DNA from: Octopus sinensis
Taxonomy: Eukaryota
Length of the DNA: 64,000 nucleotides
Assembly: GCF_006345805.1 (NCBI RefSeq)
Contig: NC_042998.1
Span: 149,544,001 to 149,608,000 of the forward strand
Direction of reading: 5' to 3'
Part shown: piece after piece, positions 1 through 64,000 of the stretch
Position numbering within the stretch: position 1 is the stretch's first letter
How the letters are laid out: every line of letters starts with the position of its first letter
The notes under the pieces: generated by a model
The model's database searches: none
The model's input: the letters and a program-made list of their open reading frames with translations, nothing else
Told to the model about the DNA's origin: nothing
Position numbers and translations under genes: made by a program

Positions 1-294
1 AACAGTTTTGGAGATGTTACATATGTGGAATTCATGGGGACTGGAGTTACAACTGGAAAGATGGTGTTAACAACGAATACAGGCATAGCAGCAGAACAGC
101 TGGAAAATATATAAGCATTATCACAGCTCTTCCTCAAATAAATAGTTGGAAATATTTCACCCGTTTAAGTTGGAATACCTGGGTGGAGAAATCATTGGTT
201 TACTACATCAAGGGGCTTCACTTGGAATTTATTGCTACAGTTTTTCTTGAGTTTCTTATTAGAATGTTTTTATTACTATTTTAACTCAGTCAAG

Positions 295-660
295 ACGGCA
301 GACTGGCTGAGTCGTTTAGGCGTCTGACGTAATTTTTTTATGTTAATTAATGTTCTGAGTTCAAATCATACCGATGCTAACTTTGCCTTTTATCATTCTG
401 GGGTTCATAGAATAAAGAACTACAGGTATCGTGTCTAAATCAAAAGTCGTTATTATTTTCAAACTCATTTGTGCAGAATCGTAACAGGCGTCGAATAAAA
501 TGCCGTGCGGTATTTCCTTCAGCATTTTACGTTGTGACTTCGAATAATTCCGAAGATGACTGTGCCTTTTATTCTTTCAGAGTCAATGAAATAAAGTATC
601 AGTGAAGTACTGGGATCGACCTATTCGCCTTAACGTTCCCATCAAAATTTGTGCCTCAAT
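295..660 (+). mobile_element. Two degenerate copies of tRNA-derived SINE family B
   Basis: GTTCTGAGTTCAAAT..ACTTTGCCTTT..ATC motif matches the copies at 19060-19540 and 34232-34374. Confidence 0.65.
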
Positions 661-1139
661 TCTTTCGACATTAGGCATCAATTATTTTAAAGATAACAAA
701 ATCTTAATTATTGAATGACAAAGGAACGAGAATTACAATCAACTGCATTAGCTTACGGCTGTTTCTATTGTAAGAAGCAATGCACTCAAAGCTTAGTGCT
801 TCTGCAAAATCTTTTTACTTTCTCGGAGACAATACATAATATGAAGAGCTGATTTTGTTCACACTACTGCGTGAAATTTCAGATCTCCAGTCTCAACTCA
901 TAAATTACTATTCAGTCTTAAAACGTAGTGCAACGTTTTTATGATGGTATCTAAAGTTACACTGTATAACGTAGTATTTAGATATAAGGAATCTGAAAAA
1001 TACCATCAACTATTATTATTCATATAGAGAGAAGAAAATTAATTGGGCTCTTACTCTGGAGGAAGAAGACGCGGTCTTTGGTACTGTGTAGTGTACATGT
1101 TTATGTATGTAAGCATGTATGCGTTTATAAATGCATATG

Positions 1140-1173
<34 letters not shown>

Positions 1174-1175
1174 TA

Positions 1176-1227
<52 letters not shown>

Positions 1228-1260
1228 TATATATTATATATATACATACATATATATATA

Positions 1261-1305
<45 letters not shown>

Positions 1306-1822
1306 TACATACACGCACATAAATACATAAATATTTACATGTATGTATATCAAACTAATAGTGAAAGGCTTATAGCAGACAGTTAAAGGAGAGAGAAAAA
1401 AAGCAGCCATTGATATACAAGCCATATTTATATAAAGGCTCAGTACGATTCCAGCTTGAAAAGGTTGATATCGCTCTTTTAGAAAATGCCACGGTCAAAC
1501 AAAACAAAACTAGTTCTAATCTTATATGACAACCCCCCCCCCCCCAAAAAAAAAGAAAAAACAAAAAAAACTGGAAAATAGAAAAATAAAAGGGAAAAGA
1601 AAAGAAACAGGACGTACAAAAAAAAGTCGTGTCTTACGATTGAGAACAGAACGGAGGCTTAAGAAGAATAGAAAAATCACAAATGCACAAGCAGGGACAA
1701 AAAGAATAAACAAAAAGGGTATCTTTCGATTTAAGAGAGAAACAAACATGTGTGTTTGTGTATTATAGATACGTACATATGTGTGTGTGTGTATGTATAT
1801 GTGTATGTATATGTGTATATAT

Positions 1823-1854
<32 letters not shown>

Positions 1855-1877
1855 CACATATATATATACACACACAC

Positions 1878-1919
<42 letters not shown>

Positions 1920-1924
1920 TATAT

Positions 1925-4900
1925 AAATCCTTAAATCCTTAAAAATGTTTTTGCCCGAAGGCCGCGGCCATGCTGGGGCACCACCGCTGAATGAGCTACA
2001 CTAATATGTGATTCCACTTCTGATACGTGGTCCTTGGTCAATAAGGGAGTTCGATGCCGCTGCCCGCATCTGTGTCTCCTGTCGTGAGGTAGGTTCATCT
2101 GGGACCCCCGACAAAAAGAGATCCAGATTAATTTTAAAGAAACCCACATCCACACCATGCAAGTCTCTCAGGCATTTAGGGAGGATGTTAAAGAGCTGTG
2201 TTCCTCTGAAACCCAAGCTGTTGCAGTATCTGGTCCTCTATTTTGATGGTGATGTTGGAATCTTTGGCACCATGCAATGGCGCCCCGTTCTGCGGTTGGG
2301 GTAACTTTGAATGCCAAATTTTGGGACAAGACCCTCCAGGATTTTCCAGATGTATATCACCGCATATCTCTCCCGCCTTCGCTCTAGGGAGAAGAGTTTT
2401 AATACTTTCAGTCTTTCCCAGTTGCTGATATGTTGCATTGAGACAATCTTCTTTGTGTAGCTTCTTTGAATTGCTTCGAGTTCTGCTGTTAGTTTTATAT
2501 TGTGTGGTGACCATATTTGGGAGCAGTAGTCCAAGCGGCTGAGGACGAAAGTTTTCCAGAGGACCATCAGTGTCTCCTTCGCTCTTGTTCTGAAAGTTCG
2601 GAGAATCCATCCAGCTAGCCGTCTGCATTTTATCACCAAATTAGTAATATGCAGTTGGAAAGATGCATCATTGCTCATGTCAATGCCCAGGTCACGCACT
2701 GATTTTGACTCCGAGATTGAAATTCTTCCTGGGCCAGTGTATCCAGTCTGCATGTCGTTTACCTTTGTGTGCCGGTAACTTACCTGCATTAAACTGCATG
2801 TTGTTGTCCTCAGCCCACCTGTATATTGTATCCAACTCCTGTTGCAGATGTGCAATATTTCCAGGGTTTTGTATTGTGTGGGAGATTTTTGTGTCATCTG
2901 CATAGCTAGCAAGGGTGGCTATCTTAACAACTGAAGGCATGTCTGAAAGGGCCACTATGAACAGCAGTGGCCCCCAAGACAGTGCCCTGTGGAACACCGC
3001 TTGTTATTTGTGTTTCCTTGGAGGTGGCTCCATTGGTCACAACTGCCTGCCTTCTATCTTTTAGGAAGTTGTGCAGCTACTCTCCAAGTTTTCCGCCTAT
3101 GCCGAGACCACCCAGTTTGTGACAAATCATACCGTGGTCGACTTTATCAAAGGCTTTTGCAAAGTCGAGATATATCACATCCACATTTGAGCCATTTAGT
3201 AGCTGTTTTAACACCCAGTCATAGTGTTGCAAGATCTGTGATAGGCAGCTTCTACCTGGTCGAAATCCATGCTAGGTGCCAGTCAGCAAGTCATTTTCTT
3301 CAAGGAACATGATTAGTTTCTTGCGGACTATTCGTTCCATGACTTTGCTGATGTGTGAGGTCAGAGAGATAGGCCTATAATTTTTAGCATCTGCTCTGCT
3401 TCCTCCCTTATGGATAGGGCATATTACCCCCTCTTTCAATTTGACTGGGCTCTTACCACTTGCAAAAAAGCTCTGAAAAAGAAGCTGTAGAGGTTTTTCA
3501 AGAGCTCGTTTTCACGATTTGAGAAGGATCACTGGAAATCCATCAGGTCCGGCAGCTGAGTTTGTGTCAATCTCATCTATGGCCAGTGTGATATCATCAT
3601 CTTCAATGTTGATGTACTCAATTTTTGCCTTTTTGGCCGCAGGTAAAGTGGCAAAGAATTGTTCTGAGTTGTTTACTTGCCTGTGTCCTAGAGGTGTAGT
3701 GAACACACTTTGGAACTGTTCGTTCAGTATTTCACTTATCCTAGTGGGATTTCCTGTGAGAGAGCCATCTTTTTGGAAGAGAGGTCCTATTCTCTGGTGC
3801 ACTGTGGCTGTCTCTTTGGCAAACTTAAAGAAAGCTTTAGGGTTTGACTCTATATTTTCTATTACCCAAGCTTCTTAAATCTGATCTCTCCTTTTCATGA
3901 GACTGATGCAGACTTTTCTCAATTTCCATTAGCATTCTTTCGAGCCGAGACTTCTCACCACTTTTGGTGTGCTTGCTCAGGCGGTTTGCAATCCTTGTCC
4001 GTCGTCTCATAAGAATCCTCCTTTCTCTAGGGATCCTGTTTTTGTTTTTGTCTGTGCCGTCCCTGCACACTGGGACATATTTGTCACATATGGCTTGTAT
4101 TATGGACATGAAGCGTTTGTGTTTCATGTTAATGTCTGGTGTGGAGAGACATTTAGGCCAATCCTGTTTGAGGATCTCTTTCTCGATCAACTTCCAATTT
4201 GCTTTATGAAAGTTAAAGTTGGAGAGATTGTGGATGCTTCGTATAGGCTGTGTGTCTGCGGGGGCTTTTGGTCCATACATAGACAGCTCTATTATGTTGT
4301 GATCCGAGATCATTGTCGGCATCACTTTAACATTATGGATAATATCTATATTGTTTGTGAAGCAGAGATCCAGTATATTATCTGCCCTTGTTGGTTGCAG
4401 CACTATTTGCTCCATGAAAGAGGCATTTGTGAGATGGAGCAGGGACTCTGCCTGTGCCTTCTGATGGTGTGTCATCCCTAGGAGCATCTACCCCCCCCCC
4501 AGGCCATTCCACATTGGGGAAGTTAAAGTCACCCATGAAGAATACACTGTTGTGTTGTTCCAGGTTGGTGAGAACTTCTATTTTTGTTAGGCAGTCTTCA
4601 AACATGCCTGAGTGATTTGGGGCATCCGGTGGTCGATATGTAGTACATATGATGATATTCAGTTGTCTTATGTGTTCAATTTGAGTGTCACACACTGAGT
4701 TTGAATATGACATCAGGACCTGGGATGTGAGGTCATCTCGGATGTACATTGCAACTCCACCATGGCTCCTACCTTTTCTATCTGAGCGTAAGACAGCATA
4801 TTGCGTATGTGTATTTCTGCATCCCCTATATCGGGTCCAAGATGTGTTTCTATGAGTGCCATGCATATAGCTTGATTGCATGCCACAAGGTCTCTCAGGA

Positions 4901-5514
4901 ATGAGATTTTCCTTTTACAGTTGCCGCCAACAGCCCTCCTACGTTCAGTAGAAATATTTTTGTGGTGTGTGTATTGGTGTCTGTGGTGGCCATCCTGAAT
5001 CTGTTGGTGGTGGCCTTATGTGGTGGTCGTTCCAGCTTTGTGTTTGTAGCCAGGTCAGCTGCTGAGCAATTTTTTGTGCCATGCACAAAAAAGATTGCTG
5101 TTCAGCTGCTGCCCTTCTCACATCTGGGTGAAGCTGGCCATTTGTTCGCGCACTACATATGCATAACGTCTTTCAGGAGTGGTCAGCGCGCCATTTTTCC
5201 TTCGTTTATATTTTTCTTTATCGTTTTGTTCTCCCCGAGGGAGGGATTTTTGTCTTGTGTCCATGCGGTTTTGGCAGGGCTTCTGATGTGCAAAACGACA
5301 GTTTGCACCTTCGACGCCATGCCAGCGGTCTCTTTTTAGGTAGAATTTGCAGATGTTTCTGCTTTTGCCCTTATAGTTCTTGCTGGGGTTCTTCTGTTTT
5401 TTCTGAACAGTGTTTGTTTTAGTTTTCTTGTCTTTTACTTCTTGTTTTCCGTCGATTTTAGGGTGCTTTCCTTTTTTTTTTGTGGCCATCGCACCTCTTT
5501 AGTCTTCAGTTGTG
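1925..5514 (-). mobile_element. Near-full-length, frameshifted CR1-type non-LTR retrotransposon (short basic ORF1 with CCCH-like finger, APE endonuclease, reverse transcriptase)
   Basis: Minus-strand ORF pieces carry APE motifs (LLNVGGL, RKGRSHGGVAMYI, YRPP, GDFNFP, NILDLCFTN, SDHNII) and RT motifs (SAAGPDG, GPLLFIV, YADDTK, LDYCSQIWSPH). The 3' end has 8-bp TTTAAGGA repeats. (TA)n flanks both ends. Confidence 0.92.
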
Positions 5515-5525
5515 TATATATATAT

Positions 5526-5595
<70 letters not shown>

Positions 5596-5598
<3 letters not shown>

Positions 5599-6480
5599 GG
5601 ACCAAAAACGCAATAGAGCGCATTAAAACATTCGGACAGATAGGCGATACAAAGGCAGACAAGAGAAACAACACTTAGAAGGACAGGCAAAAAAAGACGG
5701 GTCATTCTTGGCTTTCTTTCATCAGTCAAGTCCCAGTAGTCACAACCATTTCGGGCAATTACACTTGAGATGGTTCGATCTGGTTCGATCTGGTTCCTCC
5801 CACCCGCAAGTCTAAACTAAGAGCATTAGACCCCTTAGTAAGAAAGCTAGCGAATGTGTACGGCAACAAAGACAAAAAAGAAAAAAAACGGAGAATATGG
5901 TACACAATTACGAATACAAACAACGAGAAATAATAATAGGCGTCTTTTGACTCAGAACGAATCAAATTGAGCTGGCGTGTATGAAGTGAAACCCTAAACG
6001 CAGGAACATGAGAGATGAACAGAAGAGGTGTTGGTGGTCGGTAGTCAGGCCAAGAAAGAAAGTTCATGGCTGGCCTGACACCGGTTACGTGGAAGGAGGA
6101 GAGATGGGTAGGGGGCAGCGGGTTTGAAAGAGTAGAAAAAAATCAGATACGAAGATAGGCAAGGGAAATGTCTCAAGTCGTATACAATAATTATTATAGG
6201 AAGAAATTCAAAATCTTACAGCCGTATTTGTCATCAGAGACAAATAGGGGAAAATAAGGAAAATGAGAATGGTATATATTAATGAGATGATGACATAGAG
6301 GAAGGGGGGGTAACAGAATAAGGGGATGGAAAGAAAGAAGTAAAAAGAAGCATAAAAGTTCATAGTTCAACTTACCTCCATAACTATCGTCTCGGCTACA
6401 ACCTTGGAGCCCTAGTAATCCGTTACAGAACTTACCTAGAGCACCTAATAGTTTAGATCACCTGTGAACTAAACCTCCAT

Positions 6481-6485
<5 letters not shown>
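5596..6485 (-). repeat. Non-coding element flanked by (TA)n, possibly a Penelope-type pseudo-LTR relic
   Basis: Bounded by (TA)n. The minus strand has two AG|GTAAGT donor-like sites (about 6375 and 6435) and CTGATGA motifs (about 5720 and 6230) without a complete hammerhead. Confidence 0.3.
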
Positions 6486-6523
<38 letters not shown>

Positions 6524-6550
6524 GCACACATACATACATACATACATACA

Positions 6551-6586
<36 letters not shown>

Positions 6587-6665
6587 TATATACATACATA
6601 CATTCATACATACATACATACATACATACATACATACATACATACATACATACATACATGCATAC

Positions 6666-6698
<33 letters not shown>

Positions 6699-6947
6699 CA
6701 CATACACAAAAATTCTATAATTATAAGCATAATTATAATTAGGGTTCAGCAAATTGCTTCACCACATACCGAAATTTAGAAATAGCAGTTAAATACTATC
6801 ATCGACCATAAGATATCTCCCAGACAACTATATTTTTAATTCACGTAGGTAAAGAGAAAAAAAATAACGAACTCACCCGGCTTTGATCAACCATATACGC
6901 GTTTCTGGATAAAAGAGATAGATGTAAAAGTTTTAGTTTTACTCAGA

Positions 6948-6996
<49 letters not shown>

Positions 6997-7344
6997 CGTC
7001 ATCACCGTGACCGACCAGGATATCAGATGCTGCTGCACATCGCTGGTCACAATGCGTTTCGCATTGTTTTAGCCTTCAAATGACGCCACCCCGCTGGCTA
7101 AGCGAGCAGGCCAATATATATATATATATGTGTGTGTGTGTTTGTGTGTGTACATACATATATATATACAAAATGGGACAAGAACGCAAAACATCCGGAC
7201 AGTTATGTGCGTGTGTGCGTATGCACCGGTTGCAATTCATATGGGTTAGGGAATCGGCATATATAGATGAAAGAGCTTACAGTATATAGTAGAAACATGG
7301 AGATTAATTATGGATATAGTTAGAGGTGGTTTCGACTAATTACG

Positions 7345-7720
7345 TAACACATGTTTATCAAAATATTTACATTTTCCGAAAATTAAGAATCTAAGTTTTT
7401 AATACAATGTTGCGCAAATTTTCAAGGACAATGCTTCTCTCGGTTTGTGCAAAGATCAAATTTATACTTTCTTTCCATTCATTCTTTTAAGTTCTGTTTC
7501 GTTAAAGAAATTCCGTTTGATGTTATAATTGGAAGCACTTTCCTTTTATGGTGCAACAGTAGTCGGATACTTTAATAACATCTGTGTCTTCGATATTTCT
7601 AAAAGAGTAAATATGATTGAAAAACCTTTGTTTGAGCTCACCGGCTGTCGTACCTGTAAAGCATTTATATACCATGTACTTGTGGAAGTGAATTTATCTA
7701 TTACTAGATCCACTTCGTGG
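7345..7720 (-). pseudogene. Decayed GIY-YIG endonuclease C-terminal region of a Penelope-like element
   Basis: Manual minus-strand translation gives GTTAGELKQRFFNHIYSFRN..VSDYCCTIK..NYNIK..DLC..EK..FGKCKYFDKH. This resembles the PLE pattern YIGST..FK.R..NH..SFRN..LS.Y.W.LK..CNLC..EK..KCRH. Confidence 0.6.
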
Positions 7721-8239
7721 ACATGAGTTGGCATGTGGTTATTCTTAAAATAGCCCCTGCCTCACTCTCTCACTCACTCATTCACTCACTCACACACTCA
7801 CTCATAATTAAATGAATAAATAAATAAATAAATCAGCAGATAAAAAAACTACCGAGTTATTAACTTGTACATCTCAAGGTCCAGCCCAACAAATGTGCCG
7901 GGCCATCCTTCGGCTTTTACTAGCGCTACTGCAATGGCTTCTATTCCTCAAGACTAATGAGTTGCCCACCACCTCTACCCAACCACAGCCAACACACATT
8001 AATTACTTTTCCAAATCTTTCCTCGCCTGAGTAACACTGCCCCCGAAAATTCTCGGTTAACATGCAAGTAAGTATCATAAAAAGTGAAAGTAAATAGACC
8101 GGAAGTGACGAAAATACCATCCAATAATTTTAAGTAAACAATGTATGTAATCGATGTATAGAACGTACTTATATTTTATATATGAAAATCACACACACAC
8201 ACACACACACACACACGAAAATAATCACCTTTATGCTGG

Positions 8240-8468
8240 GTATAGGTGAATGTATGGGTGTTTGATTAAGAAGCTAGTGGTTTTGGGTTCAGTCTAACTG
8301 CGTTGCACTTTGGACAAATGTTTTCTACTATGATCACAGACCCACCAAACATTTGAGAATAAATTTGGCAGACGGAACTGTGGAAGCCTATATATATGTG
8401 TGTGTGTATAAATATAGGTTTTGCTCCAGCATGGCCACAGTCAAATGACTGAAGCAAGTAACAGAATA
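8240..8468 (+). mobile_element. SINE family A (tRNA head, CORE-like segment, internal microsatellite, CR1-like tail), degenerate
   Basis: GGGTTCAGTC..TTGGACAAATGTTTTCTACTAT head and CTCCAGCATGGCCACAGTCAAATGACTG tail. Confidence 0.75.
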
Positions 8469-8476
8469 TATATATA

Positions 8477-9620
8477 TACTAGCTGAAGGTGACCCGCTCT
8501 ACGCGCAGGTAAGAGTGTGGTTGTTACTTTCTGTTGCTTCCTTTCAGCACGTAAAAAGCACCATCCGAACGTGGCCGATTGCAGCGCCGCCTTGACTGGC
8601 TTCTGTGCCAGTGGCATGTAAAAAGCACCAACCGACCGTTGCCGCTGCGAGCCCCCCTGGCACCTGTGCCGGCGGCACGAAAAAAGCACCCACTACACTC
8701 ACAGAGTGGTTGGCGTTAGGAAGGTCATCCACCTGTAGAAACACTGCCAGATCAGACTGGAGCCTGGTGCAGCCTCCTGGCTTCCCAGATCCCGGTCAAA
8801 CTGTCCAACCCGTGCTAGGTCGGAAAACGGACGTTAAACCATGATGATGATGATTCTCCGTCTTTGTTTCTCTCTCCTTTCTCTCTCACTTTCCCACTCT
8901 CTTACTTTTCTTTTCTCTCGGACTCTCCCTCGCTTTCTCTTACTCTCTATCTTTATCTATCTCTCTCCCATTTATAAACAACAGAAGATCTTGAGTAAGT
9001 TGAGAAATAAAATATTTAGAAAGATCAATCATAAATATCAGGCAGTGGCAACGGAAAGGTCTGCTTCAAGGCAGACAGCAAAACGCTAACATTTAAAAGG
9101 GACAGACGAACTTGCGAGCTGAATAAAAATAATAAAATATTGGAAACCAAAGTTTGAAGGGATAGAATCTGAGGATAGTAGAGTCACCATGGCTGGCATT
9201 TCTTAACGACGGACAACAACGTATTGACAGTTTAACGACTGGCGTAAAATGTTGAACTTGATGTAAAAGAAAATTCGTAAACACCAAGTTTTGAAGTGAT
9301 TCTTTCTCACGACAGTAGACTCACCATGGCAAGCATTCAAAACTTCTTTATCATGGACGGCAACACATTGACGATTAAAAGGCTGGTGCAAATTTTTTTA
9401 GCTTGATGTAACAGAGAATTCCTAAACACCCACTCCTTTAAATTTTAATCCCCTTCCAGCCCCATTTAGACCCCTTTTCACATTTTGGTTAATATAACCC
9501 GATTTCATTCGGGTCTACTGGGGCCACATTTTATAAGATGAGGAATTTTGTCCTAGAGGTCACGCCTTTCATTTGAGGAAAAAAATAGTTGTCATGCAAA
9601 CTTGCCAGCACTTTTAACAT
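8477..9620 (+). mobile_element. Helentron-associated (HINE/DINE-1-like) non-autonomous element with internal tandem repeat of about 137 bp
   Basis: Starts TACTAGC..ACCCGCTCTACGCGCAGGT, a short imperfect hairpin typical of HINE 5' ends. Tandem units lie at about 9174-9285 and 9311-9430. A SINE interrupts the element. Confidence 0.45.
8548..8855 (+). mobile_element. 5'-truncated SINE (family C) with internal repeats of about 70 bp and a (GAT)n tail
   Basis: Three AAAAAGCACC-anchored units, then GGTTGGCGTTAGGAAGG..CATCC..GTAGAAAC, then GGACGTTAAAC followed by (GAT)n. Confidence 0.65.
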
Positions 9621-10251
9621 AGGTGTGCATATTTTCAGCTGAATCGACCGACTACGTAATGCACACATTATATATGTATATATATATATGTATATATATG
9701 TGTGTGTGTGTGTGTGTGCACGCATTATATATACAAATGTATACAAATGAGATATATATCTGTATAAATCAAATTAGAGATAAAACCACTAATAGGCAAA
9801 TCAAACAGTGAAAAACCAAAGACAAAAACATTAAAAAAAATATAATATAGAAAATATAGAAAATATAAAATTGAAAAATTTAAATTATTTAAATTGAAAA
9901 TAAAAATTATTAAATTATATTTATAATTTGTTTAAAATATATATAACTATGAAAAAGTATGAAAAAGTTTAATATACATAAATACAGATATATACACTTT
10001 GTATATATACATTATATGTACATATTTATATATAGAACACACACACACATACATTATATATACATATTTATATATAGAACACACAGACACATATAAATGA
10101 ACGCAAGAATATCTGATTCATAATATTTGTTCTCATGCTCGTGTGTTGTTGGTGACAGACAGATACTTAAAAGAACGTCGCCGAAGTGATGGGAAGGTAG
10201 GAAACAGAGTCAGTGAAAAAGAGAGGAAATAGCGAGAGTGACAGATACTTT

Positions 10252-10341
10252 CGCACTGGGGTCGATGTAATCGACATAATACCTATGTCTGTCCTTGTTT
10301 GTCCCCTCTATGTTTAGCCCCTTGTGGGTCATAAAGAAATA
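10252..10341 (+). mobile_element. 5'-truncated SINE family B with 9-bp target-site duplication
   Basis: AGATACTTT at 10243-10251 and 10342-10350 flanks a copy of the family-B 3' end. Confidence 0.85.
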
Positions 10342-10939
10342 AGATACTTTAAATAACGGTAGTGGAATTGTGAAAGTTATAAGTGAAGAGGAGTGAGAGG
10401 GTAATAGAGGAAATAGCGTGAGTGAAGAAGATGGCCCCTAGCAACCACACCTTTTAAGATAGGGATTTCTAAGGTAGCCCACGAGCATCGTCACCCCATT
10501 CTACATGTCCCTGTAAATTTTGGAGCGAATCGGACGGGACGTAGTGGCATTGAAAGCGATCCAAGCGGTAAAAACGCATTTCAGTTTTATATATATACAT
10601 ATATATATATCAGTTCTACAGGAGAGTTTCCATTGCTTTACTTACACGGTTTGTCTTGTCTCAAGGGTCAACGACCTCTATTTTGTTTGTGTGTTTACAT
10701 TTGTGCCTGTGCCGCATTTTTTTTTTGTTTCCTTCACTCTCATCAAGCGTCACTCATTATTTCCAGCAGCTATTCGCTGTTGACACCACCAACAATGAAT
10801 GACATTATAATTAAAGGCGTGGAATTGCAAGGGTTTGTTTGGAACGATAAATGACAAGAAAATAGCATGTCCATGTCTCATGTGTGAATTTCAGTTCGTT
10901 TCTTTGACGTGCTTTCTGTTTAATTTTTGAAACTTATAC

Positions 10940-11111
10940 ATAGGTGCAGACGTGGCTGTGTGGTGAGAAGTTTGCTTCCCTATCATATGGTTCCGGGTTC
11001 AGCCCCACTACGTGGATTCATGGGAAAGTGTCTTCTACTATATTCTCGGACCGACCAAAGCGTTGTGAGTGGATTTGGTAGATGGTAGACAGAAATTGAA
11101 AGAAGTCTGTC

Positions 11112-11157
<46 letters not shown>

Positions 11158-11965
11158 ATGTGCGTGTGTGTGTGTGTGTGTTTGTGTCTGTGTCTGTGCT
11201 TGTCCCCCATCATAGCTTGACAACCGTTGTGCTTACGTCCCCATAACTTAGCGGTTCGGTAAAAGACATATGAAATAAGTTCTAGGTCCATTTGTTCGAC
11301 TAAGACTCTTCAGGGTGGAGCCCCAGCATCACCGCAGTGAAATGACTGAAACAAGTACAATTATAAAAACAATACATACAAGCCAAGGCGTGGCTCTGTG
11401 GTAGGTAGCTTGCTTACCGACCACACGGTTCCAGGTTTAGTCCCACTGCGCGGCACCTTGGGCAACTGTCTTTTACTATAGCCTCGGGCCAACCAAAGAC
11501 TTGTGAGTGGATTTGGTAGACGGAAACTGAAAGAAGCTCGTCGTATATGTGTGTGTTTGTGTGTCTCTGCCCCTCAGCATCGCTTGATAACCGATGCTGG
11601 TGTGTTCACATCCTCTTAATCTAGCTGTTCGTCAAAAGAGACCGATAGGATAAGTACTAGGTTTACAAAGAATAAGTCCTAGGGTCGACTTCCTCGACTA
11701 AAGGCGGTGCTCCAGCATGGCCGCAGTCAAATGACTGAAACAAATAAAAAATAAAAGAATATGTATATATGTAAAGTGGAAGAACATATAAATTTTTTGG
11801 GGGGGTTGACCCCCCCCCACCTTCCTTTGACAACCGGTCTTGGTTTGTTGTCTTTCCATAATTTAGTGAGAGACTGGTAAATAAATAGCAGATAAAATCT
11901 AGGGTCGAGATGTTCAGAATGTTGCTCCAGCATGACCGCAGTCCAGCGACTGAAATAAATAAGGC
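10940..11965 (+). mobile_element. Cluster of SINE family A (two full copies and one tail fragment)
   Basis: Heads GTGGCTGTGTGGT..GGTTC..GTCCCACTGCG..CCTTGGGCAA at about 10945 and 11388. Tails CCAGCAT(G/C)(G/A)CCGCAGT..GACTGAAA at about 11330, 11715 and 11930. Confidence 0.85.
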
Positions 11966-13207
11966 ATAATTGTTAGTACGTTGCAACGGTGTGTCTCAGC
12001 TGCTATTTCTGAAATAATTAAGGTATCACTAGAAGGCGCTCTATACAAATATGTGCTTGCAGGTACGGCATAATAAGGGGGTCTCTTTATGTTCTCGTTA
12101 TGGAATTATGGGGTGTCATTGTAGGAATTTACTTTCACTTTCTTCGGATGCTAAACTGCATGTTAAGCGAATTCCCATCAAGGGGCGTATCGCAACGACG
12201 AGGCTGTTCCAGACAAATATTAAGCGAATCAATCGCACCAGTCGTGTAGAGCTTGCAGCAGAGACGATGGTTGCTGTCCCTCCCTTCTGAATAAATAAAA
12301 AAATCAAATGTCATAAGGAAAAAAAATAAAGGAAAGCAAGAGCACATAAAAAATATAAAACATAAAAACATAAAAAAATATTCCTAAAACGGTCGGAAAA
12401 TAGCGTCAAAGCATCAAAAACACGAGAACAATAACAACAGCAGCAACAACATCAAGAACAACAATAACAACACAAACCAGCTGACAAACCACCACAAAAA
12501 CAAACAAAAAAACTAAACAGAAGCAACAGCAGCACCAACAACAGCAGTAGTAGTAACAGCAGAGAACGACGCCACTATCAACAAGAACAATAGCTATAAC
12601 AACAGCAGGAACAAGAACAACACGGTCACTGAAAAAAAAAAAAGAACAACAGCAGCACCAACAACAGCGTCATCATCATTATCAGCGGTAGCAGCAGCAG
12701 CAGCAGCAGAAGTATCGCCTGTCGCCAAAAGATTGTAGTGGCGTCGTTAATGTGATAAAGCGAGGAGATGAAACGACGTCGACGGCGGCGGCAGCGGAGG
12801 TGGTGGCGGTGTTGGACTGTAAAGGCAGAGAAAAGAGGAGGATAGAGGTGGTGCTTGTGATTGGGTTTCAAGTACGTCTCGTGTGTGAATGTGTCTGTGT
12901 GTATGTATCTGCTTTCGTGTGTGTGTGTATGTGTGTATGTGTATGTGTGTGTGTGCGTGCGTGTGTGTGTGTGTGTGTATGAGTTTCTATGTTCTTGTCT
13001 TTTAAGTGCTTGTGTGCGTTTATATGCGGTTGTATTTGTGTGTTTAGTATGCGTGTATATATATGTGTGTGTGTGTGTGTGCGTATGCATGCATAGACAC
13101 ATATGCATGCATATGGACAAGTGTGTACTTAATGAAAATATATAATATTTACACTTACACACTTACACACACACACACACACACACACCCAACACAACAC
13201 AGATATA

Positions 13208-13260
<53 letters not shown>

Positions 13261-13501
13261 CGTATGTATATATACATTTACACACACATATGCTTTCACA
13301 CACACATGCATGTATGTATGTATGTATATATACACCAGGGAGACTATATGATGATACACCAGAAATAGATAGGTGTCAGTGAACATATTAATATATGCGG
13401 TGCGTATGGGAATACCTCTATGACTTACATTAGTGTGTGAGTGTGAGAGACACAGGAGCTGTATGAAATAAATTATGCATATCTGTCTGTCTGTCTGACT
13501 G

Positions 13502-13562
<61 letters not shown>

Positions 13563-14020
13563 ATCTATCTATCAGCACTCTCACTTTCTCTCTCCCCATA
13601 CCTGTGTATATGTGTGTCTATGTGTGTGTCTGTGTATCTGTGGGTATATGGTATATATCACTAAACATACACATACGTATACACTCATATACACGATCAC
13701 ACGCACACTTCACATATGCACACAGAGAAACACATATGCACACACACATTTATACAGAGAAAGAGAGAGAAAGGGAGAGAGAGAATCAGTAATTTCTTTC
13801 CTGTTTTTTAAAAATATTTTTACTTCCCTACATACACGCACATACACAACTATTACTAATACATATACGTATACGCATATAAAAAAAAAACATACATAAT
13901 ACATACGTGTCTATGCGTGTGTTTGTTGTGTGTGTATGAATTAATGTTTGTACGCATGTATGTGTTGAACCTGTTCAAATATATATATATATATAATATA
14001 TATATATCTATATATATATA

Positions 14021-14055
<35 letters not shown>

Positions 14056-14318
14056 GTCTATATATTATATTTATACTACATACATACATTTAATACATAC
14101 AAACATAAATATATATATGTTTATATGTATATATATGTATATATATGTATATATATATATATGCATGTATGTTTATACACATAATATGAATATATATAAT
14201 ACACACATATATAATTTATATGTATACATTATATATATATAACATATGTATATATATATGTATGTATGTATACACATACATATGAATATATGTACACACA
14301 CATATATATATACATATG

Positions 14319-14351
<33 letters not shown>

Positions 14352-15935
14352 ATGAAATATATATGTATATATAAATATGTACATATATATGTATATATAA
14401 TATATACACAATATATATGTATTATATATAGATATATATATATACATACACACACACACACATATATATAATATAACATAGATACATATTCATCTAGATA
14501 TAAATACATACACATACACATATATATATATGATATATGCATATGTGTGTGTATGTGTGTGTAAAACATACAGATATGCAAATGCACATATTTCAAACGC
14601 ATACACATACACATACACTTCCACGCACAAAATACAAAATATGAAAAATTAAAAAGAAAAGAAGCGCAAAGAAACCCCAATTGAGTCTAGTATCAACAAA
14701 CAACAAACCAAACAAACATACATGGCAAACAGCAAGAGCAACAACAACCACAACATCAACAAGTTATGATGCAAAGAGTTTCGTCAGTGAGTGGGTGCTG
14801 TTGGAGTGTGACGAGACAGCATGAGTGACTGACAGAAAGTGTCTTGAAAGACGTGCATAGTGAGTGAGTGGAAGGGGGAGAGATAGATGTGGAGGTTGGG
14901 TAGGAGGAGGTAATAGAGAATGAGAGAGACACACACACACACACACTTTTCCTTCTATTTTTCTTGGGCGTAAATCTAGTACATTGTTTTTAACTCGTCT
15001 TCGTGTTATTTATAATTTTGCACACTCAGTACCCCCTCCACACATACAAACAATAGAGATTGATAGATGGATATTTACATACGCATATGCTATCTTTTAT
15101 TATATCTCGTTTCAGTCTCTGGACGGTGGCTATGCTTGGGCACCGCCTTGACACTGGTGGTTTGTACTTTGTCTCAATTTTCATATAAATTTAGAAAGAG
15201 CTGTGTTTTTTTCGGCTGGCGATGACATAACAAGCTGTCCTGTTGATACTGGAAAATTTTGTAGGGTTGTGCACTGTAAGCTCTATCCAACATATTGAGA
15301 TGTTGTTGGTGAGGACAGCGGCTCGGTATATAGCAATTTTATCTAGACATTGGTGAAGGCATGATTGTGTAGTGAAGAAGCTTGTTTTGCAATCACCTTA
15401 ATCTCAAGAGAGTTGGACAGCTCGCAAGCGACAGTAACTAATTACGTCCTACGTCTCCAAATGCCAAAGATATAATAATCCGAAACATACACTATTTGGA
15501 GTAGGTTGGGGTATTCATAGAATATATCAGATCATGTTCAACACAACAGGATCTATAAAACAACAATAACAGCAACAACAACAACAACTGAAGTCAGTTG
15601 GCACTAAAACAATCGTGTTGCACCTGAAATCATCACAGTCTTAGTCTTGGTTTGACATGAGAACTATAAGGACGAGTTACTCACATAGGTCTCACGCTTA
15701 TTCTTGTCGGAAGGTTTTAACGCTATTTGCACTAAAAAGGCTTCTTTTAACCCACGTTCGACTATCAACCTGATGTACTCCAGACAGGGTTTAGGGTTAG
15801 GGATAGGCTCCTATACTATTTGTTATATATACTACTGACCTTCCTATGGTTTCTTCTAATCCTGGTAGAGACTTATATGACTTCTGCCACCGCCATTCCA
15901 TTTTAACCAGCCCGTACATGCATAACATACACACT

Positions 15936-15967
<32 letters not shown>

Positions 15968-16138
15968 CACACAACATCTTCTACCGAACTGGTTCAAGCA
16001 GATTTATTCTGTCTCCAAATGAACACATTACCAATCGTAAGTATGAATACCTGCTCTCTACAGATATTTATGTGTTATGTAGTAACTTTATATTACAAAG
16101 TGGAACGTACAATTTCCTATAATTTAGACCGTCTCATG

Positions 16139-16387
16139 TCACCAAAATAGAAAAGGCGTTGCCCGGACGATGGCGATGGAGATGCGTTGGAACAGCCACT
16201 GTGACTCACGGGGTTCGCACTTGTGGATAGCCATCTCCCCCCCTATAGCGATGTGTAGAGATATGATCAGAGGGTCAACGACGCCGGAGCTCTCCACTAT
16301 CACAGGCTTGATCATTAATGAAAACATACCTTCGTATGGACCAGTCAGTCTTGTACTACCCTCGCTCTTCTTAAGCATGAACAGCAC
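16139..16387 (-). pseudogene. C-terminal fragment of a CRE-like (RLE-type) non-LTR retrotransposon
   Basis: KPVIVESSGVVDP..IG..EPRESQWLFQRISIAIVR resembles the CRE-clade C-terminal P.AVET.G..G.PR...LFQR.S.A..RGNA motif. Confidence 0.55.
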
Positions 16388-16959
16388 AGCTAAATCTCTC
16401 GAAGTTGTTACAAATTCTTTGCGCCATAATTTCTGATGAAATATCCTGGTGTCTTCATCTACAACACATACAAAACTTCATCTCTAAAAATAGACCCAGG
16501 TTTCAGAGCCAGAAATAGTTCAGGTCTGATTAGTGTCTGGCTTTACCTCCATTGCAATTTCAAATCTTCACCGCTGCTACTCCATTATATTTCACTAACC
16601 ACATACATACGTACACACAGTTATCGGTAATTCAACACGCTACAAACACTACATCACAGATTTACCGTTTATATTTCCTCTCTTCTTTCTATATCACAAC
16701 TGTTCCTGGCATTCCGCGACACCTCAACGCCACCTAACGGCTGAAACCGTTCAATTTTCTCTTGTTTCTTTCACAATCTTAACCTGAAACTTCACACTTT
16801 ATGCTTTGTCGAATTTCTCTTCCACGGAACCAAAGTAGGCTGGAATTCCCACAATGCTGAAGTTTTAGCCTTAATTATTCTAACTGAATATTAATTCCAT
16901 GACTTCTTTCGCCTGGGATGCCTTCAAAAGGTCACAACACATGACTCTTACGCACACAC

Positions 16960-17009
<50 letters not shown>

Positions 17010-17089
17010 TACATACACACACGCACGCACGCATCCACACACTCACACACATATATACGCACATATATATACGTATGTGTATGTAAATC

Positions 17090-17127
<38 letters not shown>

Positions 17128-17550
17128 TGCAAACACTTTCATACAGATACACACGCACACACACACTCATACACACACGCACTTACACACACACGCACTC
17201 ACACACACGCTCATTTCTGTGTGTGTGCACAAGAGCGTGTGTATGTTCTTCTTAACATATTTTACGAATCTTATTTCTCATAATGAGCCGGAAGTGATCG
17301 AATATCTTATAACAAATATACAAAGGCTTATTGTTGACAAGGGTGAATAACTCCAGTGTTCACTTTTAGTCTGTCGCCATTTTCATTTCAATTACGTCAT
17401 TGATACTCTTGCGGAAAATATGAACGTCGTATATTTTTCATTTTCTCGTCTCTTTCATGAATCTAATACCGTATATTCATGTCTACGTGCTATATACGCG
17501 CATACGCACGTACGTACGTACATACATACATACATACATACATACATACA

Positions 17551-17584
<34 letters not shown>

Positions 17585-17649
17585 CAAAGAATACTACAAA
17601 TACCTAAGCGTTGGTATAAACATATCATACGAAGATGTGAATAAATGAT

Positions 17650-18850
17650 AGAGTGATTCGAAAATATTATATCAGGCTTAGAAAAATATGGTTTTCGGAA
17701 CTTTCCTCTTACAACAAAACATTATCCCTCAATGCATTTCCGGTACCAGTGCGAATTCCAACATTTGGGATATTTGACTGGGTTTGTAGAAGAAATCCAC
17801 TCCATACACATTCAAATCATCAAGATCCTGACACCGACTCCAAACATTCTCAGAAACAGTGATATTGACAGATTCTACCGAAAATGACAAAGGAGATAGA
17901 GGTGCCAAATGTCGTATAGTTTCTCTTAGACAGCACTTGCTAACAACAGTAGCAAAAAGGAATACATTAAATTAGTGTTGAAAACTGAAGAGAACAATCT
18001 ACGACGTTTCGCCAGTCAGGTCCTCAGGAAGCACTCTCATACTTGATTACCTCACATTCAACACCAAAAACTGCCGGACTAACGCACCCCAAAGAAGACC
18101 TAAATGGCAAATGCTCGACATACCCCCCCCCCACATACCCAAAAATGACATGGGTATGTTTCCCCAAGACTTGAAGAAGGTAGTAATTTCAACATGAAGT
18201 GCAGTCTTTCTTGAACTCATGGCTACTATAACACATCATGTTTCAAAGGCTATGCATTTGCAATCCAGGATCAGGATGTTCCTTCGAAATGTCGATAAAC
18301 AAAGGGACAGAGAAGCCATCGGCGCTCGCAGATCTAACCGAAGATACAGATTATGTCATATTTTTGTGGAACACATCACACACGTGATGAGCAGCTGTCC
18401 AAAAATGTCATCGAGGTACTACCTTCCTATGCGACACGTTATCACTGAAATAATTTACAATGCGATTCGAAGAAAAAATAAATATAGAGAATCCCTCCAT
18501 CATAAGCATAAGGAATATTGTAGGAACATTCCTACCAAAGCTTTTGTCAAGCTTAAACATAACAGAACGGATATTGTTACTTGCGGTAGACAAGAAAAAA
18601 CATCTTGCGTCACAGAGGTCAGCTATTCTGCTGCTTTGAATATCTCTTTGAAAACCAAAGAGAAAGAGGATAAATATAGACAACTGTATCAAAAGTTAAA
18701 TACACATTTATAATAAAAATAATTCGTGCACTGGGTTTTGTGAGTAAATGGCTAAGTGACAATCAGAGTAAGCTAGAGTTTTCAGAAACGAAAAAATAAA
18801 AAATAAAAAATAATAACCATCGTTAGGTGTAAACGAAACCGTAAAAATAT
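17650..18850 (+). mobile_element. Decayed R4/Dong-type RLE LINE, 3' portion
   Basis: YYIRLRKIWFSELSSYNK..FGIFDW, AIQDQ, YRLCH..EHITHVMSSCP..RH (zinc finger) and HNRTDIV..EVS (endonuclease). Confidence 0.75.
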
Positions 18851-19059
18851 ACTTTCCTCAAGTATGAAATGTGAATTTGATTTAGTTATTTACACTCCAG
18901 CGACGGAGTTTATCTTTGTTAGTATCCAACTGCTTCCTCAGACAGAAATTTCAAATAATTAAAAATAATGCGCGCGCGCGCACACACACACGCACTCTCA
19001 AACACACACGTTTATATATAATCTTTTCAACTCTAGGAGCAAATTTTGGGGGAGGGAGC

Positions 19060-19540
19060 CAGTCGATTAGATCGACCCAGTACGCAACTGGTACTTAATT
19101 TATCGGCCCCGAAAGGATGAAAGGCAAAGACGACCTCGGCGGAATTTGAACTCAAAACGTAAAGACAGACGAAATACTTATTTCTTTACTACCCATAAGG
19201 AGCTAAGTACAGAGAGGACAAACAAGGACAGACAAACGGATTAAGTCGATTATATCGACTCCAGTGCGTAACAGGTACTTATTTAATTGACTCCGATAGG
19301 ATGAAAGGCAAAGTCGACCTCGGCGGAATTTGAATTCAGAACTTTAAGACAGACTAAATACCTATTTCTTTACTACCCATAAGGGGCTAAGCACAGAGAG
19401 GACAAACGGATCAAGTCGATTACATCGACACCAGTGTGCAACTGGTACTTAATTTATCGACCCCAAAAGGATGAAAGGCAAAGTCGACCTCGGCGGAATT
19501 TGACCCCAGCGCGCTAACGTTCCTGCCAGCTCGCCGCCTT
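19060..19540 (-). mobile_element. Head-to-tail trimer of SINE family B
   Basis: Three copies of GAAAGGATGAAAGGCAAAG.CGACCTCGGCGGAATTTGA at roughly 170-180 bp period. A tRNA-like head is present only at 19505-19540. Confidence 0.85.
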
Positions 19541-19662
19541 ACACGTTTATATATAATGTACACGAACATGTGCTAAGTGAAGACGTGCAACGATCATGGA
19601 ATTGTGGACAAAAGGGCTCAAATGTAAATTTGAATTCCTGTGATATATATATATATATATAT

Positions 19663-19783
<121 letters not shown>

Positions 19784-19933
19784 GATTATTGATAGGCAAA
19801 GAATTCTCACCCAAGAATCTGACTGGCTTAGCGTATGTGTCGTTCAAAATGTCTGAAAAGAGCATATATACATTCATACATAACGCAGAAAGTATTGTCG
19901 CTTCGTTAAATAAATCTCAAAGAAAAGTCATTC

Positions 19934-19994
<61 letters not shown>

Positions 19995-20021
19995 ACACGT
20001 ACACACAAGCACACGTACACG

Positions 20022-20180
20022 ACGGGCTTCTTTTCAGTTTCTATCTACCAAGTCCACTCACAAGTCTTTGGTCGACCAGAGGCTATAATAGAAGACACCT
20101 GCCAAAGTTGCGAGGCAATGGTACCGAACCAGGAATCATGTGGTTGGGAAGCAAGGTTCTTACCAGACAGCCACACCTGC
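20022..20180 (-). mobile_element. SINE family A head
   Basis: Reverse complement of the family-A head. Confidence 0.8.
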
Positions 20181-20202
20181 ACTTTCTCTCTCTCTCTTTC
20201 TT

Positions 20203-20237
<35 letters not shown>

Positions 20238-20238
20238 C

Positions 20239-20274
<36 letters not shown>

Positions 20275-20342
20275 GTCTTGTATGTGTGTATGTGCATGCG
20301 TGTGTCTCTCTGTGTGTATAGATATATGTATGTGTATAGGTA

Positions 20343-20379
<37 letters not shown>

Positions 20380-20566
20380 ACATATATTTCTACATACACT
20401 GGCACACACATATACATTACATATACATATAATATATTTTAAGCTTGGTGAATGTAACCGGAAACGTGTCTGTAACCCAGTTATGCATACGGAAATCGAA
20501 GAGAACTGCCAGTCCAAGAACTAAATGCTTGCGTAGGCGTTATGGTTTTTAAGCATTTGTGCAACG

Positions 20567-20606
<40 letters not shown>

Positions 20607-20757
20607 GTGGACGTTGGGTACATGTACTAATTCGCCATATAACTACTTGCCGCGACCCTCCTACTTCTGACCAACCTGATGAGAGCAAGTGAGTACCAAG
20701 ATTCTAGAAAATTGGATATAATTGCTAACTTGATATTCAATTATGGTTCCACCTCGC

Positions 20758-20788
<31 letters not shown>

Positions 20789-21151
20789 TGTATGTGTGTA
20801 TGTATGTATGTACGTATGTATGTATGTATGTATGTATTATGTATGTATGTATGTATGTATGTATGTCTGTATGTATGTATGTATGTATGTATGTATGTAT
20901 GTATGTATATATGTATGTATGTATGTATGTATATGTGTATGTATGCGTGCATGCATGTATATATGTATGTATATATGTAAGTATGTATGCATGTATGTAT
21001 GCATGTGTGTGTGTATGTATGTATGTATGTATGTATGTGTGTATGTATGTGTATGTGTGCATGTATGTATGCATGTACATACATGCAAGTATATTTATAT
21101 GCATATAATTATGTGCGTGTATGTATGTATATATTGTTATATATATGTATA

Positions 21152-21246
<95 letters not shown>

Positions 21247-21284
21247 TCTGTGTATAAGTATATATGTATGTATAAATATATGAT

Positions 21285-21440
21285 TGCAAGTATGGCTGCG
21301 TGATAAGAAGCTTGCTTGCCAAACACATGGTTCTAGTTCAGTACACTGCGCGGCACCTCTGGGAGGTGTTTCTACTATAGTTTCGGGCTGACCGAAGCCT
21401 TGTGAGTAGGTGTGGTGGCGGAAACTGGAAGAAGCTCGTC

Positions 21441-21445
<5 letters not shown>
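21285..21445 (+). mobile_element. SINE family A head
   Basis: TGGCTGCGTGATAAGAAGCTTGCTT..GTTCAGTACACTGCG..GAAGCTCGTCG. Confidence 0.8.
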
Positions 21446-21480
<35 letters not shown>

Positions 21481-21576
21481 TATATATATATGTAGGTCCC
21501 GGGTTGAGTCGGGGTTAACCACAATAAATAAGGTACTCAATACATAGCAGAGTAAATTAATTTATTTTATAGAAGG

Positions 21577-21627
21577 AGCTTCAACGGGACTAGAACTGTT
21601 TCATTCAAATGAAATCATCAGGAAGCT
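21577..21627 (-). ncRNA. Type I hammerhead ribozyme motif (family 1, copy a)
   Basis: Minus strand reads AGCTTC-CTGATGA-TTTCATTTGAAT-GAAA-CAG..CCGT-T-GAAGCT, with one mismatch in stem III. Confidence 0.75.
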
Positions 21628-21857
21628 TGGTGTCAAGAATAGTTTTGGCATTTATACATTTAGGCAGATTTAAAGGGGTGGTGGTGGGGGACTTTTTTTG
21701 GGGTAGGCAGGGCACAAACTGTCTTTGTTAGGGGAGTGGTCAAAAGAATCAGTGATAAAGTAGATAAATGAATAATTAGAATAATAGAATAGAGTTTTAG
21801 GTAAATAAGAAGACTATCACTTATATATATATATATAATACATATACACACATAACA

Positions 21858-21889
<32 letters not shown>

Positions 21890-21908
21890 TAATATATATA
21901 TATACGGA

Positions 21909-21975
21909 CATGCTGATGATGGCTGCAGTTTTCCTTGCGGAAAATAAATAACAGCTGAAACTAATTTAGTACATG
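21909..21975 (+). ncRNA. Type I hammerhead ribozyme motif (family 2, copy a)
   Basis: CATG-CTGATGA-T-GGCTG..(TTTTCC/GGAAAA hairpin)..CAGCT-GAAA-CTA-ATT-TAGT-A-CATG. Confidence 0.8.
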
Positions 21976-22416
21976 GGTAATTATTTTATTTCGTATATTT
22001 TTCACTTGTTATTGCTATGGTTTTGTGTTGAGTTTGATCTGAGAACATAATCTTTTGTGGTGAATGGCGATTTGACGTCTATATATAGCATGTTGACTGT
22101 CCACTTTTCGTGTCAGTCCTTAATTGGTATATATAAATATTTTAATCTTCGGATTCTTTTTTAATATGCTAGACCACTGGTCTTAATTGATAAATATCAA
22201 TTTCTACCCTTAATTAATTTTATATAAATAAATATGTTCTCTAAACGATAAATTAACTGCTGCTAGTTATTAGCTGCAGGCTAGTTTTCTCGGGTTCCAA
22301 CGCGCCAAAGTAGAGGCATTTGAAAGATATATTCTAATGTAATAGGCTGAACTCCATGCACGCGATATTTCGGTATCGTGTTTGCATCTAGTCCATCAAA
22401 TTACATTTATAACGGA

Positions 22417-22480
22417 CCATGCATGATGATGGCTGCAGTTTTCCTTGCGGAAAATAACAGCTGAAACTATTTAGTACTGG
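22417..22480 (+). ncRNA. Hammerhead family 2, copy b (indels in core and stem I)
   Basis: CCATG-CATGATGA-TGGCTG..CAGCT-GAAACTATTTAGTA-CTGG. Confidence 0.55.
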
Positions 22481-22631
22481 GTAATTATTTTATTTCGTAT
22501 ATTTTTCACTTGTTTATTGCTATGGTTTTGTGTTGAGTTTGATCTGAGAACATAATCTTTTGTGGTGAATGGCGATTTGACGTCTATATCTAGCATGTGA
22601 CTGTCCACTTTTCGTGTTCAGTCCTTAATTG

Positions 22632-22665
<34 letters not shown>

Positions 22666-22672
22666 AATATAT

Positions 22673-22733
<61 letters not shown>

Positions 22734-23018
22734 CATATATATACATATATATACGACACACACATACACATACTCATACATACACACACACACATATATA
22801 TATATACATATATATACATATGTGTATACATGCACACATATACACGCACATTTCCTCCCTTATTTTATTTTTATTTTTATTTTTATTTTGACCTCGACCT
22901 ACCATCCCGGCGCTGAAGTCGACCCTCCCCAGGGAGCTAGCCGGCCTAAATGAAAACCATTTATTGCCCCTCTCCCTATATTTCAATCTCACTTCCCACG
23001 GATACGAACACAAACACT

Positions 23019-23050
<32 letters not shown>

Positions 23051-23344
23051 CACACACACACACACACTCACACGCACACTCATACACATACACGAATGCA
23101 CATGTTCTATGTATACACATACATATACACACACAAGTACACATATTCATACATACATAAGTGTACCGACTTTCGCATAAACGTACACATAACTATGTAC
23201 ACACAAAACCACATATATAAATGTACTTCAGTACACATAAACACACATGAACATCTGCCCGCATATATAGACGCATATGCCTCCCCACCACCAGCCCTTT
23301 AAATCTGCCTAAATGTATAAATGCCAAAACTATTCTTGACACCA

Positions 23345-23395
23345 AGCTTCCTGATGATTTCATTTGAATGAAACAGTTCTAGTCCTGTAGAAGCT
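23345..23395 (+). ncRNA. Type I hammerhead ribozyme motif (family 1, copy b)
   Basis: AGCTTC-CTGATGA-TTTCATTTGAAT-GAAA-CAG-TTCTAGTC-CTGT-A-GAAGCT: 6-bp stem I, 4-bp stem III, GUA cleavage triplet. Confidence 0.85.
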
Positions 23396-24796
23396 CCTTC
23401 TATAAAATAATATATATAATATATATATATATATAATCATATAATATATATATATATATATATATAGGTAATATATATGTATTATGCATGTATATATGTA
23501 TGTATGTATGTAAGCATGTATTTATATATATATTCACGTATGCGTGTCTTTGTGTATGTATATATATATATATATATATATACATGCACACATTTATATA
23601 CATACATCTATACATTTCTTTATGTATGCAGAAATATAGACTTTTGGATGGTTCAGTATATTGACATGTATACATATACGTACGCACAGACAGACACACG
23701 CACGAACTCATATTCACACACACACACCCATATACACATACACCTCCATGTTTGTGTGTATGTACCTCTATATATGAGTGTGTTAATGTTTAATGCAACA
23801 TTATATATTCGTGTACCTACATTCATATATGAGAATATATATGTATTTAATTTGTATTCAAATGAAATATTTCAAAGCTAAATGTACTGCTGAGCATCAT
23901 AATAGCACAAGTTTTCTCATCTAGAATTAAAGCAATGTCGTATTGATGAACATTTCAAGCCAATATTATTTTCGAAGTTCTCTCCCTTGATAATCGTGAT
24001 AAAACATGTCATTAATGCTCATAAATATGACCTCTTCACGAAATTTAATTTCAACATATTCTGACTTGTATATTATGTAAAGTAGTAAGCCATACTTTAC
24101 TCCAGACATAGATATACAAACAGCTATGTATATTGTTCTCTTTATATAGGTTGGTGACGAACCTATCGTTTTGGTTTCATATTTCAGTAGGTCAAATAAC
24201 GGTCTTGAACTGTCATGACTTTCGTATATTAGAGAATTTGTGTAAAAATTTTGTTATGTAATGTAGATATAAAACTCATATATTCACTCACATATACCCG
24301 TATACGTACATACACATAGAAACACGTACACACACGCCTGTATATGTATTACAATATTACACACACACACAGAGACACACATATATATACATAATATAAA
24401 TGTCTACGCAAACACATATATACACATACAAGCATATATATATATATATATATAATATATATATATATATATACATATAAGTGTGTGTGTGTGCGTGTAT
24501 GTATGTGTGTACATATATATTTGTGCGTGTGTGTGCATGTTATGTAATGTTAGCATTAATCGCAAGTTACCATCACTAGCTGGCGCCACCCAAGGACTGA
24601 GGCTCTGTTATTGAAAGGAAGTGATTTCTACTCCAGAAACCTTACGGAAATGGTTCAGCTTCACAACACATTCACAATATTGCTTCGTATGTGTATATTT
24701 ATGCATGTTTATGTATTTATGTATGTATGTATGTATTGATGGATGTATGTATGCGTGTGTATGTAAATATATATGTACATATATATATATATGTAC

Positions 24797-24828
<32 letters not shown>

Positions 24829-25146
24829 GTATGTATATATCATATATACATAAATATATACATATATATACATACATATATACGTAAATATGCATATATA
24901 TATATATGAGCATTTATATGTATCCATACGCGCGCACACACACACACATATTTATATATGCACAATTATATGTATTCAATATATATATATATATATACAT
25001 AGACTACATATTTACATAGCCATGTACAAATGCTTATAAATGTGAAAATATATATACGTTGATGTATGCTTATATATGTATGGATATCAAAAACAGTTTG
25101 CTCTAAGGATCCTTGATAAGTTTCTATAATGACATAATGATACACA

Positions 25147-25178
<32 letters not shown>

Positions 25179-25980
25179 ATTCAAACATGTATGTTTGTAA
25201 GCATTCTACGATTATACACAGACACACGTAACTATACACATATATATTTGAAAACACAGTTACCTTTTCTCCTTTCTATTATCTGCTACGACATGCACAC
25301 ACGTACACAAACGCATTTCACTATCAAACATGCTGACATACACCCTTTCACACATACTTACGCACATAATCAAGCCGCCATGTTAGTTAGATATTCATTC
25401 AAAATGAAAAGCTGATAAGATTTCAAAACCATACAAACAAATTATATACATATACTTACACATATACACACACACACACACAAACACACATGTGTATATA
25501 TATATATGTATGTACTTATGTATGTATGTGTGTATGTATGTATGTGTGTATACATGGATGACTGGATGCGTGTGCGTGAAAGAAATTGAAAATAAAAAAC
25601 AAAGAGGTAAAACAAAAAATGCTAAATAATAAAAACCTCATTGAACCTGGAGGAATGATGCAATCGCGTCGCACTCAGTCTCTTTCTTTCTCTCGCTTTC
25701 GCTCGTTATCGTAGGCTAAAGATATGCGCACGCATACAGGAAGCGGCGCTGCAGATAAAATGGAAGTTTTGCTACTTCTCCATCGACATTTCGTGATCAG
25801 TCGCCTGGTTGTGCGAATCTAGACGTAATCGAGGCGTATAAACGTGATATAGAGTTATTTAAAAGACATTGAGAGGCAGATGTGATAATTACTGTTATCT
25901 CTCATGTGATAATACTTTTGTGGTGGATTAGGAGGTTAGGTGGATGACAAATTCAAGAGGATAGGTATGGCGACAGACTC

Positions 25981-26066
<86 letters not shown>

Positions 26067-26278
26067 GTATATATATGTATGTATGTATGTACGTGTATAT
26101 ATATATATATTTATGTATGTATATGCATATTTGCATATATATGTATATATGTATATATCTGTAAATGTATCAATCTATCTACGTATATATCTATATATGT
26201 ACGCACATAAACACACAAACACATACACACACACACTCACATTGATATATATTGATATATGGGAATGTATGTGTGTGT

Positions 26279-26322
<44 letters not shown>

Positions 26323-26394
26323 TGGATGGATGTGCGTATATATATATACATATATATGCATGTATATACATATATAAATTATATATATATATAT

Positions 26395-26900
26395 AGCATC
26401 GTCACAAAAATTCGTTCGTTTCCTTCCAGTAGTATTCAAATTAACGTGCAGACTATTTTTTATCGTAGTGTTTTGTGACTTTTTTTCTTTTAGCTGTTCT
26501 TTTCTGAAATTTGAATAAATTTTCTTTCACTTCAGACCTATGACGTTGGTGTACCAAGTAGAAGAAAAAAACAAATGAGAATTTTCGGCACCTGCTACTC
26601 TTTGCTTTCGATCATGGTTCCCAAATTACGAAATCCACTCGAGAAATTTGTGCTGTGTACGGAAGAAGTGGTATTATAGAAAGAACTACACAGAAATGGT
26701 TTTCTTGCTTCAGGAAGGGGAAATTCGATCTCACAGACTTCCCGCGTTCCAGCCAACTTGTTCAGCTGAATACAGAGTGATTGAACGGGCTCATTCACAA
26801 GAAGTCGCGCTAATCAACTTGGAAATTACCCAGCAGATAGAATACTTCCATCATATCGTCATCCGTTATCTTCTGTCTGTGGGGAGGGTTCAGACGACCT
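26395..26900 (+). mobile_element. Mariner relic (left TIR and N-terminal HTH region)
   Basis: FRHLLLFAFDHG..TREICAVYG..ERTTQKWFSCFRKGKFDLTDFPRS. The TIR-like TCGTCACAAAAATTCGTTCGTTTCC resembles the TIR at 29093. Confidence 0.8.
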
Positions 26901-26981
26901 AATCGGCTTCTTTAGCAATACAACACTCGCTTCCATGCCGCTGAATTGACACACCCTGTCTGTCTGCCTGTCTATCTCTCG

Positions 26982-27018
<37 letters not shown>

Positions 27019-27037
27019 ATATATATATATATATATC

Positions 27038-27215
27038 GCTAGCCACCACACATTCTTTATTTTCTCTCCTTGTTTCTTTCTGTGGAAGAGCGTAGGCTCG
27101 AAACGTTAAAGACTTTTTCGCTCCCGAGCGTTATACTAATACATGTGTTTGTTGTCTACACCACCTGATTTCGTCTTTTGTTTTTGCTTTTTTTTTTGTG
27201 AATTCTTCCCCTATA
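27038..27215 (+). repeat. Short dispersed element (second copy 30650-30825) containing a hammerhead-like variant
   Basis: Both copies share GCTAGCCAC..CATTCTTTATTTT..CTGTGGA..TCGAAACGTTAAA..TACTAATACAT..GTGAATTCT. Confidence 0.75.
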
Positions 27216-27388
27216 TATATATACTTTCGGTGCGGATGGTTTTGTTATACGTGCCGGGTTTTACAATCCTGTAAATAATAATAATATTTATATAAGCCTA
27301 AAGCTCATTGCGATCACCGTGCACTGACTAAGAAAAACAGTCTAATAATGGGGCATATAAACCCTCGACAGAAAGATGTAGGCTTTCC

Positions 27389-27460
27389 TGTCTGCGTGGG
27401 ACTCGAACCCACATCTCTTTGTTAACGCGACTAAGCGTGTTACCATTACACCAGCAAATT
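27389..27460 (-). pseudogene. tRNA-like sequence (tRNA pseudogene or SINE head)
   Basis: Minus strand has a D-arm-like TGGTGTAATGGTAACAC and a T-arm GTGGG-TTCGAGT-CCCAC. The anticodon arm is irregular. Confidence 0.6.
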
Positions 27461-27509
27461 AGCCTCCCAGTTTCTATCAAATTTAAGAACTATATTAGTT
27501 CGTAGTTGT

Positions 27510-27611
<102 letters not shown>

Positions 27612-28409
27612 ATATATATATATATGTATGTATGTGTGGGTGTAATTATGACGCGCACTCTCAACTCTTTACTTGACCTTTCCTTCCTGCCTGTCTGTCT
27701 TCCTCTCTACCTGTCTCTCTCCTTATTTTTCACCCTTTCTGGTTTCTTTTCCTCTCTCTCTCTCTCACTCCTCCTCTCTCTGGCCGCTGACCGGACTACT
27801 AAACTTCCTTTCTCTTCGCTGCTTTCAACAAGTCAACATCGACTTTCTTCTTGTCTCCAGCAAGTCGATCTTCTGAACTGCGTTCCAACGAATTTTTCTA
27901 CCGTCTAGGTTTAAAAAAGCCCTTATTGGTGGTTTCCTTGTCCTGTTTTTATTCTTTATGTGTACTGTATTTTTATTTAATTGTATTGCTGTTACGTCCT
28001 GTTCTTGTCTTTTTTTTTTACCCCTCTGCAAAAGAATTTTATTTAATTCATTTTGCAGGAAGGATTGTTTCGGCCGGATCGTGTTCTGCTCTTAGCTTCG
28101 AAACATGCATTGAGTCGAACCAGGGGCAGCTGATGAAGGGGAATATTCCTTGTATTGTTTGTCTTGTACTCTGTTTTTTCGTTGTTAAAAAAAGTCCGTT
28201 TCCTTGTTTGATTTTATGTTTTCGTTTCTCGTTGTGTTCTACGTTTATTTGTGGTGTCCTGTACTCATATATATATGCATGTATATATACATATAGATGT
28301 AGGTATGTACATATATGTATGTATGTATGCATATGTTTTAATAGTTAAATTGTTATTATATGATTGGACGCCTCGCGTCACTTTCTTATTTCTCCAAGTA
28401 AGTTTTTAT

Positions 28410-28476
<67 letters not shown>

Positions 28477-28733
28477 CGTTGTTATTATGCAAAAGTGTCG
28501 TAAGTCCAAAACGTTGCTTTTACAGAAAACAAAACAATAGTTTCTCCATTCCATTTCTTTCCACATTAGTAAAACCGTTGTACTACAACTTTGACATATT
28601 TTATATCTTGGCATCTGAAGCAGCTGGAGATACGATACCTTGACAAAAAGGACCGGCTTTGGAAGCAAAATAAATATTGCAAAAAACGGCATTTGGCCAA
28701 ATTTGGATATACAACAGTTTAAAATAATAACAA

Positions 28734-28802
<69 letters not shown>

Positions 28803-29092
28803 GTGTGTGTCTTTATGCCTGTGTTTGTTTCACCACCACCACTGCATGATGACCGGCTTTGGTGTGTTTGCGTCCCCGTAACCTAGCGGTTCGGCAAGAA
28901 GACCGATAGAATAAGTAGCAGATTTAACAAATAAGTTCTTGAATCGATTCATTCGACTACAGAAATTCTTCAGTGGTGTCTCAGCAGACCGCAGCCGAAT
29001 GACTGAAATATGTAAAAGACAATATATACATATATATATATTTACATATATATATATTTACATATATATATACACATACACATATACATATA

Positions 29093-29494
29093 AAGGGTCG
29101 TCAGATAAATTCGTTCGTTTTCCCCCACCCGTTAGTTTTAAGCCAGGTTTTTCATCAATAGTTTTAACCTATTCAAAAGTTCTAATCAAGGGCTCGGTTA
29201 GGAAGTTCTTTCGCATCCAGCATATTCTCCTGATATAGCACCTTCAGATTATTATATTTTTCGACCTCTCTTCACCAATCTGTGAAGTGTTTCGTTCAAC
29301 AACGACATGGAGCTAAAAACGTGGCTTCATGAATTCTTCGAGTCAAGTGCCAGTGATTTCTACTGTAAAGGCATTGACAATCTGGAGGAACGTCGACAAA
29401 GAAGAAAAGGAGAATATATTATTGACTATTGATGAAAAATATGGATTAAAACTAATAAGGAAAAAAAAACCGAACGAATTTATCAGACAACCTT
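29093..29494 (+). mobile_element. Internally deleted mariner (DD34D type) with both TIRs
   Basis: TIRs AAGGGTCGTCAGATAAATTCGTTCG and CGAACGAATTTATCAGACAACCTT. Translation gives EVLSHPAYSPDIAPSDYYIFR..KTWLHEFFES..DFYCKGIDNL..GEYI. Confidence 0.88.
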
Positions 29495-30089
29495 ATATAC
29501 ATATATATATCTTTTATCTTGTACTTGTTTCAGTTATTAAACTGAGGCCATACTGGGGCACCGCATTGAAGATTTTCTTTAGTCTAATGAATCCACCCCA
29601 AAACTTATTTTTTAATTTACGGGGGATGCAAACACACCAACAATGGTTGTAGGAGGACAAATACACACCCACACACACACATACACAAACACACACACAC
29701 ATAAAAATAGCATAGGTGCGTTGTGTTCCGGTAATTAATAAGTTAAAAAATGTACAAACTTAAGGAAGACAAAGGACGGCAAGTAAAAATAAGAGTAAAT
29801 GCACAGACGAATGGAAAAAGAAAGAGAAGGTCCCAAATTTCGTCTTTGTCCCTCGTCCGTCCACTAACGATCTCGTCTTGAATTACAGTTATTCATTTTC
29901 GTATGTTCACTTCTCTATCACTTGTTATCCATGCATTGTTTGTCTGTTACCGGTGCCATGTTCCCTGCAGCTCTTTCGTTAAAGTCACGAAATTGCGCCA
30001 GACTTATTGGTTGATAACTGATGACGATTTGGGGACCTTCCGCGTCTGTTTTTCGCTTGTGCATTTACTATATATTTTTAAACTTATAT

Positions 30090-30600
30090 GTAGGGATCTG
30101 ATCAATAAGTATCCGGACTGTTGTCATAGTAACGAAGCTAAAGCACGCAGAATGAAGCCGCTTGGCAAAGATTGACCTTAAAACTCTGCTGTGCATGCGC
30201 ACTGAAATTTAACGATCTAGTGGTTGGAGAGGAGTGTATGAGCTGCACACGAGTGCATAGTGGTTCAGACGTTTCCAAGATGGCCGAAAAATGTCCATAT
30301 TGACGAACAGCAGAACTGAGAAAAGCATCTCAGATGAGCGTGTAGCTGTGAGAGGAAATCGTCGAATCACTATCTGTAGTTTGGGTGTGAGATTTGGGTA
30401 TGAGACGCGTGTCTGTCAAGTTTGTGCCAGCACAGCTTTCAGCTGACCAAAAGCACACTCGAGTTTCAGTTGGATAAGATCTCCTTGATTGTGTCGAGAA
30501 CGACGAAAACTTTTTGAAAACTTTGCATAGGCCTCTGAGCAGGTATCGTCAAGCTTTTGGCAAAATTTGATGCAGATACTCAGCTCAACTTTCACTGTCT
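30090..30600 (+). mobile_element. Mariner relic (N-terminal half, different subfamily)
   Basis: GEECMS..WFRRFQDGR..GNRRITI..DLGMRRVSVKFVP.QLSADQKHTRV..DENFLKT. Confidence 0.75.
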
Positions 30601-30649
30601 ATGCACGGTCACACCTCGTATATATAACACACAAACTCATACACACACC

Positions 30650-30825
30650 GCTAGCCACTATACATTCTTTATTTTTTCTCATTGTTTCTTTCTGTGTTCC
30701 TTTCTGTGGAGAACGTAAGTTCGAAACGTTAAATACTTTTTCACTTTCCGAGCGCGTTATACTAATACATCTGTTTGTTGTCTACACTACCCGTCTTCGT
30801 CTTTTGTTTTTTGTGAATTCTCCCT
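30650..30825 (+). repeat. Second copy of the 27038 element with a hammerhead-like variant
   Basis: TTT-CTGTGGA-GAAC-GTAA-GTTC-GAAACGTT-AAA at 30701-30733. Confidence 0.75.
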
Positions 30826-31373
30826 ATGTATGTATGTATAAATTTTTTTCCGGGACGTCCTACGTCCCAGATATAAAGGTAAATATAAAATATTTCCACT
30901 TTACAAGTTCGAGTCGAGTACTCCCTTGCACGCTCCGTTGACTCGAACCTTGCTTCTACTGTGGTGAATTTACCTTTCATAGTCGCACCAAGACATTTTT
31001 CGACGGTGCTTTCCTCCATGTGTTCAAATCTTCTTTTTTCTCTACATTGTATACTTTATAGACAATAGTCTTTTCTTTAATTTAATTTTTTATTATCCAT
31101 CTAGAGTATTCCATTTTTGCACGCTAATTTTATTTTTAATTTATTCCCATTCATGTGAAACCACTTATTCAAGTTCAAGCCATTGATGCAATTTTATACC
31201 AATTGCTATTTTTAATTTTGTTATGTTACGATTATATTATACTTTAGTTTGATTTTAATTATTACTTACTACATATAATTCAATTGTTATTATTATTTTT
31301 ATTGTTAAAGTGAAAGTATCTGACATAAAATAGAGAAATGTTTTTGTTTCACTTTTAACACGTAATACTGAAA

Positions 31374-31710
31374 TAGTGGAGAAGATATGATATTGTTATG
31401 GGCTCGCTCTAGGCAAGAAGCTGAACGTTTTTTTCCCCATGAAACTACATGGACCCTAAGTAAGGCATGTATAAAATTTGAATGAAATTGGTTGTGTAGT
31501 TCTCAAGTTTTAGGGAATCGTAGTGGAGAAGATATGATATTGCTGTGGGCTCGCCCTAGGAAAAAAGTTCAAAATTTTTTAGGCCGATGACACTCCCCGG
31601 ACCCTAAGTAAGGCATGTGTAAAATTTGAATGAAATTGGTTCTGTAGTTCTCAAGTTTTAGGGAAACACACAGACAGACAGACATTCTCAGTTTTATATA
31701 TATAAAGATA
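31374..31710 (+). mobile_element. Helentron/Helitron-associated non-autonomous element, 3' part, with a tandem repeat of about 146 bp
   Basis: Two units starting TAGTGGAGAAGATATG. It ends AAATTTGAATGAAATTGG..(ACAG)n..TTTTATATATATAAAGAT. Confidence 0.6.
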
Positions 31711-33149
31711 TAGCTGTTAACATAGGTTTCACCTAAACTTCTTGACGCCCTTCAATTGATATTTTTTACGCGTAAAGAGATAGGTCTACGGATGTTTAGA
31801 CTCAGTTATTACACATTTTGAGCATCTTGTTTCGCAAGTGTATATAACTTGATATTTTAAATATCTTCTGTCTGTTCTCCAGCTGAAGAAGACTACACCT
31901 GTACCTTTGGTATGGAACAGGCTATAAGATATGCGTAGGCATCCCTCGAATTTACTATTTAGTTATTTTTGTATATTTGCTTTGAGCAATTTTTGATTCA
32001 GACTACGTAACAAGCATGTATGTGTATGTATGTATGTATATATGTGTGCGTAAGTGCATGTGTGTGTATGTATGTATGCATGCAACTATGTATGTATATA
32101 TGTACGTATGCATGGATGCATGTATGTATGTGTGTATGTATATATATATATATATATTCATACGCACGCTCACACACACACAAATATTAAGTATGTGTAA
32201 GTATATATGTGTGCGTGTATTCATATACTTAAACACATACATATATGCATACATACTCATATCTAATATGTTGTTGTGTGTATGTGAACACACACACAAA
32301 CACACGCACGCGCACACATACATACACATACACGCACACACACATATCTACTGAAAAGTTGATACATCAAAGCTACTTGTGACACGAAATAAATTCCACC
32401 TTTTGAAAAACAGTAAATATTATTATGATATTCTCATTAATTCTCGAACCAAATATTTGTAATTAATCAGTTAATTAATTGGACGTTAAATTAATGAATC
32501 CGCTAATAAATTGATTTTTGATGAGTATCGCTATTAGACGTAGATTACAGAGATAGTTTAATAACAACAGAGCGGAAATACAAGTGGTTAGTAATATGCG
32601 TTCCTGAATACGAAAATGAGGCTGGCGACTCAACGAAAGTAATCACGTAACTTAACGTGTATTTGTAGAAGTTAAAACTCAAAATATCAATTCATGTTTA
32701 ATGTTGGAATTTTTTAAACATTTTAAATCGAAACATCTCAGATACTTTCAGAGGTTGATAACAGCGGGAAAGTAACAAAAAAAAAAAGTAACTCCACCTA
32801 GAAAGTATCGATTTGACTATGTTTCATTATGTATATTGTATACTCGAATCGATATTTTTATAACTAATTACGTAGGACTATTTTTGATGTACATCATACA
32901 CTCATTGATATAAGCAGAATAAATATTCCACCCCAATCTTAATTAAAACTGAAATAATGAAAGAAAAAATTATTTTGTACATAAACGGCTAGTTTCCGAT
33001 AGTATTTTAGTCATCAACATCTGATAAAAATTCACTCGTTATGCGGCCTATTTTCTTGCTGTTCTATATTATTATTATTGTTGATGTTGTTGTTGTTATT
33101 GGTGTTGCTGTTGTTGTTGCTCTTCTTCTTAATATTATTCATATACACA

Positions 33150-34410
33150 CAACAGATTAGACTGTTGGAAAAGGAAAATTCCTGACATCAGGCAACAAGT
33201 AAGCTTAGTTGCCAAGAACCCTCCTAAGCATCCTAGCTGTCCCTAATAACACTGTTTTCTGGAGTTGCACTAAACTGGGTTTTGTGTCTATTTCCTGTTT
33301 TATCTGTTCAAATCTTTAGCGATATTATTATTATTATTGAAACAAAGCTCAGGTTTGATCTTATTCCTAGTAGGATTTATGTGAGTAGCAGGTTACTACC
33401 TGTAACTTTAGGTATCTACACGCTTTCGGCAGTCTCTCAAGTCCTGATAACCTTTGCTGTCCATAAGAGGCAAACTTTCCGTAGGAGCTCCACCAGTCAT
33501 TCTATTTCAATCTTCTTTAGCCTTTTGTCTATATCTTGGCTTACTGTTCCCAACGCACCAATTATTATAGGCACGACCTTTACTGTTCTCATATTCCAAA
33601 ACTTCGCTTTTCTTTATCTATGAACGTAATATCTGGTCTATTGTTTTCTAGTTTCTTGTCCGTTTGAAAAGGGAAGTCCCACAAAATTTTACATTTCTCC
33701 GACTCTAGTACTCTTTCGACTCGATGGTTGTACCATGTGTTTCCTGCTTCAAATCCCCATTTCTGGCACAGTTTCTAGTTTAACCTGGTAGTGCCTTTAT
33801 TTCTTATATCTTTTCCTGTGCCAAATTGGGGGCATTCTTTCACAGTGTGTGCTACTGTCTTTTTTCCAAGTTCCACAAGCTCTGTATTTTTCTGACACAT
33901 CTTCTCCATATATATTTTTTCTCAACTTGTTTGTTTTTATCGCTTGGTCTTGGACTGCTATGATACAATTACTCTCCTCTCTCTGTTTCTTTTTTTAATT
34001 GCTCCTTTTTTTAAACAAGCCTAGGATTTTGCTTCACATACGTCTTCAGTGACTCTCTAAAATTGGCTATGCACAAGTTTCCCCTCGATCTGTGTAACGT
34101 GCTCTCTTTGTAGTTCATTCCTGTTCTTTTCTCCTATTATGCGTTTCATCACAAACAATGAGAGCTGTTGACAACAGTTGTTCTTTAGTACCTCTGCATC
34201 ACCTACAGCTGTTTTGTTCGGGCGGTAATATGAGGTCGACTTTGCCTTTCATCCTTTCGGGGTCGATAAATTAAGTACCAGTTACGCACTGGGGTCGATG
34301 TAATCGACTTAATACCTATGTCTGTCCTTGTTTGTCCCCTCTGTGTTTAGCCCCTTGTGGGTAATAAAGAAATAGGTAATATATCGTTCTCGTCAAGAAA
34401 TTTATAGAGT
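33150..34410 (-). mobile_element. Decayed R4/Dong-type LINE fragments interrupted by a SINE
   Basis: Minus strand gives AVQDQAIKT, ECPNLAQ, ILWDFPFQTD, NNRPDI, PIIIGALGT and KVCL.GTA. Confidence 0.7.
34232..34374 (+). mobile_element. SINE family B (5'-truncated) with 8-bp TSD
   Basis: GGTAATAT at 34224-34231 and 34375-34382. Confidence 0.88.
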
Positions 34411-34419
34411 TCTTCTGCA

Positions 34420-35270
34420 ATTGTTATATGTCTGACTTTTGTTTTGTATTTGTACAAGTTGACTCTAAGTCTCACCCAGAGACCTCAAAGTACAACAAGT
34501 TAAATGTTCATGTTGGTGTTATGACTAGGGTTCCATACATTTGGTTTTGCACAAAGTATTGTTCTAGAGAATGTCTGTCAAAACAAGTAAATTAGAAAAT
34601 TCGAATACAAGATGATTGTCTGATGTGAAGATGACAGTAAAAGTTGTTTGCTGTTATGTACATTTGAAAGTATTTTGACACTGTTTACGGATTAAAATAT
34701 TTTTGGAATTACACAGACAATATTTAAAGTAGGATATAGGCAGTTCCCATGAGCACCATTTTAAAAATTTCTTCCATTTTTGAATTTCTTGGTATCTGAG
34801 CTAGGTAATGTTATAATCTTGATGTTCCACATTTTGCCAATTTCTAGTTCAAGATCTTTATGCTTGTTCAGTTTTTAGTAGGTCTTGACAGGTATATTTA
34901 TATCGATTGGGTCAGTCATATCGGTGAGGAGGCAAGATTTTTGTCTGAAGTCCTATTTGCGTCTATTTTTCTGACAGTTTGAAAGGTGAAGTTACAAAGA
35001 GTGAGACGTGGTCATTTTCAAGCACAGGCGATGGTTTGTGTTCCCATCAGTTTTTATCATGGGGCAGGTCTAGGTCTTTGTAAATTACTGCGCTGCTCTA
35101 TCATGCCTGTTGAGATACTCTGTAGGCGCAAGAAGATTGCACAAGGAAACATGATCGATGGTTTCATTTTGTTGTTTACATACATGACATTATTTGGCTA
35201 CTGCCGTCCTTTAATATGTTGGCCTGGTGGCTTCTTTTAGGTAGGTATTGATCTTGGCCTGCTATAATTA
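34420..35270 (-). mobile_element. 5'-truncated R4/Dong-type LINE starting at an (AAT)n run
   Basis: Minus strand gives CHVCKQQNETIDHV..APTEYLNRHDRAAQ, KHKDLELEIGKMWNIK and KMVLMGTA. Confidence 0.75.
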
Positions 35271-35288
35271 TTATCATTGTTGTTGTTG

Positions 35289-35348
<60 letters not shown>

Positions 35349-35349
35349 C

Positions 35350-35381
<32 letters not shown>

Positions 35382-36099
35382 TTCCTGCTGAACATACAGA
35401 CGTATTTTCGACCGCCTCAAGTAAGTCTTGTTAAAAACCTTTGTTTGCATCTATTTATTGCCATTGTTTTCGTTTAAACATTGTTCCAGTTTGTGAACAG
35501 AAACACCAGGGACGTAGCATTGGGTTCCTGTATTTGTTTATCCCCTCCAGGGCTACAATCGGCCCCAAATAATTCGATGAGCGTTTCAATCAAATATAAA
35601 TCAACAAGCTGGTGAAACGCATCTTGGAAGAGTTAAGAAAAAGAAGCTACCCCTCCTCAAAAGATATTTTTGAATGCTGTAGATTTCCCTATTCTTCCCT
35701 CCGTTATTGATAACACTACCTGAGAGGGGGGGAAATAAAAGGAAGGACACTAAAATTTCAAAGTCCACCTCATATTAGCAGCAGTGAATGAATTGGCAAC
35801 AGAAGTGACGACAACGATAGCGACAGCGGTGGCGGTGACAGCAGCAGCAGCAGCAGCAGCGGAGACAGTAGCGACGGCGGCGACAGCAGCGGCGGTGGAA
35901 ATAGCGGCGGTGGAAATAGCGGCAGTGGCAGTAGTAGAAGTAGTAACAGTAACGCAATTCAGAACACAATGGATTTAAACGGAGAAAATAATACTTAAAT
36001 TAAAGGTAGTGACGTAGGTGTGGAGAGTGGTAACGGTGGAAGTGGCCACAACTCTACCACCATCACCACAAACAACAACAGCAGCAGTAACTACAACAA

Positions 36100-36760
36100 C
36101 AATAATAAAAACAAGAAGTTTGCTTATGTTGCAAATACAATGAAAGAAATATTTACAATCCCTCTCCTGAACAAAATTCGAGAATTTTCTGAAGCAAAAA
36201 ATACCATCAGTATTCTCCGGGGTAAGGCATCAGTGCTCGTACCTCCCGAAATAGTAGAGATAAAAGAAAGAATGTATCTTAAATGCGTATCATGGAAAAG
36301 TAGGAAATCCGAAATAGCTTCCATCACTCAGATCGAGAAGGACCTCAGGGAAATTTTAATAGATGTGTCTCACATACAGAGAGGGAGACAGTTTGCTAGC
36401 ACTGAAGTTCTCTTTAAAAGCAAGGACCTTGTGCGAAGGCCCGCCGTGACACCCCGGTGGACTGAGGAATGGGTGTAAACGTCTGGTGGATCGTTGCCTG
36501 TGCGTTGCAGAATCCAGAGGCACGCCTGCAGGTAGAAAAAAGAGCAGGTGGAAGAACTGGTGCGGGATCCACTTGGAGATATTAATCCGTGTGTAACCAG
36601 GGAATATCGGGAAGATCCCGGACCTGATCCAGCTGCCCAACAGTGTGGAACTGCGCGTCGTTGTGGAAGGCAGGAAGCTCAGATATGACACATGTGGGGC
36701 CACAAGCTAGCTGAGAACCTTCTGTCCTCAAGAGTCGGTAGGTACGCGGCCACCCCTGCA
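36100..36760 (+). pseudogene. Decayed ORF1 (gag-like) of a Tx1/L1-type element
   Basis: ORF 36020-36478 is followed by IPDLIQLPNSVELRVVVEGRKLRYDTCGATS*LRTFCP, a degenerate CCHC knuckle. Confidence 0.5.
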
Positions 36761-37253
36761 GCTTCCAACGCACTCCCAACAGCGACCTTTTGATAGAACT
36801 GCAGCCCCACACAATACAATGGGGAAAAACGTCCAGGGTATCTGTCAATCCTGCCCCCTCAACCCCTCTCTTAAGCATACACTCACACAAGCACGTGCAC
36901 ACTATCATAGACTCACTCATACTCACTGAAGTAGGCCATACAGGCACTAACCACTACTCATCCCGTAGCGAAGACGAGGAAGAACTCCACAAGATAAAAA
37001 AAAAACGAAAAAGGCAAACGAAACAGAGAACAAAAAAAACCTACACCAACACCCCAAAACAGAAATTCCCAGCAATCGAACAACACAAACAACACCAGCA
37101 CTACCATCCACACAACCACCACCACCCCAACCAAATCCACCAATGCATTCACAATCAAAACTCACAGTCACCAACACAGAAACACCAAATTATGTGCTCG
37201 TGAGGAGAGCCAACAAAAATTTGTTGGCTCTCATAGCCAAAAACAAGCAAGTT

Positions 37254-37291
<38 letters not shown>

Positions 37292-38039
37292 AGTGTGTGT
37301 GTGTGGTGTGTGTGTGTGTGCAATTTATGACACCAGCACCCTTAAGGTTCCAGATCATTTACTGTTAATTCAGTTACCCCTCAACGCATACAAAGTTCAG
37401 AGGTCTCCAATGACGTGGGAAGGCCAAACGACCACGCCACTAAGAGGCTTTTAGCCAGTTTCCCAGAGTCACCGGACTGCCAACAGTCACGTCTGCCCGT
37501 GTACACGCGGCGCACGTGTGTGTATTAGGTATGTGTGTGTGTGCGCGCATGCGCGTGAGTACGGCTATACGGCTTGAAATATAAACATGAAAGTTGTGCC
37601 GACTAGTCGACACCAGCTGTGACAGTGATAGTCCTCCTCCATATTGTATATAATCTCCTCCCATAATCGATACACCTAAAGCACAGTAACATTGTAAAAA
37701 GTACCTGAACATTGTTGGTATTTAACCAAAGTTTAGCTGTCGTCGAGCAAACCTATAATCAAAGACATTCTCATTTTGACCATTCTATTTACGTACATAC
37801 ACACAAAAGACTACACAGTTGAATGCATTCCTCTTTAAGTTGCTGAGAAGTGACTTTAAGTAGTATTTGACTGTGATTTCCAGGAGGCCGACGCACACCA
37901 TACAGATGCCCTTGGTGTCAGAATTCCCTACAAAAACTTGATCCCGTTTTGATTTTGAATTACCTGAAGCTTAGACATTCTACAGTAGAATGTAGAATGT
38001 ATTGGTTTGGAGCCTAACTACAGGGCCAAGTGTACTGGG

Positions 38040-38370
38040 TATCTTTTATCTTTAATTTTTTTTCTGGCACTAAACTGTGGCCATGCTGGGGCACCGCCTT
38101 GAAGAATTTAGTCGATTGACTTGACCCCAGTACATATTTTCTTAAAGACAAAGTTACACACATACATACACACACTCTCTCTCTCTCTCTCATACACACA
38201 CACACACACATGACGGGCTTCTTCCAGTTTTTGTCCACCAAATCAACTCACAAACTTTGGTCGGCTTGAGACTATGGTAGGAGACACTCGCCCCAGGTAC
38301 CACACAGTGGAACTGAACCCGGAACCATGAGGTCAGAAAGTAAGCTTCATACCACTCAATCACGCCTATT
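38040..38370 (-). mobile_element. SINE family A
   Basis: Reverse-complement head (38212-38370) and tail (38040-38140). Confidence 0.8.
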
Positions 38371-38539
38371 TAAAACCTATATAGAATGGTTCTGAATATA
38401 TTTTAGATAGATCTGGAACCTATATAGAGTACACCCAAATGCATTATATATCGAGTTTAGGTGAGCTTTAGTCGATAACATGAGACCTCAGTAGATGAGT
38501 GGTACTCACTTTATCGACCCCGAAAAAGATAATGCCATA

Positions 38540-38770
38540 TCTGGGGATGTACGAGTGGATAACAAAGAAGTAGAAAAGATTGACAAGAACAAGTTACCAA
38601 AAGATGAGACTGCATGAATGTATTCAATTAGTAGTTGTGGGGACAATGGGAGCATTAACAACCAGGTTTGAGAAATTTGGTGGAGAAATTCGGATTGACA
38701 TGAGGGTAGTGCAGGCTCAAAACGTCTTTATGGGGACAGCGAGTATTTTGGAATTGGTACTTGGATGTTA
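38540..38770 (+). mobile_element. R4/Dong-type LINE, extreme 3' fragment
   Basis: VVVGTMGALTTRFEK..AQNVFMGTASILELVLGC. Confidence 0.6.
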
Positions 38771-38774
38771 AATA

Positions 38775-38950
38775 TCGTGGGAAGAGATCCAGTGAGGGCG
38801 CACACTCTCCTACCCTGATGTAATCTCCAGGGATACAGGCATCCAGCAACAGGACCTCCGTAATGCCATGATGGACCGTGAAGTCTGGCGTAGCATGGTA
38901 AATTCCATTGTCTCGACGACGGTCGAACAATGATGATGATGATGATGAGA
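38775..38950 (+). mobile_element. 3' end of an RTE-type LINE with (TGA)n tail
   Basis: LSYPDVISRDTGIQQQDLRNAMMDREVWRSMV followed by (TGA)n. Confidence 0.65.
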
Positions 38951-39032
38951 ACCTTGACAACAGGTCGTTGTCCGCTCTTACAAAATTAGCCGAACCAATT
39001 GAAATCAATGGCTTTGAGAGGTGAAATAGAAA

Positions 39033-39103
<71 letters not shown>

Positions 39104-39524
39104 ATAATAATAATAATAATAATAATGATAACGGTTCCAAATTTTTCCACAAGGTTTCGAGAGTCACAGAAAAATACAACGTTAAACGGAGGACTTACAA
39201 AGACGTGCAGTGTTGGTGGTGCGAAATTACATTCAAAGACTGAAGGAGAGCAAAATATAAAATATATTTATATACTTTATATAAATGGAAGAATTAAAAA
39301 TGTATAAAACACAATATATAACGATGTTTATATAAAATCTAAATCTTCATTTGTGTTGACTAGTGTATCTCATTTGATAACATCTGTGCTATGGTTGGCC
39401 TCAAATGTTGGAGAACCCTAAAATTTTCTGCTAAGAATTCTTATACTGGGTTAATGAGGGTCCATGTCCTCTGGAGCGTTGAAATAGAAACACTTTATAA
39501 AGTGTGTTGGAATTTTGAACAATT

Positions 39525-39916
39525 AGGCGCAGGAGTGGCTGTGTGGTAAGTGTGGTAAGTAATGGTTCCGGGTTCAGTCTCACTGCGTGGTACCTTGGGT
39601 AAGTGTCTTCTACTATAGCCTCGGGCCGACCAAAGCCTTGTGAGTGGATTTGATAGACGGAAACTGAAAGAAGCGCGTCATATATATGTATATGTATATA
39701 TATGTGTGCTTGTTTGTGTGTCTGTGTTTGTTCCTCAACATCGCTTGACAACCGATGCTGGTGTGTTTATGTCCCTGTAACTTGGCGGTTCGGCAAAGTA
39801 GACCGATAGAATAAGTACTAGGCTTACAATGAATAAGTCTTGGAGTCGATTTGCTCGACTAAAGGCGGTGCTCCAGCATAGCCGCAGTCAAATGACTGAA
39901 ACAAGTAAAAGAGTAA
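39525..39916 (+). mobile_element. SINE family A, well-preserved full copy
   Basis: GGCGCAGGAGTGGCTGTGTGGTAAG head, CCTTGGGTAAGTGTCTTCTAC core-like segment, internal (TA/TG)n and tail. Confidence 0.9.
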
Positions 39917-41815
39917 ATTGTCATTGTTTTGTCTTTTAAATGTGAAGCCATTTCCTCGATAAGTGTTTTCTCAGAACTTCGTTTTATCGCGAATGGCTAC
40001 AGGTTTTATTTTATTCAGATCGGGGAATAACTGTAGCTTGTAGGACATTGGTTCTTCTCCAGAAGATAAGGATTCTTCTTCGTGGGAAGGGGTTCTCCTT
40101 CGTAGATGTGTACTCGACCTTACATATTTTGCTTTATTTTCTACCTTTTCTTTTTCATTTTTCGTTTTATTGAAGAATGATTTTTTCCTTATCAGTATCT
40201 CTCAGATTCTTGTCCTCATAAGTGGATGGGCTACTTCCGTATGTGCGCGCTGTGTGTAGGTTTATGCCTCTGTGTGTCAGATACTTCTATGTCATTTCGT
40301 GTTGCTGCCGATGTTTGTCGTCACCGTTTGTGGCCGAACAATGAAACTTCTTGAACTCAAGGCTCACCCGTAATAACAAGGATGGGGCAGTTTCACTTGC
40401 CGACTTGTTGAGTTGCGCCTGCCGCCGTTCTAGGACCGTCAACCATCATGATTTTTTGTTACTCTTTTTCTTTAAACTTTCTGCGCAGAAAGCATTTAGA
40501 AGGATATTGCTTCCACACATGTAGCACCTGGTTCATGAATCGTGTATGCTGAGCTTCAAGATCTTTGAGCACCGTCTTCAGAACAGCCGTCAATAATACC
40601 AAGTGCATTATTCAGCGCAAAACCGACGGTAGCACTCTCACAACCGAACAAAAAAATACATACACAAATATATATATATATATAATATATATATATATAT
40701 GTATGTATGTATATATATGTATATATATGTATATATATGTATATATACATATACGTACACATATACATATACAAATGCACACGCGCGCGCAAACAAACAC
40801 GCACGCACGCACACATATATGAGAAGGGAAAATAGAAAAATCTTAGAAAAATATAAAAAAGAACCAACAAAATAAGAAACGAAAATACAACGAAGAAAAT
40901 GTGAGTAGAACAAGTTAAAAGAATCGGAGATAGAGTTAAAGACAAGTAAAAAACAAACAAACAAAAAATAAACAATGACAAAACCCCAAATAAAAGTAAC
41001 GAATAAAAACAAAAGAAAGCCTTGATCAAAAAAAAAAAAGGTTGTGAGAGAAAAGTTCAGTCTGTTGCCAACATCGCAGTGTGAGTCTGGCTTTTGTACA
41101 TCGTATTTCAATGTTTGACGTGTATAAAATGACTTTTTTATGCTTGCAGCAGTAAATTATAATGAAATGGGCTGTATGTGTATGTGCGCGTGTGAGTGTA
41201 TGCATGAGTGTGTTGGTGTATGTGTGTGTGTGTGAGTGTGGTTATGTGGTGTTTGAACCGGCAGAATTAAAGTGGGAAATAAATATTGAACAAAAAAAAT
41301 TAAAATGCAGAAATAAATAATTTCAAAATGAATAAATAAAACAACAGTTTGGAAGGCATAGATACATAAAAATATTAATAAAGTGATTAAGAATGTATGT
41401 ATGTATGCATGTATGTATGTATGTATGTATGTATGTATGTATGTATGTATGTATGTATGTATGTATGTATGTATGTATGTATGTATGTATGCTTATATAC
41501 ACATATATATATATATATCTATATATCTATATAGATGCATACGCATACACATTCTTGTTTAGTATATGCAAGCATATATGCAAATGTGGTATTCGCTTGT
41601 TTATATAGTTATATATGTGTGCGTGTGTGTATTAATATATATATATATATATATGCAACCATATATGTAACTGCGATATTCGTTTGTTTACACATATGCA
41701 TATATACACATATACATATATATACATATACCTACATATATAGATACATATATATACGTATGCATATATATGTACATATATAAATTATATAAATATGTAT
41801 ATATATACATACATA

Positions 41816-41863
<48 letters not shown>

Positions 41864-42139
41864 TATATATATACATATATACATACATATTAAATATAGA
41901 CATACATATATGTATACGAGCATCCACACGCACACTCACATACAAGTGTATATCTAAAACTTTGTGTATCGCAATTAAATGAATTATTGTGTGTTTGTTT
42001 GTGATGTATGTGTAGGTGTGGGTATATGTGTATGTCCCTGTATGTGTGCTTGAGTGTGTGCGCGTCCATATACATCGCATAAATTCACATTTACAGACAT
42101 ACATGTACATATATGCACACAGACACACACGCACACACA

Positions 42140-42192
42140 CATATACGTATATAGGTATGTAAGAGATTTTTTTCATATTTATTGCTGCAGAT

Positions 42193-42233
<41 letters not shown>

Positions 42234-42303
42234 CATGTATAGACCACGTGATATATGACTGAGTGTGCGTATGTATAGCTATTCATATACATATATACAT
42301 GCA

Positions 42304-42339
<36 letters not shown>

Positions 42340-42369
42340 TGATATACATACACACCACACACACGCACG

Positions 42370-42400
<31 letters not shown>

Positions 42401-42562
42401 ACACATATACGTATATAGGTATGTAAGAGATTTTTTTCATATTTATTGCTGCAGATCACTAGATATATATATATTATATATATATATATATTCACATGTA
42501 TAGACCACGTGATATATGACTGAGTGTGCGTATGTATAGCTATTCATATACATATATACATG

Positions 42563-42596
<34 letters not shown>

Positions 42597-42627
42597 TGAT
42601 ATACATACACACACACACACACGCACG

Positions 42628-42658
<31 letters not shown>

Positions 42659-42665
42659 ACACATA
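42140..42665. repeat. Near-perfect tandem duplication of about 264 bp
   Basis: TATAGGTATGTAAGAGATTTTTTTCAT..TAGACCACGTG..AGCTATTC occurs at about 42150 and 42414. Confidence 0.85.
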
Positions 42666-44344
42666 TATATTATCGTTTGAAATATGTATTATATATGTCT
42701 CAATAATTAATGAATCAGTGATTGTAATTAGTAAATTTGAAGAGGATGATAATAACCACGCCACCAGTAGCAATATCATGTCCACCCATATTCATGCGAA
42801 CACCGCCGGTCAGCCATCATTTCTATAATTTTATCACCATCATGATCATCATAATCATCATAATCATCATAATCATCATTGTAATCACCACCACCGCCAC
42901 CACATGGTCTCTGTCTTTCTCCCTTTGCTTCTGCTTTTCCTGCTCTCGCTCCTGCTCTTGCGCCTCCTGCTCTTGTTCTTGCTGTTCTTCCTACTCCCCT
43001 TGCTCCTCCTCCTCCTCATCCTCCTCCGCCGCCTCTTCCTCCCTCTCATCATCATCATTATGTATGGAAGTCTCTAAATGGTCGTTGCTCCTGTTAGAAA
43101 TAGAAGTTAATTTCCCTGTAAACGCATCCATATTGTTTTAGAAATTGGAAGAAAATAAATTAAAGGAGAGTTATTTATCCCTGAGAATTTGTGATGGCCA
43201 AAGTAGGGATATCATTGATCATAGGTATGTTGCATTGGGGCTGACCCGTGGCTAAATAACAAAAACAACAACTAAAAAGAGACAAAAACAAAAGCAATAA
43301 CAATAATCGTGACAGTAAATATTACATTCTGGTCAATAAATACTGGTAACTATGGCAACCATAATGATATCAGTAACAGAAACCAGACGGTAGATCGGTC
43401 GTAAGATTAACATAAGAACAGCAGTAGCAACTAAAACAACAGTAGCAACAACAACACTCATATTAACCACAACAACAACAGTAAAAAAAAACAGCGTAAA
43501 CAACAAGAATAACAATGATAACAGTCATAAAAATAAACAGCAACAAATGTCAGGAGAAAAACAACGATAAGAACTGCAACAATAATAACAAGAACACCGA
43601 CTATGTCTGTAGCCCCTATGATTGGATTGACTTCTTAACACTGAGCCAGTAGTTCTTTACATTTTTCTTACCCATGGACCCATTGATTCCTATTTTACTC
43701 GGATGAACCCTACTTGCCATTCGATATTTAAAAAGTTGTTTATTTATAGTCTAATATCATTCGGAATTGCACCAAAGACATGTTGGAATATTTTGTGTAA
43801 TGTAGAAGTATCTCTAATTTACTCTTTTACTCTTTAACTGGTTTCAGTCATTTGACTGTGGCCATGCTGGAGCACCGCTTTTAGTCGAGCAAATCGACCC
43901 CAGGACTTATTCTTTGTAAGTCTAGTACTTATTCTATCGGTCTCCTTTGCCGAACCGCTAAGTTACGGGGACGTAAACACACCAGCATCGGTTGTCAAGC
44001 GATGTTGTGGGGACAAACACAGACATACACACATACATACATACATACATACATACATACATACATACATACATACATACATACATACATACATCTCGAG
44101 GCACTGGGCCACTTGGTGTTGAATGGACATACTATTAAATTAGTATCTAATTCTCTCACCCTTATTAATTAATTATAATTATGCTACATTTATTTCTAAA
44201 TGTAGTATTTGTTTCCGTGAAAGTTTGGCGCGCTGTTAGTAGGGGCATTTGAATTATAACGTCGGATGTAATCAATTGAACCACACGTGTATTTATCGTT
44301 ATGGTAAAATCTGGCGTGTGATTGAGTGGATTTCATCCACATAG

Positions 44345-44425
44345 TTTTGGCTGAGGAGCTACAAGTGGGTGTTTTGTAAGTAAAATTACATTTAATTCAT
44401 TAATAGCGAAACAATTGTCCCAAAA
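44345..44425 (+). ncRNA. Type I hammerhead ribozyme motif (family 3), canonical core
   Basis: TTTTGG-CTGAGGA-GCTA..TAGC-GAAA-C-AATT-GT-C-CCAAAA, with a GUC cleavage triplet and palindromic stem III. Confidence 0.88.
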
Positions 44426-44592
44426 TAATCTGTATTTTTGTTATTTTTTATTTGCCCTGTTCGTGTGAGCTAACAATCGTACTGACTTTCATGTGAAACA
44501 TGTATTTTTGTGGTTGAAACCTTTTGGATTTTCTAGTGCTAGAATGAGCCACATAGTGACCATTCTCTTATATTTATTTTTATTTTATATAT

Positions 44593-44620
<28 letters not shown>

Positions 44621-44626
<6 letters not shown>

Positions 44627-44968
44627 AAAGGAAATGAAGAAAATGCTGACAATTAATTGAAGTAATTTAAGTAATTTAATAGGTGAAAGTTCTTTTTACC
44701 GGTTGCGCATTTGTTATGCTTATCAAAATATAAAAGAGAGATTAGAGTTCCTTTCTTATAGAATTTTTCCTCTTATCTGGGAAAAATTCCTCTTATCTGA
44801 GAACCACAGATAAGAGGAAAAATTCTATAAGAAAGGAACTCTAATCTCTTTTTTATATTTTGATAAGCATAACAAATGCGCAACCGGTAAAAAGAACTTT
44901 CACCTAATTAAATTACTTAAATTACTTCAATTAATTGTCGGCATTTTCTTCATTTCCTTTTTATATAT
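44621..44968. repeat. Long inverted repeat (arms of about 160 bp) with a hammerhead-like variant in each arm
   Basis: Arms 44621-44780 and 44807-44968 are near-perfect reverse complements. Confidence 0.9.
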
Positions 44969-44999
44969 CACCACTCGTGTTCGACATCTCCTTTTTTAA

Positions 45000-45079
<80 letters not shown>

Positions 45080-46452
45080 CATATATATACGATGGGCTTC
45101 TTTCAGTTTCCGTCTACCAAATCCACTCACAGGCTTTGGTTGGCCGAGGCTATAGTAGAAGAAACTTACCCAAGGTGTCACGCAGTGGTGTTTGAACCCG
45201 GAACCATGTGGTTGGTAAATAAGCTACTTACCACACAGCCACTTCTGCAGATAAAATTTTAAAACTAAATCTTCTATGGACCCCGCCAACTCACCGAGAG
45301 CCAATCGGATTCCGGTTGAGAACCACTGCCTCTAAGCAATACTATGTCCACCTCTACTCATACAACTACAGCCAGTCGGTCATTATTTCTATAATTCTAT
45401 CACCATCATGATCATCATGATCATGATTATGGCCATCACCACCACATCTTCCTCCTCCTGCTCTACCTCATCATCATCATCATATATGGAAGCCTTTAAA
45501 TGTTTGCATATAATACCAGTAATTGTTGACGCAACAACAGAACAACCACCCCCACCATCACTACCACCACCACTACCACTGCCATCACCATTAACAATAA
45601 CAAAATTAGTTGCTGTGAGTGAATTGTCTCGGCGGCCATCTTTACAACATTGACCACGCAATAACAAAATGAAAACAGCAACAACAAAAACAGCCACAAC
45701 AGATGCAGAATAACAACAAGGAACTAAGGATAATATCACCGTGACAAGGATAAAAGCATCACCATCATCATTAGCAGCAGCAACAACAATAACAACAACA
45801 ACAGTGAAAAATGAGCAATAAAAACCAGAACAGAGGCAACATCAGAAGCAAGAAGAAACAAAACAATATTAAGAACTAAAATGGTTTTGCAACGGGTAAG
45901 CCTAGGAGGCTTTCTCCGTCAGAGGGTATAAACCATTTTTATATTTTTCAGCAACAAATAGTAAATTCGCTGATATATGGTAAGCTTTGTCAAGTTGGAA
46001 TGAATCAATTAGAGGAAGACTAAGCAAAGTTGATTTGCTTTTGAAATATAAGAACTGCATTTGTTTGTGAGCCGTGAAACGACGGTTTCGGTGTCCGTTA
46101 CTGATCAAATGTAACGAAGTAGAAATAGGTGTCCTACTGTATGATAACGTCATTCATATTCCAGTGGTATATTTTTCGCAAACATTGTCTGTGAGAATTT
46201 ATCTCCAGAGACTATTTCCGCAGCGGAAGTCTTTCCACGTTCGAGTGTGTACGGAAATGTTAAATATAATCGTATACACATATACTAGAAAATTTCAAGC
46301 ACAGAAAAAATAAAAAGAAACATTTATCGTCGCAACAGGATTTCAGAAACAGAAAATCTGAAGATCCTAAAGGAATATGTTGGTTCTATATTTTAAGGTA
46401 ATGGTATTATGATACTTATGATTAACGTGTTTCAATTATGAGAATAATTGTA

Positions 46453-46503
<51 letters not shown>

Positions 46504-46889
46504 GTCTATGAGGATTGCTAAATACAGTTTTAGAAGTGCAAATGTGATTTCAAGAAAAATATCTTTTAAAAATGTTATGAAATCTTTTATGAGGATGTTA
46601 TTAAATATTTTAGAACAGAAGTTTGTGTGAGCACTTTCGTTAAACTTTTCAAACACACGTGTGTGTTCCTTTGTGTCTGTGTTTGTTTCCCCTCCACCAA
46701 TTCACAACTGGTGTTGATGTGTTTACGTCTTCGTAACGCAGAGGTTCTGCAAAAGAGACCAATAGAATAAGTACCAACCTTAAAATGTATTGGGTTCGAT
46801 TTGTTTGATTCGTTCGATTAAAATTACAAATACATGCTTACATCAGAGAGTGTTGCTTATTTTGCAAAAAAAAAAAAAAAAAAAAAAGA

Positions 46890-47230
46890 AATATAAAATG
46901 TGACTTCATTGACCGAGGTTACCGTGGTCTTTTCCGCAGGCTTTTCTTTCCACGGGTAACCTCCTGTCCGTCCCTTTACACTTCATATTGACATTTCTGT
47001 GATAACGATCCTATTTACATTTTTTTTTCCTCTCCCCCCCTTTCCTTTTTTTTTTTTTTTTTTTTTTAACCCCCCTTATTTTGTCCTCTTTCCCTCCTTT
47101 TCGATCCCTTTTGATCGAACTCCCCCTTCCTTTTTTTTTTTTTTTTTTTAATACCTACCTTCAAAGAAAAGCTCTACCTTGTAATTTGTTCTATCTGTGT
47201 AGGAGCCCTGTGTGGCTAATAAAGAAACAT
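46890..47230 (+). mobile_element. Probable LINE 3' UTR fragment
   Basis: Hairpin GAGGTTACCGTGG/CCACGGGTAACCTC, pyrimidine tracts, and an end GCCCTGTGTGGCTAATAAAGAAA running into (TCTA)n. Confidence 0.4.
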
Positions 47231-47264
47231 ATCTATCATCTATCTATCTATCTATCTATCTATC

Positions 47265-47792
47265 TAGATTTGCCTTATATTGTGCCTGTAACGGTGTGAA
47301 CCTCCTCGATACTTTATTACCTTATTAATACTATCAATAACGGTAATAGTACATCTTTATTTAAAATTTATTCTTGCTCACAATAGTTTTCTTTTAAACG
47401 GAGCGGAATGTTTAAAGTAAGGAATGCACACGAGCTAATGTAGTGAATATTTTAGAAACAGATCTTAAAATGTGATTTTCAGATGAAGATCTCAGAGTAT
47501 GTTGGTCATACAGAGGGTGAAATCAATTGGTATTGAAATATACCTTACTTCCTGATGTATTCAACGCAAAGGTAAGCCTATTTCTAATATATTCATTGCA
47601 TTGCTCGTGTGTATCTTTATTGTGAGTTTATGGTGGCTTTCGAGCCTTGGCTCTGATTTTAGCAAGTGGTATTATATACCCTACTGAATCTAAATTTGCC
47701 GTACATTATGCCTGTAACGGTGTGAACTTACTGGCCACCTTATTATTATCTTATTAATATCATTAACAACGGTAATATAAGACATTTATTTA
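47265..47792 (+). repeat. Old element with diverged direct repeats of about 95 bp
   Basis: ATTTGCC..TGCCTGTAACGGTGTGAAC..CTTATTAATA..AACGGTAATA at about 47268 and 47694. Confidence 0.65.
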
Positions 47793-47815
47793 ATATATGT
47801 ATGTATGTATTGTAT

Positions 47816-47862
<47 letters not shown>

Positions 47863-47916
47863 TATATATATATAATAGATAGATAGATAGATAGATACAT
47901 ACATATATATATATAC

Positions 47917-47959
<43 letters not shown>

Positions 47960-48168
47960 AAATAGAAAGATGAATAATCTGTAGTAGATTAATCAAAAGT
48001 TTAACCGATACCTTAGTAGCAAAAATCACAGCAGTAAACAGCACGGTTGGAGGTACAACCATCTGGCGTTGCAACCGTGCGTTGGTGCGGATAATTGAAA
48101 TTAAAACATTATTGGTGAATTGAAGAAATGGAGCTGAACGCAGATTGAACAGAAATCGTTTTATTTCA

Positions 48169-48248
48169 TTCTACACGTGTTTCGAAAGGCACAAATTACC
48201 AAAATCCGATTGAATAATGGGACCATATTGTGTCTTTCTCTTCAGGAA
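48169..48248 (-). ncRNA. Type I hammerhead ribozyme motif (family 4)
   Basis: Minus strand reads TTC-CTGAAGA-GAAAGACACAA..TTGTGCCTTTC-GAAA-C-ACGT-GT-A-GAA. Confidence 0.8.
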
Positions 48249-48367
48249 GAAAAAAGGAAATCCGTTGGAAAAACAAAAACAGAACAGAGGCGGAGCAAAG
48301 AACAAATCGAACTGTGCTCCTAAGAGCCCATGGCGAAACTGTTTATCAGTGTATGTTGAGAACCGGT

Positions 48368-48657
48368 GTAGCAAAAACTCACACAAGTAAAGAGGTTGTA
48401 ACTCCTTGTTTTTAAAGGTAGAAACTTCGGGTTTATGTAGAGATTTTTGTATAATATATAAATAGATAAATGGAGTTTATACCTGCGTTAAACTCCATTT
48501 ATACATATATATATATATATGTATAAATGGAGTTTAACGCAGGTATAAACTCCATTTATCTATTTATATATTATACAAAAATCTCTACATAAACCCGAAG
48601 TTTCTACCTTTAAAAACAAGGAGTTACAACCTCTTTACTTGTGTGAGTTTTTGCTAC
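48368..48657. repeat. Palindrome of about 290 bp centred on (TA)n
   Basis: GTAGCAAAAACTCACACAAG.. mirrors ..CTTGTGTGAGTTTTTGCTAC. Each arm has a nested ATAAATGGAGTTTA/TAAACTCCATTTAT hairpin. Confidence 0.92.
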
Positions 48658-50130
48658 CCTGGTAACTATTTATCTATTTTTTCCGTGTTAATTGTTAACA
48701 AGGGGAAAATGCACTCATCTGTATATATATATTGTACCCTGAGGATATATAGGTACCTTGTGATGACAGAAAAATAGATTGACATACACATCGATGGATA
48801 AACAGGCCGATAGTCTAATAGGAAAAGATACAAGAGTAGCAATATAACATATAGACAGATAAATATATAGATAAATGAGTAGATAGATAGTTACTTAGAC
48901 AGACATATGCAAAGATTGATGAATTTATATATACTTTATTTGAGTGAGTACAATAATATTTCAGTAAAAAAGTTTATATAGATGCTTTTAAAATTTGATG
49001 ATAGTAATTGATAAAGAAGAAAGACAAAAATGGTAAAGAGAAAAATATTGGATAGACTGAACTGTTGAATGTAGGAGACAGTGAGATTGAATGGAGTATT
49101 GATGGTTGAAGACAAGAGGTGAAGAATGGAAGATGACAGACGAAGAACAGAAGTATGGAAGATTGGAGACAGAGAGACTGAAGTACTGAAAATTAAAATC
49201 AGAAACTGAATGAAGTATTGAGGGAAGGAGACAATGACTAAAAGTATGGAAGACAGGAGGCAAGAGACAAAAGTACTGAACCTCGGAAACAAAACAGAAC
49301 TGAGGTATAGAAAGTAAATGTGAGAAAGACAGAGGGGGGAGAGTGTATGTGTGTGTGTGAGAGAGAGAGAGAGATGAAAACTAGGCGACAGAGAGCTCGG
49401 TAATAGAGACTAGGCGACAAAAGACTGCTGGTTGCAGGAACTAGGAGTTTAAAACAAAACTAATCAATGCAAAAAAAAAAAAAAAAAAGATATACAATGC
49501 ATTGCTTTGCAATATATTCCTTTTTAAAGTTGATGGGAACAAAACAAAAATATTGCTATATAAAGGTGGTGCTGAAATCTCAACAGCAGCGCCTTCTTTA
49601 AAATTCTTCCAAATATTTGCGTTTTATCCAGAAAGCTGAGTAGAAGGAAGGTCTTGAGCGATTGAAAATAACAACAGCCGTTGCCATGAATATGTAGAAA
49701 GGATTCCGAAGTCGTTGTCTTCAGTGCGGTTAGAATGCTGATCAGAAATAGCCCAGGGAAGATCAACACAAAATGGTATGAAATATATAGTAAGATTTAT
49801 AGCTAATGAAGAATGTTAGGTAAATTAAAAGAAAAAAACTTACAAAATTTCAAAATATTTTCCTAAAACTGATTGTTTTTCTTTCTCAGTCGATTCGATA
49901 TTTCGAATTGATATAATTAGACGTTCAACCAGATCGATATTATAGCATATCAGATTTTTAAATATTTTAGGAAATCGAATCGAAATTTAAAAGAAGAAAA
50001 TTGAGAATTTTTTTAAATGGTTTTCGAATTCAAATTTCAATTTCATAAAATTCACATTTCCATTAAATTTGGAAATTTCATTTCAATTTAATAAATTTTA
50101 CGCGATTGGATTTTGCAATCACATCCATGT

Positions 50131-50181
<51 letters not shown>

Positions 50182-50316
50182 GTGCGTCTGTGTGTGTGGT
50201 GTGTGGTGTGTGTGTATGTGTATATGTGTGTGCGTGTGTAAACACGCTTTTTGAGTAGTGTTATGAAAACCATCAGGTTTTATCACTTGAAGCTTCAACT
50301 CTACACCGAAAACTGA

Positions 50317-50402
50317 AATAATAATAATAATAATAATATAATAATAATAAATAATAATAATATTAATAATATAAAAATAATAATAATAATAATAATATTA
50401 TA

Positions 50403-50491
<89 letters not shown>

Positions 50492-50506
50492 TTAATAATA
50501 ATAATA

Positions 50507-50549
<43 letters not shown>

Positions 50550-50557
50550 TAATGATG

Positions 50558-50607
<50 letters not shown>

Positions 50608-50662
50608 TAATAATAATAATAATAATGATAATAATAATAATAATAGTAATAATAATAATAAA
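50317..50662. repeat. Long (AAT)n microsatellite (one of many TA, CA, TACA, TAGA, AAT, GAT and AAC tracts)
   Basis: Directly visible in the sequence. Confidence 0.98.
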
Positions 50663-51695
50663 TACTAGCAGCTACAAGACAGTAGAATAAATAGAACCAA
50701 CAAAAAACAAAAGTGTTAATATTTTTAAAGCAATGACACTAAATGCGACAAAAAATAGCAACAAGGAACTTGGCTCAGATCTGTATTACCAGCATGACAT
50801 CAATATAACAGTTGAAGCAGCAGCAGTAGCAGCAGGAACAAGAACAACAACACTATGGCAAATATAGCAGAGAGTCTAAGATTTAAAATAAACCATAAAA
50901 AGATAAAATGTCTCCCCGTGATAACAATGAAAAATTTATCCTCAACAACAAAAACGACGATAAGAACAACAACGACGACAACAACAAGTGCAATAATGGA
51001 AGGTACGGAAACAACGGAAACAACAACAAAATGAAATTTTCAGCAGTAACAACAACAACAATTACAACAAAAATAACAACAACAAAGGCAACGAGAGCAA
51101 TAAAATCTTAAACAAAACCAACATTTGCTACTGATGCATCAGAAGCAACAACAAAACAATAGAAATTACAATAATAAAAGTAGCAGCAACAATAAAAACG
51201 ACAGAAATAACGATAACAGCAACAACAAAAACAACAGCAACAACAACAACAGTAATAACGAAAGCAATATATTTAATAGTCGACAGCAAGAACAACGACA
51301 ATAACAGCTGGCATAACATTGGTAACAACAAAAACTACGAAAATAATAATAAAAACAACCACATCCCCCTCCTCCTCCTCCTCATCATCATCATCAGTTA
51401 CAACAACAACAACAATATGAACATCTACTGCAACACAAACACCACATGCATCACAGTTGCAGGAATACCGAACAACTACAACTAATACAACAACACCAAT
51501 ACATGGCATACCATTACCACCATCACCACCACCACCACCACCACCCACCACAACAACAACCGAAATAACTACAACAACAACAACCAATATCCACAACAAC
51601 AACGTCATAAACATCTACAGCAAAAAAAAATAATTGCTACAGCAGCAGCAGCAACAACACTGACAACATCAACAACAAAAACAGCATCATCATCA

Positions 51696-51812
<117 letters not shown>

Positions 51813-52219
51813 AGAAACATCGTCATTCTGCGCCATTTTATCACAGCCTTCACTAAAGTCACGTGGGCGTTTTCTCTTTGAAGCCGTACATTTCCTTCCA
51901 ATACGAGTTCAAACGTGTTCTCTCTTTCAATTTTCCTGTGTGAGTTAGTATATATGTTTGTGAGTGTGCATGTGTGTGTTTGTGTGTGTGTGTGTTTGTG
52001 TGTGTGTGTATGTGTTTGTGAGTGTGTATTGACATGTGAGTGAGAGTATGTGCGTTTGGACGTGTACCACCAATATATATATATGTGTGTGTACATACAT
52101 ATAAGTACGGATGTAAGCATATGTTTTTACATCTGTAGTCATACACGTATATTAATATATGTATGTGTGTGTATATATATATATATGCATGTATATATAT
52201 GTACATACACACATATATA

Positions 52220-52253
<34 letters not shown>

Positions 52254-52321
52254 CATACGTACATATATATACACCGTCTATATGCATGCATATGTATGTA
52301 TATTTATATATATATATATAT

Positions 52322-52396
<75 letters not shown>

Positions 52397-53128
52397 TTTG
52401 CATGCAGTGTGTTCATATATCCATATATGTATAAGCCTATACCTACATACACATGCATACACACATATGTACAACCAAAGATAGACTTGCACATATCTAT
52501 ACGTATGTGCTTCTGTGTGCTGTGTGGGTATGTGTGTGTGTGTGCGCGCGCCACTGGGTGTGTACGCGCGCCTGTATGTGTATATGTGTATGTATACATG
52601 GTTTCACAAACATGGACGACCGTAGCTATATCTGTGTAAGTATATCGTTTCACTTCCTCTCCGTCTCTCTTCTCCCCTCTCTCTCTCCCTCTCCATCTAT
52701 CACCAACTCACACTTTTCCTTCCTTTCTATTTCACTCATTTCTCTCTCTCTCTCTCACCCTCCCACTCTCTATTTTTGGTTTTTACTTTAGTTCTTGTTC
52801 AAATCGGTGAATGATAGGATTTGGAAACGCTTAGTTAATCCAAGACTCTAACCATTCTAATCAGTTGCAGGCAGGAAACGGTTCAGTACAGAAGCATAGC
52901 TTTTGTTTCCGTATTTATTTATTTATTTGTTTATTTATTTATTTATTTTTCTCTGTTCTTTCTGGATTCATGCGACCAATTTTATCTTTGAAGTCTTGGA
53001 TTCGTCTGTAGTTTTTAACTCGGTAACCGTTCTCTCTGCCTGTCTGCCTGTTTCTTTCTCACTCTCTCTACGTATCGCATAAACATACTCGCATGCACGC
53101 ACACATTTCTTTGAATATATATGCTTCA

Positions 53129-53171
<43 letters not shown>

Positions 53172-53350
53172 TTACATACATGCGTGTGTATATACATATG
53201 AATATATATATACATACACACACATTTACATATATTTATTTATATTTATATAGGTATGTATATATGTATGTGAGCGTATATACACACATACATATACGCA
53301 TACATACACATATACATATCTATCTACATATGTATATACATATGTATATG

Positions 53351-53412
<62 letters not shown>

Positions 53413-53415
53413 ATG

Positions 53416-53448
<33 letters not shown>

Positions 53449-54239
53449 CGTACGTATACGCAGCTGTTTTTTTCGTCTAAAACATCAAAAGATTTGGAGC
53501 ACCAACTGGACTTACGCCGTTCTCACTCTCACTTCTTCACACTCGCTCTCTTTCACTCACTTACTCACTCACTCACTCAATCACTTTCATTCTCTATTTT
53601 TTCTCTCTCTGTATCTATCTATTTATCTATCTATCACACAAAGCCTAATTTATCCCCTCATTCTGCACTTCTTTACGTCTCTTTTTTATTGTCTCTTCAT
53701 CTTTCTTTCCAATGAAAAGCGTGTCAGGAGAAATTAATCAACCAACCAGCCAACCAACATTTTAATCGGCCGCTCTTATTATACAGAAATAATAAATATT
53801 TGTCTACATTAGATTCAAGATGTTTGAGAATGATTTGTCAAGTAGCGTATGATGTTAGATTTTTTACTTGCATGTGAGAGGTGACGTTTTTACCTCTGAT
53901 GTTAATGGCATTTTAAATAGTAACTCTTTTATATTGAAGGGTAACAATGTATAGGGAATCGGGTAGTATTAGATGTAAATAAGAGGAGATAATCTTGTGA
54001 TTAGTTGAAAGTTTTTGAGAAAAAATTTTGACGTACAATGTGAAATTGCTTTTGATTGATGAAGAAAACAATAATTTAATTTAAGATTAGAAGAGATCAA
54101 GATTATAGATTTGCAGTTAGGGGCAGATTAAACCCTTAGAAAACGTCATGCTTTACGACCTGTTATGGAGTTTATTACAAAGTATGTATCACATTGTGGT
54201 CACGACAGATAACTGAGTTGCAAATTATTTACTAATAGG

Positions 54240-54410
54240 TATGCGCAGGCGTGGCTGTGTGATATGAAGCTTGCTTCCAAACCACATGGTTCGGGTTTCA
54301 ATCCCACAGCGTGGCATCTTGGACAAATGTCTTTTACAATAGCCTCGGCTCGACCAAAGCCATGTGAGTGGATTTAACAGATGGAAACTGAAAGTACCCC
54401 ATCGTATACA
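54240..54410 (+). mobile_element. SINE family A head
   Basis: GCGCAGGCGTGGCTGTGTG..CATCTTGGACAAATGTC..GGAAACTGAAAG. Confidence 0.8.
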
Positions 54411-54417
54411 TGTACGT

Positions 54418-54501
<84 letters not shown>

Positions 54502-55010
54502 CACACACACACACGTATTTATCCTTTAAGTTCGTTTACGGAAAACGGTTTGAGTATGCATATAAAGACTCCTGTTTTATTATACTGGTTATAACTTAAT
54601 GATACCAACTGGCAATACCACTTGTTTGGAGTTGTTCCGAGCTGTGCTGATATAATGTAGGATAAATATAGTAATAACAATAATAATCCTTGGATGGAAT
54701 TTCTATCACCTTCCACTCCTCCCCGCCAAATACCCACAGAACTGCCCATTTACCAAATGAACATTATCATTTGTCAAAATTGATAAACAACCATGAGTTA
54801 AACATCCATTAGCGCTATTTCGCCCGAAGAAATAAATGAATGGACATAATCTACCCGGTATCCATGGATACTACTGACTGCATTATAATTATCCCAGGAA
54901 TATGGACTATGATCTTAAGAAACCTGTGATTTGTGGAAACACGCATAGCGATGCATTAAAATATTTATAAATTCCATCCGATGATTATTATTGTCATTAC
55001 TATATATACA

Positions 55011-55348
55011 TATGACACAAAGAAAATGGTGAGTGTGAACATAGAAAGTTCAATTTATTTATGTAATAGTCAATTTCATGTCATCTAAGCACGTTTCAAT
55101 TCCCACCTTCATTTATATTTTACGAATGTAGAAGGTAAAAATCTCTTCAGGACAGTATTGACATATATTCATATATATTCATTTCCATCCTAATAGATGG
55201 AGAGGTCCTTCTTAATTCATAATGCAATTTTAATTGTAAAGTATGAACGAAAGTGGGAATTGAATCGTGCGTAGACGGCATGAAATTGACCATTATATAA
55301 ATGAATTAATTTTTCTGTGTTCACACTTTCCATTTTCTTTATGTTATA
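55011..55348. mobile_element. Fold-back MITE with diverged inverted arms of about 115 bp
   Basis: TATGACACAAAGAAAATGG..AATTCCCAC mirrors GTGGGAATT..CCATTTTCTTTATGTTATA. Confidence 0.75.
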
Positions 55349-56235
55349 TAGGTTGTCCCAAAAGTCACTGATGGGTTTCAATTTTTAATAACCTCCTTAA
55401 CTTTACAAATAAATACATGAAATTTTGGTACAAAATAAAGAACATAATGAAGATTAATATGCACAAGCAAATTTTGCTTCACCTCTACATCGCATTTGAA
55501 AAGTGGCTTCGCTTAAATGGCAGCCATTTTCGGCTTTGCACGCCTGTGCTCTTTCTAAAACTTGCACCATAACACCCTCTAGAATTTCAGACCCCACTTC
55601 TCCGATTTCTCTATTGATATTCTCCTTCAGCTGCACCAGGGTCTCCGGTTTGTTGACGTAAACCCTCTCTTTCTGGTATCCCCACAAGAAAAGATCCTGG
55701 CTAGTCAAGTCTGTGGAATATGAAGGCCAGTTGACATTGAGTAGCGGGAGATTATTCTCTCTCCAAAGTACTGCTGTAGCAATTGCATTTTTGCTCTAGT
55801 GGTATGAGCAGATGTCCCATCTTGCTGGAACCATGTGTGCGGTCTACTTTTAATTGCTTTTCAGTTCCCCAGATTTGACTAGCCATAATTTTTTCTTGTG
55901 GGGATACCGGAAAGAGAGGGTCTACGCCAACAAACCGGAGACCCGAGTGCAACTGAAGGAGAATATCAATAAAGAAATCAGAGATGTGGGGACTGAAACT
56001 CTGGAGGGTGTTATGGTGCTAGTTTTTGAAAGAGATCGAGCGTTCAAAGCCAAAAATAGTTGCCATTTAAACGATGTCATTTTTCAAATGTGATGTAATG
56101 GTGTTGCAAAATTTGACTAATACATATTAATTTCCATTATATCTTTTATACTGTATCAAAATTTCATGCACTTATTTGTAAAGGTACGGAAGTTATTAAA
56201 AATTGAAACCTATCAGTGACTTTTGGGACACCCTG
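55349..56235. mobile_element. Palindromic Tc1/mariner (rosa-type, DD41D) derivative made of two inverted 3' halves
   Basis: TIRs (T)AGGTTGTCCCAAAAGTCACTGA and TCAGTGACTTTTGGGACACCCTG with TA flanks. Both arms encode DLTS..FLWGY.KERVY.NKPET. The minus arm adds WFQQDG, with 41 residues to the third D across one frameshift. Confidence 0.88.
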
Positions 56236-56461
56236 TATTATTCAATTCTGTTCTATATCGGATAGACGAAAACATCTATAACGACAACTGGAGCACTGAT
56301 GTCGAAGAAGAACCATCAATAAGCACTAATACTAGCACAAATTAACTAATTCCAGGAAAATTAACCGCTATAGAGATAAACTAGTGTACGCTTGGATGAA
56401 ATACATCCCTGGAAAAGAGCAACCTCTTTCAATTCGGAACATATATATCGATATGTATATG

Positions 56462-56523
<62 letters not shown>

Positions 56524-56654
56524 GTGTGTGCGTGTGTGTGTGTGTGTATATGTATATGTATATATATATGTATATATTTATGTATGTATGTATGTATGTA
56601 TGTATGTATGTATGTATGTATGTGTGTGTGTGGGCCTTTGAATTTGTATTTTTC

Positions 56655-56850
56655 CCCCACCATTCGCTTGACAACCGGTGTTGGTGTGTTTACGTCACCA
56701 TAGCGTAGCAGTTCGGCAAAAGAAACTGATAGAATAAGTACCAGCCTTAATAAAATTAAGTGCTGAGGTCGATACATTCGACTAAACATTCTTCAATGCG
56801 GTGCCCCAGTATGGCCACAGTCTAATGATTGAAGCAGATAAAAGATAAAA
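56655..56850 (+). mobile_element. SINE family A tail
   Basis: CGCTTGACAACCG..GATAGAATAAGTAC..GCGGTGCCCCAGTATGGCCACAGTC. Confidence 0.8.
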
Positions 56851-57224
56851 GATGATGAAAATGTGAAGGTGTAGTTTGGTGATTGGTGTGTTGCACTCAC
56901 GATCGCAAGACCGTAGCTTCATTCCTGTTCCATGCAGTGGGTTGAGCTCTCGAGCAGGGCATTTCATGTCACGTTATTCTTGTTCACTCTGTGGAAAATG
57001 AGTGACCCTGTGAAGGAATGGTGTCGCGTTTGGGGAGAATTCTATGATCTCGGTCATTTATAGGACAAGGAAACTTGTTAACCGACCTTATAAGACTTGG
57101 GATTCAAGATAAGTCAGTCCAGTGGACTTGCTAGGTAGAAAACAGCTACAAAGGCAACAGCAACAACAACAACAACAACAACAACGACGACGACGACGAC
57201 GATGATGATGATGATGATGATGAT

Positions 57225-59745
57225 GAAAAAGTGAGGAAATATTTTGAAGATACAAATGGTTTGTATGTTGTAATCGAACAATTGAAGTAGCACATAGTTT
57301 CCAAAAAAGCCAAGAAAACTATGTTTGAACAACAGATAAACAATACTGCCAAAACCAATTGTTTAGAATATTTTATCAAGAAATTAACGATGTTATAGAG
57401 CGCGAAACGCTAGATCCTGATACCGATGGAAGTCGACAGTTGTGGGACAAGATATGGAGTAAGCAAGAACATACAGCTTAAAGGCTCTGCAACCTAAAGC
57501 AAACAGAGGATATCCGCTTTACAGAAATATGAGTTAAAACACAAGCAACTGGGAAACAGCAGGACCTGATGCTGTACAGGGATTTTGGATAAAAAAGTTC
57601 AGTAGGTGCTACAAATTAATCGCAGTGCAATTCAATCCATTAATCGATGGAGAAGAAATCCCGGGCAAGTTGACAAAAGGACGACAGTGTTGTGTCTGAA
57701 GGATGCATCAAAAGGAAATGCTGCCGACAATTACAGGCCAATTAATGTGGAAGTTACTGAAGAACTGTACAAATTTTTTGATTAGAACGATATGTCACCG
57801 AATGAGCAAAAATGTTGTAGGAGATGCAGAGGTGCCAAAGACTAATTATTGATAGACGAAATGGTAATGCAAGATTGTAAATGAAGGGGAACAAATTTTG
57901 GAATGGCCTGGATTGACTATCACAAAGCTTATGATGATTCCACATTCGTGGATCATCGAGTGTCTAAAGTTATTTGGAATTGCGATTAATGTAACGTGTT
58001 TTCTGAAGAGAAGTATGGTGGGGTGGCACACTGCGTTGCCATCCAACGGAAAAAGTTTTGGCACCCTTGGTATCAGGGGAGGAATTTCCGAAAGTGATAA
58101 CTTATCTCCGTTGCTTATTGTTCTCTGCATGATCTCTCTGACCATGGTACTTCAGAAAATTAATCTGGGCTATCATCTAAAGAGAAAATCTCTAACAATC
58201 AACCACCGCTTCCTCAAGGATGATTTGAAGCTGTATGGCAAGGATGAGTTCTTTTGGTGAGCTGTTCTAGTGCTGATATTAGAATGGAATTCGGACTCAA
58301 GAAGTGTGGTATCATGTACCTGAAAAGAGGCAAGGTACAGTCCCTAACAGGGAGAGAATTACCAATAGAAAACTAATTAAACAAATTAAAGGAAGGTTAG
58401 AAATACCTTGGCATACTAGAGTTCAACGAAATCATAGAGAAGGAAATGAAAGAACAATTTAAGATGGAATATTTCTGAAGACTAAGATTGGTGCTGCGTT
58501 CAAAAATAACCGGAAGAAATAAAATCCAAGCAGTCAATACATGGGCGATAGCAGCACTTCAGTATGGAGCTGGAATCATAAAATGGCAAAAGAAAGAACT
58601 CATGAAAATAGATACGAAGACAAGAAACATATTGACAGTGCGCGGAGTCTTCCTCCCTAAGAGTGACAACGATCGGCTGTACTTGTCCAGAAGAAAGGGT
58701 GGATGAGGTTCGATCAGTTGCCAGGATTGTATCGAAACAAGAAAACATCTTAGGGTGGTATATAAAAAATACCGTGAAACCATTATTGGAACATGTGAAA
58801 ATGTCTGGCGTTATTAAAACTGATATTTGTTTAAAAAAAGAAAGATTAAAGAGTAGAAGGACACACACAAGAAAAGACAGAAACAGCCATGGAAGGAGAA
58901 AAACTGTTTGGTCAGTTTGTAAGAGATACGAATACCAAGACAGATAAAGAATAGCGGTGACTGTGGAAGTGATCTGAAGATAAAGACAGAAGCACTTATA
59001 TGCGCAACACAAGAACAAGCGTTAAGGACTAGCTATGTGAAGTGTAGAATCGACAACATTACCGACAGTGACAAATGCAGAATGTGTGGTGAGAGGGGTG
59101 AAACGGTGTGACACATCGTTAGCGAATGCCCGAAATTGGCACAATGCGAATAAAAATGAAATGACAATATGGCAAATATGATCCATTGAGAGCTCTGTGG
59201 AATTGCCGCCTATAAAGAGAAAAGATGGGCATGAGAAAGCCCCAGAAAGAGTCACCGAGAATGAAAACTGCAAAATCCTGTCGAATGCAATGATTCAGTG
59301 TGATCATCTGACCAGATATCGGAAACCAGACATTGCTGTAGTTGTTGTAGTGAATAAAAATAAAAGAATTTCCATGATAATCGATATAGCCTGTCCCGAT
59401 GACTACAGGATCAAAGAGAAAGAAGAAAACTGAATAACTACGTCGATTTGAAGTGGGAAATACGAAGGTTGTGGTCAATGAGGAGAGCAGATGTGGTACC
59501 AATAGTAATTGGCGCTTTTCGAAGTAGCAGCACTAAACTATCAACATGGCTCAAAAAGATTATTACAAATGCAAAGGTAGAACACCTACGAACATCAGCA
59601 TTGCTTGGAACTGCATGAATTCTTCGCAGGGTTCTTGAAACATGACCAGTAAATAAGTGTCACCTTAGTCTGCTGACTGTGGACAGTTGACACTTTGCAT
59701 CGTACCCAACAAAATAGGCTGAGAGGTTTTTCATAAAACAACAAG
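57225..59745 (+). mobile_element. Decayed R4/Dong-type LINE (RT, CCHC finger, restriction-like endonuclease)
   Basis: GPDAVQGFWIKK, NYRPI, AWIDYHKAY, PHSWIIECL, DNLSPLL, DDLKLYGK, EFGLKKCG, KYLGILE, ATQEQALRT, CRMCGERGETV*HIVSECP, RKPDI, IIDIACP and PIVIGA. Many stops and frameshifts. Confidence 0.9.
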
Positions 59746-59763
59746 AACAACAACTACAGCAAC

Positions 59764-59805
<42 letters not shown>

Positions 59806-60139
59806 AATGATGATGATGATGATAATATTTCAATTGTTGATTGATGCTCAATCTATTTCTTATCAATAAAGATAATAGGACTCTAATTACTCATAGGTGT
59901 TCCACCTTAATTGATCGCATTAAACTAATATTAAATTTTAATTATTGATGGGAAATCAGATAGGTTTCTTTTATAAATCAGACGTTTTTTCTTTTTCTTT
60001 TTTTAAATCAGAGGGATTTTCATGTCAAGTAGATAGATATAGTTATTTTTTTTAATAAGAATGATAGCAAGATGGAGAGGAAAAGAGAATGAGAGAGGGA
60101 AATAGGAGATAGATGGAGAGAAAGAGAGTGAGTGAATGA

Positions 60140-60220
<81 letters not shown>

Positions 60221-60515
60221 TAAAATTTACTTACAGAAAATCTTTTAGAAAAATTAAAGGCAATTAAAGTCACTAGCTTGAGGATGAAAGAAAAGAGAAA
60301 AGGTAAACACATTGAATCCCTTTACCATTCTACTTCTTGTTGGTCTTTCTTCGAGAATATTCATTACGACCCCTCCCTCTCTCTCTCTCTTCCTTAGAAT
60401 TATTCAGGTTTTAAAACCTATGACTACGAACAAATATCTCATTAAAAAAAATAATTTCTGTTGCTTAATTTTTTCTAAAAAACTTATTTAATATCATAAA
60501 TAATTAAAATTCAAT

Positions 60516-60560
60516 ATTGCACTGACGAGATCAATGAAGAATGAAACTCTTCTATGCAAT
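60516..60560 (+). ncRNA. Degenerate type I hammerhead motif
   Basis: ATTGCA-CTGACGA-..-GAAA-CTCTTC-TA-TGCAAT. Core and 6-bp stem I are intact, but stems II and III are poor. Confidence 0.45.
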
Positions 60561-60680
60561 TGGCATTTTATTATCGTTATTATCATCCCGAAATAAATAC
60601 GAAATAGATTTCACAAAAGGAAACTTATGGACTAATCAAAATGATGCTTGTAAACTTAAAGGATCCGCAACTACTATTTG

Positions 60681-60725
<45 letters not shown>

Positions 60726-60759
60726 ATTATAATTATAATAATACTAATAATAATGATCA

Positions 60760-61416
60760 TAAGAAACAATAATGGGCAAGAAACAATAAGCCATATTGTC
60801 TCTGGATGCCAGATCCCGACAGAGAAGAAATATATTCACAATCACGACAGAGTTGGGATCTATATACACTGGAAGCTATACCAACACTATGGAATAACAA
60901 CAGAAAAAAGATGGTATGGGCACACGCCAGAAAAGGTCACAGAAAATGAGAAAGCAATCATTATCTGGGATATGCCAATACACACAGATAGAGAAATTAA
61001 GGCCAATAGGCCGGATATAGTTGTCAGAGATCACCAAGAAAAAATGCCTTCTAATCGATGTATCAATGCCAACATATGACAACGTTTCTCTAAAAGGAAT
61101 GGAGAAACTATCAAAATACAAAAACATGGAAATAGAGGTATCTCGAATATGGTGTCTAAAAACAGAAACAATTCCTGTCATAGTAGGCGCGTTAGGTATG
61201 ATAAAAATATTCAGACAAATACATAACAAAAATACTAGGACTAACAAGTATATATAGAATACAGAAAATAGCATTAATCGGCACCACATACATCCTACAT
61301 AAAGCACTTTCAATACAATAACAATAAGCGCATCACAACAAACCACAGCACATTCCCAGGGTACACAGAGCTGCGCTCGGTAGTACAGTGAAAGCACGTG
61401 ATGAAAATAAGACTAA

Positions 61417-61455
<39 letters not shown>

Positions 61456-61466
61456 TAATAATAATA

Positions 61467-61542
<76 letters not shown>

Positions 61543-62007
61543 GAGAAAGCAACCATACTCTGGGATCTGCCGATACACACAGATAGAGAAATTAAGGCCA
61601 ACAGACCAGATATAGTTGTCAGAGATCATGAAGAAAAAAATGCTTTCTAATTGATGTATCAATACCGGCAGATGACAACGTGTCTCTAAAAGAAATGGAG
61701 AAACTCTCAAAACAAAGACCTGGAATAGAGGTAACTAGAATGTGGAATCTGAAAACAGAAACAATTCCTATCATAGTAGGTGCATTAGGCATGATAAAAA
61801 AATATTCAGACAAATACATAACAAAAACACCAGGACTTACAAACACATATATCATACAGAAAATTGCACTACTAGGCACTGCACACATCCTACGCAGCAC
61901 TTTCCATACAATAACCATCAGAGCATCACATCAAATCACAGCACATACCCAGGCAGACAGAGCTGCGCTCGGTAGTGAAGTGAAAGCACGCTATAAAAAT
62001 AAAACTA

Positions 62008-62010
<3 letters not shown>
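60760..62010 (+). mobile_element. Two 5'-truncated copies of one R4/Dong-type subfamily separated by (AAT)n (60760-61418 and 61541-62010)
   Basis: ETISHIVSGC, HDRVG, WDMPIHTDREIKANRPDIVV, LIDVS and PIIVGALG. Both share the 3' UTR GAGCTGCGCTCGGTAGT followed by (AAT)n. Confidence 0.9.
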
Positions 62011-62070
<60 letters not shown>

Positions 62071-62073
<3 letters not shown>

Positions 62074-62289
62074 CGGGATGGGCTACTCAACCAGGAGAAA
62101 ATTCTAACTGGGCCCCACCTGCAAGGTCATGTGCTGTTTATCTTGATATGAGATCACCATGTCGCGCACATATGGTTGTGATGCATGTGCCTGGTGTACC
62201 CTTATCAGACGGGTAGTCATGATGGGTATATTGGACTTCGTATATTTTACCCCAGTGTCACTTTGATGGCATGAACTGCTCTCTCACTC

Positions 62290-62290
<1 letters not shown>
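62071..62290 (+). mobile_element. Non-coding retroposon in (AAT)n, 5'-truncated copy
   Basis: Highly similar to 63470-63688 and flanked by (AAT)n. Confidence 0.8.
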
Positions 62291-62349
<59 letters not shown>

Positions 62350-62350
<1 letters not shown>

Positions 62351-63175
62351 TCGACCAGAAACACATGTATCAATAGTTACGAAGCTCAGGAGTAAAAGCA
62401 GAGAGTGAAGGTTTCATATTAGCTGCTCAAGACCAAAGTTTGTTAACCCGGAACTACCAAGCCAATGTGATAAAGAATGGAGCTGACCCAAAATGCCGAT
62501 TCTGTAACTATAGGCCACTTAATCTCAGGGTGTAGAGTTTTAGTACCCGTAGAATATAAAGCAAGACATGACAGAGTTGGTCAGTATTTACACTGGACAA
62601 TATGTCGGCATTATAAAATCAAAACTACTGATAAATGGTATAAACACCATCCTGAAGCTGTGACTGAGGGACAGAATGTGTCAATTCTCTGGGACTTTCC
62701 CGTACATACCGACAAAACTATAAAAGCTAATAAATCGGATATTATTATAAAAGTAAGTGTGTTTATTAATTGACATGAGTATTCCTTGCGATCACAATAT
62801 AGCGTTGAAAGAATTTGACAAGATCAGTAAATATAAAGACTTGCTAATAGAAATTGAAAAAATGTGGCATCTCAAGGCGACTACAGCACCAGTGGTTGTA
62901 TGATCTCTAGGAGTGATAAAAAAAGGCACTGGAATCTATTTGAAAATAATACCAGGCTTACCATCCCTACAGGAATTGCAAAAAATCGTGTTAACTGGAA
63001 CGACTCATGTACTGAGAAGAGCATTATTGCTGTGGAAACAACATCCATTCATGAATTTATTTATTTATTAATTTTTTAAATACATATTTTACCTGTGAAT
63101 TTATGCGTGTAATATGGGAGTGCGTTCAATGAGTTTCTCTGCCCTAGGTGTACGGAAAACACTCGCCGAGAAATG
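62350..63175 (+). mobile_element. 5'-truncated R4/Dong-type LINE (another subfamily)
   Basis: AESEGFILAAQDQSLLTRNYQ, KCRFC, HLISGC, ARHDRVG, ILWDFPVHTD and LQKIVLTGT. Confidence 0.88.
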
Positions 63176-63257
63176 GAAGAAAATTTGAAGAAAGAAGGAA
63201 AATAATAATAATGATAATAATAATAGTAATAACAACAACAACAACAACAACAACAAC

Positions 63258-63342
<85 letters not shown>

Positions 63343-63349
63343 GTAGTAG

Positions 63350-63685
63350 TAGTGGGGGAGCATCATAGCCATGTGTTGAGAGGGATTCTTTGAGGTTTGA
63401 ATAATTCACCTTTGGGAACAGGGGTGTTTCGTTCAACATCCTTAAACAACCCTTATTCAGGGACCTTTTGAGCGGGATGGGCTACTCGACCAGAAAAAAT
63501 TCTAACTGGGCCCCACCTGCAAGGTCATGCGCTGTTTATATTGATATGAGATCACCATGTCGCACACATATAGTTGTGATGCATATGCCTAGTGTACCCT
63601 TATCAGACGGGTAGTCATGATGGGTATACTGGGCTTCGTATATTTTACCCCAGTGTCACTTTGATGGCATGCACTGCTCTCTCAC

Positions 63686-63688
<3 letters not shown>
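63350..63688 (+). mobile_element. Non-coding retroposon in (AAT)n, longer copy
   Basis: Ends GCACTGCTCTCTCACT followed by (AAT)n. No ORF. Confidence 0.8.
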
Positions 63689-63766
<78 letters not shown>

Positions 63767-63779
63767 TAAATATGTAAAG

Positions 63780-64000
63780 GAATGTTCCAACTTAAGTAAA
63801 CATAAGACCTGGAAATTGAAATGCAAAAGACATGGCATCTTAAAATTAGAACTGTTTCTGTTATTGTAAATGCTCAAGGTATGATAAAAAAGGGATGTCA
63901 GAAAAATTCCGATATGATCCCAGGAGAACCATATGTCAGAGAAATCCAAAAGATTGTGCAGACAAATACTGCTCATATTTGGAGAAAAAGCCCATCAGTT
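63780..64000 (+). mobile_element. R4/Dong-type LINE, extreme 3' fragment
   Basis: LSKHKDLEIE..WHLK..IPGEPYVREIQKIVQTNTAHI. Confidence 0.7.

What the first reader, a model, noticed from the sequence alone, without database searches (positions are those of the whole stretch)
44095..44585. Distant relative of the 21.9-kb element with a perfect hammerhead and conserved upstream boxes at the same spacing
Seen: a canonical hammerhead at 44345-44425 has completely different stems from family 2. Both elements share upstream boxes: CCACT(T)GGT, then CGCGC..AGTAG(A/G)GGCATTTGAA (22301-22324 versus 44229-44253), then ATGTAAT..TGAAC. In both, the GGCATTTGAA box ends 98 nt before the ribozyme core. Inference: these belong to an old, diversified family of elements of about 500 nt under selection for the ribozyme fold and a cis-signal (promoter or RT-recognition element).
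Basis: partly seen in the sequence, partly recalled or inferred. Interest (0 to 1): 0.75.

Follow-up and report, generated by a model that had tools for sequence, protein, structure and literature searches.

The report
Retrozyme boxes are RNA helix strands
This is one copy of a young, protein-free jumping repeat with a hammerhead ribozyme motif, and the 'boxes' it shares with distant relatives are complementary to partner sequences elsewhere in the unit, so they likely form RNA helices around the ribozyme rather than a promoter; the kind of element is already known.

Summary
Observation confirmed; interpretation partly revised. 44095-44581 is a 5'-truncated copy (487 of ~535 nt) of young family A; the 21.9-kb element belongs to family B (~507 nt). 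Both are dispersed tandem or two-armed insertions in (TA)n with two fixed 3' ends, the Penelope-like (PLE) signature. They are animal non-LTR retrozymes, a known kind that this scan has already reported many times on other DNA of this genome. The boxes are real: box plus core gives 2103 genome hits against 2 in the control, and 20 of 30 relatives found without using the box carry it 97-105 nt upstream. But the whole unit is homologous, and each box has a complementary partner. GGCATTTGAA pairs across the hammerhead with TTTTCATTTGTC around a tandem U-U; ATGTAAT/TGAAC is one arm of a hairpin whose length fixes the spacing. These helices are 83-98% paired in 28 held-out copies. Two non-ribozyme pairs covary significantly; the box helix itself is too invariant to test. 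No U2/U6-type or Pol III promoter match was found. Likely role: a clamp holding the cleaved monomer's ends, possibly also a protein site. Cleavage, expression and the partner PLE are not shown.

The parts
44095..44581 (+). 5'-truncated single-arm copy of family A (487 of ~535 nt; 7 substitutions from the family consensus), ending at the family's short 3' end
44101..44117 (+). GCACTGG + CCACTTGGT box; predicted to pair with CTAGTGC 44533-39 and GTGG 44510-13
   Evidence: 93-94% of cells paired; 4 of 8 pairs of the CTAG helix change on both sides; the CCAC/GTGG helix shows no two-sided change
44160..44177 (+). site of the family's long 3' end (about 130 nt beyond the short end in the next unit); internal in this copy
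44181..44208 (+). local hairpin ATGCTACATTTA-TTTC-TAAATGTAGTAT; a hairpin of other sequence sits here in other subfamilies
   Evidence: not counted in the alignment because its register shifts
44209..44261 (+). 5' strand of the long clamp helix P1, containing CGCGC (44229-33) and GGCATTTGAA (44244-53)
44264..44338 (+). side hairpin P2; ATGTAAT (44266-72) and TGAAC (44277-81) lie in its 5' arm; its length sets the box-to-core spacing
   Evidence: (alignment A2 column pairs 104-182 and 117-169 covary)
44345..44425 (+). type I hammerhead with 50-nt stem II and 2-bp stem III capped by a palindromic tetraloop; predicted cleavage after C44419
44440..44505 (+). 3' strand of P1; 44447-44456 pairs with the GGCATTTGAA box around a 2x2 U-U loop
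   Evidence: pair probabilities 0.98-1.0
44030..44094 (.). left flank, (TACA)n microsatellite
44582..44627 (.). right flank, (TA)n target tract
21905..22640 (+). family B copy, about 1.45 units of ~507 nt; first hammerhead intact (core 21913), second core carries an extra A; box at 22315-24; ends at B's short 3' end in (TA)n

Best explanation
The stretch is a truncated copy of a young, non-coding, hammerhead-bearing repeat of a ~500-nt superfamily, likely copied by a Penelope-like retrotransposon, and its shared boxes are complementary to partners within the unit and are predicted to form conserved RNA helices.

Shown by sequence: the unit, the copy families, tandem and two-armed insertions in (TA)n with two fixed 3' ends, and box-partner complementarity across subfamilies.

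Inferred mechanism: (1) Tandem arrays are transcribed. (2) The hammerhead cuts each unit after the cleavage triplet. (3) In the released monomer the box strand near the 3' end pairs with the partner at the 5' end, and stem I re-forms; this holds both ends together for ligation into a circle. (4) A PLE reverse transcriptase/endonuclease primes at nicked (TA)n on one of two AT-rich sites of the RNA and copies one to several rounds, giving truncated, tandem and inverted insertions.

The constant 97-105 nt spacing is the length of hairpin P2 plus linkers. Odds: class of element ~0.93; boxes are helix strands ~0.85; clamp-for-circularisation role ~0.5.
For: Copies. Family A: 121 matches from 39 scored of 1197 candidates, full-length ones 96-99% identical, ~534-bp period. 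Family B: 133 matches from 39 of 1386 candidates.

Insertion ends. Two-armed insertions with both ends resolved have one short and one long end in 10 of 10 A insertions and 10 of 10 B insertions. One end per family lay at a locus edge; L013 was left out because one arm is interrupted. An abundant 813-aa RT + C-terminal GIY-YIG PLE shows the same geometry with a ~40-nt tail. The literature describes this as the PLE signature (PMC8557442 passages).

Superfamily. 2103 vs 2 control hits and 983 vs 2 with a box-independent pattern. 20 of those 30 loci have the box with <=2 mismatches at 97-105 nt, against 5 of 120 control windows. The other 10 comprise one with a 3-mismatch box in place (L126) and nine truncated or inverted before the box.

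Structure. 96% of 992 cells paired and 17 of 36 pairs changed on both sides, against 34-52% paired for slid partners. In 28 held-out copies the helices are 83-98% paired against 6-66% slid. With a tree-based null on 47 sequences, pairs 117-169 (E 6e-4) and 104-182 (E 0.02) are significant besides hammerhead stems I and III. The sense strand folds better than the antisense in 17 of 17 copies. Window copy z = -4.6. In the cleaved A monomer the box pairs with positions 28-37 from the new 5' end.
Against: The GGCATTTGAA helix shows no significant covariation: 0 two-sided events, 21 pair-keeping one-sided events and 11 breaks on the tree. P1a and P1b pairs miss the threshold (best E 0.08), and in the all-against-all test no pair reaches E<0.05.

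The partner strand and the core were part of the search pattern, so their conservation in the held-out set is circular. Related sequences inflate the pair counts. The antisense strand of the window copy also beats shuffles (z = -3.45), as any fold-back would. One old F copy folds no better than shuffles (z = +1.7), although the F consensus does (z = -2.8).

No autonomous PLE with a homologous terminal repeat turned up in 201 loci. The abundant PLE's 3' UTR is not homologous to the unit. Cleavage, transcription and circles were not shown.
Confidence: 0.8

Rival explanations
1. The boxes are DNA promoter elements (internal snRNA-type Pol II or Pol III promoter) and the pairing is secondary.
For: Newt satellite 2 has an snRNA-type promoter and the schistosome repeat a Pol III promoter (PMC2220036 passage). 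The box is 91% conserved per column against 75% overall. The unit must be transcribed from somewhere.
Against: A matrix from 6 U2/U6 promoters of this genome scores its own sites 7.9-16.2 leave-one-out but 16 units at most 7.5 (p 0.2-0.94) and at no common position. No A/B box pair is shared by A and B. ATGTAAT is replaced along with its partner in subfamily F. The matrix is small, and other promoter types were not testable.
Confidence: 0.1
2. The complementarity is a relic of an ancestral inverted duplication, and the boxes are merely slowly changing remnants of common descent.
For: PLE-type elements make inverted junctions often. The antisense strand also folds. The box helix lacks covariation.
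Against: Pairing survives at 45-55% identity between subfamilies. Two P2 pairs covary beyond the tree null. G-U pairs make the fold strand-biased in 17 of 17 copies. The U-U/U-U loop is kept in 48 of 56 aligned copies.
Confidence: 0.06
3. The units are solo pseudo-LTRs of an autonomous PLE not yet found, not an independently copied non-coding RNA.
For: Xenopus retrozymes are related to PLE pLTRs (bioRxiv 10.64898/2026.07.22.740005). The insertion geometry is the same as a PLE's.
Against: Arrays of up to 5 or more perfect head-to-tail units occur without coding sequence. No PLE protein match lies directly upstream and in sense in 201 loci; the PLE pieces in L002, L136, L138, L181 and L250 are not joined to a unit in that way. 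Only two PLE proteins were used as queries.
Confidence: 0.07

Closest known systems
Metazoan non-LTR retrozymes (Cervera and de la Pena 2020, PMC7229834; Li, Clavereau and Pollet, bioRxiv 10.64898/2026.07.22.740005)
   Same: Non-coding, AT-rich tandem units, each with a type I hammerhead; monomers, dimers and multimers dispersed in the genome; a 2-bp stem III with tetraloop as described for invertebrates; proposed PLE mobilisation.
   Different: Units of 500-535 nt against 170-400 nt for the tested coral, mussel and axolotl ones, though within the 51-972 bp range of the preprint. Long stem II. A superfamily-wide fold with an end-clamping helix, and two fixed insertion ends, are not described in the parts read. 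Circles and cleavage are untested here.
Penelope-like elements with C-terminal GIY-YIG endonuclease, Neptune/Nematis type (PMC8557442; PMC4209133)
   Same: 5' truncation, partial tandems, inverted 5' arm, a tail on one end, microsatellite targets, hammerhead in the repeat.
   Different: No ORF. The tail is ~100-130 nt rather than 30-40 nt. The hammerhead is large and canonical rather than minimal. No homology to the terminal repeat of the abundant PLE of this genome.
Newt satellite 2 and schistosome Sm-alpha hammerhead repeats (seen only as cited in PMC2220036 and PMC7229834)
   Same: Tandem hammerhead repeat with conserved blocks outside the ribozyme.
   Different: Their promoters are snRNA-type or Pol III. 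Neither type matched here.

Membership tests
Non-LTR retrozyme | Type I hammerhead in each tandem unit | tested here: met
   17 A and 27 B distinct core-to-core monomers were cut from 50 loci; descriptor match; stems I and III covary
Non-LTR retrozyme | Non-coding, no LTR architecture | tested here: met
   No ORF of 120 aa or more overlaps 44095-44585; head-to-tail units only
Non-LTR retrozyme | Dispersed monomers to multimers | tested here: met
Non-LTR retrozyme | Self-cleavage in vitro | not testable with these tools
   Prediction only; 8 of 9 Xenopus dimers tested in the preprint did not cleave
Non-LTR retrozyme | Expressed as circular RNA | tested here: inconclusive
   Only assembled contigs of runs guessed to be RNA were available; a head-to-tail joint fits tandem DNA as well as a circle
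Non-autonomous PLE | 5'-truncated tandem and inverted insertions with a tail at one end | tested here: met
   10 of 10 A and 10 of 10 B two-armed insertions have one short and one long end
Non-autonomous PLE | Microsatellite target | tested here: met
   Most resolved 3' ends run into (TA)n; target-site duplications cannot be resolved inside such tracts
Non-autonomous PLE | 3' or pLTR homology to an autonomous partner | tested here: inconclusive
   None with the two PLE families examined; other clades such as Naiad were not searched
Autonomous PLE | RT plus GIY-YIG ORF | tested here: not met
snRNA-type internal promoter (as in newt satellite 2) | PSE like that of host U2/U6 genes | tested here: not met
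   (matrix from 6 promoters; low power)
tRNA-derived SINE / Pol III type 2 | A and B boxes shared across the family | tested here: not met
   (consensus patterns recalled); no Rfam tRNA match over the unit

The most novel reading that the evidence does not exclude
The near-invariant GGCA-UU-UGAA / UUCA-UU-UGUC duplex, which clamps the two ends of the cleaved RNA, is a sequence-specific docking site for the borrowed PLE reverse transcriptase or for the ligase. The whole ~500-nt unit would then be a structured template RNP, loosely comparable to telomerase RNA for these telomerase-related enzymes. The superfamily's natural compensatory series would map the cis-requirements of PLE trans-mobilisation, which the papers read treat as unresolved.
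Probability: 0.25. Interest if true: 0.7.

Novelty: new member of a known kind. Interest (0 to 1): 0.4.

Why it matters
The class is known, and the scan has met it repeatedly in this genome. What this locus adds is an explanation of the conserved boxes: a superfamily spanning 45-99% identity, with over 2000 units, keeps one predicted fold in which a long helix brackets the hammerhead and would hold the cut ends together. That gives ready-made compensatory mutants for testing how animal retrozymes circularise and how a PLE enzyme recognises them. It also warns against reading conserved blocks in such repeats as promoters.

Tried and rejected
Rfam: no hammerhead hit at gathering or E<=5, probably because of the long stem II. 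Repeat finding in the window was swamped by microsatellites.

Promoter: U6 (12 loci read, 6 with promoter-like upstream DNA in three types) and U2 (10 loci) promoters do not match the boxes; Pol III boxes are not shared.

Expression: no RNA holder listed on record. Contigs of five runs cover the unit and show the head-to-tail joint, including one 565-nt closed contig, but contigs cannot tell RNA circle from tandem DNA. Depth relative to a neighbouring PLE was similar in guessed-RNA runs and a DNA-sized run. No conclusion is drawn.

Partner search: two PLE proteins against 201 loci found no joined ORF. The most divergent subfamily F (55 matches, 20 loci) showed none either. The PLE piece in L250 is separated from the unit by other DNA.

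All-against-all covariation found nothing at E<0.05. Satellite growth by unequal crossover was rejected because of dispersal, fixed ends and inversions.

Literature searches found no paper on cephalopod retrozymes or this fold. The library lacks most subscription journals and Repbase/Dfam were not searchable, so the families may be catalogued there.

Full report
1. Observation. The hammerhead at 44345-44425 is a complete type I motif, and a descriptor scan of both strands finds only it and the one at 21913. The boxes are at the stated places. The gap between GGCATTTGAA and the core is 97 nt in both family consensuses. The upstream similarity exceeds shuffles: 0 of 1000 reach it with loose scoring and 3 of 1000 with blastn scoring. 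Whole-unit blastn scoring is only marginal, 36 of 1000. Two details fail: the 22.4-kb core has an extra A, and 'AGTAG' is a feature of these two copies rather than of the consensuses.

2. What the element is. The 2.72-Gb host genome G000 holds many near-identical copies: 121 matches from 39 scored of 1197 candidates for the 44-kb element and 133 from 39 of 1386 for the 22-kb one. Earlier scan notes call the host octopus-like, and the flanking SINE looks like an octopus SINE from recall; I did not establish the species. Units are ~535 nt (A) and ~507 nt (B). Insertions are 5'-truncated, often tandem, often with an inverted arm, and end in (TA)n at one of two fixed sites ~130 nt (A) or ~100 nt (B) apart. 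All 10 resolvable two-armed A insertions and all 10 B insertions use one site per arm; one end in each family lay at a locus edge, and L013 was left out. The window copy is single-armed, starts at consensus position 285 and stops at the short end, with 7 substitutions. An abundant PLE in the genome (813-aa open frame, RT plus C-terminal GIY-YIG with a CxxxxCxxC linker, which I class as Neptune/Nematis type by motif) has the same target and two-end geometry with a ~40-nt tail. Passages of PMC8557442 describe this as typical of PLEs.

3. The superfamily. Box plus core at 90-104 nt gives 2103 hits against 2 for the reversed pattern. A pattern that ignores the box and excludes A and B gives 983 against 2. 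Of its first 30 loci, 20 have the box within 2 mismatches at 97-105 nt, against 5 of 120 control windows. One more has a 3-mismatch box in place, and nine are truncated or inverted before it. Subfamilies form a graded series from 45% to 92% identity that links A and B, and the whole unit aligns collinearly.

4. What the boxes are. Alignment folding of 28 copies pairs the CGCGC and GGCATTTGAA region with sequence downstream of the hammerhead, and ATRTAAT with ATTAYAT just upstream of it. In the window copy G44244-A44253 pairs with 44456-44447 at probability 0.98-1.0 around a tandem U-U. Of 17 copies folded singly, 14 place the box on this partner as the best option with probability of about 0.7 or more, two with about 0.3, and one prefers another partner. 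For 36 named pairs, 96% of cells pair and 17 pairs change on both sides; slid partners give 34-52%. I then fetched 60 more loci (one a duplicate); 28 spanned both arms and, not having been used to derive the structure, gave 83-98% pairing per helix against 6-66% slid. With a tree-based null on 47 non-redundant copies, hammerhead stems I and III and two P2 pairs (117-169, E 6e-4; 104-182, E 0.02) are significant within the proposed set. P1 pairs are not (best E 0.08), the box helix has no two-sided change on the tree, and nothing passes in the all-pairs test. The CCACT box and the GCTAG before it pair with GTGG and CTAGC; 94% of cells pair in 29 copies, though two of the five shuffle measures are not exceeded. 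In old subfamily F the ATGTAAT box has become ACATGAT with a matching partner, and the box gap is 96-100 nt in 11 of 15 copies; one F copy did not fold better than shuffles. The spacing is thus the length of hairpin P2 plus linkers. Caveats: the partner strand was part of one search pattern, copies are related, and the antisense strand also folds, though less well in 17 of 17 copies.

5. Promoter test. U2 and U6 genes of this genome share an upstream element near -63 to -78. A matrix from six of them recognises held-out sites (7.9-16.2) but nothing above chance in 16 units. Pol III boxes are not shared. A promoter of another type is not excluded.

6. Mechanism. Cleavage falls between the box and its partner. 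In a released monomer the partner is at the new 5' end and the box near the 3' end. The predicted fold pairs them and re-forms stem I, and the same helices appear when the unit is folded as a circle. I infer a clamp that favours ligation, then PLE-driven priming at (TA)n from two sites and one or more rounds of copying. Stem III has 2 bp and a palindrome, so both monomer and dimer cleavage are possible (PMC4209133 passages; PMC7229834 passages). The box duplex is more conserved in sequence (0.91 per column) than stem I (0.59), and U-U/U-U is kept in 48 of 56 copies, which leaves room for protein recognition. Cleavage, expression, circles and the partner enzyme are not shown.

7. Comparison. 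This is a metazoan non-LTR retrozyme as defined in PMC7229834 (passages and Discussion read) and a non-autonomous PLE derivative as argued in bioRxiv 10.64898/2026.07.22.740005 (parts 1-3 of 5 read; supplements closed). PMC2220036 was seen as two passages. Five searches found no cephalopod retrozyme paper; unseen supplements and repeat databases may list the families. Earlier scan notes report the same class, the two-end geometry and a ~534-nt unit on other DNA of this genome; a search by sequence found nothing. None of the listed snippets explains these boxes.

8. Verdict. A real feature and a new member of a known kind. The boxes are best read as conserved RNA helix strands. Interest 0.4.

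Noticed in passing
window 44628-44970: A near-perfect palindrome with ~170-nt arms sits between (TA)n tracts right after the element; it may be another two-armed insertion of a different family.
   Followed up: no
window 43846-44020 and 56572-56786: Two inverted copies of a SINE-like repeat (80% alike), which also recurs in many fetched loci.
   Followed up: no
window 55468-56115: Inverted repeat with 251-nt arms, 86% complementary, 146 nt apart.
   Followed up: no
window 27391-27458 (-): Weak tRNA match (34 bits), probably a SINE head.
   Followed up: no
window 2188-4914 (-): Broken LINE-like endonuclease/RT frames (family recalled, not tested).
   Followed up: no
L093-L122, L164:2375-5130: Abundant PLE (18226 candidates, 91-97% protein identity among the 150 scored) whose minimal hammerhead has a non-canonical core, TTTGAAAA instead of CTGANGA, in every copy visible (output partly cut).
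   Followed up: partly
L181:1969-3399 (-): A second PLE family, 29% identical to the first, with a C/T-rich 3' end.
   Followed up: partly
G000:C1:141.83-141.95 Mb (L089-L092): Tandem array of variant U6 genes with their own promoter variant; several other U6 hits lack promoter-like upstream DNA, and two abut TA-rich tracts.
   Followed up: partly
L227-L236, L081, L086, L089: A shared U2/U6 upstream element (core about A-A-A-T-Y-A-G) at -63 to -78, a candidate PSE for this animal.
   Followed up: partly
alignment A2 columns 273-275: Most subfamilies have a GUA cleavage triplet (37 of 56 copies), and 8 have GUU, which is usually poorly cleaved (recalled); family A has GUC.
   Followed up: no
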